Below, in pieces: positions 1-64,000 of a stretch of DNA of 64,000 bases. The notes under the pieces were generated by a model, which was given only the letters and a program-made list of their open reading frames with translations, had not been told where the DNA came from and ran no database searches. Where the stretch lies: contig NC_135263.1 of assembly GCF_964204865.1 (NCBI RefSeq), positions 6,634,001-6,698,000 on the forward strand, read 5' to 3'. Source of the DNA: Styela clava (Eukaryota). Position 1 is the stretch's first letter. Each line of letters starts with the position of its first letter. Made by a program: the position numbers and the translations under genes.

Positions 1-256
1 GTCACTCCATAAGACTACAGGCAAATCATTGTATTTCATGATACGCTCCAATGCACATATTTCTCGTCGCCTTTCGCGTCCGTTTTCCGCTCGCTTTTGC
101 TACTCGGCGTCTTTTTTACGTGTAGTACCTGCCTTTTTGCGCCTGTAACGAAACAAAATAATCTCTATATCTAAGAAGTTTTGCTTACTTGGAAAGCTGG
201 AATAACAGGCAAGCTGTAAAGAGCAATTCTGGACATCATAGACGTTTTTTTCTATC

Positions 257-684
257 AGAGAAGATTACAAACGCGATAGCGGAAAGATTTGTGTGGAACA
301 TTTTGCAGATAATGACAAAGTTCAAAGTTAGTAATTTTAATGTTTGCGCTTAATCATTGAAATTTCATTTAAAGAGGGTGTCATACAAAACTGTGCTGCG
401 ATACAATTCCATAACACAAAGTTTGCACCTATCGAACTTGCTTTCGTAGGTGAATTTATTAGACATATTACATATTCAGTTAATCGTAGGTAACATTGCT
501 GGTACATAATGCATCGTAGATAGGTTTGTTTAAATTTAAGAATTTACCTCATAGCCCACTAATTAATATTATCTTCTATGCAGGAGGTTGCAGGGCTGAA
601 TTCAACTTGCAGCCTTACCGATCACCTGACGATGCTCATTTAGTTTGGCTCGAGCAAGTCTTCTTGAAATGCTTGTGTGGATAG
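257..684 (+). pseudogene. Degenerate THAP-domain / P-element (THAP9-like) transposase fragments
   Basis: 257-326 reads REDYKRDSGKICVEHFADNDKVQ (THAP 'xICxxHF' motif) between an AG and a GTTAGT donor. 583-684 reads GGCRAEFNLQPYRSPDDAHLVWLEQVFLKCLCG*, resembling the 'PYxSxDDxRLxWLExxFLxYLxxW' segment of invertebrate P/THAP9-like transposases, with TAG in place of the Trp. Recognised by eye. Confidence 0.5.
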
Positions 685-1019
685 AAACTACCTATATTTT
701 TTGACTTCCTCCGATTTTAGACAAATTTATTCTGAGGGATTTCGCATATAATTCTCACTGATTGTTGGCTGTTTATAATTCCTATTGATTGTGAATTCTG
801 ATTATAACAATGAGTTGAAAATTTTTTTACCTAATTTACTGGCACCTTTTTCTTGTCAATACTCCAAGCTGAGGTAATAAACATGACAATACATTTATGT
901 CATCTGGAAGCAAAATATGCACACTAATTAATAGTTTGGCACATTGAGATAATACATCATGACAGAAAATACAAGTTAAAGATATGTATGTGAAGATGTG
1001 TTAAAGATATTAAGTATGT

Positions 1020-3650
1020 GACAGCATCTGTTTAAGACATAAGATGTTCAAATCTCACCACTTATGCGGCAATAGTTCTCAATCCTCATACTATAAAAAA
1101 TATCGCAATTCACTAACACATGCCATTGAAGATGCTAAACAAATGTATTTTCAAAAATTGATTGCCCAAAACAAAGGCAACCCCAAGTGTACTTGGCGAA
1201 TTGTTAATCAAATAGCATCTACTAAAAATAAAAAAACCAAAAGTGTTAATGAAATTGATTTGGAAAATGGCAGAACCATTAAAGATAAGTCCTTGATTGC
1301 ACAAGAATTCAATAAATATTTTTCCACTGTTGGGTCCAACCTTGGTACTAAATTCTCCAATGATATGGATGGCTTTAAAATATTTCTAAGCAAGCGTGTA
1401 AATCAATCCATATTCTTAAGTCCTGCAACAGTGAATGAACTGACCATGGAAATAGTATGCCTCAATGAGGGTAAAGCGGTTGGCGCTGACAACATTCCCA
1501 GTCGTTTCCTTAAGTATGTGGCAGACATCATAGCACCTTGTATAACTGAGTTTTTTAATAATTCACTTCGATTGGGGATATTTCCATCTTCACTGAAAAT
1601 TGCCAGAGTAATTCCAATCTTCAAATCTGGTAATACAAAACAAATTTCAAATTACAGACCTATATCCATATTATCTGCTGTTGATAAGGTTTTTGAACGT
1701 CTAATTTACAGGAGGCTAATGGACTTCTTTACAAAGCACGATGTTATAAATAAATCACAGTTCGGTTTTCAAAGCAATCACTCCACGTCACATGCCATCT
1801 TAGATACTATTTCTCATATATATGATAAATTAGAGAGGAAAGTATATGTCAGTGCAACATTTCTCGACCTTAAAAAAGCTTTTGATACTGTCAACCACAA
1901 AATTTTAATGTATAAGTTGTGGCATTACGGTATTAGGGGGGTAGCAAATCAACTCCTTACTAGTTATTTGACAAGTAGAACTCAATATGTTCAAATAGGT
2001 ACATATTGCTCCTCTGTCTTACCTGTGACCCATGGGGTTCCCCAGGGTTCGTCCTTGGGTCCGGCTCTGTTCTTAATTTATATTAATGATCTTGCACATA
2101 GCTCCACTCTATTTTCCAAATTATTCGCTGACGATACGAACCTTCTCGATAGTGATAAGTCTCATGTTGTGCTTCAATCCAGAGTGAATACTGAAATACA
2201 AAAGGTTGCTCATTGGATGGAACTTAACAAACTAACATTAAATGTGGATAAATCAAAAACTATGTTGATAACTCCTAAAAAACCAAAACGCATTGATGGT
2301 TTAAAAATCCAAATTGGGGGGACTATTCTGGAAAATGTGGAATCGTATAAATATCTTGGTATCGATATTGACAATAAATTGAACTGGGATATTCACATAT
2401 CCAACATTACCGTTAAATTATCTAAGGCGGTAGGAATGTTGTATAAACTTCGATCATACACCTCAGTGTCAACTTTACGTATGGTTTATTATGCTCTGTT
2501 CCAGTCCCATATCCAATATGGCATTGCGGCCTGGGGTTCAGCAAGCAAAATGTTACTGCATCGTATTGAAGTCATGCAAAACAGGGCAATCCGTGCTCTT
2601 ACACACGCCGGACCTCGGTGCAATTTAGAATCCTACTATTATAAGATGAAAATACTTAAAAATGCAGATATTTATAAAACTGAAGTGCTGAAAATTATGC
2701 ACCAACATCATAATAAAAAACTGCCGGCTGCATTCTCCGGCTATTTTGTTAAGCAAAGCGTCATTCACTCTCATGCAACTCGGTCTTCTGCCAATAGCTC
2801 ATATTATATGACTCGCTATTCATCTAGCCGCACACAAAATTCCATTAAGTTCATTGGTATAAAACTTTGGAATATGCTTCCAGTTACCATACGCTCTAAG
2901 AACTATAATACATTTAAAAAAGAATTAAAAAATCACTACCTCAATGCTTATAACATCCAGTAGTCTAATTCACTGGTCATCAATCCTGTATTTGATGACA
3001 ATTTTGCTGAATGTGATGTTTTTCTTATTTGTTCATATCATTCATTTCCAGTGTTATTGAATATTTTCACTATTCTTCCACAAGCTACGTTACCCCAAAT
3101 CTCTTCGCCGTGTACTTAACCTCTCGTATTGTGATTCTGTTGCCCAAACTTCATTATGTATTTATACCTCCAAAACTAATTCCCTTATTGTGGTTTGCTG
3201 GGAATTCCCCGTAATTTATCTCCGCAAGGCAGCGTCATGTCAATCAGAAGCCCGACAGCTGTGACGGTGCCGACCCGAGCACGACGCTGACGATTTGAGC
3301 ATTTTTTCCCCTCCTGACGCGCTCTTGTTTTTCTCTCGTTTCTCATGATTATCTTCGATTTAACTATTTTCTCCTAACTGACTTCCCCAATTCGACTTAC
3401 ATTTTCCAAATTGTGTTCATTCAAAAAATATATATGTTTAAATCCTGTTTATTTAACTTCATCTGCTGCTGTTTAGAGCTATTTAGGTGTCGCTGACACG
3501 TTAACTTTATAGTTTATTCGCGACTCCTCGTCTATTGCAGTCGAATTATTGTACGTCTGTTATTTCTTCTCTCGATTTATTTTTACTGTTTATATGTACA
3601 ATATTTCTTGCATGACGGAAATAAATATCTGAATCTGAATATCTGAATCT
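1020..3650 (+). mobile_element. 5'-truncated non-LTR retrotransposon (LINE), CR1 group (CR1/Crack/Daphne/L2-like)
   Basis: Contains an RT ORF, then a ~660 bp 3' UTR ending in AATAAA plus the tandem tail ATCTGAATCTGAATATCTGAATCT (~3626-3650). No APE endonuclease or ORF1 upstream. The 5' boundary is approximate. Confidence 0.88.
1044..2963 (+). CDS. LINE ORF2 reverse transcriptase (endonuclease portion lost by truncation; start is an internal Met)
   Basis: Motifs NYRPISIL, QFGF, FLDLKKAFDTVNH, GVPQGSSLGP, LFADD, YKYLGI and the C-terminal KLWNMLP...FKKELK. 639 codons uninterrupted. Confidence 0.92.
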   Translation: MFKSHHLCGNSSQSSYYKKYRNSLTHAIEDAKQMYFQKLIAQNKGNPKCTWRIVNQIASTKNKKTKSVNEIDLENGRTIKDKSLIAQEFNKYFSTVGSNLGTKFSNDMDGFKIFLSKRVNQSIFLSPATVNELTMEIVCLNEGKAVGADNIPSRFLKYVADIIAPCITEFFNNSLRLGIFPSSLKIARVIPIFKSGNTKQISNYRPISILSAVDKVFERLIYRRLMDFFTKHDVINKSQFGFQSNHSTSHAILDTISHIYDKLERKVYVSATFLDLKKAFDTVNHKILMYKLWHYGIRGVANQLLTSYLTSRTQYVQIGTYCSSVLPVTHGVPQGSSLGPALFLIYINDLAHSSTLFSKLFADDTNLLDSDKSHVVLQSRVNTEIQKVAHWMELNKLTLNVDKSKTMLITPKKPKRIDGLKIQIGGTILENVESYKYLGIDIDNKLNWDIHISNITVKLSKAVGMLYKLRSYTSVSTLRMVYYALFQSHIQYGIAAWGSASKMLLHRIEVMQNRAIRALTHAGPRCNLESYYYKMKILKNADIYKTEVLKIMHQHHNKKLPAAFSGYFVKQSVIHSHATRSSANSSYYMTRYSSSRTQNSIKFIGIKLWNMLPVTIRSKNYNTFKKELKNHYLNAYNIQ

Positions 3651-3919
3651 ATGACCATCACATGGTAATTAAAATTAAAAAAAAATTAATAGGGGCTGTG
3701 GAGTATGGAAAGTTCAAGACAAAGAAAAGAACAAATGTTCATAGTTCATGAACTCTCAATTTTGCCTCCATTGCTTTGTGAAGGCCAATATATTTCGAGT
3801 GGCTGAATTGGTTTACCTTTATGATAGCAACGATTTTGTATTTAATATAGCGAGATTATTTCAATTTAATTGAAGTGATATAATTTCCCAAAGCAATGCT
3901 TGAATCGTCTAGAATAGAT

Positions 3920-5105
3920 CAGTGGTGTCAAACTCATGGGTTTTCGAGAGCCGCATTGCATTTTGAAAATTGTAAAAAGAGCCGCAAACAGTTTTTGATA
4001 ATGTATACTTAAAAGATATTTTTAAGATAGTTTTAGTTTGTGACATATATTGTGATGCAACTAAACAGTTGGATTAAGTTTTATTATTTTCTTCAATTTC
4101 AAATGCAATTACATATTAATATTTGCATTCCACTATTATTGCAACATTTGCAAGTTACAGTATTTATTATAAAAAATCGTAAAATTCTATGTACAACCAT
4201 CAAAATCATTTTTGAACAAGCTTTGAATAAGGAAAGAATAATACATACACTAAAAATAACTTATCTAAATATATGAACCTAAAATTAACAAAAATACTAC
4301 AGTATAAACTCAATGTTTTAATAATTACATTTGTCCTGGCGTTTGGCATTTTTTTGTGTCACCAGCATACTAAGGCCAGTCTGAAATGATTTTATAGTAC
4401 CAACTCTAACTAACGAGGCCACATGATCATGGGTTTATCTGGATCTTTACGAATGTTTAATTAATTCCAGTAATGCAAAAAAGTTGCTTTTATCATTTCA
4501 TGTATAGATCAGTAAAAAAACAAATGACAGATTTTTTCGACAAGACATTTCGCACTACATTGCGTGGCATAGGATTGCTTGAATTATTATTGATATTGAT
4601 TTTTAGTAACTAAGTCGTTGTATAATTATATTAATATACAAACACATGGAAATTTTCTGTTCGAAGTTGGTCTTCGAATTTGTCATATTGACTGCTGATC
4701 TTATTGTGTTTTTTGATTGTATTGATGGAAATATGACAAATTAAACAATGTGCTTCAGAATTTTGTGAAGAGCAGAAATGTTACAACTCCCATTTTCTTC
4801 GAAAATGCCACCTTCTTCATGTACTTTGCGTTTAATTTAATTACTCAAGTGTTTTATTCTAGTATTCTTTTGCTAGCTTGATGTGTATTCTTAATTGGGT
4901 CAAAATGTGGACAAAAAAAATCAATATTTCAAAACTACTTTCAGTAAATTGTTTTCTGTGTGAATAATCAATTTCACTTTAGAAGGTTTGAAAAATCTAT
5001 TACATTTAGATAAAAATAAAAACTTCCAAAATACTATTACAATTACTGTTAAGCGTTCGAGGGCCGCACTGAAAGTTCTCTGGGGCCGCGAGTTTGAGAT
5101 CCCTG
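3920..5105 (-). mobile_element. Internally deleted hAT (Charlie/SPIN/Buster-type) transposon
   Basis: Imperfect TIRs CAGTGGTGTCAAACTC / GAGTTTGAGATCCCTG. 8-bp TSD gaatagat / gtatagat (7 of 8). The minus strand keeps a decayed N-terminus (KRKVHEEG..KW..HCLICH, ~4700-4835) and C-terminus (..RSR.THDHVASLVRVG..QK.CQT.GQ, ~4325-4490). Confidence 0.8.
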
Positions 5106-5109
5106 GTAT

Positions 5110-5692
5110 AGATTGAAGTTGTTCAAAAAATATATGATAGTATTTTATCATGAATGATGATTATACCCCTTCCGGAATTTCTTCTATAGTACTACCAAAA
5201 GTTGATGAACCAAATATAACACAGGTGCAGTGAGGTACCCGTAATCCTCATTTTCAAAGCTGTTTTAAGTATGTCTGGCGTGTTTTGTGCCTTTTTACAA
5301 ATAAGACCGCTTATGCAATCTTACGCTTTGGAATTTTTAGTTATTTTCCTCAAGCCCTGCAGGATGTGGGGGCCATACACAACTCTACCGGAGGGTCAAA
5401 TGTCTTTGCATGCCTCCATAGGTTGTTTTTCTATTGCAATTTTCTATTTTCAATTGCATTATATTTCTTGGAATCACACTGTCACTGATATGTCGCCAGA
5501 CTTCTGATATCTCCCCGTCTGCTATAGTTGTCCTGTGAATAAATAATAGGAAATTGAGATTAGACGAATAGTTGAAAGTTTTGCTTTATGTCGGCTTAAT
5601 TTCTTGATTGATATACTTGCTATTTCTGCTATTGCCTCTTGTGCTGCAAGAGTCTCGCAATGCTTAGACAGGTTTGTCCACAACTTTCACAT
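5110..5692 (-). pseudogene. Decayed exon(s) with a C2H2 zinc-finger remnant, probably transposon-derived
   Basis: After a minus-strand TTCAG acceptor (5693-5697) the frame reads CESCGQTCLSIARLLQHKRQ*. A further stop-riddled frame follows a second acceptor near 5533. Confidence 0.35.
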
Positions 5693-6499
5693 CTGAAGAA
5701 AGAGAGGAGATTTATTAATTTTCGTTAAGAATAAATAAAGCAGTCTATATGATTCAGAATGGAAAAGCTAATAAATCCAATTCTCATGTTTTATTTAAAA
5801 AATATTTTACTGAATTTGGTATATAAACCAACTAATAAAAGGGTTTAGTCAGAAAATAACAAGCATTCGTGGCTCCAAATACTTGAGAAATCAGACTATA
5901 CAATATAGACCGGTATGAGTGAAATGTTAGGTGAACTTGTTAACACTTTGATTCAATACGCAAATAAAAGTGAATGCGTAATAGTATGTTACAATGAGCA
6001 GCAATCAACAATGAGTATATATCCTCACTGATTAAAAAAATCTAACTGGAGGTGCATGAACTATTTGAAACCATAAGGGGTAAGTAAATATGTAATTTCG
6101 GCAAATGGGCAACTACGTACCGTACTGAATTAATAACTTCGTAGTATTTGACAAAGGCTGGCTTTCCCACATGTACTTAACAGTGCGATGCCCGGGTCTG
6201 ATATACAACAATGGTATTCACCTTACCTTTTACCGATTTCTTTTTACGCCAACTTTCAAAAATATCATTAAAGTCGACAACAACTGTCAAAGCAGGCACG
6301 AACACCATTCGTGCTACGCCTTGAAAGCAGCACACATCCGCTCGTTTTCGTCTCGTCAAGTATGTGCATTGGAGCGTGCTATCGAATACGATCTTCGGAT
6401 AAAAATGCCGGAGTTGCGCATCATGTTGTTTAATGTCATTGGTCAAACCAAGAAAACAATATATACATACATACATGACAAAATTAAAAAATGTTTTCG

Positions 6500-6565
6500 G
6501 TGCATGACTGGGAGGCAACGATACGACCTTTGGAGGTCATCAGAGTCAGTTACCACCCAATTCAA
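6500..6565 (-). repeat. Short dispersed repeat (retroelement 3' end, same family as 16620 and 59190)
   Basis: actgggaggcaacgatacgacctttggaggtcatcagagtcagttacc matches 59282-59325 directly and 16635-16685 in reverse complement. Confidence 0.6.
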
Positions 6566-7104
6566 TAAACATAAAAAATAAATAACAGGTTCGGTGTCAA
6601 TCTATTAATACCTCTCATGTTTGTTTACTATATACAATATTTACATGTTTTATTATCAAAGCGAAAACTATGGTATACGGTTCTTTCAACTGACCGAAAT
6701 TCGCCACATATTGAATTTGATTTCCAAAATATAAACTGCTTAGTGGAGCCCAGGTACTCTAATAAGATACGATTTATTAGGGTTATTTGTAAACTTATGG
6801 GTGAAGATAAGTTAAAACAGAACATGCAGGATTTTGAACAAGGGTGGAGTTCCATTATAACATACACATACTAGTGTTATATAATCAGAAGCACGGGTTG
6901 GATCATCGAAACAATACAGATTTTTGTTGTATACAAAATGCATTTATTTGGACAAGGCCATTCATGCAAATATTTAGGTAAAGTGTTGACTTAGCAAAAA
7001 TAAATTAATATTAAATTCAATATAATCAATACAGTCGATAATAAACTATAAATCAAGTGAATGAAAGACACACAGTTGGCAAAAAAGTTGACTTGATATA
7101 GGAA

Positions 7105-7612
7105 TATAATTATAGGATGCAATATTTTATAACCTTATGTAAAATGATTTTGGACACTTTGAATATAAACATTAAATAGAAGTGTGATTACACAGAACAT
7201 ATACAATTCATTAGTCCAGGCCATTCATGCAGATTAGATTGAACAGGGAGCTCAATGAAGAAGTATTGTGATTTGATTAACAAATTTAGGGATGATGGAA
7301 ATGAGCTTTTAGCTTGGCATATTCACTTAATAAAATAGAGAATGTAACATTTTATAACACGATTTGGGACAATTTGATGGCGAACATTTAAGTCATAATC
7401 GAATTGTAAGAATATATGAACTCATTTTACAGAGAAAGTATCATGAATGCAATATAAGCTCGGCATATTAGCCCTAGGAATAAAAAATGAAGAATGCAAC
7501 ATTTTACAACATGATTTGGCACACGATAAATATGAACATTTAATAACAGTAATCAAATATAAAAATAGAGAGTTAAAGTTGCTTAGGAGATATCATGGAT
7601 GTAATATAAGGT
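7105..7612 (+). repeat. Diverged tandem units of roughly 150-200 bp; possibly a decayed leucine-rich-repeat coding region
   Basis: Units share agct(t/c)ggcatatt...aatg(t/c)aacatttta(t/c)aaca(c/t)gatttgg...gaacatttaa...atcatg(a/g)atg(c/t)aatataag. Translation gives repeated 'xCNI' motifs, interrupted by stops. Confidence 0.4.
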
Positions 7613-8568
7613 TAAATTTGGTTTTAGAGCAGCAAAGTACAACACACGATATGTAACATTGGTGAATATAGCGAAGGATTGCAAACATAGCTGTTGGACT
7701 GAGAATGCTACTGGCTGTGTGTTTCGGTATTTACTATTAGATTTGTATCTCGTGATATCAACACGATCAAGGCCCGTCCACCGGAATTAAAGAAGTTTAT
7801 GGATAAAAGATTGGATTTAAAGTTTGTGTTTGGCAGTCGTCGGGTGCGGTCGCATTTTTGAACGGCGCAGAAAGATTAGATTGACAACAATGAACCAGCA
7901 CTTAAGGAATATCAACAAGCAAAGGCCGAAATATGAAATTACATGGCAGCATAAAGGCAACATACGGACATCATAACAGAATCGAAAGATGAATACATCA
8001 GGGATTGATTCAGATATTTTATTTTGTGACAAAGAGTATGATATACTGCTATTTCTAGAAATTCCGCTTGAATAGGCCTACTAAGTATTCAACTATATAT
8101 GTGTAAATAGTTTGCAGTGTAACATTTTTAAACATTCATTTAGTGGCATATTTTTTATTTGTTCTCTCTGTGTGTATACCGGTACTGTTTTAACAATGTT
8201 GGCCACGTCAATGTATCAATTAGGCTACAGACCTGCTCGCGTGTGATTAGTGTTTTTCCTAATAATTGCTTTTATGAGTGTCCGCACACCGAATTTGCCG
8301 CCACGGTTTTGCGTTTGTTTGTATATTAAACCACTTATCACCTTTTCCGCAATGCCCAATCTAGCAATCTGTGTAGTTTTTCATGGCTTGGTTTTTCTTA
8401 AAGCTTTCATGGCTTCATGAGTATGACTATCGTCGCAAATTTATCACATTCCACTCCCCACATTATCTTTGCATGAGGTTGTAGGTATTGGTCATTATCA
8501 ACGTAATTGTTGAAAGAGAGTACAACAGCCCGAAAGTTTATTACTATCGTGTATTTTGTTTGAAACTA

Positions 8569-8770
8569 CCGTATTTTACGGACCAAAAACCGGCCTCGTA
8601 AGCAGGGACGCCTAAAGTATGGGTAAGGTAGTGCTTTAATCATTACTGCCTACACTTGAAACCAGTAGGCCTACCTGTTGCGCCTTATAGCCCCAGTAGC
8701 CCTTATGTATGGACGAAACCCCAATACAAGCAAATTATTGAAGGCGCGCCCTATTGTCCGTAAAATACGG
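8569..8770. mobile_element. pogo/Tigger-type (Tc1/mariner superfamily) MITE
   Basis: Perfect 15-bp TIR CCGTATTTTACGGAC / GTCCGTAAAATACGG, flanked by TA on both sides (8567-68, 8771-72). Confidence 0.85.
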
Positions 8771-9798
8771 TATTCTAGGCAAATTGATATTACTCTTTAT
8801 AGTTTATAAGATTGAAAAAAGACATCGTGGGAATTTTCTCAATCTCAATATTATTGGACACGTGAGTGGACCTATGGATCGTTTTCATATTTTTGGTAAT
8901 CTTGTTCTTGTTGGTCTTCTTCGTATCGTTTAGAAAAAAATCGCTTTTCTCTTTGACTAGTGGACCAATTGCTTTGAAATTTTCAGTGAGTAAATATTAT
9001 ATTTTTCGCTAGAAGGCTATTACTCTTATTTATGTGCTATGACACCATCAAACTTTGCCACTATGTGACGATACGTGTCCATATATTTGAGCGTAGCTGT
9101 CTTGTTATATATATTGCCATGAACGAATCATGGTTCTTAACCTTTAACTGACTGCCTACCATTTCAGTGTTTTTACTCTGGCCGTGTACCACCGACAACG
9201 CTTTTATTGCGCTATGGGAGTATTTTGTAATGTGTATGCTGGGGGTCGGCAACCTACGGCCCGCGACGCGTTACTGAATTATCGTAACAAAACGATTATT
9301 TATTTATTGTGAGGCACGTGTAGACTAAATTATAACTTAACAAGTATATAATTTGTAATTACTCATTTAATGAGCCTATTATTCAATTATAATTTCACAA
9401 ATGGCAACAAACGCAGCGCACATAATATCCGAATGGAATGTTTTGAAATGCAATGAGGGAATAAATTTACAATTTGACAGATGTATCAATGCTTGGTGAA
9501 TTGGATAATTTTATAATATGTTATTGTGACGTGACACGCAAGACGAACGTGGACATGCCCGTTTCGTTTTCAGTTGGTAGTAGCGCTGTAACGGGCGAGG
9601 GCGATCTCTGAAGATAAGGATTCGTAGAGCTATAAGCGCCGCCAGCGAATACATACAGTGTGAAGCGTTGTCGGCATATTTTAGCCAACTCAAAAGTTAA
9701 TTAACAGTTGAGGTTGCGTGAAACTAACTACCTTCCCTTGCTCTATATGCCTTTGCGCAGGTGGATCCGTATGCGTATTACGCAAGGATGCTGTAGTC

Positions 9799-10359
9799 CA
9801 GGGGTTCCCAAACCACGGCCCGCGGGTCAAATCCGGCCGGCGTAATGATTTAAAATGGCCCGCCGAGCTTACGTGAAAAAGTGTTCAACAGATTTTATTT
9901 CTACCTTTTTTGCGATCTAGATACCGCTAATTTATGTCATTATCAGAGTTCAAGCAAGTGTTTATCGTAACAATTCAATTATACTAGTATATCAACTATG
10001 GGTATCGGTGTTAGGATTACATAGAACAGTAATTTAGTTATCAGCCATATAGGAAAGCTTAGGGATGTCAGAAATCAAACGAAAACTAGACTCAGAAAAT
10101 TGACGTTTCTTGAATAAATGGCAGTGTTCGTATTTCTCCATTGAAAAGTATCAAACTTTAGAGAATTGTCTACTTTGCCAACGAACTATTCCAGTTCTGA
10201 AGGAATACAACATTGAGCGCTATTATGAGTCAAACGAGCATGTTTCAAAAAAATGTCGAATGAAAGTGAATCCATTTTTGGGCGCTACATTCTTCCGGCC
10301 CGTGAACATCTTTTCGATTCTAATTTTAGCCCGCGGCCAATAAAGTTTGGGAACCCCTG
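9799..10359 (+). mobile_element. Non-autonomous hAT (Charlie/SPIN-type) element
   Basis: Perfect 15-bp TIR CAGGGGTTCCCAAAC / GTTTGGGAACCCCTG and perfect 8-bp TSD CTGTAGTC (9791-98, 10360-67). Internal relic MSEIKRKLDSEN*RFLNKW...CLLCQRTIPVLKEYNIERYYE matches the SPIN/GTF2IRD2-type transposase N-terminal zinc finger. Confidence 0.92.
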
Positions 10360-12543
10360 CTGTAGTCAATTGTTCCAATAAATCAAAGCTACTCGCGTAC
10401 CTTTTGAAAAGCTCCCACATAACGCTAGTGAGGTTGAGAACCACCGCCATAAATGAAACACCGATATACTGAAATCTGACAAATAGCTAGTGTTTAAAAC
10501 CATTTAAAATCAAAATCTGTCTGAGTCACCCACATCACCTTCGACATCTTGCTGATTATCCTACTTTAGGGTCGATGTCGCGTTACGTTGGGGAAATGAG
10601 AGAGAAAACTTATTGCTTTTGTCAAACCAGGAAACAAGCACATGCATATTAAGGACTTTTCGTTTTCAGATTGTTGTCGTTGCCAATATGTTTTATGGCA
10701 CTTGTAACACCAGTTGTCTTTTGCGCCATTAATCGATTCGAAATTCTATACTAACATACTATACAATATTTACAAAGATAGATATACAAATAATTATAAA
10801 AAAATTTCAGATTACTATTGTTTTAAATGTGACAAACACTATTACAAAATAAACGCTGGAGATGAGGTGAATATTATGCCAATCTAACTGTTGGCACAAG
10901 GTTTATTCGCGTTCAGTATAATTTTATTTATTGTGCTTGAGTGTGTTAATTGTGTGGCAACTTTTTGTGATGGAGTAAAAAGTGTTATTAATTTTATATT
11001 TCGTCTAAGAAGGCATAGTGTGGGTTTACATTAGTTTTTGAATATCACGAAATAAAGAAAGTTTATATCGTTGCCCCAGTTTCATTATATGTTGATGTCT
11101 CGCTTCACCCGATAATGTCAATTTTGAGTAAACTTTCTACGACGAGAAATAAACGGATATTCATCAGATTGACAACAAACGATTTTTAAACGAAACAAAT
11201 AAGCCAAAAATTATAATTTGAATACTGGGTAAAACGCGTGCTTTTTAGAAAGAGAAGGATAGTTTTTGAATTTTACTTAATGTAGACTCTAGTTAGTTAT
11301 AAAGCTTCATCAAACCTTGATTGACTGGATACAATTACAAGAAAATTATACATTTTACTATTTTTGGTCGATATTTCCACGTATTTCTGAGATATTGATA
11401 TCTACATTTCTGATGGTTTACAACATAAGAAGCTGAGTCACAAATATTGAGAGAACATTTTGTTAAATCTCTCAATAATAAGTATTATTGTATAGGACTT
11501 TTACCTAAATTACGGAATCGTGATCTAATACTCACGCAATAAACCAAAGACTACAAGTCAAAAAATCTTCGAGATCGCTTGGGAAGTTACCCAAGTAATT
11601 TAAAAACGAATACGAAGGTATGGACATATTAGCAATAATAAAAATTGAAACACACTGGCTCAACTAAATTCCCTATAGCAAATTTTCTACTGGCTCCATT
11701 GTACTGTGCTAGTTTACTGGAATTACTGATGAAAAGGATTTGATCGATTAAAGGTATTTTCTGGAATACTTTTCTGAGGACAAATTCTTAGATTCTGAAT
11801 TTATTATTGAAATTTCCCAAGCGAAACATATTGGCTTCTATGCTGCTAGAAAGCTTACAACAGCAGTATTTGAGTACTAATAGTGATGAGTACTGAGTAC
11901 TCAATGTCGTGAGTAGTGACGTGAACTAACCCGCGAAGACGACACTCTGATGACGTAAATATATTATGTTTTTGTAATAGCGGATTACATATCTTGTAGT
12001 GAAATTTGAGCATTTCATATCCACTTTCCTTATATGTTTACAGTATATGAAAACATTTCGAAGTTTTCAAATATGGCGTATTTTGAGATGGATCTTTAGT
12101 ATGTTACTCAGTTCGTATATGAGTAAAATTTCTCGCGATAAGAGTGCCCAAATTGCCATATATTGAAAGGAAGCGAAAACATAAAATTTGGCTTTGCATT
12201 TTACATTCAAATATTACACACGGTAATGACAAATTGAGCCTTGGATGACGTTTTTATTTTCAAACGACAGGCCACGCGGTTCTGATGATATGCTTTGTTG
12301 CACCAACCGTAATATTTGGACAACTAATAAGGAATAAGAATTTATCTATACTTTAAATTAAACATCATTAATTAATGTCGTTAATATTACAAATACTTGT
12401 TTTGAGAATATAGTATGTTGTGCTTGTATTTGTGAGTATAAATAGAATTCTCATTGTTAACTCATATCCCAAAATTCATTTCTACAAATGTTTGATACGA
12501 AAAAAGTACGAAAACACGGACAGAAATTAAAATCCAAATAAAA

Positions 12544-15500
12544 TCAGAAAGACATTTTGTTCTCTATCTGATGGAACATTTGAAGTCTATTTCTAAAATT
12601 TTCTTGCTGTTCGCTGGTATGAAGGCCTTCAAGAGGAGGAGGTGGGGGTGGCGGTGGAAGTGAAGAAACCTCATCCGTCGTTTCTTGCTTGGAAAACTGA
12701 CTTTCATCCTCGCTTTCAGAGGGTTCCGATTCATCATCGACAGTAGTAATATCCCAGGCGTAGATATCTCGCGTTATATCTCCCAGATCAGTGTTTATTG
12801 AAGGAACTGGCGATGCAGAAGATTCGGTTTGAATATCTTCATCATCCAACTCGCTGTCTTCATTGGGGTCGTAATCAGTTGGTTTTAATGGATTACCCCA
12901 ACTTTCTTCGCTTTCAGAAAGTCGTGGCGCGTCAGGAATGGCGACTCTCAGATTAGGCACATACATTTCTGAGTCCACTTCGCTGTATTTACGATAATTT
13001 GAATCTTCCTGATCTTTTATGTTTCTAACGTAGAGTCCAGAGGTGCTGGGAGATGCGTCGGTGACGTGTACCGTTGTTTCATGTAAATGGAGAATTTCCG
13101 GTTTTTCTCTCATATTCTCTGGTTCAGAATTGCGCTTCCTGCCACACTTATCTATCCAACATAAAAGACTTCCAAAACACAACGTCATTCCAATTCCTAC
13201 AAAAAACGCCACTATTAAATACATAGTAACTGGAATAGGCGAAGAAACCGGTAAGCCAACAAATGTTATTTCCACCATTCCAGCTTTATCGTTAAAAATT
13301 TCCGCATACTGTGTTCCGCCTGAAAATTTTATGTAGCTTCCTCCACCACCAGAAAATCCATTTGAAGAACCCCCTCCACCACCAGTATACCCACCTCCTC
13401 CACCTGATGCAGTAATATAGCCTGATCCACCACCACCGAAACCTCCTTCAGAATATCTCCCATCTGCTATATCGTATCTGCCACCAGCAAGAGATTGATA
13501 TAATTGCCTTTCTGTGTCGTTGACGCTTTTAGCATTACCAAATGGTAAAAATCCTACAGCAGGAAGAGCAGTGTCTCCAAAATTAACAAGGCTTCTTGAA
13601 ATACCATGAAAACCTGCTCCACCGGCCGTGTTTGATGCGCCCGGTAGTCCAGGTCCCACTGTTTGTTGTTTACCACCACTACCAAATCCTTGTCCAGTGG
13701 CTGAAGCGTCTCCGGCAGTGTGGTTCAGTCTACCATCTGATAATGAAGATGGCGATGCTCCCCGAAAAGCGCTTCCGGCGCCACCAGCAATAACTATAGG
13801 CTCGTTTGTACCATCACCTGCTACAACAAAACTTCCTCCGGCCCCTCCTTGGGTCATGTCACCAAAGTATTCTCCCTGTTGTCCAACGGCAATCATAAGT
13901 TTTGCACCCTCAAGGAGGTGGAAAAGCCCCGAGACCGTAGCGCCCTTTCCTCCCGGCCCCTCATACCCTGCACCTGTTGCTGTAATACGATAGAGACCTT
14001 GAATTGGAGCCATCCAGTGTTGGATACCGAATTCTACTGTTGTAAGTTTATCCAAGGAAGTTTTTCTGTATGCATTATTGCAATATACTTGAGTAGGTCC
14101 AATTCTCCCTTGTCGTAGACAGTTCGAAAATCTCCATACAAGCCGAGGAAATAATTGATGTGAGTCGTACGGAGACCAGGTATCATATAATTTTGAATTA
14201 CTTACATTTACTACACTTTGCATCCATGAATTCCCTTCGCCCACTACAGTAGTCAACACAATACGGTAGGTTGACCCAAGGCTGAGTTTCAATACTTTTT
14301 CAGTTTCTTGTTTGTGGATTTTGTAGGAGAGAAATTCTGGCTGAAATTCTATCGCACTGTTAGATTTATATATGCGAGTTAAATTAAGTAAATAGTAGTC
14401 CATGTTCGCAACTGACACATTCACTGCAGCCCATTGTATTTTGACCTGAGAAAGAGTTACTTGAACCAAGTCTGTAAGAATAGGATTTTGTGGTTGAGTA
14501 TAGAGAACAAGCGGGATTGATGATACACTGCGAGCTTTTCGATCGTTTTCCCTATTGTCTCCAACTTCGCAGTATATTTGTATTTTATAAAGCGTCCCTG
14601 CAGCAAGGTTGTCTAAGGAATGTGTCATCTGTTGAGCACCATCACGATTCCACACCGAAATGCGATTCACATTAAGCGAGTCCGAGACAGGGTGGTAGAC
14701 GACTTCATACCTCCAGAAGGTTGGCGTTTCCAATGTATCTGGCTTTTCCCAATTGAGTAAAATTTTTCCTTGTTTCCCGTATCCGCTGAAACTCTTTGGT
14801 GGCATCGGCACTGTTCTAGTCAGCATACTGGTTGAAGACGTCGTTCTTACAGGTTCTAGCGTAGAAACTGTGACGTGGATTCGGTAAAGCTGTCCGGGTT
14901 CGAGACCAATGATTTGTATACTCGTAGCTTCTTGAAGATTGTAGGAAATTGGTGACGAACGTCTTTCTGATCTAATTAGCTCGTATTCAATGATAACTAC
15001 GTTAGAAGCATTCATATTTAGAAATTCGAAGTTTAGAAAAACTTGTGTCGTTGTGATATTATCTATGAATATTTCGTTCGGTAAGGATGGAGCTGTGCGT
15101 GCATACAAATCAGTTGCTTCGCTTACTTTTCCAAACGGAACGCTATTTCGAATATATTTTATTGAAATAAGATATAACACACCTGGTTTTAGAGCAGTTA
15201 TGTTATATTCTTGTACTTTATTTGAAATATTTATGACTTTTTCTTTCGAATCATCTTTTCCGAACGGTGAGTATGAAAGGATGACATCAGAATCTTTGAT
15301 GTCATAACTATCTTCCCAACCGAAAAGTATGGATGTTGTGTCGTATCTAACTACATCTGCTTCACCCGGGCCAGGTACCTTAAACTCATACCGTATTTTC
15401 AAAGGCAAACTTGTCGTTGGATCTTCTCCCAAACTTTTTGTAACAACAGAAAAGCTGTATGTTGCTCCTAATTCTATTCGCACGGCCTGAGAAACATTTG

Positions 15501-16224
15501 TTGCAGATGACGAAATGAATGCACTAGCCTGTTTATGAGGAATGTCAATAGGACGAGTTCGATATTTAAAAGCTTGTGTACTTGTGAGTTTGTCTACAAT
15601 TCTGTACGTTAAAGTGAAAATATCATATTTTGGGCCATTAATGGGGGTGGGAGATCCATCCCAAACGACATACACTTCATCTGGTCGATTTTTCATAGAA
15701 ACGATTCTTAAATTTGAAATAGGAGGGGGGACGGTCCTGGCCTTGATGGTTTGCGCTACTGGTGACAAAAGATAATTTCCAAGTGAATCTTTTCCTTGAG
15801 TGCGGACGCTAATTTTGTATAAAACACCGCTTTGTAATCCAGGCACGATGATTCTAGAACCTCCGAGGTTTTTATCGACTTCAATATTTTGTTTTTCAGT
15901 GTCACTTTCATAGTCAATGCGAAAATGTGAATATCTGGCATCATTCCGGTAATTAGCGGGAGGAAGAAAACTTAAAATCAGCGTTGTGGTTGTGGCAGTT
16001 CTCCTTTGCAAATTTCTTGGAGGGGGCAATGTAATATCCGTTATTTCCCTGGGTATGAATTCTGCTGTTGTTGGCGGCGCGTTAGTTGTTGCGTTGTTTG
16101 TATTTGACACCTCTGGAATCGTTGTTAAGTTATTCACAATGCTCGTGGTCTGGGCGTCAATACCTGCCCATAGTTGGAGTACAAACAACACGATGATATG
16201 ATCTTTATAACTCTTCATTGTCAT
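12544..16224 (-). CDS. Type-I membrane protein: signal peptide, ~6 fibronectin type III repeats, ALK/LTK-like TNF-like/glycine-rich domain, TM, acidic/proline-rich tail; no kinase
   Basis: 1226 aa single ORF. Hydrophobic N-terminus (IIVLFVLQLWAGIDA). FN3 signatures (GLQSGVLYKISVRT, LKPGVLYLISI, GLEPGQLYRIHV, LAAGTLYKIQI). FSNCLRQGRIGPTQVYCNNAY...GIQHWMAPIQGLYRITATGA...VGQQG...GGAGGSFV...EGGFGGGG...GGGGGYTGG...GGGGSY is the ALK/LTK ectodomain pattern. TM segment MYLIVAFFVGIGMTLCFGSLLCWI. Confidence 0.9.
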   Translation of the reverse strand: MTMKSYKDHIIVLFVLQLWAGIDAQTTSIVNNLTTIPEVSNTNNATTNAPPTTAEFIPREITDITLPPPRNLQRRTATTTTLILSFLPPANYRNDARYSHFRIDYESDTEKQNIEVDKNLGGSRIIVPGLQSGVLYKISVRTQGKDSLGNYLLSPVAQTIKARTVPPPISNLRIVSMKNRPDEVYVVWDGSPTPINGPKYDIFTLTYRIVDKLTSTQAFKYRTRPIDIPHKQASAFISSSATNVSQAVRIELGATYSFSVVTKSLGEDPTTSLPLKIRYEFKVPGPGEADVVRYDTTSILFGWEDSYDIKDSDVILSYSPFGKDDSKEKVINISNKVQEYNITALKPGVLYLISIKYIRNSVPFGKVSEATDLYARTAPSLPNEIFIDNITTTQVFLNFEFLNMNASNVVIIEYELIRSERRSSPISYNLQEATSIQIIGLEPGQLYRIHVTVSTLEPVRTTSSTSMLTRTVPMPPKSFSGYGKQGKILLNWEKPDTLETPTFWRYEVVYHPVSDSLNVNRISVWNRDGAQQMTHSLDNLAAGTLYKIQIYCEVGDNRENDRKARSVSSIPLVLYTQPQNPILTDLVQVTLSQVKIQWAAVNVSVANMDYYLLNLTRIYKSNSAIEFQPEFLSYKIHKQETEKVLKLSLGSTYRIVLTTVVGEGNSWMQSVVNVSNSKLYDTWSPYDSHQLFPRLVWRFSNCLRQGRIGPTQVYCNNAYRKTSLDKLTTVEFGIQHWMAPIQGLYRITATGAGYEGPGGKGATVSGLFHLLEGAKLMIAVGQQGEYFGDMTQGGAGGSFVVAGDGTNEPIVIAGGAGSAFRGASPSSLSDGRLNHTAGDASATGQGFGSGGKQQTVGPGLPGASNTAGGAGFHGISRSLVNFGDTALPAVGFLPFGNAKSVNDTERQLYQSLAGGRYDIADGRYSEGGFGGGGSGYITASGGGGGYTGGGGGSSNGFSGGGGSYIKFSGGTQYAEIFNDKAGMVEITFVGLPVSSPIPVTMYLIVAFFVGIGMTLCFGSLLCWIDKCGRKRNSEPENMREKPEILHLHETTVHVTDASPSTSGLYVRNIKDQEDSNYRKYSEVDSEMYVPNLRVAIPDAPRLSESEESWGNPLKPTDYDPNEDSELDDEDIQTESSASPVPSINTDLGDITRDIYAWDITTVDDESEPSESEDESQFSKQETTDEVSSLPPPPPPPPLEGLHTSEQQENFRNRLQMFHQIENKMSF

Positions 16225-16619
16225 CTCATTATAAAACGTTATTTGTCAAGATTATATTCGTATTAATTTTCTATAAAAAAAATATAAAAAAGAATTTATA
16301 TGAAAATAAATAATGAATTTATGTAATGAACGGGTCCACGATATTAATAATATGAAAATAGTTTAAAAAAAATCGAATATTCTTAATTAAATAATTTTGG
16401 TATAGCTATATATCATATAGGACATATATGATCATTCTTTTCAATCATTCTTCAATTCATCTTCTTTCAATCATTCTTTGTAATGATTTGTTTTTGTAAT
16501 GATTTTGTTCAATGTCTTTATATATATGCTGCCTAAAGTCTTCCACCATTTACACATAAAGTTATTGTGTATCCTTCAACTTTAAAAACCCGATTCCACG
16601 CAATTGATGTATTCACTTA

Positions 16620-16782
16620 CAGGTTGGTAATTGGTAACAGACTCCGATGACCGCATGGTCGTATCGTTGCCACCCAGTCTATACCGAGAACTGTTTCGCT
16701 TTTTATTAATTATGTTTTTGTTGTGTATATGTTTTCTGGTTGACAAAACAAATGAACTCTTTCTCTAAACTCTCTCTCTCTT
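16620..16782 (+). repeat. Retroelement (LINE/SINE) 3' end with (CT)n tail
   Basis: gactccgatgacc...ggtcgtatcg...cccagtctataccga...ggttgacaaaacaa...ctctctctctc; a reverse-complement copy lies at 59190-59335. Confidence 0.65.
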
Positions 16783-18214
16783 TTAAAAAATAACGGCATT
16801 ATCAGGGTAGAAACGGTTTAATTATTTCAAATTAGCATATTTTGCCAAGTCAAGGGATAGAGATTTTCAAATTTAGAAAAATCGTTCATTCGGCTGTTTT
16901 TAATTTACAACTTCTTAAACGGAAAATACTTGCGACAAGAAACATTAACCCGATTTACAAATAAATAAATGTTAGTTTAAAAATAAAATTTGAAACAATG
17001 AATTATTTTCCGATTCGAGGTCCCTTGAAGCTTGAGGTACCTACCTTGCCATTTGGCGAATCTAGCACTGACCCGGTGTCATAGGACTAGCGTGTTCATA
17101 TGCGTTCACATATGATTTTTCAATGGACACACATAAATAATATGCAACTTGATAATACAGTTTGTATTGTCCTTTCACTAATCTATACATATATACCGGA
17201 ATAATGTTTTGTAACATTTAAATTAAAAACCTTGGTAGTGTAGATTATTTTTCTCAACTATCAGTCCATTCACGAATACTGACGTTTGTATTTCGCTTAC
17301 CTTTGAATATCTTTAAAATTTAGCTATATTTTTGTGCCAACCCTTTTTTGGTGGTCTAGGCACTTCCTGGTTATTTTGCCAAACTATTAGTCTCAAATAC
17401 CGTAGCTTGCAATCTTCATGTATTTTTGCGCTGGGTGGAATACGAACTTTTACCTGACTGTAGACATATCGGAAAAACATTCAATCCAATTTCGTCACTT
17501 CATGGTATTTCATAACTTTTCTCGTTTCTAATTTTGATCCTCAAATAATGTTAAATTTATTCTGGTGGAAATTATTCTTTACCAACTATAGTACTCATAA
17601 ACACTGGTTCTTTTTAAATTAAAGATTTGACACAAACGATACCAGCTTTTCCGCGGAACTCGACAATTCTCAACGATTAATTTGCTCACACAAATACGAA
17701 AATGTTCAAGCAAACCTTCAAAAATAGTTCTATCGCCTCGAGCGATGTAGACTCATTACGGAATGATTTTGAAGTAAATGAAAGGTAGAGTTTAACATAA
17801 TTATTGCTTGGAAATAATTAACAAATGAAGACTAGCGAAAAACAATAGTTCAAATGATGTCATTTATACTGATAAGCTAACTAGGCACTCAACTTGTGTA
17901 GTCAAAACGCCTTCTCTACTTTTGTTATTTTTAAACATAGGCGTGTCGTAATATAAATTAAACTAGCAGCATTGAAACGGAAAACGTCAACGTGATCAGA
18001 AAGTCGATATAATGGCTCAGCTGCACGGCAAATGATGTTACCAGTTCGTACAGATCGGTTCAAAAGATATTGCCAATCTTTTACACACTTCGACCCATGG
18101 CCTACATCCAGAGGTGCGGCAGCGAGCGTATTTCTAACTAACGCTTAGCACGATTCGAATTAGAACGTCGTGAACAATGTCATTCAGAACATATGTTACC
18201 CATTGAGATGATGT

Positions 18215-18665
18215 TACCCCAGGAATAGTTTTTTTCATACCAAAAATCAAAACTTTCTTCCCTGAACTATGGAATGGAATGGAATTTCGAGGGTCAATTG
18301 TCGGGTGTGGTGATCTCACGTTTCTGCGTTTTTAATAAAGGATAACATTTTTATATTTATGGAGAAGAAATTTTATAAGACGGCGTATTCATATGGCGAA
18401 CCACGACCACTCGTCCGGGATATATATGTAAATCATACCCAAGGATAATTCTTTTACGCTAAAAATCAAAACTTTCTTCATTGAACCAGAGCCATTATAT
18501 AACGGTTATATAATGGCTCTGATTGAACTATGGAATGTAATTTTGAGGGTCAAAGGTCGGGCAAACATCCCTATACTGCCCTATATTGACCAGTTTGTGG
18601 TGATCTCGCGTTTCTGCTATTTTAATAAAAGATAAAATTTTCTATAAGAAATTCTATAAGACGAG
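18215..18665. repeat. Local direct duplication of a ~150 bp unit
   Basis: aaaaatcaaaactttcttc...gaactatggaatg...gagggtcaa...tgtggtgatctc.cgtttctgc...tttaataaa.gataa...tataagacg occurs at ~18242-18383 and ~18461-18663. Confidence 0.75.
18487..18521. mobile_element. 35-bp perfect palindrome in 7-bp direct repeats (putative P-type excision footprint)
   Basis: CAGAGCCATTATATAAC-G-GTTATATAATGGCTCTG flanked by ATTGAAC (18480-86, 18522-28). Absent from the sister copy of the duplication near 18260. Confidence 0.75.
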
Positions 18666-18794
18666 TGTTCGGACAGTGCAAATATGATATCGCTATCCGT
18701 TACAAACATTTGGGTTCACGCAGGCTCGAATGTGGAGATATGTTTATCAACAATCACAGATAATGCAACAGGCTCGATCAGGATAGGATAGGAT

Positions 18795-19295
18795 GACTCG
18801 GCGGTGTGGCGCATCGTGCTAAGCGTTAGGAATACGCTCGCCACCGCATCTCTGATTACTTGGTGCAGGTAGTACTGGTACCGGTACCGGTTGTGTAGGA
18901 CCGTCTCACGGAATTTTATGAGATCAGCGAACCGGTTAGCATTACATGACTTTTTGTAACAGAACCGCCTGAAAATATGACATTTGTATGATAGAACCGG
19001 CTGACACAAAATTTAAATCCCACCACTGCCTTGGGGGGGGGGGGGGTTCGCAGGTTCGAATCCCATGAAAGATGTGCGAGAGGATTGCTGGACTCGTCGC
19101 CGCCGTAGGGTGGTTCACGTAACTGCTGGTCGGTTACGGGTTCCACCACCATCATGTCCATGCTTCTGAAAACAAAATAACTGGCTAACTAATCCCATAG
19201 GTACCCGACCTGGACGTGAGGCCGTGGTTCGCCATATGATTAAGTCGTCTTATCGGCTTTCCTCTCCCCCGGGATAAATATGTAAATCCTATCCT
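18795..19295 (+). mobile_element. tRNA-derived SINE, interrupted by a ~170 bp insertion
   Basis: A-box-like TGGCGCATCGTG, B-box GGTTCGAATCC (19053-63), body shared with the 24045 copy, and tail gtaaatcctatcct. The insert (~18870-19045) ends in a hAT-like terminus AATCCCACCACTG. Confidence 0.8.
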
Positions 19296-19449
19296 AAATG
19301 AGGTATTTATTACTATAAAACCAATATATCCACATGCTGGTTGGTTATTTATCTCGTTACTTGAGCTATTGTTATTTGTATTTAAGAATGTGAGTAAATA
19401 AATACCATATAGACTATATATTTGAAGAATTAGCACTGCAAATTAAAAA

Positions 19450-22400
19450 ATGGAGACTACTAATGCTCCTGTTGCTGTAATGGAAAATCCCACAACTTCA
19501 AATATTCCGACATTTTTATTGAAACTTGTTAATATGTTGAAAGATGAATCAAATCACGAATATGTGGACTGGAATGAGGTAGTCTAGATTTGTGTGATTA
19601 TATATTTAATAATGTGGAATTAGAAATGTTTACATTGTAACATTTGTATAATTGCACTAAATAATTTCAGAATTTGGTAATTCAATCGTTTAATAAACTT
19701 ATCTCATATTTTTATAAATTAGTATATTTTTGCTATTAGGGGTGAAATGTATTACATAATCACAGCATTAAATCAGTTTGTTATCCTCTGTAAGCTTTAT
19801 GAATATTTACTGATTGCCTACAAAGTTATTTCATTGTATTTTCACTAAGCCTTACATCCCACATCATCACATATTTTCCCATTGTGACTCATGATTGGAG
19901 TGACTCGTTTTGACTTGAGACTCAAGTGTTAAAATTAGCTCATACTCTGGGGTTAATGACTCAATCATGTGTCTCTTGAGATCAAGACTCTTGGCCTGCA
20001 ACTTGGTACTTGTGGACTGGCTGAATAGCACCCAGTGTTGCCATTGAAAGTCTTGTTTCTGAAATTTCAATTTCTGACTGAATAGATTAATCTATTTTTT
20101 TTTTCAGGCAGGAACATCTTTCATTGTGAAAGATCAAGTACAGTTTTCAAAAATTGTTCTACCTAAGTATTTCAAACATAATAAGTTTGCAAGTTTCGTC
20201 AGACAATTGAATATGTGTGAGTATATTTCAAGTTTTCATGGTAATAATGAAAATCAAAATTTGTACAGAATTTTGGAATAATTATTGTTGACTAAGCATG
20301 ACTAACAGTTTGTTAAAGAAGTCTTGCATACGCAAAACTTTTTACTGTCTGAATTTAATGTTCTGGGAGAGTTCGGAGGTAGAGTTTGAGACAAAATTTG
20401 CATTAGCTTGGCGTGGGAGAATGTTTTTCAAGTCACAGTCATGATTTTTTCAACACAGTAATTGTAAATTTTCTTCAGCCCCTGTCATTATTGGCAATTT
20501 TTGTTTTTTCCAGTATACACTTTATGGAAATGTTAGTAGAATATGAGATCTATAAAAAAATATTGGAGTAAGTAATCAATTTTAATAATCTGTCAGATGG
20601 ATTTCGCAAGATCACATCATTAACACAGAGTGGTTTGAATAATGAAAAGGAGGAGATTGAGTTTTACCATTATTTGTTCATTCGTGGTGAAGAAGTATTT
20701 CTGGAGCATATCAAGAGAAAGGTATTTATCTGTTCAATTATTTGAATTATACAATAATTTATTGTTTATATCACTATAATCTACGTTATTAATTGAGGTT
20801 TTGCGAGATTAGCTATTTCAACCTTACAATGTCTTTTCAGCGATGTCAATATGTTATCAGGTAATTACTGTGATGCGATATATTACCAGGGGCATTATCA
20901 ACCATGTTTGTAGTGACACATTATTTTTATTTTACATATTTCTACAATCTACATTAATGGAAATGTAAACACTTTCAAAACCAGTTTTATAATATAAGAA
21001 CTCATGAATGCATGCATGAATATTCACAATGAACAATTTTTGTGCTCTTGGACTAAATCTTGTTAACATGATTACATTACATTTGAGGCATGGCCTCTTT
21101 TATTAGGCTGCTGATTTGAATATGCAAGAACTTAATTCTATTCAAATTAGATGAAGACGAAGTTGTAGAATACCAATCTATTCATATATGTTCTTCCCTA
21201 TTTTGGCAATACTTTGAATTTGAGCCTGTAGTTATCTTGTTTTTGTGTCCAGGTACCAAAACCAGAAGAATCAAATCGCCGTAACAATGAAGATGTTACC
21301 AAAGTACTCGATGATGTTAAACAAATGAAAGGCTACCAAGAAAACATAACTTCGCAGCTATCAGAATTGAAGCAGTATGTATATATATTCTAAGACAGTA
21401 CTTCTCTAACTTATATATTCTAGGTTAGTTCGTCTCCAACTTATATGATCTGTGGCCCTCCTCTGAAGACTTTCATCACTTTGTGGCCCCCTACCTAGTT
21501 TTGTTTGGCCCCCTACCTAGTTTTTTTTTCAACACTAGGACTGTCCTTCTCTAACTTATATGATCTGTGGCCCTATTCCGAAGACTTTCATCCATTTGTG
21601 GCACCCTGCTCTTCAATAAAAAACCTAGTTTTGTTTTTAACAGACTTCCATCAGTTATTATATTCGCAATGTTTAATAATAAAAAGCCACCCAATAACTT
21701 TAACACCTTTTAATGATTTTCCAAAAATAATTTTTTAATTTATTAATGGGAACAAATTAATTCGTTTAATTTTTTTTCAGAGAGAATGAAGATTTGTGGC
21801 GAGAGGTTGTTAATCTACGTCATAAGCATTCACATCAACAGAAAGTTGTCAATAAGGTGATTAAAGTATTCAATAACGATAAATTTAGGATTTTCAAATT
21901 TTGTTAGATAATGAAGGAAAATAAAAACCCGAATATTTTTAGGTTTTTCACCTAATATTTTGAATTGTATTAGAAGATGCATTTAAATCTGTAAAGAACC
22001 AAGTTCACATTTATTCAAATTTACATATGAAGAATTGATAGGTCATTTTAAATGATCCTGGATCAGTTTAAAATCTAGAAAATTTAGTTTTAATTCCTAT
22101 GTTAGGGTTAGGAACAAAATATTGCTTCACTATGCAATTCAAGAGTCCTGCTGCACACTAACACAAATGTATTTCTCTACAGTTCTCATACAAGCAGTTT
22201 ACAACAATGCATTACAGAAATATATTTGTGTTAGTGTGGCATGACTCTTGAATTGCATAGTATGGCCATGTTTATTCCCGATACATCCTTGCATTATACA
22301 CATACGGATCCACTAGCAAAAGGGCATGGGAGTTAGTCTCCTTTAAATTTTACTGACAGTTACTATTTTGCTTATTTGCTTTTTTTAATTGATCTCACTG

Positions 22401-25400
22401 GTTTCATGAGAATAAATAATGGTGATACCTTATTATTTGTGTACCTTTGTGTGGTTTGAATCGATATATTCAACAAACATATTGTCTTCAAAGTTCCTTT
22501 GAAATATTGTATTTGTATATCAATTCGATCCTTTTTTTCATATTTTTTTGTCCTTCATTTCAGCTTATACAGTTCTTGGTAAACTTGGTTCACCAGCATG
22601 GTATAGGAGTAAAAAGGAAGCTGTAAGTATTCTTGATGTTTTGATTAAACAGAAAACATAGCTTATCTTGCTTTTGCCTTTATCATAACTCTCATAATAA
22701 TTTTGAATTTGCTTTAATTTATGTGTGATATGATCTTAAAAAAGGATAAAGAGAAAAACCCTTTTTGATACTAGTAGATTATTTTTAACAATTTTGTCAG
22801 AAATAAAATTGTTTTGCATAATGTGCAAATTTTTTGAGGATAATACAATAATTTAACTAGACATACTCTGTAATGTATTCTGCCTTTAGATCAGGGGTCT
22901 CCAACTCAAAACATGTCGTGGGCCACTTTTTGAAATTTGTTGACCACTCGGGCCGCAAACCAAGAAATTAGGTACAAAAATGGGTATCTGAATGTATTGT
23001 GTTGAAATTACACTTAAATCTTACAGCAAACGAGACATGAAGCATATTCATTCACTTGTGCCCGATATTTGGTCTCAATGTTTGGCCTTATTCTGTGTTG
23101 GTTTGCTAGACTTAAGACAACATGCAAATGCTCGTCCGTTAGTCGTGTGCGGAGGGCTGATTTGCTAACTTTCATAGTCAGGCCGAATGTTGAAGACCCC
23201 TGCTTTAGATATTTATAAACAAGCATCAAGTTTCCATTACAACACTACTTTATTGTAAGAGTCAAGCATCTCAACATTAAGACATGTAAGACACCATAGC
23301 AGTAACAGACTAAACACCAAGTCAATACTTAAAAACGTGCACACAATGAAGAGAACCCTAACCTCGGATATACAAGGTCAAATACAGTGAGGGTCAATAG
23401 CGCCAGTGCGCCACCTAGCGGTATCACATCATATAATATATAACATACTCCTTTTCACGAATTTATTTATATTCAGGCCTTTAATGATTGAAGATGGCTC
23501 GTCAGGCTCTTCTAATTATGTTCCTGCGAAGAAATATCAGAAACCCCTCCTTGTCAGTGATGATGACAATGCTAATGATGGTCAGTTAGCACTGGAAGAA
23601 CCTACGAAACCAACTGTTTCATTTCCCGCCAGTGTGATGGAACCTCAAGACAATAATGTTAGTTTCTTGTTATATGGTTGCGTTTATATTAATATATATA
23701 TAGGTGATTAATTCTCAAACTTTCATGAACTGTTTCCAAAGACTCTCAGTCTCAACACTCGCGGATTTTTGTTTGAGTTTGAGTATGTAATTTTGCTTTC
23801 AACTAGAAAATTCAAATCCATATTCATCTAAATAACTTCCCACCTGCATTACCAGATTCGAATTTGTTAAATATACATCCACTTCTACATGTTTTGTCAC
23901 CATGCAGCCTATATCCAATATTTCATATTCCAACATATTAGTCCTTAATATACATCCATAATAGTTGGTTATTTGGTTGTAACTCTGATAATTTTCGCAT
24001 ACTAGTTTGATCGTATAACTACATAAATACAGTGGGTCAAAGTAACTCGGCTGTGTGGCGCACCTTGCTAAGTGTCAGGAATATGCTTGCGGCCTTGCCA
24101 CACACAGCACCTCTGATTACTTTGCGTTGGTACGCAGGTTCGAATCATGTGGGGGGATAATTATGTGCGAAGAGGATTGCTGGACTCTTCGCCGCCGTAG
24201 GGTCGTTTACGTAACCGCTGGTCTGTCGCATCTTCCTCCATGCATGCTCCTCCAAGTCCATGCATCTGAAAACAAAATAACTGGCTAACTGATCGCAGAC
24301 ACATGATTGACTGGTAACCAGACGAAAGACTGTGGTCCATCAAGATAAATATGTAAATCCTATACTATGCTAACTCTGATTATTTTCTAGGTTGTTGCTA
24401 TGGGCTCTGGTCCGTACATAACAGAAGTAACTACACCGCAAGGTATGTCATCTTACTCTGGTGCCAGTGATATGAATACAGCAGCCCTACAGATGCATGA
24501 TCCAGTGTTTGTCAACTCTACACTATCAAGTGCACAAGGTACTATGTTATCTAATATAAAATTATCTTTTTAGTATGGTTTGCCTTGTTGAGGTGTAGGA
24601 TTTTCATATTTTTTATCCTGGGGGAAAGCCGAAATACGACTTCACCCAGAGGTAAATCAGGGCTTTATTAGTTAACCAGTTATTTATTCCAAATGCATGG
24701 ACTTGATAGTGGAATAAGCACTGAAGCTTCGTACAAGGCTCTCTACATGCATTGATCACTGATATATAGAAGCTATTATCTATTTTTTGGAAGACCTGGA
24801 TACGCTTGATTTGAACACGAGATGTGTAGGTTTGGATGCCAATAGAGCCAAGTATGATGTATACAACACATTTTTGCCTTTCAGCACGTAACCCAGTTCC
24901 ACCCAACCCTGCATATGATGTCAACCAATACATTGAATCAACATTGAACACACCAAGTACCGTTGTTCAACCATCTGGCACAGTTACTTTTCCTGATGAA
25001 GAAGAAGATGATAATTTTGGTGGTCTCATCAACCCAGCAGCTGCATTCGGGGGAAACCAAGTTGCCATTAGTACTACACAGGTATAGTTTTTCATGACTA
25101 TCAATATTTTATGTGGGCTCTAAATTCTTGTGACCTCTTGTTCATCTATAAAAATATAGTTTAACATGTTGCCATCAGTTTTTCCACGTTTAATAATAAT
25201 AAAAGCCAGCAAATAAAAGAATTATTGTGCTACAGTCAAAGAATTGAACAAGTCTCGTTTTTAACAAATTCTTGCAAGTATACTAAAGATTTGATCTACA
25301 TAACACCATGGATTTTATTGGTTATGGGGAACAAGACAATCAAGGATGCAAGGAATTCCTAAATTGAATTTTATTCTACTTGTCAATTCACAGTCATCCA

Positions 25401-26653
25401 CATCCAACCAACAGCAACCTGCCTATTATTCCCCTCCACAACAATCAAGAATACAAAGTCCTATAACCAACGCACAGAATACTTTGACTCGATACTCACC
25501 GCCTCGGAGTCCAAAATTGTTACCGTGAGTGTTAAGATATATACTATTGCCAAATTTTTTTGCAGATACCTTTTTCAGTTCTTCAAAATTATTACTCAGT
25601 ATAGGACTAACATGCTTTTTCATTGAATGAAGGTATTCAACAATAAAATTGTAGTCATTGTTATAATACCTTAAAATATGCACATTCTGAATTTCAAATT
25701 TTATTTTATTCTATCATCACATACAGAGATTTTCCATTCATAAAAACATCTTACAGGGGTGATCTCTCATCACATGTGGACTCTGTGCAAAACAATTTAG
25801 AAAATATTCAAGATCTTTTATTTAATAATGACCAAGTACAATTGGATTATGGATTAATTCAAGAGGTTAGTACTGAAATTTTCAAAAGTTTTTTTTCCTA
25901 AAATTTATTTGTGAAAAATAATGTTTGGCATTTAATATATGGAGAAACATCCACTGGCGTTTTCATTGATGCTCACATACAGCAGCATCATCACTTGTTA
26001 ATTTTTTTCTTTACATTTTTACAGTTGTTCAGCACTTCTCCTGATATTATGCCCCCCAGAGTTGTGAGTATAAAAACTATAGGAAAAATTCAAAACTTTA
26101 TTTTTCATACAGTAGTTTTAATTATTTTTATATTTGTTTAGGATATGCCAGCAGTTTCTGGAAGCGGAAATATTACAGGTAATGATTTGCATTTCATTAA
26201 ATTGACTAGATAGATTATAGTAATATTCGTATGGATAATATACATATAGAAAGTACCGTAAGTTTAATAAGCGTAGGTAGTCCATAGCGATAAAGCATAT
26301 TTTAGATCAGGAGTGTGCAACCTTTACTACATGAGGCCAGATACAAATAACTCTGTGAAACCGCGGGCGCACCATTTGTTCTTTGTTCCCTGGTTTAGAT
26401 GGTATCGTTGAAATAAGTCTATACCTCAAATGTATTTTTTTATTTGAAGAATTTTTGCTTCATAATGATCCATCTAACTTGGCTATTGCGTGAATCAAAA
26501 ATATTAGGTATGTGATTTTAGGGAATTTATGTCACATAGTTTTTTATTTTTTTAGGAAATGAACTCATTTTGCATCCTGGCGTGTCTGCCAATAGAAACG
26601 GGTCACAAAAAGATTTGGAAGATGATTTGAAAGAACTGGAAAACTACATGTGA
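19450..26653 (+). CDS. HSF1: Heat shock transcription factor (HSF1-like), 14 coding exons
   Basis: Hand-spliced GT-AG exons: 19450-19578, 20108-20216, 20597-20721, 21253-21374, 21781-21856, 22564-22622, 23477-23657, 24391-24538, 24885-25081, 25394-25524, 25757-25865, 26025-26063, 26142-26178, 26556-26653. [11 protein letters not shown]...[24 protein letters not shown]...[63 protein letters not shown]. Confidence 0.93.
22128..22262. repeat. Inverted-repeat (hairpin) element in HSF intron 5; related arm at ~63732-63783
   Basis: actatgcaattcaagagtc...cacactaacacaaatgtatttct pairs with agaaatatatttgtgttagtgtg...gactcttgaattgcatagt. Confidence 0.7.
22892..23202 (-). mobile_element. hAT (Charlie-type) MITE in HSF intron 6
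   Basis: TIR CAGGGGTCTCCAAC / GTTGAAGACCCCTG (13 of 14) and perfect 8-bp TSD CTTTAGAT. The minus strand retains the transposase C-terminus [24 protein letters not shown]. Confidence 0.9.
23408..23421 (-). promoter_or_regulatory. CTCF-like motif
   Basis: Reverse complement CCGCTAGGTGGCGC fits the CCRSYAGRKGGCRS core. Motif match only. Confidence 0.35.
24045..24367 (+). mobile_element. tRNA-derived SINE (same family as 18795) in HSF intron 7
   Basis: actcggctgtgtggcgcacc...ggttcgaatc...gaggattgctggactc...gaaaacaaaataactggctaact...gataaatatgtaaatcctat. Confidence 0.8.
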
Positions 26654-26907
26654 AAACACCATTGACAAACCTAAAAAACGACAATGGCCGATAAAATTGA
26701 ATTTTAATAAGCTAGCCCAGAATATGTTGCACATGAGCTGCACCCCATTATCACACCATGTCAATCTGTGCATAAACTGACAAATAGTGTCGCTGTGGGA
26801 CTGAAGTACGTCTTTTATTCGTCATGCTTCTTCTATTCTTTTATTCATCACCCATAAGATTGTACAGTGAGAAAATATCATTTGCCTGCAATATGCTTGA
26901 ATTATAT

Positions 26908-27214
26908 CAGGGATAGCAAACTTCTGACCAGTATGTTTTTTTGTGATATGCCGAGAAATAATGCGAAAAAAGTACTAACATTTCAGTGATAAATAATTTC
27001 ATAAAATTGAGTCTTAGAAATTGTCTTAGTTCGGTGCTATAAGTACTGGATTTGTAAAGCTCAATACCACACAATAATAACCCAAGTTTATTATACTTGC
27101 GGAAATGATAAAAAAGCAAGTTTCTAATTGATTAAATCCATGATCCACATTATCCTTTTTCACGAAAAAAATATAACGTGCTCCCCATTCAGTAAAAAAG
27201 GTTTGCTATCCCTG
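26908..27214. mobile_element. hAT-like MITE downstream of the HSF stop codon (probable 3' UTR)
   Basis: Perfect 14-bp TIR CAGGGATAGCAAAC / GTTTGCTATCCCTG. TSD not clean. Confidence 0.65.
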
Positions 27215-28527
27215 ATTCCCTGCAATATATCATCAATTTATACAAAAGTTTCAGAGTTTACTTGTTAGAAAATCATGCGAGCTGGTGGCTTCATATAAAA
27301 TGGTGACACAGCCACTGCAGCACTTCCATTGACTGTACTTTTTTGCTAAATTAATGAAGTGAATTTGTATAAACGAATATGTCATTCATATTGCTGCATA
27401 AGTTGGCGCTCCAGATTTACACTTCATTATTTCTTGTTATCACAATGTTAAAAATATTCACCTATCAGCTCTTGTGAGTTTGTATGAACATTGGTTTAGT
27501 AGATCTGAAGCACTTTTTAATATTGAATTGTTCTTTATACTGTTGAAAAAGCAAGCTAAGCCCTGTACATTGGGCTTGCAGTGATGTCATTATATATTAA
27601 ATTTGCAAGCTCAAGGGCCTTCAAAATTAATGTAGAAAAGGTACTGAGGTGCAAATCCACATTTGCATGCTAAGAGCTATTATGTTCATCTTTGCAGTTG
27701 AGATTCTTGTGGGTAGTAGTTCACCATGAAACTTGGAAGAATCCGATTTGAAACTATCAGAGTAGGAATTTTGTTGTGAAGTAAATGTTGATCCTACATG
27801 GATTTGTACATTATCACATATGTTCCATCTCAATTCTTTTCATATATCAATGTTTCAGGGTTTTTCCAGTCTCGTTTCTTGTTTGATGAAACAGGGAATA
27901 GCTCATGTACTAAAAAGTTTTTTTGGGTTGTTCAAACAGGTTTTATGTAAATGATGAATTTTGATCATTTTTTTTATTTTGTTCCATTCAGTTTATTAAA
28001 ATCATTTGTGCCATCATCGGTCCATAATGTTTAGTTTATGGAGTAGAAATACAGTTCTTTTTTGTACCAGTTTTGCCAAATTGTGTTTGTGATGGAACAG
28101 GGGACAAATTGTGTGGTCTCCAGGCCATAGAGTCTGGTGTAAAGACTGCAACTGTTCAAACTGATTCTTTTGATGAATTCCACCGAAGGCGAGTAGTGGT
28201 TGGATTCCGTGGGTGAACTTACATCACTTCTGTGTTGAATATTAAAACAGAATTTGATGAGGGCGTGGTAAAATAGAAATGGGTCAACAATTTAATTTCC
28301 AACAGGTCACAGGACAAGATTCAAGCTTTGTACAATTTTTTGCGTTACCTGCTGCTTTCCCAGTTGTATTAAACTATAATTGATTGCCCTAAGCTAAGGT
28401 GTAAGAGCTATGACAGGTGTCATTATCATGCCCGCAGATTCCGTTAAGTAGCACACAGATCCGAGGTCGACAATCGGTCCTTCCTCGTATTGGATATGCG
28501 AGTCTTTAACTTAGACATATGTTAAAC

Positions 28528-28547
28528 CGTAAATATATACTACTACG
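28528..28547. mobile_element. 20-bp micro-insertion CGTAAATATATACTACTACG, copy 1
   Basis: Flanked by gttaaac / ggtaaac (6 of 7). An identical core lies at 40574. Confidence 0.65.
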
Positions 28548-30031
28548 GGTAAACCCATTAGTCCAGTGGGTTTATTTGAAGTGCAGTGTGTAGGGAATAT
28601 TACAGACCATCTTTGGCGCAAAAAATCGTTAGGTTAGGAAAGCTAGTCACTTTTTCATAGCTTTGCAAATGAAGGTACGGGATTTTCCTGTCATTTATAA
28701 AGCTCGCGATATTTAGTACTATTTTTTCTATAAAAAACCCATAGATGCGTATCTTCTTTTCTTCCCACAGTTCCCAATTTTCCCCGATAATTTTCTCATT
28801 CCCACAGATCACTCGAAAGTGCGACTCACGTCAGTCACGTGAATGCACTGAATTCACATTTCCTAGTTACAGCATTTCATTATTGTGCCCCCGTCGCTCC
28901 CGCTTCACAGCTTACTGGGCTTAGGTGCAGTTCCGGTTGATCATTTAGTCAGTGTGTTGCGAAGAATAAAAAGTAGTCTTGACAAAATGACCTATGTTTC
29001 ATAAATTTAGAAAAATTGTTTTGTCAAATTGGGATAGAATTTATACATTTATGCTTTATAAATGCCATTTGAAAAACAACTACTAACACTGTTTTTTTTT
29101 GTTTTTATGCATCTATTGTAAAGTTTATCTCGAACCCATAATCGGAACAACAGGCAATAACAATAAAAAAGCTGATTAGGAAATCAATACAGCCTACAAA
29201 ACCTTACTAGACAGTTAAAACGTACCGGTACCGGTACAGAGTATAAGTAAAGATGGAAATTTTGCAAAAAAGATGTACGTGTTAACTCACCTAAAGCTAT
29301 TAAATTAATTCACACATACATACAACCACAGAGATATAAAGTAAGAAGAACAATGATAAACCTGGCAAATTACATAGTAAACAAAAATATTAGGAAAATA
29401 AATAAAAATTACTTGGCCACATGGTATTAATAATTTTGTAATGGTTGCCACTGCCAAATTGATCGCTTTCCCGTTGAAAAAAGTTTATTAAATAAGAATA
29501 TACAGCCAAGCTGATTATAGGTGAAGTCAAATTTCCCAACCAAAGTTGCGAGAATTTGAACAAATAAATGATTAACCAATATGTAATAGACTAACAAACG
29601 AGAACCCTTGATTTGCCATAGGCCTATGACTGTATGATTAGGCTCCGGGCCATTCTCTTCTTCTCCTGCTGCAGCAATATGAAAATCTTAAAATAAATCT
29701 TAAATAACAATTTTTTGAATTGCTTTTGAAAAAAGTCGCTGAGATTTTGAAAGCCATTTCGAATATGTTCTGAATCCACTTAAAATCTGAAAATGGACGA
29801 AGAAAGAGATTTTTAGTTTGCAGTTTTTCAATGTTTTTAGAACATTTTTAAATATTTTGTTCTTACTTTCAGATTGTTTTGTTATCTGGGAGTGTGTTGT
29901 TACTATGATGCACCATAATATGCAATAGCTAGACCTAAGTTCGGAAGTTGTTCTTGCCCAGTTATATTTATTGAAGCTGTTATAAATTAGTTCTTCGATA
30001 AAAATTTGATGTAATCAATTTGGACTGTACG

Positions 30032-33000
30032 ATGGCTAACAATGATCCTAATTATCCTCTCACAACAACAATTGTACGTCTACTTCATGATAAGCTGTAT
30101 GAAAAGCGAAAGATTGCTGCATTAGAAATAGAAAAGTAAGTAGGGCCTACATTCATAGCCAATATGGGACACTTCTCTGTTTTAAATACTGTCCTGATAT
30201 GTCCATATATATAACCTAGGACTGGAAATTTCACTGAAAACAGTGAACCTGGCAAAATTGACCAGTTAAACCCTGTTGGCGACAAAGGTGCAGCACGAAC
30301 GTCGCTGAACTTTTGATGTATAAAAATGGGAAAATATGACTTGTTAGTTAGCTAATATTCGAACACTCTGCTTGGTAACTCTCTTACAAACTATTTGAGT
30401 ATATTTGGGAGTATTTTATTAATATTGATTATGACAAATGAAACTTTTGAACTTATGTGACAAATTTAAATTGAAGTATACCGATAATTATATTTGCTGG
30501 AATAATTTAAGCGGATGGCTTCAAGTTTCAAAAAATTTTGTTAAATCTTGTGTGTTGACAAGTGGCCATCAATTGGTCTGGGTTTAAAGCTATACATGTT
30601 ATAGATTTGATTTTAGATATTGCATATGTCTGTATGTCCATTTTCAGATTTAGCAATACGGATCCATAATTTACAGAAAAGTGATTTTCTCAAAACCTTC
30701 TTAAGATGTGACATAGGCCAATTTGATCCTACTGCTGCGAATTGACTTGATAAACTTGTGTTTAATCGTTCTTTCCCAACTGAGAGGGGGATGTTTTTGA
30801 TCCCAATTCGGTTTTTGTATCTGTAAAAAAGTAATTATATTTTACTCCTTTTTCCTAGAATCATTCGAGCCTTGGTGCTGGAGAGAAGGAATGATGATGT
30901 TAAAAAAGCAATCACATTGTTGACAAGTGATTTTACTCTTTCAAATAATTCGAACAGTAGGAAAGGTGGATTGATTGGACTTGCTGCTTGTGCTATTGCA
31001 CTTGGCAGTCAGGTGAAGATTTCTCTAAAATACACAAATTATCAAGATGTTTTGTGGGAGCTGGAGCCAAGCTTACCATAATAGATGGATATAGAACTGA
31101 AGCTACTAAAAATTGTAGTGGCTCCAGCTCCTAACCATCTATTTGTATTTTCACTTACTCATTTTTTTTTTTCCTTTACTAGAATATTATAAAATAAGAA
31201 AATTGATTTTTTCACCTTATTCTCTCGTTTTAATTTAATTTCTAATAGGCTATTCATTTGAAATTTTCAAGTTAAATTTGTATAATGTGCACTTGGGCTG
31301 ATGTTTCATGGTCGTAAAAATAAGGCTCGGATTTTGAAGCGAGAACCATGGCATGAATGTTCGGAGCTGCAGCCAAAGCCATTATGATTTCAATCCTCAA
31401 CTGCCCTGCTCCCTTTGAGAGCGTTAATTAGTTGTGTCTAATCACATTGTGTTATACATGCCACATTTGACCTGGGCAATAATCAAAAGTTCTGTTACTC
31501 TCTATTGAAAACCCTCAATTTATCTGCTTTTTATATACATTTTGCAGGATATCACACAATACTTGGATGAATTGATTAATCCTGTATTAATTTGTTCAAT
31601 GGATGCAGATAACAGAATTCGGTATTTTGCTTGTGAATCTCTATATAACATTGTTAAAGTTTCAAGAGCAGATACAATGCCTTTCTTTAATAAACTTTTT
31701 GATGCAATGAGCAAGGTGAGGCTTTTTTCAATGCTTGGTTTAGATTAGTTGTTCTCAATTAAACTATCAGGATCTGTGGCCCATTTCCAAAGTATCCTCA
31801 CACTCATTGCCCTCTGAACTTTAACAAAAAAACGCAAATGGTACCTATATAATTTTTCAATATACCTTTTTAATATAGTTACATTCACAATATTTTTTTC
31901 CATTTAAATTTTCTATATCGGAAATTAGTTCCTGCATCTGGCATTGTCAGTAAAATGATATTACTGTAGCTATTCTGATATGCATAAACATGATTTTTAT
32001 CTATTTTATTTAGCTAACTGCTGATCCGGATCCTAATGTACGAAATGGTTCGGACTTGCTTGATCGTTTACTCAAGGTATAAAGTAAAATATTTCGTTCA
32101 ATCAGTATTGTTTAACTTTGAATCTGTCTTTGTAACTTATGTACCAATTGATTTTGGGTACTATAAGATGGAAGCTATGACCTTTATTAATTCATTTTCC
32201 ATTTGAATCCTATGGGACCATTATTTGATGCCAAATTGTTGGATTTTATAATTCAGGCAATCATATGCCCTTTTGTACTATGTTTTCTAATATTTAATAC
32301 ATTTGGTAAATTCTTTTAACATTGACATTTGCTGACATTGTAGTGGAACCACATTAGTGATGTATTGCTAGTTTGCCTAAACATGTTATGATTTTAGGTG
32401 GAATAAAAAATGCTCAGTCAGGAATTTTATATTTTCCAATTTCCAATGCTTTACTTATTATTGAGACATGCGTCAAATATGACTCTTTTAAGTACTATCC
32501 AATATCCATATGTTGTTCTTATATTAGCAAAATTGTTTTCTTATAGGACATTGTGACAGAATTTCCAGCTTTTGATGTTGCTGGATTTATGCCGTTGTTA
32601 TGTGATAGAATTTATACGATGAATCAATACACAAGGCGATTTCTGATTCAGTGGTTGATCTGCCTTGATTCTGTGCCTGAAATCAACATTCTGATATATT
32701 TACCCAAATTCCTGGACGGTATGTTTCAAATACTTGGTGACACGAGCATGGAGATTAAAAAAATGTGAGTGTTTTTTCTCATTTGCAATAAACAGGTAAG
32801 CTATACCATATTTTCAGGCTATTTAGCTGAGTCCTTTTTTCTTGGTTCACCAATATACTCTCTATTTTTTTCTCAAATTCTATTTTCCTCTTTTTTTTGG
32901 TAAAAAAATCATGGCATAGAATTTATTTTGCTTGGTAGGTATACTGACTGTAATCTGGCAAATGATAATATTAAACATAGTAACTTATCATATGGCCCAA

Positions 33001-36000
33001 ATTGAAATATGTTATTATGCAACATTCCCCATATGATTTTAATGTGTATCATCGTGATATTGTTTAATAAGGCAATGTTTCCTGGAAGCAGCAAAATCAA
33101 TTTGTGCTATTCAACGCTTCCTGATTGTGTCCTGTTATTTTCGTTATGAGTATTTGTCATATCGCAATATAGTAATATATACGTTACATATCGGCCCAGT
33201 GGATATGACTTGAAATGATTTTAAGGGGTTATCAAATTTGGCTGTCTGCTCCCTTGGAGGCCATGAGCTAAGACCCCTACAGATATCATTATTTTAAAGT
33301 AAATAGATTTATTAAATTCTTCGACTGTAATGCATTTGTTCTTTTTGATTATATTTGTTGGCTATTTAATTTTTAAACATGAGGCATTAAATAACTGACG
33401 AAGCCTGTCAAAATCTAAACTAGGTATTTTTATATGAGAGCAGTGTGCCACCACTATTCAGTTTTTGGTAGGGCAACCGATCATGAAAGTTCGGGAACCA
33501 CTGGTTTAGAGCATATTATTGTGTTTTTGCTCAAAGTTAATGCAATATACAGTCTGGTAATATTTTTGTCTGTATGGAATCTGTTAAGTAGTTGACCTTC
33601 ACTGGTTTCTGACGCCTTGTAATTTGTACGTGTAATTTTCAGGTGTGAAACGACACTGGATGAGATTTTACAAAATATTAAAAAAGATCCAGAATCAGTC
33701 AAGTTCAATGAGATGGTTAATATTGTCATCGTACATTGCCAATCTCAAGGTATGATATTAAATTATCACAAACTTCATAGCATTATTTGCGAGAGGATTG
33801 CTTGACTCCTCCTCGTCATTTGATGGTTCACATAATCGGTAGCCGGTTACGACTTCGTCCAACATACCCGAGGTCGTGATTTGCTATCTGATTTGGTATT
33901 GGTTTTCCTCTACATGGGATAAATATAAAAATACAGCAAATTTCAGGCAGAAATTATCTCGCACATAATTAATTATATGAGTTAATCAGAATGTGGGTAA
34001 TGGCAATTAATATTCAGCAGAATGTGTGAGTCAACCGCCGCCCATCAAATTCAAAAAAACTAAATTCGTCTCAAATCATATATTTACTGCTTATTAGATG
34101 GGTAGGTCATTTGAAAAGACGTAAGATTGCAAAAAAAATCCAGAAGAATAAATCATTCTAATAAAAGTCATTTATAAATGCAATGAATTGTCTTAAGAAG
34201 TCAGAAACTATCAATGTATACACAATTCACGATCAATTTCCATTATGTTATTTCACCAGATGATTTCATCAAGGTAAAGGCTTTGTTGTGGATGCAGGAA
34301 TTCATAAAACTTGCCGGTCCAATTGTTCTACAATATGCATCTGGTGTGGTGGGTGCAGTACTACCAACACTTGCATATGAAGATTTAATGCATAATAATA
34401 TCCTCTTCAAATATCTTATCATGATTTTTCACTAGGAATATTTGAATGGAGTGTAGATATGGATCATTATTATGAAAAAGATGCTTCTCTCCACAATTAA
34501 CAGACTAAAAATTTCAAGTACTCGAAGTCTAGGACGCAAGGAAGGCTTTTTACCTAATAATTCACCTAAAATTTGCTGTTTTAATCCAATTAACAATTCG
34601 TTTCTCTATATTCGAGCATTGGTTTTTGTGTTATTAATTTTTTCAGAATTCAGACTAGCCTGTTTTGTTTCAAAATCATGTTCAATTAAAGTTAGATTTA
34701 TATCTGATATTGCTACATACTGAACAAATAACTTCAAAGCTGGTGAGAAATTGTTAATACAAAAGTATACCTTTACTCTGCTTCGTAATAAAAAGTATAT
34801 TTTGTTCTTAACTGACCAACACGCGTGCATGAAGCTGCAAAATCTGCCAATTCAAGTTTAATGAAATTGATTGATAATTCTTGTGATAAATCTGAAGGAT
34901 CAAGTGGCGAGGACAGGTTTGCTAGTGTATTATTTTTTTTTTACTCAGTTCTAATCTTAACAGAATTTTATCAACAAGGCTGTGGAGTCTGGGAAAAATT
35001 TTAGGCTTTGACTCTGGGTTGAGAAAATTTTGGACTCTTCGACTACTGGCGCTTTGGTTGTAAGAAATTATGACTCCGAACTCCGATATAAATCAAACAA
35101 AATAACAGAAACTTTTGGCTTATACAAGCTTTCTTTGGTAGACTGTTAAGAATGCATGGTGAACCTTGGGCTTTTTGAGTTTCTGTGGAGAATTTTGAAT
35201 TTTATTTCTCCATTGAAAGTCTGTAATTCTGAGACTGACTCCACAGCCCGGTTATCAACAGCATTCAACACCATATTTAAATAAAAGATTTGGTACCTAA
35301 TTTATGAATAAATGAGCCGATGGTACTGAGTAGAAAGAAGTAAGTTGGAATGTGTAGCTTATGACCAAGATCTTATATTAACAGCTAGTTTTGATATAAT
35401 TGGCTTTTTTCCAAGCTCTTTTTTCATGTTGTAAATAGTATTGTTGTTTCGTCAGATGAAACGTTACACAAAGAAATTTATGTGTGATGGAAGATATTTG
35501 AATCCACTGAATATGTTTTTATGAGTCCTGATTTTTTTTCATTTTTCAGTCCACTGCCTTTGAATGACATGTTTCAAGTATTTACAAGGTATTTACAACA
35601 TCAATCAACTTCAACTAAAACTGCTGTTATCAGATGGATAACTCATTTGTTGGTGCAGATTCCCTACAGGGTAAATGATTTTCGCTGATGCTTTGTTGTG
35701 TTTTATGAAAGATAATTATAATTATGAAATATAGTATCTGTAAGTTTGGGAATTTTTAACCACACTTTGTTCCTAAAATAAGTTTTAGTTCAGAATATTG
35801 GTTGTGTGGTGTGTTGTAGCTGTTCACTTATTTGTATTTTTGATTGGTGCCAAGTGGTACCTGATTCAATTCCATTTATAAATACTAAGCTGATAATCGT
35901 ATTCCCTTTATTTTTGCTCCTTATAGTAAACAAACATATTTTTTATTGAATTTTAGACATTCATGTATATTGATGAAATCTTCACACATTTAATGAATAC

Positions 36001-39000
36001 CTTGGCGGATTCTTCTGATCACGTAAGTACCTTTTAATAGCTCTGAATTTGCTTGTCCATTGGTTGACTTTGACATTCTAGCAAAATTGAAGCAAAGATT
36101 TGTAAATTGATAATCTTGTTTATCATGATGCATCCATCTTTTTTTTGTGGGTTTTCCTTACGGTTTAGGTATAGGGCTGAAATAAGAGGGTACATTGAAT
36201 AGGTAAGCTTCAAGCAATTGAGGATTCATTCCTAGAACCGATATCGGGCATCTTATTTTTATTGTAAACATAATACAGTACCAACTTTTATTCTCTGGAT
36301 GCTACAGCGTATGATTGTTCTTTATCACAGGTTGTGTTACTGGCTTTGGAATGTCTTGCAGAACTTGCATCATCAGCAGCTGGGACTCCCATGACAGGTT
36401 GTTAGACATGAAATAGTTTGTAATACTTTCAGAAATTTCTCCCTAAAACAAATATAAGAACAATATTAACGTTAGACATACAGAGTACAGCTTATACTAA
36501 CAGCTAACTAAATTGAGCAAAAATATTAATTTAAATTTTGTATCCAAGGCAGAATTTTGGGTACTGCCATAGCGTGTGTACCAGGTTAGGGTTTAGCCAC
36601 AATTTTATTACGATTTTCCTTATTTTTGTTCTATTACGAGTTCGTGGACTGTCTGTGTTAGCCAAGTGAATATACATACCCCTTGCCCATAGGTTTCAGT
36701 CCCTTTACACAACTTGATGTGAAATAGGCGAACAAAATCAGTTACTTCTGGAGCGCAGAATTTTGATAATAGCCAGGAAAACATATAATCCGTTTATTTT
36801 TCTAGGATCGACAGGAAACACTTCATCATCGACTACTCTCGTTCTAAATGAATATTTTCGAAGGTTGATGGTTTTTCTGTTGAATATGTTTAAAACTGAC
36901 AAACAATTTATGGAAAACAGAAGTTCTTTTGTTGTAAGGTAAAATTTAATTACCTACGTCTCATTTTCAATTTTTTTTATCCTAGTTTGAAGAAGTTTGC
37001 TTGTGTTAGTTTATTTTTTCCAGTTCGGATTGTCCAACCTATTTATTACACCCTGGGTGAGAGGGTGGCTGTAGAATTTAAGCCCGGAATGTGTCATCTG
37101 CGATGCCAACACAGTTGAGAACACTTTCACTATTAAGCCGTTGCGTTCCTAAGACATTAGGAATTAACTAAAACTTTTTTGAACATAATGATTAATGTGG
37201 TTCAGTGAGATCTATAAATTTTAGTTTTTTCATTTTTAATTCAGGCAGCTTAGTCTGTTGTTGAATGCAGAAAACGTTTATAGAGTGTTTGCTGAAATTT
37301 TATTGAAGCAAGAAGACGATTGTAAATTCGCTTCTTTAATTGTGCAAATATTTAACATTATTTTGATGACGTCCAGTGAGCTTTTTGAATTAAGGAATCA
37401 ACTGAAAAAGGGAGATTCAAAGGTTTGTATCTTATTTTTTATGCAAGTTTTCTAGTATATATGCCAACTACTAGTATGAAATTCATCCTTTACCCTGTAC
37501 AAACAGTTACAGGATGTAAAGAGTTAAGGTTTTTGGAAGGACTGAAATCTTTCCGGTTTAGCAGTTTCTACCCAATTTATTGCAATGTGTGGGGATCATG
37601 GGATTTGAAACAGAGATGTGTAATCGGTGATGTGAACACACCTAAGTCTAACACTTTAGCCACTGAGCCAAATTTCTCCAGACATGTTTTAGCAAGATAT
37701 CAGCAATTTCTTATTACCATATATTCATATAAGAATTCCACGGATACACTCCCAATCACAATTGGGGTACAATTGATTTAATTTTACCTCAATTTTACTT
37801 GATTTAATTTGTGTACTCTTTCAGGACAGCTCACAATTATTTTGTTGCCTTTACAAGAGTTGGTGCCATAATCCGGTGGCTACTGTTTCTTTGTGTTTAT
37901 TGACTCAGAATTACAAACATGGATGTGATCTGCTTATGAAATTGTATCCTTCCAAAAAAGATGTTTTTTTTCATGAAGGGGTGATTTATATTTTTGTATC
38001 AACTGTTTCTATAGAAACGTGGAGAAAGTTTTGCATATTTTCAAGTTGAAGGTTTTAATTTTGTTCTCTGATAACTTGATACCGTTTTCTTTGACTTGAT
38101 ATGTCGTACAGCGCTGATTTAGAAGTTACTGTGGATTTTTTAACGGAAGTCGACAAACTTATTCAACTTTTAGAATCTCCTATTTTTACATGTAAGTTGA
38201 TATTTTGTTTATTATATGTGGTTGTTAGTGTAGAAGGATTTTGAAATTGTTTAGCATGCTTTCTAGATGTGAATAGTTACGGTATTTATTTCTGTTTGCG
38301 TGAGTGACACACACATCTGAGAATATTTTAAGTTCAGCCTCCCCTACTCAATTTATTACACCTGGGTGAAGTGGTGAGCATGGAATTTAAACCCGAGATT
38401 TTTACCAGTTGAGTCTAACGCTTTGCGAAGTATCTGCTATAAATTTGCTTCAATTAGGATAAACATAAAATTTAATACTCAAACAACTTTCTCAATATTT
38501 CTATTTTGTTATTCTTCATTTTAGATTTGCGTCTCCAGTTATTAGATGTGGAATCTAATCAACATTTAGTGAAATGTATGTATGCATTATTGATGTTACT
38601 GCCTCAAAGTCGTTCCTTCGAAATTCTTCAACATAGATTATCATGCCTTCCCACTCCGCAGTTGGTTTCCCATTTAAGGTAAGCATCCAATTCTTTTATT
38701 TTTGTGCCGATCATTTCAATTGAGGAAACGTTACTCAATTTATGTTTTAATATTTTGGTCGGGATTTTTATACAGTTCCATTTTGTCTGATTGGTATGCG
38801 ATTGCCGTTTCTATTTTAAATTAAGTACAATTTCTAGTTGAATGAAAAAATATGATATTTTAAAAAAAAATAAATACAAATCATATTTTTATGATTATCA
38901 ATCAGCCTTGTACATAGGAACTAGGGTCGTATAGTTTGACATGTTTTCATCGGAGTTTGTCTCAAAATTTTGTATTCTCTGTGGTTGAGATTCCAAATTC

Positions 39001-39307
39001 CATGCTTGCAACCCATAACATCAGGAGATGATAAATTTGTATGTGTGTTATGTCATTGAAGATTTTATATTGACATAGTTTATTTGAACATGAGTAAATA
39101 GGCTATATTTATTTATTTTCCACATATAGTTCAAAAGAAGTCAAAAATAACAAGAAGAAGGATATACCTACTGTGACGGGGAATAGCTCACCTGATGTAG
39201 ATTTTGACCAATTGTTCAAGCATTTTGTGTCCATACAAGAGCAGCATATAGCATATAAAAAACAAAAGAGACTCAAGGCATCTAACAGCACAACTGATGC
39301 AGTATAA
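30032..39307 (+). CDS. VAC14: VAC14, scaffold of the PIKfyve/FIG4 complex, 17 coding exons
   Basis: Exons 30032-30135, 30859-31012, 31548-31715, 32014-32076, 32547-32764, 33643-33749, 34260-34397, 34823-34916, 35550-35670, 35957-36022, 36331-36397, 36806-36938, 37245-37422, 37825-37943, 38112-38191, 38525-38678, 39130-39307. Motifs [110 protein letters not shown]. Confidence 0.95.
33785..33930 (+). mobile_element. Partial, diverged copy of the tRNA-SINE family
   Basis: tgcgagaggattgcttgactc...ggttcacataatc...cggttacg...ttttcctct...gggataaatat matches 19075-19280. Confidence 0.6.
34398..34822 (+). other. U12-type AT-AC intron in VAC14
   Basis: 5' end ATATCCTCTT; branch-point-like TTCTTAAC at 34805-12; ends in AC. 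Removal gives the in-frame [26 protein letters not shown]. Confidence 0.88.
34975..35251. mobile_element. hAT-like MITE in VAC14 intron 8
   Basis: Termini caaggctgtggagtc / gactccacagcccgg; flanking direct repeat ttatcaa(c); internal gactc repeats. Confidence 0.7.
36549..36765. repeat. ~195 bp insertion bounded by the 11-bp direct repeat GCAGAATTTTG
   Basis: Repeat at 36549-59 and 36755-65. The interior has a gttagggttt motif and ends in tacttctggag, also seen at 60668. Confidence 0.5.
37035..37140 (-). mobile_element. Second short SINE-like family (another copy at ~38345-38425)
   Basis: Shared atttattacacc(c)tgggtga...gaatttaa(g/a)ccc...cagttgag. The reverse strand has a decayed A/B-box-like layout. 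Confidence 0.45.
37944..38111 (+). other. U12-type GT-AG intron in VAC14
   Basis: 5' end GTATCCTTC; branch-point-like TTTCTTTGAC at ~38086-95, about 16 nt before the AG; no pyrimidine tract. Joins LLMKF|[10 protein letters not shown] in frame. Confidence 0.88.
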
Positions 39308-40573
39308 CTAGGATGCTTAATATACTTCTAATTAATCATATCTCCTATAATTAAGAATCCTATAGTGTTTTGGTTTTATACGATTCCAATCATAATTTGG
39401 ACCAAATTAAATTTTCGAATCTTGATATTGTTTTTGATTTGGCGAAGTTTAGTATTATATTTATGCAGTATATATTATAACACAAAGTGTGTGTTAATCA
39501 CTTCATTAAAATAATATTATACATAAAGACTGCTTGATTTGGAGTTTTAAAATCTGTATGCTTAATAAAGAAATATCCCCGACAATTTTCTGAAAATATG
39601 TTTGTACAATTTCGTGATTTTATTTATTTGAAATATAGGACACCTTATTTTCTGAGTCTTGCAGGTAAGTCTTTTTCTTTGCATAAGCATGTGCTCTTCT
39701 GCCAATCTTATTTTTGTCATAATGTTTGTGGTGCCTGGTACGTAATGCAGTTTTTGTCTTTTTTTTTATTGTTTTAGAAGTTTATAAGGTGCCGAGTATA
39801 TCGCTATCCTTGCAGTTTTTGTCTGTGGATTCAAGTTTGGCATGATGTTTTTATTTTATTAGAGCCAAATTCATGTTTCCCAACCACCCGAAGCCAAAGT
39901 TTTGATTTTTTCAAAGTCAGAATTTCAGATTTTTAATGGTGATAATTGAAGTCAAAATTTCTGACTGAAATTGAAAAAGCCCAGAGTAGTCCAAGCATTC
40001 TCAATGGACATTTGAAGAAGGCCCGATTATGGCAAAGTTTTTTTTAACAAAATCTGTCATATTATTTGTCATTTTTTGATTGGCTTAAGAGCTTGACATG
40101 AAACTTATCGAAACCCTTCTACTCTGTGTTTTATTTTAAGTGAATTTGAGTCTTATGCAATAGGTGCAATTTCAAAGTCTATGGTTCCAATGTTATTAAT
40201 GGATCTACATCTACCTGTCTTGGTAGAGATATAGCCTGAAATGAAATTGTGCTAAATTGTAACCACAGGGTTACTGTGAGGCATGATATATCCTGACATG
40301 AATGCCACTGCCTTCTACTAAAATATATGGTTATTAAAATGAATATTGATTTTGTGCAATAAATATATCATTAAAGAAACCTGGTTTTATTCGTATGTGT
40401 GGTGCAAAATCGTATAGTAAGAATTTCTAAACTCGTTAAGGATCTATGAACTAGTGAATTGTTTAATCATTGAATTCACTGTCGTAGTGTGGTGCCAGAT
40501 GGGTGAGAATCCCAGAATAGGGCATTGTAGAAACGAATACAAAGGAAGGTATAAAAGCCCTTTTTGATTGAAT

Positions 40574-40593
40574 CGTAAATATATACTACTACG
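40574..40593. mobile_element. 20-bp micro-insertion CGTAAATATATACTACTACG, copy 2
   Basis: Flanked by the perfect 7-bp direct repeat ATTGAAT (40567-73, 40594-600). Confidence 0.7.
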
Positions 40594-41601
40594 ATTGAAT
40601 GCATTGGTTCTTCAGATGGTCAAATCTCAAGGTATTCCCTTAACTCTAATTACATACAGTATTGTCAAAGTATGATTTGGTATCATCAGTTTATAAGCCA
40701 ATGCGCAATTTTGAGTCCATAATCAGATTAGATGGTGATAAAGTAACGAGATAATATGGTAATTAAACACTGATTCCATAATCTGAAGCGCAAATGAAAC
40801 CTAAGTAAACTTTTAACTGCAACAAATATCTGTGAACGACTAACTTTCATTGCAAAAATGATACCGAATCTAAAGTAATTTATATTCTATAAAAAGTAAT
40901 GATGAAAATTTGGGAATCGGATGCCTTGTAAAAATTCGGAACAATTTATCCGACTCCGAAATCCTCTCGCATTCGAAGAATGCAGGTTGTCATGGGCGCA
41001 TTCGCTACAGCGAGTAGAGAGCGAATACCTGAATTGGAATTCGTTTTTAATTTTGTTTTCTGCGATTTGCTTGATATCGTACCTATGTCAGTAGGGCCTG
41101 TGAGGTGAGGCAATTTATTTTGAACTTGGGGTGGGTTACCGGTATTGACACCAGTTACCGGTACTAATTGAGCTGTTTTCGTAATGCAGTAATGTGATAG
41201 GACACATGCATGTACGGAAACTATCACAATGCTCACAAGCTTCTGAACTTAAGATTACCCGATTTGAAAATACCGGTATCACATACTGTCATGTTTTTTA
41301 TCACTTTTATTTTCTGTCTCAAAGATTTTCCATTATACAGGCTATATATCATATTGCCATCAGGTATTTATTAGTATACAAGTAAGCAAGCACTGAAACG
41401 ATATTTTCGTTTGTCTCAAAAATCTGCTACAAATACTGACTCCTAAATCCAACAACCTATACATACCGGTATGGCATAGTCTTATGAAACATTCGGAATA
41501 ATGAGTATTTTTAGATACCGTGACTTAGCACCACTTCCTGACTTCTAATATGTCTGTATGTAAAGGGAATTTGAAATAGGAAAAAAATTGCTAGAATACA
41601 T

Positions 41602-42023
41602 GGTCTCATGTACTTTCGTACCTAACGCACTTCTAGTAGGCATAGCATAACAATTTTTCCACGTGTCACCCCCACCTGACCACACCATCCAAAAATTACG
41701 TCACTACGACTACGTCACTAAGAGCCCTGCGAACTGTCATCCAAGACGCGAATACGAGAACCCGAAATCGAACAGCCATTTCTCTCGTTTTTTCGTCGCA
41801 ACGATCCCGATTGGAGAGAGATCGCTGACGTTACTCAGTTCCTTATCGTCGGCGCCGATGCCATTTCGGACGATCGTACGAGTATTTGGCAAGCTCTATG
41901 ACGTGATTTTGACGTCGCAGTGACGTAATTTTTGGATGGCGTAGTCAGGTTAGGGTTGATATGTCGAAAAATTATTGCGATACGCTCACTAGAAGTATGT
42001 TAGGTACGAAACTACACGAGACC
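41602..42023. mobile_element. MITE with long (~130 bp) imperfect TIRs upstream of WDR19
   Basis: ggtctcatgtactttcgtacctaacgcacttctagt...ccatccaaaaattacgtcact pairs with agtgacgtaatttttggatgg...actagaagtatgttaggtacgaaactacacgagacc. TSD not resolved. Confidence 0.8.
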
Positions 42024-42226
42024 CGAAATAGCTACATTATTAATAAAACATAAACTTGAATGCAGTTGAGTGAAAATGTACAATATTTTTAGAATGAGCC
42101 TGTGGGCAACTTGTTGCTATTGTGCTTCGGTTTGTGGCATCTGGGTATTGAATAGAATTAGGGATTTCGTAAATTAACATGCGTCGTCTGTCTCATGACC
42201 GAAGTTCTCTCTTCCCAAAAACTCCG

Positions 42227-42240
42227 ATTACTATGGCAAT
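42227..42240 (+). promoter_or_regulatory. Candidate RFX X-box upstream of WDR19
   Basis: ATTACTATGGCAAT is a near match to GTTNCYATRGNAAC, ~400 bp before the ATG of an IFT gene. Confidence 0.35.
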
Positions 42241-42645
42241 TTTTTTTCCTTCGATAAATCGCATTAGTATTTTCAGAGGAATCTAATGGTGACGGTTTAA
42301 GATTGCGCTTGCTTTTAATTTATTGCGCAGTGCCAGTTTGCAGATAGGAAGACTCAAACTGTCATGTAGAGGAGGCGTTTGCACTCACTGTTCAGCTGTT
42401 ATAGTCTAATCAATATTTTCTAATGTGGGGGTTATTCTTGGAATCGGAAAAAACTGTGCCACACTGTACATTAAAACATGACAAAATAAGAAAATCTCTT
42501 TCATTTTTCAGCACATAATATTTTTAGATAGAAGTAAGACAATCCAGTATTTGGAAGAAAAATATTATCTATATTAATCTAAATTGTTTTTTCTCCAATC
42601 AGAACATATTAATCTTACATTGTTAAATAACATAAAAAATTCAAC

Positions 42646-45600
42646 ATGAAGCGAATGTTTAGCCTGAATAGGGCTCATGGATCAGAAACTTCTGTTATTT
42701 TTCGTTGGCAAAAGAAACTCGGAAATTACTTGGCAACAACTGGTCATGATCACGTCATAAGAATATGGGACAGGCACGGTCAGATAGAAGAAGAGGTTGT
42801 TTTGCCAAGCCCATGCACTGGTCTAGAGTGGGACCATGATGGAGGTGCATTGGCTGCAATATGTGAAAAAAGCAGCACATTATTCATATGGGATGCAAAT
42901 CAACATAAAGTTATCAATATTGATAGCGGAGCCAAAGATGGACATACTCATTTGATGTGGTCGAAAACAGATTTGTGTTTGGCTGTTGGTACTTCGAAAG
43001 GCAATGTAATTCTTTACGATCATAAAGTTGGTCGCAAAGTACCTATACTTGGCAAACATAACAAGAAAATTGTTTGCGGTGCATGGAGTTATCAAAATAA
43101 ATTTGCTTTGGGAGGAGTTGACAACACTGTTACAATCAGCGATAAAGAGGGTAAAACTCTTTTTCAATTCAATGTTCGTGATACCCCGAGTTTAATGCAG
43201 TTTTCTGAAATGAAAGGGAACACTAGAAGTGATTTAGGAGAAAATACAGTCAGTCTTGTGGTTGGGAGAAAGACATTGTATCTCTACAATATGTCTGATA
43301 CATCAAATCCGATTGAACTTGCATTCCAGTCTAGATATGGAAAAATTGAGTCTTATCGTTGGTATGGCGATGGTTATATTATGATTGGATTTTCTAATGG
43401 ATATTTAGTCGTCATATCGACGCACGTATCTGAAATTGGTCAAGAACTTTTCCAAGTTCGCAATCATCATGATTATTTGTCTTGTGTCACAATTTCACAA
43501 TCATTAAATGCTGCTGCATCTTGTGGAGACTCGAGTATTAGAATTCATGACCTGAGAGAATTGAGTGAAATAACGGCTATTATTAACATTGAAGATGAAC
43601 CGAAGGGTTTAAAAGAAATCCAATGGACGGATGACGGACAGCTTCTTGCTGTATCTGGGGCCAAAGGAAACCTGCATTGCTACTTAACAAAATTACCAAT
43701 GCTTGGAGACACGCATGGGACCAAAATTGCCTATCTTACATCTCTTCTTGAAGTCACTGTTATTAACCCAGTAGATGGTGCGAAGCCTATTAAAATTCCC
43801 ATTGATGTTGAGCCTGCATTTATTGCTTGTGGTCCATATCATATTGCGGCCGGTATGAACAACCGAGCATGGTTTTACTTTGTCGGCGAAGATGGAGCAG
43901 AGAGGTTGAAAGACCGTGAATACCTCGGAACGATTCAAAGTATGCATCTCAATTCTGATTATGCTGCTGTAATGTTTGAAGGTAAAGTACAATTACATAT
44001 GCTTGATGCAACTTCAAATATGGAAGACAGAGAGACAAAGTTGTTTCCAGAACGAGATGATCTTGGAAAAGTAACTTCATGTGACATTACAAATGAATAT
44101 TTGATTTATAGCACTGATATGGGGAGCTTGCATTTTTTCAGTATGGAAGATTGGAATCAGGTAAACGTCTTTCGCCATGCGAATGGAATTCGCTCTATTC
44201 ATCAAGATTATTCAGGTACAAGACTTGTTATTGTCGATGATCAAGGCCAAGGTTTTATCTATAATCCAGTTAATGACGCTCTTCATAAAATTCCTGATTT
44301 TCCATCAAATATACAAGGGCTCGTCTGGGAAAGATATCCTTATGATAAAGGAGTGTTCATAGTGTATGATGAAACAAATATATTGACTTATGTTTATCAT
44401 CGAGAATCCTTGAATGGGCCACATGTGAATCTTGTTGGAATAACACATCTTCCATTTTCACAACACCCTCTCCTTCTATACAATGGGAATTTGTCGTTGC
44501 AACTAACGAATGGAAAAATAAACACAATATTGCTTGACACTCATTCGTTTCTAAAGGAAGAGGAAACTGAAAAAGACGAAGATTCAGATGTTTTACAAAA
44601 AAATTTATCTCTCGCTATTTCATTATGTCGATGGAGGGAGGCCTGGTCTATATGTGCTTCATTGAATAAAAAGAAACTTTGGCTGAGATTGGGAATGGCT
44701 GCCATAACTGCATTAGATCTTGACCTTGCTGTTCGTGTATACAGATGTGTTCAGGACGCAGGGATGGTCTTGTCATTACAGCAATTGAGAGATATTGAGG
44801 ACAGTAATCTTTTGGCTGGGACCCTTGCGTCTTACATTGGAGATTTTGAGCTAGCTCAAGAACTGTTACTGAATTCTGGGACTCCGTCAGCGGCCTTGGA
44901 CATGCGTCGAGATCTGTTGCATTGGGACACAGCTATGCAACTGGCTCAGACTTTGGATCCAGAACAAATACCCTTCATTGCTAAAGAATATGCCCAACAA
45001 TTGGAATTCACCGGTAACTATCCCAGCGCACTTTCTCATTATGAAAAAGGATTAACGCGTAGAATTGAGTACAAGCAACATGATGAGATTTGCATTGATG
45101 GAATAACACGTATGTCAATAAGGCAAGGAGATATTAGAAGAGGAGTAACACAAGCAAAAAAGAGTGGAAACCGACAACTGAAAAAGGAGTGTGCTGCAAT
45201 ACTTGAAAGCATGAGGCAATTCCCAGAAGCAGCTGAACTATATGAAGAGGCAGAATTCTATGAAAAAGCAACTGCAGTATATATAAGATGCAAAAACTGG
45301 AATAAAGTTGGGGAATTGTTACCTAACGTTACATCCCCCAAGCTTCATCTTCAGTATGCAAAGGCTAAAGAGACGGATGGTAAATTTGCAGAAGCTGCTC
45401 TTGCATATAGAAATGCTAAAGATTTCGAAAATGAGATCAGAGTTTATCTTGATCATTTACAAAAACCTGATGAAGCAGTTAGGATTGTGAAAGAAACGGG
45501 TTCTATCGAGGGTGCCAGTATGGTGGCAAGATTTTTTATAAGACTTGGAGATTATGCTTCAGCGATACAATTTCTGGTTTTATCAAAATGTAATGACGAA

Positions 45601-46689
45601 GCTTTCCAAATGGCACAACAACATGGACAAATGGAGATTTATGCTGAAATAATTGGAACAGATGCGACACCAAATGATTTACAAAGTATTGCCGTCTATT
45701 TTGAAAACGAGAGAAATTACTTTTTGAGTGGTAAATTCTATTATCTTGCTGGATTATACAACAAAGCAATAAAACACCTTATTAAATCAGCTTTATCTTC
45801 TACCACTGTTGATGAAACTCAAGCTATAGAACTGGGGATAGAAACTGCTTCGAAGTCGAAAGATCAATCCATCGTACAAACATTAATATCATTTTTGGTC
45901 GGTGAAAATGATGGCGTTCCCAAGGATCCAAAGCATTTATTCAGGTTGTACATGTCACTGGATCGATACCATGATGCTGCACAGACTGCAATTATTATTT
46001 CAAAAGAAGAACAGAAGTCTGGAAGCTACGCTAGCGCTCGTGATCTGCTTTTCAGCATGATGAAAGAACTTAAAGATCGTGACATCAAGATCCCTTCTGA
46101 AATGGAAAGTAATTTGCTCATCCTGCATTCATATATACTTGCTAGAAGTCATATAAAGCGTGGTGATCATTTGAAAGCAGCTCGAATGTTGATTAGAGTC
46201 GCAGAAAATATTTCAAAGTTTCCTGGCCATATCGTTCCTATTTTAACATCTACTGTTGTTGAATGTCACAAATCCGGACTACGGGCGAGTAGTTTCAGTT
46301 ATGCTGCAATGCTTATGCGTCCCGAGTATCGAAATAAAATTGATGAAAAATACAAGAGGAAAATAGAACAAATTGTTAGAAAATCTGGTGGTAAAGGGGA
46401 AGATGAAGAAGAACCAGATGCTCCCTGTCCTTTTTGTAATTATTCACTGTCTGAAACAGAGCTTCTCTGTCCCAGTTGCAAAAGTCAAATACCGTATTGC
46501 ATTGGTACAGGTCGTCATATTGTGAAGACTGATATGTGTGTTTGCCCGTCATGTGATTTTCCAGCATTGTATAGCGAATTTCAAAAGTTTCTGGATTCGG
46601 ATCCTACTTGTCCCATGTGCTCTGAAACTGTTCTCGCTGATACTTTGGTGCGCGTAAAAGATACTGAAAAATACTTGAAAAAGCAGTAG
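42646..46689 (+). CDS. WDR19: WD repeat-containing protein 19 / IFT144 (IFT-A core), intronless CDS
   Basis: 1347 aa. N-terminal WD40s (WQKKLGNYLATTG, KVPILGKHNKKIVCGAWS, PIELAFQSRYG..YRWYGDGYIMIGFS), TPR-like solenoid (ALDMRRDLLHWD, AKEYAQQLEFTG), ISKFPGHIVPILTSTVVEC and C-terminal CPFC..CPSC..IPYC..CPMC zinc fingers. Confidence 0.97.
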   Translation: MKRMFSLNRAHGSETSVIFRWQKKLGNYLATTGHDHVIRIWDRHGQIEEEVVLPSPCTGLEWDHDGGALAAICEKSSTLFIWDANQHKVINIDSGAKDGHTHLMWSKTDLCLAVGTSKGNVILYDHKVGRKVPILGKHNKKIVCGAWSYQNKFALGGVDNTVTISDKEGKTLFQFNVRDTPSLMQFSEMKGNTRSDLGENTVSLVVGRKTLYLYNMSDTSNPIELAFQSRYGKIESYRWYGDGYIMIGFSNGYLVVISTHVSEIGQELFQVRNHHDYLSCVTISQSLNAAASCGDSSIRIHDLRELSEITAIINIEDEPKGLKEIQWTDDGQLLAVSGAKGNLHCYLTKLPMLGDTHGTKIAYLTSLLEVTVINPVDGAKPIKIPIDVEPAFIACGPYHIAAGMNNRAWFYFVGEDGAERLKDREYLGTIQSMHLNSDYAAVMFEGKVQLHMLDATSNMEDRETKLFPERDDLGKVTSCDITNEYLIYSTDMGSLHFFSMEDWNQVNVFRHANGIRSIHQDYSGTRLVIVDDQGQGFIYNPVNDALHKIPDFPSNIQGLVWERYPYDKGVFIVYDETNILTYVYHRESLNGPHVNLVGITHLPFSQHPLLLYNGNLSLQLTNGKINTILLDTHSFLKEEETEKDEDSDVLQKNLSLAISLCRWREAWSICASLNKKKLWLRLGMAAITALDLDLAVRVYRCVQDAGMVLSLQQLRDIEDSNLLAGTLASYIGDFELAQELLLNSGTPSAALDMRRDLLHWDTAMQLAQTLDPEQIPFIAKEYAQQLEFTGNYPSALSHYEKGLTRRIEYKQHDEICIDGITRMSIRQGDIRRGVTQAKKSGNRQLKKECAAILESMRQFPEAAELYEEAEFYEKATAVYIRCKNWNKVGELLPNVTSPKLHLQYAKAKETDGKFAEAALAYRNAKDFENEIRVYLDHLQKPDEAVRIVKETGSIEGASMVARFFIRLGDYASAIQFLVLSKCNDEAFQMAQQHGQMEIYAEIIGTDATPNDLQSIAVYFENERNYFLSGKFYYLAGLYNKAIKHLIKSALSSTTVDETQAIELGIETASKSKDQSIVQTLISFLVGENDGVPKDPKHLFRLYMSLDRYHDAAQTAIIISKEEQKSGSYASARDLLFSMMKELKDRDIKIPSEMESNLLILHSYILARSHIKRGDHLKAARMLIRVAENISKFPGHIVPILTSTVVECHKSGLRASSFSYAAMLMRPEYRNKIDEKYKRKIEQIVRKSGGKGEDEEEPDAPCPFCNYSLSETELLCPSCKSQIPYCIGTGRHIVKTDMCVCPSCDFPALYSEFQKFLDSDPTCPMCSETVLADTLVRVKDTEKYLKKQ

Positions 46690-47467
46690 GCATTGCAGGG
46701 CTAAAATAAATATGAACACAACATTCAATGTTCATGTAGCCATCTAATCGTGGAACAACTGAATGTTGTGTGTAACTGTGCATATAACAGAAATTCATAA
46801 GAATTATAATTGAAAAAAATGAAGCTGCTGAATATAGTGTATGGGTGAATAGCAATATGTATCAATTATATATATATGTATAATTCTCCTAAATAATTGC
46901 AGCACTGGTGATGTAAAATTGTTACACTGTTGGTTTGAAGTAAAAGTGCTTTTAAGTTGTCAAATATATCTGAATTCAGTATTTTTATATTTATTCAATG
47001 CTGGGTACTTCTGAGCATCAATGCTTGATGTTGCTATCATTTTGAATGTATTTAGGGGTAGGCCTACTGGTGCTCTTATCTTATTGACTTGACATATTGT
47101 ATTTTTGTATAAAATTTTCGTATGGTATAGTTTTCTGTTTCAAAAACAAGAGAAAAATGTTCCTCTAGTTGTCCACTGGTATTGATAAATGATATGGGAC
47201 AGTGTTTCTAAGAGACTTTTAATATAAATTTGTATGAAATAAGCACAGGTGAAATTATTGTGCCGCATAAAGGAAGCTTATTACATAGGGAAATCGCTGA
47301 CACCTGTTAATTTGCATGTGGAAATTGTGAACTTAAAAGCAGATGGGGATAGGAAATAAATCAGCATTAATTCTGTTCGTCATCAAGTCCTTTGTGTCTG
47401 AATGTACATAAGATAGTTGAAAAATATCAAATAAAATGTAGAGAAACGCGGTCATACTCGTACCTGC

Positions 47468-47481
47468 GTTCCGCGGGCAAC
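47468..47481 (+). promoter_or_regulatory. Candidate RFX X-box in the putative CFAP46 promoter
   Basis: GTTCCGCGGGCAAC has GTT plus a perfect GGCAAC half-site at 14-bp spacing, in a locally CpG-rich patch. Confidence 0.35.
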
Positions 47482-48764
47482 AGACATTTGGGTGGGTTCC
47501 TAATAATAATGAAATGTGCCAGCAAACACTGACTCAGGTTCGCAGTAAATAGACCATATATGAAATTTTGTTACATGCACATTTAAAATCAATTCTCTGG
47601 GCAAGCACGAAACGCACATCGTACTTGTCAACTCCCGCATTGCAATCGCAGTTATTTTCGGTGCACTCAGTGGATTGAGAATTACATTCAAAATTCCATC
47701 CATATATTGAATATCCCCGACAAAATAATTGACTAATATAAATAGGGAGTATATATCAGTCACGGTAATCACTTTGGTTAGGTGGCACCCACGAGTTGTT
47801 TCAGCTCGGGTATCGGTTGTCCGTAGAAACATCAACAGCTGCTTTTGGCTTGAGTTGTGTTTGTTAGAGCACTTCAATAGGTGCTGGAAATCAATGATAA
47901 GATATGCTTATTATTTTTCTTTTCTCATTGGGATTGTCTGAGACAATCACTGATCGAGTACCGGTACAGGAGTCTGGAAGTTCTGTGTCTTGCCCAGTTT
48001 CCTGATTTTTCTGTGTTCGTTTGTATGCTTGTTTTCAGTACCGTAAGGAATAGGGCCGTTCATGAAATATATTTTATTCTTCTCATTTTGGTAATTGCAG
48101 AATTGTGGGTTGCAGTTGACTATACTGCCTGATAGCTATATACTGATAAGGGTAGTTACTGGTATATGTTTAATTTGTATTGGATCAGCTTTTAAGTGTC
48201 TTCTTACCTCCTCAGCACTCAAGAACAATGGAACTTTTTTGCTAGGTACGATAATTATTAATATTACCTTATATTATAGCCTTTATAGGCTATTAAATAT
48301 TTGTAGGCTTTTATCAAATTATTTTGTAATGCTGTAAATGAAATTAATAAAAATTGTTACCATTTTCAGTTCTACTCATACTCAATATGCAATCATTGTA
48401 TGCTAAATCTTATAATAATCTGTAATCAAATTCCTGAAGAATAGTATACAAATATACTGGGAGAACTGCATGGTCAGTTCGTCACAATTACAGAGCAATA
48501 AAAAGTAACATGTTACCATTTAGTGAATATTTCGGTCATTCATTTATTATAATAATGAAATTATTCAATAGATTAAATCATATGAAGCTTTAGAAAGTTT
48601 TCAGAAATGCTCAAACAATATCTGATTCATAATTTGTCCAGAAAACTAAAGATATAACCATATTTTTTATTGTATAATGCTTGGGTACCTATTGAAATTG
48701 ATTCCTCTGCCATTTTTCTCTCTCACGAGTGTTCCAGTTTAATCAATTATTATTTATTTAACAG

Positions 48765-48853
48765 ATTCAATAAGAAGCAATTTTGGATTAGCTGCAGTAT
48801 ATTCTGATATATCGAATATAGCTACATGTTGAACCTTAATTTTCAATAAAAAA
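48765..48853 (+). other. Candidate non-coding 5' UTR exon of CFAP46
   Basis: Bounded by tttatttaacAG and GTAAGG. The next acceptor, tttatttacAG (49276), lies 6 nt before the ATG. Confidence 0.4.
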
Positions 48854-49282
48854 GTAAGGGTGAAATAACTTTTATGTTACATCCATCAATTTCCCATTTC
48901 ATTTCATAAATGTGGTTTATCAAAAAAATATAATCAAAAGTAATTTAAAACAATGCATGACCTATCTATAATCATTCACACTGGGATTCATAAAAGGGAC
49001 TTTCTGAGAGAGGAGTTTTTTCAGTAGAATTTTCATCGCTTGAATTTCCATCACCTATGGATGATGATGGAATGTCACTTAGCAAACTTCCAACTCATCA
49101 TCCTTTACTGCAAAATAGCATCGTTTAGTGTTAACAAAAAAATTTCAGAATTCTATTTCTTGGTTAGAAACACTTTGCACTTCATCATCATATAAAAATT
49201 TTCTCATAATTCACTTATTGTGATATTTATGCACGACTAAAGATCAGAACTTCATTTCTATAAAATTTATTTACAGGATAAT

Positions 49283-52200
49283 ATGGATGCCAATATTAGA
49301 CAGCTTTTGGCAGCTTCAAATGCTGTTGGAAATGAAGCAGACTCTCGCACACATCTTTTGCAGGCGTATAAATTATTGGATGCTGCAAATAAAGAAAGTG
49401 GTCAGACTGCAGATTCAAGTCCTTGTGGAGCTGACTTGTATGTTATTGCAGCAGAAATTGCGATCAGATTGCATGAAAGTAAAGTGGCGGAAGGTGCTCT
49501 CCAAATGTATTTCCAAGGTACACAACTCACGGATCAATTTTTATGTAGAGCATATCTTTGCAAAGCTCAATTACTTTCAAGCAAATCACCCAACTCATCT
49601 TCTGACCTGGATTCAGCTGTTGTTTTTCTGCTGAAGGCAATCAGTTTTGCCAAAGACAAACCCAGATATCACTTCATCGTTTATAATGCCTCTGTTTTAT
49701 TTTGGCAAATGGCAAGACCATTTTTAAGACCAGGGTATCGAGGCCTACTGCATCTAAGTCTTCAACAAATTGTTAAAGCGTTGAATGAAATTGATGACCC
49801 TGATTATGACTGGAGAGCAACACTCATGATTTCTCTTGTTGAGAGCTTAGTGGATGCAGGAAAAACAAAAGAAGCTGTTGCCGCGAGTGAAACTGCTGCT
49901 GAATTTACATTGAAGTATGCCAAACTTCGATTTAAAGATGTTTTTAAATTACAAATTCAGCATAAATTGGTAGAGCAAAATAAACTCACTAAAAGCGTTA
50001 ACAATATACCAGAGTTTTTAGCATTTTTGAAATTGCAAAAACTGAAACGAAATCTTAGTAAAGCAAATGAAAGTGATAAAAAAATAGACTTGAATAAAGA
50101 GCTGTCTTCACTTGTTAATCTGGTGAACCAAACAGGATCAAGGTCACTCGGATCACCCACTTTGGCGGGAAGTCGAAAGAAAAGTGGGCAGGCCACTGAA
50201 AGCAGTGTGGATAGCCTTTCTCGTGTTTCAAGTGTAAGTCCTCAAAGACGGCGTTCTCGGACAATGTCAAAAGCAAGTTTAGATATTCCAATTGACCTAA
50301 TGAGTGAAATGGGAAGAGACCTACTACCAAATCTTCTACTGGAATTAGCAAGATATTGTGCAGATTGTGGAGAGGTGAAACTTGCAAGAAAATGCATTGA
50401 ATCTCTTGACGTTATAGAAACAGATCCTGGAATTGATCTGGAAATTGAATGTTTAAAGTGCTATTTGATCGTCAAAGATTTAGGTGATATGGAAGAAGTC
50501 TACACCCAATCATCAGTTGATGTTCGACTCTTTGCTGTGAAGCGCATGGATCAAAACATTCAAAATGCAACTCGATCAGGTAAGGCCCATGTTGTTCAAG
50601 CAGCTTGTGCCACTCAATGGAACCTTTGCTTACCACTTTTGCAAACTAACTTACGTAAGCATGTAAGAAGACCTCTCACACTAGTCGCTCAATCGTTAGA
50701 AGATATTGCTTCATTAGAAATTCAGCTGAGATGTCAAGTTCATACAGAACTGGCAAAATGTGAAGAAGATGTAGAACAAGTTGAAGCAGCTTTACGTCAT
50801 ATTCGAAAAGCTTTACAATTGGACCAATCCGGGTTATATCACCAACGTCTGCACACTATGCTCAGAAGACTTGAATTGAGCACTCAATTATATCAAAGCC
50901 CTGAAACACCAGAAGATTCTGCTGCTGTCATTATTGAACAAGCTCGAAAAAGTGCTGATTCCGGTAGTGTTAGGATGAAGCGATCATTACTTGTTAAAGC
51001 TGGTCTTGCATTGGCACCGGACGCATTTCAATATGTTTTAGACAGTGAAGGTGAAGTTAAAGTCGCTGGTCAAAAAACTTTATCAATTGTCCAACTCTTG
51101 GGTTCTACAGCATTTCAGTGGCAAAAGTGTGTAAAAAAGGCAGCAGGGCACCTGAAACGATTAGGGGATGAAAATGATCGAGAGCGTGCCAGGTTATGGG
51201 GTGATCTTGCTAAAGTAGCAAGAGGACAAGAAGTCTGGGACGTTTGTCGTGTTGCAGCAAGGTTTTGCTTACTTTACGATGATGGTCGTTGGGAAAACTC
51301 GAGATCATCACCAGAACAAATTCACACGTCGAGTGTTCCAACTAGTGCTGAAGCTCCAAAATCCCAAGAAGCAACTTCAGATGCTGCTCCTGTAACACAA
51401 AATCAAGTAGCTGTTACTAGTTCCACTGATCCAGTAGATAGAACGCATTTACATGACACTGATCTGTTGAGAATGCTTGCCGAAGTACATTTTATTAACG
51501 GTGAAGCTCTGGTTCATCTACTTCAATGCCAGGGTCTTAAGCTGAATCAGGCACCTAGATTTCCTACCGATGCTCATCAAAGACCAAAAAGTAGTGCTGG
51601 TTTCAAGATGGCAGAGATTGACCCTGATTGGATGACTTATACTGAATGGATTAAGCTCTTAAGTAATTCATCAACAAGATCCTTTTTGCGAGCAATTGAA
51701 CTCGGTGTGAGGTTACGTGAATCGTGGATTGTATGCAGTGGCACAGCTTACTTGTGGAATTATAATAAGCATTTGATTTCTGATGGTCAACTCTCACATC
51801 TGATTGAAGTATTCGAAGCAGCTCTAACAGGTCTTAGGGCGATTGGACATTCAAGTGAGATCGTATTGCTGGTGAGAGTCTGTAACTTGATATCACAAGG
51901 TTTATTACGACCATGGCTTGTTTCAAAACCTCCAACGGATCCAAGTGCTGACCCTTCTCCAGATGCTGGTTCTTCAAAACCTCCAAGTAGAAAAAAAACT
52001 CCCGGCAAAGATAAACCTTCAACAGGTGCAAGTGGAGCTGCATCCATTGTAGTAGAACCAGAGTCACAGGATGATTTGAAAAAAGCTTTGGAAATAACTG
52101 AATATGCACTAGATGTTACTCGAGGAGGCGCCAAAAAAGATATTGTTCCAACAGCTGTGAGGCAAGAAATTCTATCTACCTGGGTTCTTCTTAAGCAAAT

Positions 52201-55200
52201 GCTGCAACAACAAATTGGAGCAGGTCTGGGAGTTGAAAATGAGCTTATCCCATCTCAGAGAGATATGACAAAGGCATTAATTATGCTTGAGATGCATACT
52301 CTCAATAGAAACGGTATGATGGAATTAACAGTACCTGCTTTGAATGAAGCAGCAGAAGCAACTGAGAATTGTGAATGGGATGATCCGAGTATAGAATTAG
52401 AAGTTTGGTCCCGGCTTGCATTTCTATCGCATTGCAATAAAGAACATGATCTGGTTGTTAAATGTGCGAAAAAGGGAATTGCTTTTGAAACCAGCATTTT
52501 GAAGAATAGTAGAAGGGGAAAAATGGATAAAACTGGTACAAAAAGTGATTTTGAGATGCTAAGTTCTGTGTCATGCATTCTAGGAGAAAGTATAATGACT
52601 ACTGTCCTTAATAATCCTTACGCTAGAAGGCAAGCAATGGATGCATTTGAAGCGAGTGCTCGATTTGCGGATTTGGCAGGCAATTATAAGCTTGTCATGT
52701 CTGCTTGTTCATGGTGGTGGAACGCTTGTTTACCACTTATGTCGTCTTCTATTGAACGTGAGCTACTGCGTCAACCATTGAATAATCTTCTTCACTATGT
52801 TACTTCTACTGCAACCAAAATGAAGGCTTTCATTGAAATGCAAGAAAAAGAAGAGGCAGCTAGCAAGGCTGTGCAGACCACACAGATAGAAAAATTACCG
52901 GCAGAGCAAGATAGTCATAACTCATTGCGTGCTGCAATGTATGGAGTTCTTTTTCAAACCTATACAGACAAAAACCAATGGGAGGAAGCTCTCAGTTGTA
53001 TGGATCAAGCAATTCAACATATGCCACGTACAAAACATAGATTACCAATTTTCAAAAACAGGATAATGGTCAAAGCAAAACTTGGCCGTAGTGTTCATGC
53101 TGATATAGCGAAGTTCCGTGAAGAATCGGAAGAGTATGTTGCTCACATGTGGCATCGTGTTGCAATCTCTTCACACGAGCAACTTCAACAATTAGGATCT
53201 TATCAAAAAGCGATCGAGTCTCTTCATACTGATGTCAACTTGTGGAAAAAAGTAGACTATCTCTCTGAACTATCTACGTGGCTTTACTGCAGTGAATACC
53301 CACTTGATGATTCAGTAAATATACTGGAATGGGCAGTAGATATTTTGTTTAGTATGAAGTTTGAAGAATTGCCAAAAGAAGAAAAAGTTTCACCTGCAAA
53401 AGGAAAGAGAAAAACACCAGGAAAGACACCTGCTAAAACTCCTGCATCAAGAGGTTCTCCCAAGACAAGAGACACTAAAAGAAGTGTGAAAATAGATGAA
53501 AAATCACGACCAGAGACAAAAGATACCGCCAAGAGCGTAGAAAACAAATCAGCTAAAAATGAAGAAAATCTGGATGAAATTGTTCCTATAGAAAAAGAAG
53601 TCATTATTGGACTAGAAAATGCAAATATTGAATTGAAATTTAATGAACTCAACAGTGTACGTCAGCTAGAAGTATTGATCAGAACCCATGTGATGTTAGC
53701 AACGATTAGTGGTCGAGGATCATCAAAACATAAGTCATATATCCTACTGGCTGCTGGTTATATCATAAGACTGTGGGAAATTGCATTAGCAGCTGCTGGT
53801 CCACTTGTAAGTCAGCTTCCAAAGATTGAAGACAAACCTGGCAACCCTCCACCTGCAAAAGAGAAACAAAAAGGCCCACTTGAAGCTTTACCAAATAGCA
53901 CAATTGAGTGGGCAAATTATATTGTCCCAGAGGACATTATTAGAGCGTTTTCATTCAATCAAGGTGACACAGCGATAAGTACAAAAACCATCACTAAGCC
54001 AGCTTTAACAATCCACTATCTTGAAGAATTACTGAATGAATTATGCTTTTTAGGATACAATCACCTATCAATACCAGTGCTTTGCCTTGCTGATACTATA
54101 ATTCTTGGAATATTCGAAAGTGAAAGTTGGAGCAATTTAATGTGCTTGCATAAAATCCAAATCTGTTATGATCTTGGCCTTGTAGAAATTGCTAAGAAAT
54201 GGGAAGTCAAATTGAGTGATGTATTCTTGCCATTGGAAGAACAATCAACATTTATTCAAGAGTGTGAACTTATGGATCAGCATGCAAAACAAGTTCAATA
54301 TGAAGAAGCAAGATTAAAAGGTAAAGCATTGGTTGCAAAAGAAGCTGGAGACAATACTTCGCAATTGTCTCATGCTGGATCGGAGCCTATCACACTTCAG
54401 GGTAGAAAAATTAAAGGGATTTGCATGAGGCTGTTATGGATGGAAAAGGGAATGGTGCTTTTAGGTTTAGGATATCATCAGAGAGCGAGAGAACTTTTTA
54501 ATCAAGCAATGAGAGCTGCAATTGCTGTAAATGACCAAACGCTTATCGGTGATATATATCTAGGAATGGCACAACTATCAATTCAAGAATCCAACCTTGG
54601 ACAAAGTATGAGATTCCTTAAGAAAGCACAAGATGTGGGAGGAGATGAAAAATACTGGTATAAAGTGGTTTTGATGTTGGCAGACTCCATTGTACTCGAT
54701 CCTGATGTAACACCAGCTAAGAGAAAAGAAGCCAGCAAATTGCTAAGAATAGCAGTGGAAACTATGGAAATACTGAAAATGTTGAGGCCAACCAAAAAGA
54801 GCACAATATCATATATAATAAGTATGATTCGATCATATTCAGCTTTTATGAAATTTGATATTTTGCTTCTGAAAGACGGGCCCATGGAAAGACAGGTACA
54901 CACTAATTTGTCAAAGTTAGATGAGGCAGAAAATATTCTCTTTTCATGTGGATATATCAGAGAGGCTGTTCAACTTTATCAAAAACATGCATTCATTTGT
55001 TTGAAATTATGCAACAAAACATCTGTATTAGAAGAACAACATTCATTTCTTCTTAATGGACTTGAAAAACTAGAGCATGCAGCTCAAATAATGTCTGAGT
55101 TATATACAGAAGTATCATCGGGATTTGCCGATATTAATGATAATCCTAGTATTAGTCTGCCGATTGCTCGAGAATTATGCAACACTTTACTTAGCCTTGC

Positions 55201-57775
55201 AGAATATTTGCTGTATTTGTATGATATTAATGCAAAGGAACAGATACTTAAACAAAAAATGCAAGCGAAATCTGGTTCACTTGAACACATTGTAAATGAA
55301 TATGTCTGCACTGAAAAAAATTTATCTCGTTTGGAACAGGAATGGAAAGAGATGTGTGAACTTTTGCCTCAAAAAATGTTTTCAACGTTTATGAGTGCTT
55401 TTTCGTTTTCCGTGAACATACCCGAAAATCGAGCAAAGTCTTTGTATTTGATCGGACGATCTTTGCATCTCTTGGGTTTGTACCTGAAAGATGATATTGA
55501 TGGAATATGGAGTGTGCTTGCTTTCAATATTACTGCAGAAATTAGTAGTGAAGAAATTCAGCTTGAAGAACCTATAGAATCTCATGATTTTGAAGAAAAG
55601 TTGGATATTGAAAGAATCGGTAGTACAAAAAGCAAATCAAGTATGGATTCTACATTGACTAACAAGCAAAGGAAGAAACTTGCAGAAAATGCTGCAAGAA
55701 TTATGAAGGGTGAACAGCACTCAAAAACATACCTTTGCCAGGCAATGGAAATATTGCTGCAAAGTATTAAGATGTCTTTAGAGCATAAATTTCTTCATAT
55801 AGTAAGAGATGCTTCACTTGAAATTGTAGAAATATGTGGTCAATCTGATCCATCAACTGCTTCATTATATCTGGCACTTCATCAAAGTGCAAAATCTTCA
55901 TTGAATTTTAAGGAATTTCTTTTGAGGTCTCAGCCAGATCCAGCATCTTCACATTTTGCTGCACTTCTTCATCAAGCTACATGGTTGGCAGAAAAACAGC
56001 CTCACATGAAAGTCAGTTCTCTGTTTGGTTGGGTGAAAGAGTCTCTTCGACAGTTTACATCATGGAAAAGATTAAATGTATTTCCAACTTCATTGGACCT
56101 AATTAAAGATTTCCCCCCAAATTTCAATTTTGTAATTCTGCAACATTCTCCTGACAAGAGATATCTGTATGCATCATTGCTTGATAAACCGAAAGCTAAC
56201 CCAACTGCTGGTGATGCGAAAGGGAAATCAAAAGAAAAGCAATCTCAATCAGCTTCAGATTCAAGGTCTGTTATCTTGAGAGCAGATGTTAATCCTGATG
56301 TGCTGGATTCATTAAAAGAAAGGATGGAAGAATATACAATGCATTTGATGAGTTTATTGCTGCAGTCAGAATATCAGCGAGCCCAAGCTGCATTACGAGA
56401 GAAGATGTTACAAGAACTATCAGTAGGTAATAATGAAAATACAGATGCAAATGTGCCAAACACAATTTTAGAAGAACAAGAGGAAGAAGAAATGCGAATC
56501 ATGGATGAGTTTCAAGATATTGTGGATTCTCTTGAGCGTTATTTGATTTCATTCACTACTATGCTCAAAGATAATCTGATTGATCCATTAACTAAAGAAT
56601 GTAAGGAACAAATTGAACAGGGCCAACCTGCTGATGTAAATGCTATGGAATCAATTGTGTTACTTATTGATGAAGATTTGATGGGGTTACCACTAGAAGC
56701 ATTAAAGTGTTTCCAAAGTCCATTTATTGATTGTATGTGTAGAGATTTTTCACTACAAATGTCGCACCATCGTTGGCATGTAGATCCAGAAGAGGCAGCT
56801 GCGCTTGCTGAGAAAAAGAAGAATGAACCTCCACCCAAAGGAAATCCCAAAACACCTAAAACAGGAAAAGATACTAGAAAAACTCCTGCTGGTGGTGGTA
56901 AAGTAGTCCCACTAAATCGAGAAGTGTTACCTGGATGTTCAACAATAAACACTAATTACGTACTCTACATGGTTGACCCACTCGATGAAGCCGCTGAAAC
57001 GGAAACTTACAAACCCATGGAAATATTCAAGCAAATGATGCAAACTTACTCCACTTCTTGTACATCGGCTTGGTCTGGTTGGTATGGATCATCTGGTGTA
57101 CCAAGTGTAGGCCAATGGGAAAATCTAATCAATGGATGTGAATCATTCATATTTTATGGAATGGAGAGATTCTTTGCACATATGCCTCCTTCAAAAGTAG
57201 CTGCACTTGATTTATCAGGATGCCAAATGGTTTTGCTTTTGGATAAAGCACAAACCAGTAAAAGCTTTAGACACCAAAGCAAAGTTGATGTTGACAAAAG
57301 TGATTCCCTTCTTGCATTAGAGAAACCACTTTACACTATCATGATGCTTAGCCTCGTTGGCGTGAACACAGTCTGCTCGAATTTATGGCACTCAACTTTA
57401 GAAGATAATGCTAATAAGTTACAATGCATCACTCGTGTCATATTGGAAGATGGACAAGTTGTTGGTAAAGCAGTCAGATCATTGCTAAATCCGACATTGG
57501 TTAAACCCGTTCCACCAGAACCCCCTGCTACTGCCCCAACAGGAAAAGAAAGGAGTGATACTAAAAATGCCAAATCTGTAAAAGGAAAACCTGATTCAAA
57601 GAAAGGAAAATCTCCAGCCCCGTCTCCTCTACCACCAACTCCAGAACCAGAGATATCTGAGTCACCTGTGCAAACAGAAGGAGAACCTGTGGAAGAGATT
57701 GCTCAAGATGAAAGTGTACAAGCTTCTTGGTGTAACATGATTGTCTTTGGCCTTCCAAATGTCATGGTTGTGTAA
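49283..57775 (+). CDS. CFAP46: Cilia- and flagella-associated protein 46 (TTC40), intronless CDS
   Basis: 2830 aa. MDANIRQLL start, QFLCRAYLCKAQL, KPRYHFIVYNASVLFWQ, QWNLCLPLLQTNLRK, DENDRERARLWGDLAKVAR.QEVWDVCRVAARFCLLYDDGRW, YLALHQS, ILQHSPDKRYLY, LPLEAL..RDFSLQM, FIFYGMERF, IVFGLP. Recognised as the CFAP46 family pattern. Confidence 0.93.
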   Translation: MDANIRQLLAASNAVGNEADSRTHLLQAYKLLDAANKESGQTADSSPCGADLYVIAAEIAIRLHESKVAEGALQMYFQGTQLTDQFLCRAYLCKAQLLSSKSPNSSSDLDSAVVFLLKAISFAKDKPRYHFIVYNASVLFWQMARPFLRPGYRGLLHLSLQQIVKALNEIDDPDYDWRATLMISLVESLVDAGKTKEAVAASETAAEFTLKYAKLRFKDVFKLQIQHKLVEQNKLTKSVNNIPEFLAFLKLQKLKRNLSKANESDKKIDLNKELSSLVNLVNQTGSRSLGSPTLAGSRKKSGQATESSVDSLSRVSSVSPQRRRSRTMSKASLDIPIDLMSEMGRDLLPNLLLELARYCADCGEVKLARKCIESLDVIETDPGIDLEIECLKCYLIVKDLGDMEEVYTQSSVDVRLFAVKRMDQNIQNATRSGKAHVVQAACATQWNLCLPLLQTNLRKHVRRPLTLVAQSLEDIASLEIQLRCQVHTELAKCEEDVEQVEAALRHIRKALQLDQSGLYHQRLHTMLRRLELSTQLYQSPETPEDSAAVIIEQARKSADSGSVRMKRSLLVKAGLALAPDAFQYVLDSEGEVKVAGQKTLSIVQLLGSTAFQWQKCVKKAAGHLKRLGDENDRERARLWGDLAKVARGQEVWDVCRVAARFCLLYDDGRWENSRSSPEQIHTSSVPTSAEAPKSQEATSDAAPVTQNQVAVTSSTDPVDRTHLHDTDLLRMLAEVHFINGEALVHLLQCQGLKLNQAPRFPTDAHQRPKSSAGFKMAEIDPDWMTYTEWIKLLSNSSTRSFLRAIELGVRLRESWIVCSGTAYLWNYNKHLISDGQLSHLIEVFEAALTGLRAIGHSSEIVLLVRVCNLISQGLLRPWLVSKPPTDPSADPSPDAGSSKPPSRKKTPGKDKPSTGASGAASIVVEPESQDDLKKALEITEYALDVTRGGAKKDIVPTAVRQEILSTWVLLKQMLQQQIGAGLGVENELIPSQRDMTKALIMLEMHTLNRNGMMELTVPALNEAAEATENCEWDDPSIELEVWSRLAFLSHCNKEHDLVVKCAKKGIAFETSILKNSRRGKMDKTGTKSDFEMLSSVSCILGESIMTTVLNNPYARRQAMDAFEASARFADLAGNYKLVMSACSWWWNACLPLMSSSIERELLRQPLNNLLHYVTSTATKMKAFIEMQEKEEAASKAVQTTQIEKLPAEQDSHNSLRAAMYGVLFQTYTDKNQWEEALSCMDQAIQHMPRTKHRLPIFKNRIMVKAKLGRSVHADIAKFREESEEYVAHMWHRVAISSHEQLQQLGSYQKAIESLHTDVNLWKKVDYLSELSTWLYCSEYPLDDSVNILEWAVDILFSMKFEELPKEEKVSPAKGKRKTPGKTPAKTPASRGSPKTRDTKRSVKIDEKSRPETKDTAKSVENKSAKNEENLDEIVPIEKEVIIGLENANIELKFNELNSVRQLEVLIRTHVMLATISGRGSSKHKSYILLAAGYIIRLWEIALAAAGPLVSQLPKIEDKPGNPPPAKEKQKGPLEALPNSTIEWANYIVPEDIIRAFSFNQGDTAISTKTITKPALTIHYLEELLNELCFLGYNHLSIPVLCLADTIILGIFESESWSNLMCLHKIQICYDLGLVEIAKKWEVKLSDVFLPLEEQSTFIQECELMDQHAKQVQYEEARLKGKALVAKEAGDNTSQLSHAGSEPITLQGRKIKGICMRLLWMEKGMVLLGLGYHQRARELFNQAMRAAIAVNDQTLIGDIYLGMAQLSIQESNLGQSMRFLKKAQDVGGDEKYWYKVVLMLADSIVLDPDVTPAKRKEASKLLRIAVETMEILKMLRPTKKSTISYIISMIRSYSAFMKFDILLLKDGPMERQVHTNLSKLDEAENILFSCGYIREAVQLYQKHAFICLKLCNKTSVLEEQHSFLLNGLEKLEHAAQIMSELYTEVSSGFADINDNPSISLPIARELCNTLLSLAEYLLYLYDINAKEQILKQKMQAKSGSLEHIVNEYVCTEKNLSRLEQEWKEMCELLPQKMFSTFMSAFSFSVNIPENRAKSLYLIGRSLHLLGLYLKDDIDGIWSVLAFNITAEISSEEIQLEEPIESHDFEEKLDIERIGSTKSKSSMDSTLTNKQRKKLAENAARIMKGEQHSKTYLCQAMEILLQSIKMSLEHKFLHIVRDASLEIVEICGQSDPSTASLYLALHQSAKSSLNFKEFLLRSQPDPASSHFAALLHQATWLAEKQPHMKVSSLFGWVKESLRQFTSWKRLNVFPTSLDLIKDFPPNFNFVILQHSPDKRYLYASLLDKPKANPTAGDAKGKSKEKQSQSASDSRSVILRADVNPDVLDSLKERMEEYTMHLMSLLLQSEYQRAQAALREKMLQELSVGNNENTDANVPNTILEEQEEEEMRIMDEFQDIVDSLERYLISFTTMLKDNLIDPLTKECKEQIEQGQPADVNAMESIVLLIDEDLMGLPLEALKCFQSPFIDCMCRDFSLQMSHHRWHVDPEEAAALAEKKKNEPPPKGNPKTPKTGKDTRKTPAGGGKVVPLNREVLPGCSTINTNYVLYMVDPLDEAAETETYKPMEIFKQMMQTYSTSCTSAWSGWYGSSGVPSVGQWENLINGCESFIFYGMERFFAHMPPSKVAALDLSGCQMVLLLDKAQTSKSFRHQSKVDVDKSDSLLALEKPLYTIMMLSLVGVNTVCSNLWHSTLEDNANKLQCITRVILEDGQVVGKAVRSLLNPTLVKPVPPEPPATAPTGKERSDTKNAKSVKGKPDSKKGKSPAPSPLPPTPEPEISESPVQTEGEPVEEIAQDESVQASWCNMIVFGLPNVMVV

Positions 57776-59189
57776 ATTTATTTTCCACTATTTATATTAT
57801 CTCTATTTTTTAATTAACATTATTGACTGATATTGCTCATAAGCGATGGCAAACTATTAGTTACAAATTTTATTGAGGCCTGAATATTTAAAACGTTTAA
57901 ACGTTCCTCCATCATAAATGGAATTGTTATCATTAGCGCTAATTATATTGAAGTCGACCTGCTGTTAGAATATCAAAATACCAAACTTCGAAATTTTATC
58001 TTGAAACCCTGATTGCTAAATTGGCAAATGTGTTTTATTGAACGTTTATGTTGTATTACATAATTAATTAAATCAATTTATTTTATTTCTGAAATATATG
58101 ATCACTCAAAGAGATCAATTTTGTAAATTTGTCACATAAATTCAAAGTTTGTCTTTTTTATATTCAAAGTTGACATAAAAAAGTAGTACGATTAAAGTTT
58201 TCTATTGATGTTATTGCCATACTATTTTCTGAAACAAATTGTATATACACTGCTTGAAGTATTTTATCACAATGTTAAGCATTATCGTTTCACTTCGAAT
58301 TTTCAGCGACAGACATATTATCTTGATGTTTAAAAATTGTGATATGTTTTTGGTTGTTGACACATTCTGTAAGTTTTTTGTGTATATTTTGTTTTGCTTT
58401 TTTATAATATATATTATATTTTTTATTAGTTATATTTTCATAATATATGGTACATGTTGTTAAGATACTTAGGAAATTTTTTATCAGATTAATTGCTAGT
58501 TTTCCCGTATGATTAGGCCATTACATCAACTTCCCTCTCACCAGGATTAAATTTGAATATCTTATCATATGTATTATAATAATCCTTATTGCTGAATGTA
58601 GTATAAATTGAAACTAATACCATATTTATAAAATACCATAAATATATATATAATATATTTCATAACTCAAAATAATACAAAAACTCAAACAACATTACAG
58701 TGATCTCAAGAATGACGAAATCCTCGGCCAATTCGCCATATAAACCACTTTGTTAATTAGTTGAATAAGTGTAATTTCTTCCGTTATTTGGTTATTAATT
58801 TGGTCAGGTGCTTTGCTAGAATTGTAGGTTTGAAGTAGTATATTCAATTCACTGATATATATTGGCAAGCCATTGAATCGAACTGAAACGCGATCTTTTA
58901 TTTTATATTCGAATTTCCTCCAATCACAATATATATATTCGTTTTAATTAAGTGAAACACAACTGCATAAATGAAGGCGATGGGCAACGAATAATGCTAA
59001 TTAAAAACTTGTTCATATATCAATACACAATTTTTTTGAATTTTCACCATGCCGCCACATCATCTAGGCCCGAGGCAAGTTTTCAAAGTGCTCCATACGA
59101 AGGAATCCGCGGAGAAACCTAGGGGGTTCGCGAGCTATTCCTTTACTCATTAACATTATCACAAATATGACATTAATAATCTATACGTA

Positions 59190-59335
59190 AGGAGAGAGAG
59201 AGATTTATTGTTTTGTCAACCGTAAACGAACAATGGTATACAAAATAATATATACAATATACACAAAGTTAATTCGGTATAGACTGGGGGGAGCGATACG
59301 ACCATAAGGTCATCGGAGTCAGCTCCCCCCAAGTT
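59190..59335 (-). repeat. Retroelement 3' end with (CT)n tail (family of 16620)
   Basis: gagagagagaga...ttgttttgtcaacc...tcggtatagactggg...cgatacgaccat..ggtcatcggagtc. Confidence 0.65.
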
Positions 59336-60274
59336 CACTATTAGGATTCACAGTTAAATGTATATAAATAAGAAATAAAATAAAAAAGATACTCATTGGA
59401 GAGTTGACCAGAACTCTTACAGAATATTTTTGAGATTAGGCTATAAGATGGTTGAAGCAATGGCATTTTCAGCTTTTAGGTCTGGGGTTTGACTCCTAGT
59501 AGGTCCATTTCATAACATTTTTTTTGTTTTGCAAAATTTCTACTGAAAGATAGAAGCCAGAACATACCAGTGGATACGGTAACTGCCTGAGGCTTGAAAT
59601 AAGCGATAATTGGAGTGATATAACAGTTAATACATGTATGATTAGGGGAAGATCGAGGACCTTGAAAATTAATCATGAAGCAAATTCTCCAGTCCAGTCT
59701 TGGATGATTTCATACTTTGCCAAGATACATTAAATTCAATTGGGCTTTAAATGACAACATGTACAAATCACTTTGCTTGAAATATACATACAGAAAAACT
59801 TGGTGCGACAAATGGCAGAAAATTTTCACTATTAAGACATGCAACGGCAAGAAAAATATGATACAAAGATGGAAAACTTGATAATGTGACTATTTGATTA
59901 CAATATTATATTCATAGTGCTTATAATGAAATTGCTTATTATATCATTCTTTATAAATAGTACCTTACAGTTTGCTGAACAAATAATCACTATTAATAAA
60001 TAATAAATAAATAAATGCCCTTTATTTCAATCCAGAGTGTATCTGTTGGCATTTATTCCTAATCTAGTAAGGATGAAGGGTACACAGAGAGAAAGAAATG
60101 AATTAGATTTCGAAGGCATACTAAAAAATGTACCTAATTACATGGAGTTCGTGATGTCCAGCGAACTGAATATTCGAAATCGGATCAAAAACGATTCGAA
60201 TTGTTTTCGGCCAATATTATCTACATAAAGCGGAAATATCCTCACGACCCGATATTTCTCTAGCCTTCATATTG

Positions 60275-61029
60275 GGGTCTTACTACTTACTGAATACAGC
60301 GCGAAACACCGCAAAGAGCGCAAAATAGCGCGAAGCAGCGCAAAACAGAGGAAACCAGCGCGAAACAGAAGGAAACCAGCGCAAAACAGAAGGAAACCAG
60401 CGCAAAACAGAGGGAAACAGCGCAAAAAAGGAGACGCAGTCATTACCACCTCCTGCCACGAAAGAACCACGGCGCCTCTCGCCATGGTTTTATGGCGCTA
60501 TTTCCGGCATATTTACAAGGTTATGTACCGGATTATAGGTCATCATGCGAAATTTTATCTACCTTTTTGGTGCTCCAGAAGTATGTGCAATATGTCGCAC
60601 AACCAGAATCCGCTACACACACACACACACACATACAATTTCAGGTTGTGCGCCATCTTGGTGCACATACTTCTGGAGGTCCCCTTTTACCTAACCCTAA
60701 CCCTAAAGCCAACCATATCCATATGGAAAATGTTCTAAATTATGGTACCCAAAATGTGTCACCAGCAGGGGCAGACCTGCCATTACAGCATTACTGACTA
60801 CATACGTTGGTTTGTGTTTTTAATTTGCTGCCGTGGTACTCCAACTCAAAACAAGGTGCCCCGAACTCATTGCAAAATTTTTTTCTGCTTCACACTGTTT
60901 CCCTCTATTTTGCGCTGTTTTGCGCGGTTTCCACACTGTTTTGCGCTGTTTTCCTTTGTTTTGCGCTGTTTCGCGCTGTTTTGCGCTCTTTGCGGTGTTT
61001 CGCGCTGTATTCAGTAAGTAGTAAGACCG
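60275..61029. mobile_element. Mutator-like / foldback element with modular TIRs
   Basis: Perfect 9-bp TSD TTCATATTG (60266-74, 61030-38). ~150 bp TIRs starting GGGTCTTACTACTTACTGAATACAGCGCGAAAC, built from ~10-bp CAGCGC(A/G)AAA repeats. Confidence 0.88.
60573..60678. repeat. Small nested hairpin element with (CA)n spacer
   Basis: ctccagaagtatgtgca...gcacaacc pairs with ggttgtgcg...tgcacatacttctggag around (CA)n; followed by cctaaccctaaccct. Confidence 0.65.
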
Positions 61030-61526
61030 TTCATATTGCGATGAAAAAGGGTGTCTCTCCTAATGCCGAGGGTATATATCATGCGTGGTCATGACTGACA
61101 AGTTATTATTGGCAGTATATGTTTGGAGAGAGTACATAAGTAAGGGCATTGTTCAGAGCGAAAGGCGCGAGTAAGCGTCGATTAAAAAGTCACAGATGTC
61201 ATTTTTATATGAACCTATGTAAAAGTAGTCAGGAGCATAGAGCGGCGTTTCTTAGTTTTTTTTTATGTACCTATAAAAAGTATACAATAAAATTTAGGAC
61301 ATAATATCATAACATTACCTGACATAAATTATTCCCAAATTCGAAAATTATACAAATATAATTCGATAATATACAAATAATATTCATTTTTCTCAATCTT
61401 CAATTAATATTTGATTTATGAAATACTTTTGATCATCGTTTAATTTATTTCTGTATTTACACATATTCAACTTCAATACGAGGTGCATAAATTATATTAG
61501 GCCGCGAGCCGAGGCCATTTATCTTT

Positions 61527-63945
61527 CAGTTTCGTAGCGCACATCAGGTAACTAACTGAAAATGATTTCAAAATGTTCCTTAGAAATTTAGTAACAAATA
61601 TTGCCTTGTTCCCACTTCCAAAAGTTGCACGTTTTACAGAAAATACGCTTTTACTACAATAAATATGTGTTACCATCTGTCCTATTTTCTCTGCTTTTCC
61701 GGTATCATGGGCCAATGAACGCAGACTTCTGCACGACGTAACAGTCAAGTTAGTCAGCTGTAGGTGGATCCCCAGTGGTCGGATGAATATCAGATGTACT
61801 CAACTGCTCGCTTTTGCGTTGAGTAGCCTTTCCATAGTTTTTTTTCAGTTACCGGTAATATTAGTCCAGTTATTCTAAGGAGGTGTTGAAAAGTATAGGT
61901 AAGATATTAAACACTTGTATATCCTTGCCATATATAGCAATTTTAGTTGAGCACTAGCTCATAAGACGTTGTTAAATAGGTACGGTGCGGTAACTCCAAG
62001 GAAGGCTAGACCTAGAATAATACTGTAATATGTCACAAACAACGATATTTTCTGGCTTGCATGAAATGTTTATGATTAATTTAATGACTCTTCTTGACTA
62101 TTCAGCAGACTTATACTACTATATAGGCCACAGCATATTTGGAAATAGAAATGAATGGCTGTTTCTGTAATGCACGGTTGTGTGAAAGAGAAGAAATTAA
62201 TCAATTTTACTAATGTCGGTTGGTCTAAATCTAAATTCATAGAGTCGACAAGAACCTGGGAAGCAATGATAAGTTATGCCGGAGTGGAAAGAAAGGTAGC
62301 ATTGGAAATGATTGAGAGGTGAGAAATGAAGTTGTAGACAAACAGTTGATGTTTCAAAATATAGTCTATAGTCCATACTCATACTGTCATAGGACATTTC
62401 AGACTGTGATATATCAAAATTTAAAGTAGATATATTCTAGTAATGGTATGCAAACACTGCTGGACTGTAGAACATGCAATGAGCATATATACGCTCATTT
62501 AGTACATCAGATAAAATGCATTATGTATTCAAGGTATTAGTTAGTATTTAGGGGTATTTTTAAAATCATGCTTCTCCAAATATTATTTTATTCCTTATTT
62601 TAGATACTGTACTACAAAAGAAAAAGGCAATGTTCCACCAATCCGACCTAACGCAGGCTCTGATCCCTGCTGCTATCAGTGCTATAAAATGGATTAAACA
62701 AGAAGTCTTGAAGCTTAAAGGTATATGAGGTATACTTTTCTGCAATTGGAACTGCCCATCAAATTCATGTTGGAGACTTCATTGAGATTTTCAATTCATT
62801 TTTTTCCCTCGACTATGAAGATCTTTTGAGGTTAACGAGGTATTAATAAATAAAGCTGAGGAATTTGAAGAGGATATGAAGAATGTAAATGATACCGGTA
62901 CCAGGGCACGTCTATTTAACACTGTCAAACATAAGGATTATACTCTCCACCCAACAATGATTCACTGAAGAAGCATGTGGCCCTCAAATCAGTTCTTGAG
63001 TTGGCAAACTGCAAAGAAAAATAGTCAAAATAATTTATGAAAGTGTGCCAAAATCAACTTAAATTGCACAGATTTTTGTTTTTGTATTGACTGCAGAAAT
63101 CACAGTACACCTATAGAGGAAAAGTCGATTTTTGAGATAGTGGATTTCGAAAACAATTCAGAAGAAAGTGAATTAGATATTACAGTTGATTTAATAAGTA
63201 TCATACATTTGTTGTTTTTTTTCGGACATTTGTTAGTGTCGTAGTCCTGTTTCTAGAAATGTTATTGCCTTTGTTCAAATACATAACCACATAAACTAAA
63301 AAAAGATTAATTGTAAATTGTAATATTTCTGTTCACTATGTTATGTACATATTGTACATTCATTTAATTTTCTTGACTTTTGCAGTAAATTTCTAAGTGA
63401 GAAATAACTGATTTATTTGTGTTTTCGTGCTCACGATGTTAATTTGTGACTTCATTGCTTAAAAATAAATACGTTTGATACTTGATAGCTTCTATAAAAT
63501 GGATGTAGCTTTTTATGCTGTTCTTGTTGTAAACTGCTTGTGGTTATTACATAAAATTTATTCTCAAATGTGAATCAGCGTTGTTGGTGTCGCTGCTTTC
63601 GAGGTCACTCCCGACTCCTGTCACACAATTAAAGTATTTTTTGTTGTTGGTTACATGTATGCCATATTTTTCGTAATCTACCTAATAAATTATGATTGAC
63701 TGAGGAAGTCCGATTTTGGTCAGGCAAAACATTACAGGAATACATTTGTGTTAGTGTGCTGTAGGGCTCTCGAATTGTATAGTTCTTATGTATGCGTTGT
63801 AAACTTATGGTTATTGAATTTCCGGGAACCTCTTATATTCAATTTCGCACCAGGATTGTGGAACAAGCTGTAATGCGTTCATTATGTTCGTTTTCACACA
63901 AAACTGAAGAATTTATTTAGTTACCAGATGTGCGCTACGAAACTC
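61527..63945 (+). mobile_element. Internally deleted DNA transposon, Academ-like
   Basis: 28-bp TIR AGTTTCGTAGCGCACATC(A/T)GGTAACTAA (61528-55 and 63917-44). Internal decayed frames NVND(TG)TRARLF...PPNNDSLKKH...SVLELANC...CAKINLNCTDFCFCIDCRN plus an acidic tail (62870-63190) resemble the LPPT..L..H and Cys-rich C-terminus of Academ transposases. Confidence 0.65.
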
Positions 63946-64000
63946 ATTTTCTGGGCGTTTTCATGGTTTCGTCTCATGGCCCATATCCGTGGTAAGGATC

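Follow-up and report, generated by a model that had tools for sequence, protein, structure and literature searches.

A probable P-superfamily excision scar in Styela clava and the 17-nucleotide cut suggested by the scars of two transposon families

In the window, that is, the whole stretch of 64,000 nucleotides of Styela clava DNA that was analysed (C18:6634001-6698000 of the 377-Mb assembly that was searched), a 35-bp palindrome at positions 18487-18521 was interpreted as the donor-site scar of an excised DNA transposon of the P superfamily, in which two 17-nt 3' tails were joined with one base added; the probability of this reading was put at roughly 0.8. The scars of two P families found in this genome stop at 17 nt per side, from which it is likely, judging by sequence, that the two enzymes share the 17-base staggered cut of the fruit-fly P element. 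In the fly, the footprints of P elements and the stagger of 17 nt are both textbook knowledge, and the scar in the window is a known kind of footprint. Nothing else about the way P elements are cut is as odd as this stagger.

The palindrome and its tandem host units

A preliminary description of the window had reported a perfect palindrome with 17-bp arms and a 1-nt spacer between two copies of ATTGAAC, and this structure was recovered exactly at 18480-18528. The features of the site and of the tandem units around it are as follows.

18480..18486, no strand: left copy of the target-site duplication, ATTGAAC, identical to 18522-18528
18487..18503, plus strand: left arm of 17 nt, CAGAGCCATTATATAAC, identical to the first 17 positions of the parent family's terminal inverted repeat
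18504..18504, no strand: extra junction base G; position 18 of the repeat is T, hence the base does not come from the repeat
18505..18521, minus strand: right arm of 17 nt, GTTATATAATGGCTCTG, exact reverse complement of the left arm
18522..18528, no strand: right copy of the target-site duplication, ATTGAAC, as read in the sequence
18261..18267, no strand: CCTGAAC, the empty site of the paralogous sister unit, with a single target and no palindrome
18441..18666, no strand: tandem unit B, host of the scar, from repeat detection and unit alignment
18222-18385, no strand: tandem unit A, sister of unit B, from repeat detection and unit alignment

Inverted-repeat detection returned palindrome arms at 18481-18503 and 18505-18527 with a spacer of 1 base. 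The 17-mer of the left arm occurred twice in the window, both times in the scar, where 0.23 occurrences would be expected even at 3 mismatches. Elsewhere in the window, sequences close to that of the arm (at 18009, 31374 and 49683) were rejected, being without a partner arm or duplication.

Unit A carries the target once, in the context ...CTTTCTTC CCTGAAC TATGG..., and the earlier claim of a sister unit without the insertion was thus borne out, as a paralogue and not as an allele. Over their alignment the two units have a similarity of only about 76%, and 2 of the 7 target bases are different; the empty site was therefore taken as a diverged paralogue rather than an empty allele. At the scar, unit B has 42 bp more than unit A (35 plus the second target copy). 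Another stretch of 34 bp in unit B, at 18562-18595, is also missing from unit A. When paralogues of the host flank were sought in the genome, nothing was found beyond a common repeat of 39 nt, the flank being otherwise unique.

The 35-mer was unchanged in contigs from two public runs of the same study, and it is therefore not an error peculiar to one assembly. A Hi-C run from another sample covered the window site at 0-2x, and those reads contained no alternative allele. Near the tandem units, read and contig coverage was excessive by orders of magnitude at 18366-18437, at 18774-18850 and over an inverted pair (18109-18157 and 18810-18854), and loose ends resemble the 3' part of a tRNA. These stretches look like a very abundant short repeat that surrounds the units in inverted copies.

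The parent family and the identity of its transposase

As the preliminary description had anticipated, the arm is not unique to the window: the 17-mer gave 68 exact matches in the genome (42 forward, 26 reverse), and the reversed control gave 0. After identical copies were merged, 59 distinct oriented arms were obtained with this query, which detects only arms of at least 17 nt; 25 of them continue with TAGTCT into long elements and 34 stop at 17, in agreement with the arm ceiling near 17 nt that had been predicted. Among the 34 stopping arms, a chance or overlap match extends to position 18 in 8 arms and to position 19 in one (L009). The long elements start with the same 17 nt as the scar arms, followed by TAGTCTGGAAG, and the two ends of this family (family 1) have in common a terminal repeat of 28 bp, CAGAGCCATTATATAACTAGTCTGGAAG, so that position 17 falls inside the repeat. 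Seven long copies with both ends (0.7-14 kb) were found, all of them flanked by perfect 7-bp duplications.

L031: 3,649 bp, duplication ATGAGAC
L032: 3,745 bp, duplication GTATAAG
L033: 4,173 bp, duplication GTATGTG
L034: 6,028 bp, duplication GTTCAAC
L036: 680 bp, duplication CTCACAC
Copy on C2: 14,089 bp, duplication GTTTGGG
L084: 5,945 bp, duplication GTTTTAA

The copy L084 (C14), at 3385-9329, is bounded on each side by the 28-bp repeat, the left one with 1 substitution, and its right end is the exact 17-mer. The 680-bp copy is a deletion derivative that still carries subterminal sequence, and the 14-kb copy on C2 is enlarged by a retrotransposon-like frame of 1,132 aa. A tandem array with repeats of about 95-100 kb was noticed at C19:5.35-6.73 Mb, with one flank present in 12 copies; at this duplicated flank the long family-1 element was present in 12 of 12 copies, and no scarred copy was found.

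The transposase was not visible in the first long copies. When 94 frames from L034 were compared with Pfam (E up to 0.1), nothing relevant and no hAT domain was found, and tblastn with the intact P transposase of the genome gave no match in these copies. The first long copies are without the transposase core, which was present only in L082, L083 and L084. A 173-aa frame common to the first long copies led to these fuller copies on C8, C13 and C14. On the minus strand of L084, the following domains were obtained in order from the right end: THAP (PF05485), Tnp_P_element HTH (PF12017) with TNP-like_RNaseH_N (PF21787), TNP-like_GBD (PF21788), and TNP-like_RNaseH_C (PF21789). By Pfam, L082 showed the identical order except that THAP was absent. 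The scores in both copies were 18.7-22 bits, each under the curated cut-off of 23-24.8; the domains are P-specific, colinear, and present in two copies. Furthermore, tblastn of the genome's intact 834-aa P transposase against L082 gave three colinear matches over aa 327-594 (E 1e-8).

The core of the family-1 transposase is present in three copies (C14, C8 and C13), and in none of them does an open frame in that region exceed 100 aa; the core matches on C8 and C13 contain a stop, and the frames there are fragmentary. Since these are the only core copies and all are without an open frame, the parent was taken to be a decayed element of the P superfamily. The broken frames show the decay of the copies and are not evidence against P kinship. 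In family 1, the domain order, the duplications of 7-8 bp and the short terminal inverted repeats are those of the P superfamily, and an intact catalytic frame was not found. The long element with these termini and THAP and P-transposase domains that had been predicted thus exists, as decayed relics only.

Opposite the decayed transposase, on the other strand, lies a conserved frame of 173-267 aa (L082 5861-6661, plus; L084 3770-4483, plus; L034 1545-2063, plus). The 267-aa form (P0001) had no Pfam match, and an identity as SpoIVA was rejected, the protein-atlas matches being under recognition level. In hhalign, the facing frame resembled the THAP9_C region of the intact enzyme weakly (P 0.068). 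Next to the family-1 copy of L083, at 7408-9759 (minus), a frame of 784 aa was observed for a DEAD-box helicase similar to vasa/DDX4, with four zinc knuckles of the CCHC type. In an atlas comparison, the DDX4-like gene pointed to an animal without narrowing the taxon further, and the genome gave one match just over the cut-off to the cellulose-synthase family, which among animals is not known outside tunicates.

A hAT-type or other cut-and-paste element as the parent, with the scar as the footprint of that family, is scarcely credible on this evidence. Termini of the CAGAG type are also known from hAT elements such as hobo and Hermes, and a stretch at 3119-3457 of L034 ('FLCERTFS') recalls, by eye, the hAT dimerisation domain. 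This stretch, however, lies in a part of L034 that is missing from L032, and the 94 frames of L034 had no hAT match even at E up to 0.1, whereas the domains that were detected are P-specific and colinear. Most copies, moreover, have duplications of 7 bp and not 8 bp. When a hAT element excises, the flanking ends form hairpins and nothing of the repeat is left; the scars described here retain repeat sequence, unlike hAT footprints.

Forms of the family-1 scars and the joining of the tails

Short remnants of family 1 were collected with the pattern CAGAGCC, 0-30 nt, GGCTCTG, which gave 84 sites against 5 in the reversed control, 50 of the 84 being listed. Many short remnants had been predicted, and these 84 sites of 14-44 bp agree with the prediction, with the reservation that some are unrelated. 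Among the matches listed, family-1 scars range from 14 to 54 bp in graded form, and some fillers are derived from the arm. The forms were as follows.

Perfect 24-bp palindrome, CAGAGCCATTATATAATGGCTCTG: 22 sites, control 0
"17+7", different from the 24-mer palindrome only by C at position 17: 12 exact sites and 6 with a substitution in the short arm
17+4: 3 sites, with a common 1-nt overlap
25-mers, which parse as 17+8 or 18+7: 2 sites
16+16: 1 site (L152)
17+5+8: 1 site
Scars with fillers templated from the arm: 2 (L049 and L153)
17+1+17: 2 sites (the window and L035)

A 0+17 form was also present. The junction base C of L035 corresponds to the G of the window on the opposite strand, and the two 35-mers are therefore one sequence. 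The double variant, which would combine G at 8 with C at 17 in the same strand, had no site (0, against 22 and 12 for the other forms). Six imperfect palindromes of 39-40 bp, CAGAGCCCC...GGGGCTCTG (L146-L151), were rejected as scars; they have flanking sequence in common and duplications are absent, and they are thus part of another repeat family.

The flanks of 39 scars were compared, and the 7-bp duplication was identical (7/7) in 29, differed by one mismatch in 5 and by two in 1, while 3 fitted 8 bp and 1 was nested, as would be expected from the 7-bp duplications foreseen for such remnants. Except for two duplicated groups (L017=L018; L085=L086=L098), all scars had unrelated flanks. The nested case, L154 (G000 C17:12466469-12466696), is a 17+7 scar with the duplication GTGGTAT whose long arm holds a 14-bp 7+7 scar with ATATAAC; here an element appears to have inserted into an old scar and later to have excised again. 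Two pairs of scars, each scar with its own duplication, lie 90 bp apart (L010, 1501 and 1591) and 117 bp apart (L094, 1384 and 1501), which would fit local hopping. An occupied allele or paralogue was found for none of the scars, either in the C19 array or in the reads at the window (0-2x).

The limit of the arms was examined in the same collection. When both arms were required to be at least 18 nt within 30 nt, the genome search returned 0 sites. Of 22 sites of 25-44 bp, 11 clearly had family arms, and none of these was unambiguously over 17, the two 25-mers being ambiguous (18+7 or 17+8) and L009 matching to position 19. As in a P-type footprint, both copies of the target are kept around sequence derived from the repeat, and the arms are P termini of the same genome with at most 17 nt.

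In the proposed mechanism, the transposase would cut the 3' strand at the end of the element and the 5' strand 17 nt inside, and cellular end joining would then seal two identical, non-complementary tails. The 3' polarity of the tails is assumed from the known chemistry of P elements and not from the scars. Because positions 9-16 (TTATATAA) are palindromic, the two tails could pair on this core and would give a product of 24 bp. Such pairing would set the terminal C17 opposite A8 of the other tail, in a duplex of 17+17-10 = 24 bp. If the mismatched 3' C were trimmed before extension, the perfect 24-bp palindrome would result; if it were extended instead, the product would be the "17+7" form. 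The double form could not arise without mismatch repair, and its count of 0 sites fits the model. At the scar in the window, the tails would have remained unpaired, and both would have been retained whole with one base added.

The perfect 24-mer alone does not demand 17-nt tails, since its sequence would also be produced by a deletion between cores or by blunt joining as 12+12. It could accordingly be argued that the short palindromes are internal deletions at the 8-bp core (slippage, single-strand annealing or abortive gap repair) and not products of the cut, in which case the arm lengths would reflect microhomology and say nothing on the position of the cut. The commonest scar, the 24-mer at 22 sites, is indeed the expected product of a core-core deletion at TTATATAA, internally deleted copies exist (L036 of 680 bp; L032 compared with L034), and repair in wild-type Drosophila is mostly synthesis-dependent, followed by end joining (PMC2895639). 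Such deletions, however, leave unexplained the 18 "17+7" scars, which keep one base (C17) past the core, and the missing double variant; they fail for the two 17+1+17 scars, whose joints lack homology, and also for the 17+4, 17+5+8 and 0+17 forms. They further predict arms spread above 17, and none were found. A tail ending exactly at 17 is needed for the 18 "17+7", two 17+1+17, 17+4, 17+5+8 and 0+17 scars, and internal deletion was considered unlikely.

Alternatively, the palindromes of 24 and 35 bp might be very short MITEs moved by the transposase of the family, each inserted with its own 7-bp duplication, and the identical 24-mers at 22 sites, most of which have perfect and differing duplications, as well as the identity of both 35-mers on opposite strands, could be read in this way. 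This was judged very unlikely, since the many graded forms with fillers copied from the arm suit repair junctions rather than copies of one master, and what stands at position 17 of the "17+7" form is the letter of the full-length repeat rather than a chance substitution. On a unit of 24 bp, two cuts lying 17 nt in from the ends would run past each other, and the Drosophila P element requires more than 100 bp per end for movement (quoted in PMC1562414). The 35-mer, in addition, has 2 copies only, and the scars hold only letters of the repeat and fillers, with no subterminal sequence. Repair of cut donor sites was therefore retained as the reading of the palindromes.

A second family and comparison with known P-type systems

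An intact P family (family 2) served as a replicate. Its copies L039-L042 (C9:2461391, C13:4852609, C6:11274482 and C10:888787) are about 5.4 kb long and 98-99% alike, with transposase frames of 750-834 aa and 8-bp duplications, and the five P/THAP9 Pfam domains were found above the cut-off; from these features, the family may still be active. Its open frame of 822-834 aa lies, for example, at 4514-7015 of L039. With its other termini and its 8-bp duplications, family 2 was rejected as the parent of the scar in the window. Another P-like group (L076 and L077), 49% identical to the intact family, was set aside, having no clear ends.

The scar pattern of family 2 gave 23 sites against 0 in the control, and the 8-bp duplication was perfect in 16 of the 23. 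The commonest scar was 34 bp long, equal to 17+17 (4 exact and 1 with a substitution), although its parse ranges from 14+20 to 19+15 owing to a 5-nt overlap. Two 32-mers are accounted for by tail ends that overlap by 2 nt (AT), and the 26-mers by an overlap of 4 nt within the tails. Arms of exactly 17, with a next base that is not that of position 18, were seen in L131, L135, L136, L139 and L143, whereas a 36-mer (L133) and a 43-mer (L141) can be explained only by an arm of 19 nt or by a filler rich in AT. Among the 23 scars, none (0/23) carried the letters of left-end positions 20-22 or those from right-end position 21 onward.

The transposase of the Drosophila P element cuts the 3' strand at the end of the element and the 5' strand 17 nt inside, and leaves on each flank a 17-nt 3' tail, the tails being identical and not complementary (PMC7776569, PMC2895639). 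The junctions recorded for P{wa} (Tables 1-3 of PMC2895639) comprise short microhomology, blunt 17+17 joins, insertions of 1-3 nt and templated insertions, and joins such as 16+1+17 and 17+2+17, of the class to which the scar in the window belongs, are included. In these respects the scars of Styela clava are alike: both target copies are kept, the repeat-derived arms are at most 17 nt per side, and the joint classes match those in the portions of the fly data covered. The cut also lies within a repeat of about 30 bp in both (31 bp in the fly, 28 bp in family 1). In contrast, the fly and family 2 have duplications of 8 bp and family 1 of 7 bp, and the fly termini are CATGATG, whereas the Styela clava families begin with CAGAG or CAC. 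The 8-nt palindrome in the family-1 tail, moreover, would funnel most repair into one product of 24 bp, unlike in the fly. The fly junctions come from an assay, while the evidence described here consists of fossil scars, and the host is a sea squirt.

Duplications of 7 bp, as in family 1, are known from Galileo and 1360, of a Drosophila branch of the P superfamily (PMC4168063, PMC2775673), although the repeats of Galileo are very long and foldback-like, in contrast to the 28-bp repeat of family 1. P-like genes are known in Ciona and vertebrates (PMC7776569). Zebrafish Pdre2 and vertebrate THAP9 likewise represent P-type transposases outside insects (PMC10983969), and family 2, with 8-bp duplications and all five P/THAP9 Pfam domains, is similar to Pdre2, which differs in its repeats of 13 bp (PMC10983969). 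For the zebrafish enzyme, the sections of PMC10983969 covered report activity without a mapped cleavage offset, whereas here an offset of 17 nt is suggested by the scars. The preliminary description had proposed that a P/THAP9-type transposase outside insects makes the 17-nt cut, and the scars of both families support this proposal, as an inference.

In the parts of PMC7776569 and PMC10983969 covered, the 17-nt stagger is documented for the Drosophila enzyme alone. A full-text literature search found no P-type scars or mapped stagger outside flies; its coverage ended short of the supplementary junction figures for zebrafish and of Kimbacher et al. 2009, reportedly on the P-like elements of Ciona.

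If the reading of the scars is correct, the cut of the fly P element is also made by two diverged P families in an animal other than an insect, and the behaviour of human and fish THAP9 would be predicted from it. A cut shared by diverged families would mean that the stagger is tied to the conserved fold (RNase H with the GTP-binding insert) and not to the fly element. We lean, with a good deal of reserve, towards the view that the 17-nt cut is a fixed ancestral property of the P/THAP9 superfamily, kept in the chordate lineage by two strongly diverged families. Were this so, donor-site scars in any genome would serve as a ruler of cleavage geometry without biochemistry, extinct transposases included. 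The family-1 scars would, in addition, document cleanly, and from nature, how long 3' tails that are not complementary are joined: by pairing at a palindrome within the tail, by extending a mismatched 3' end, and with templated fillers.
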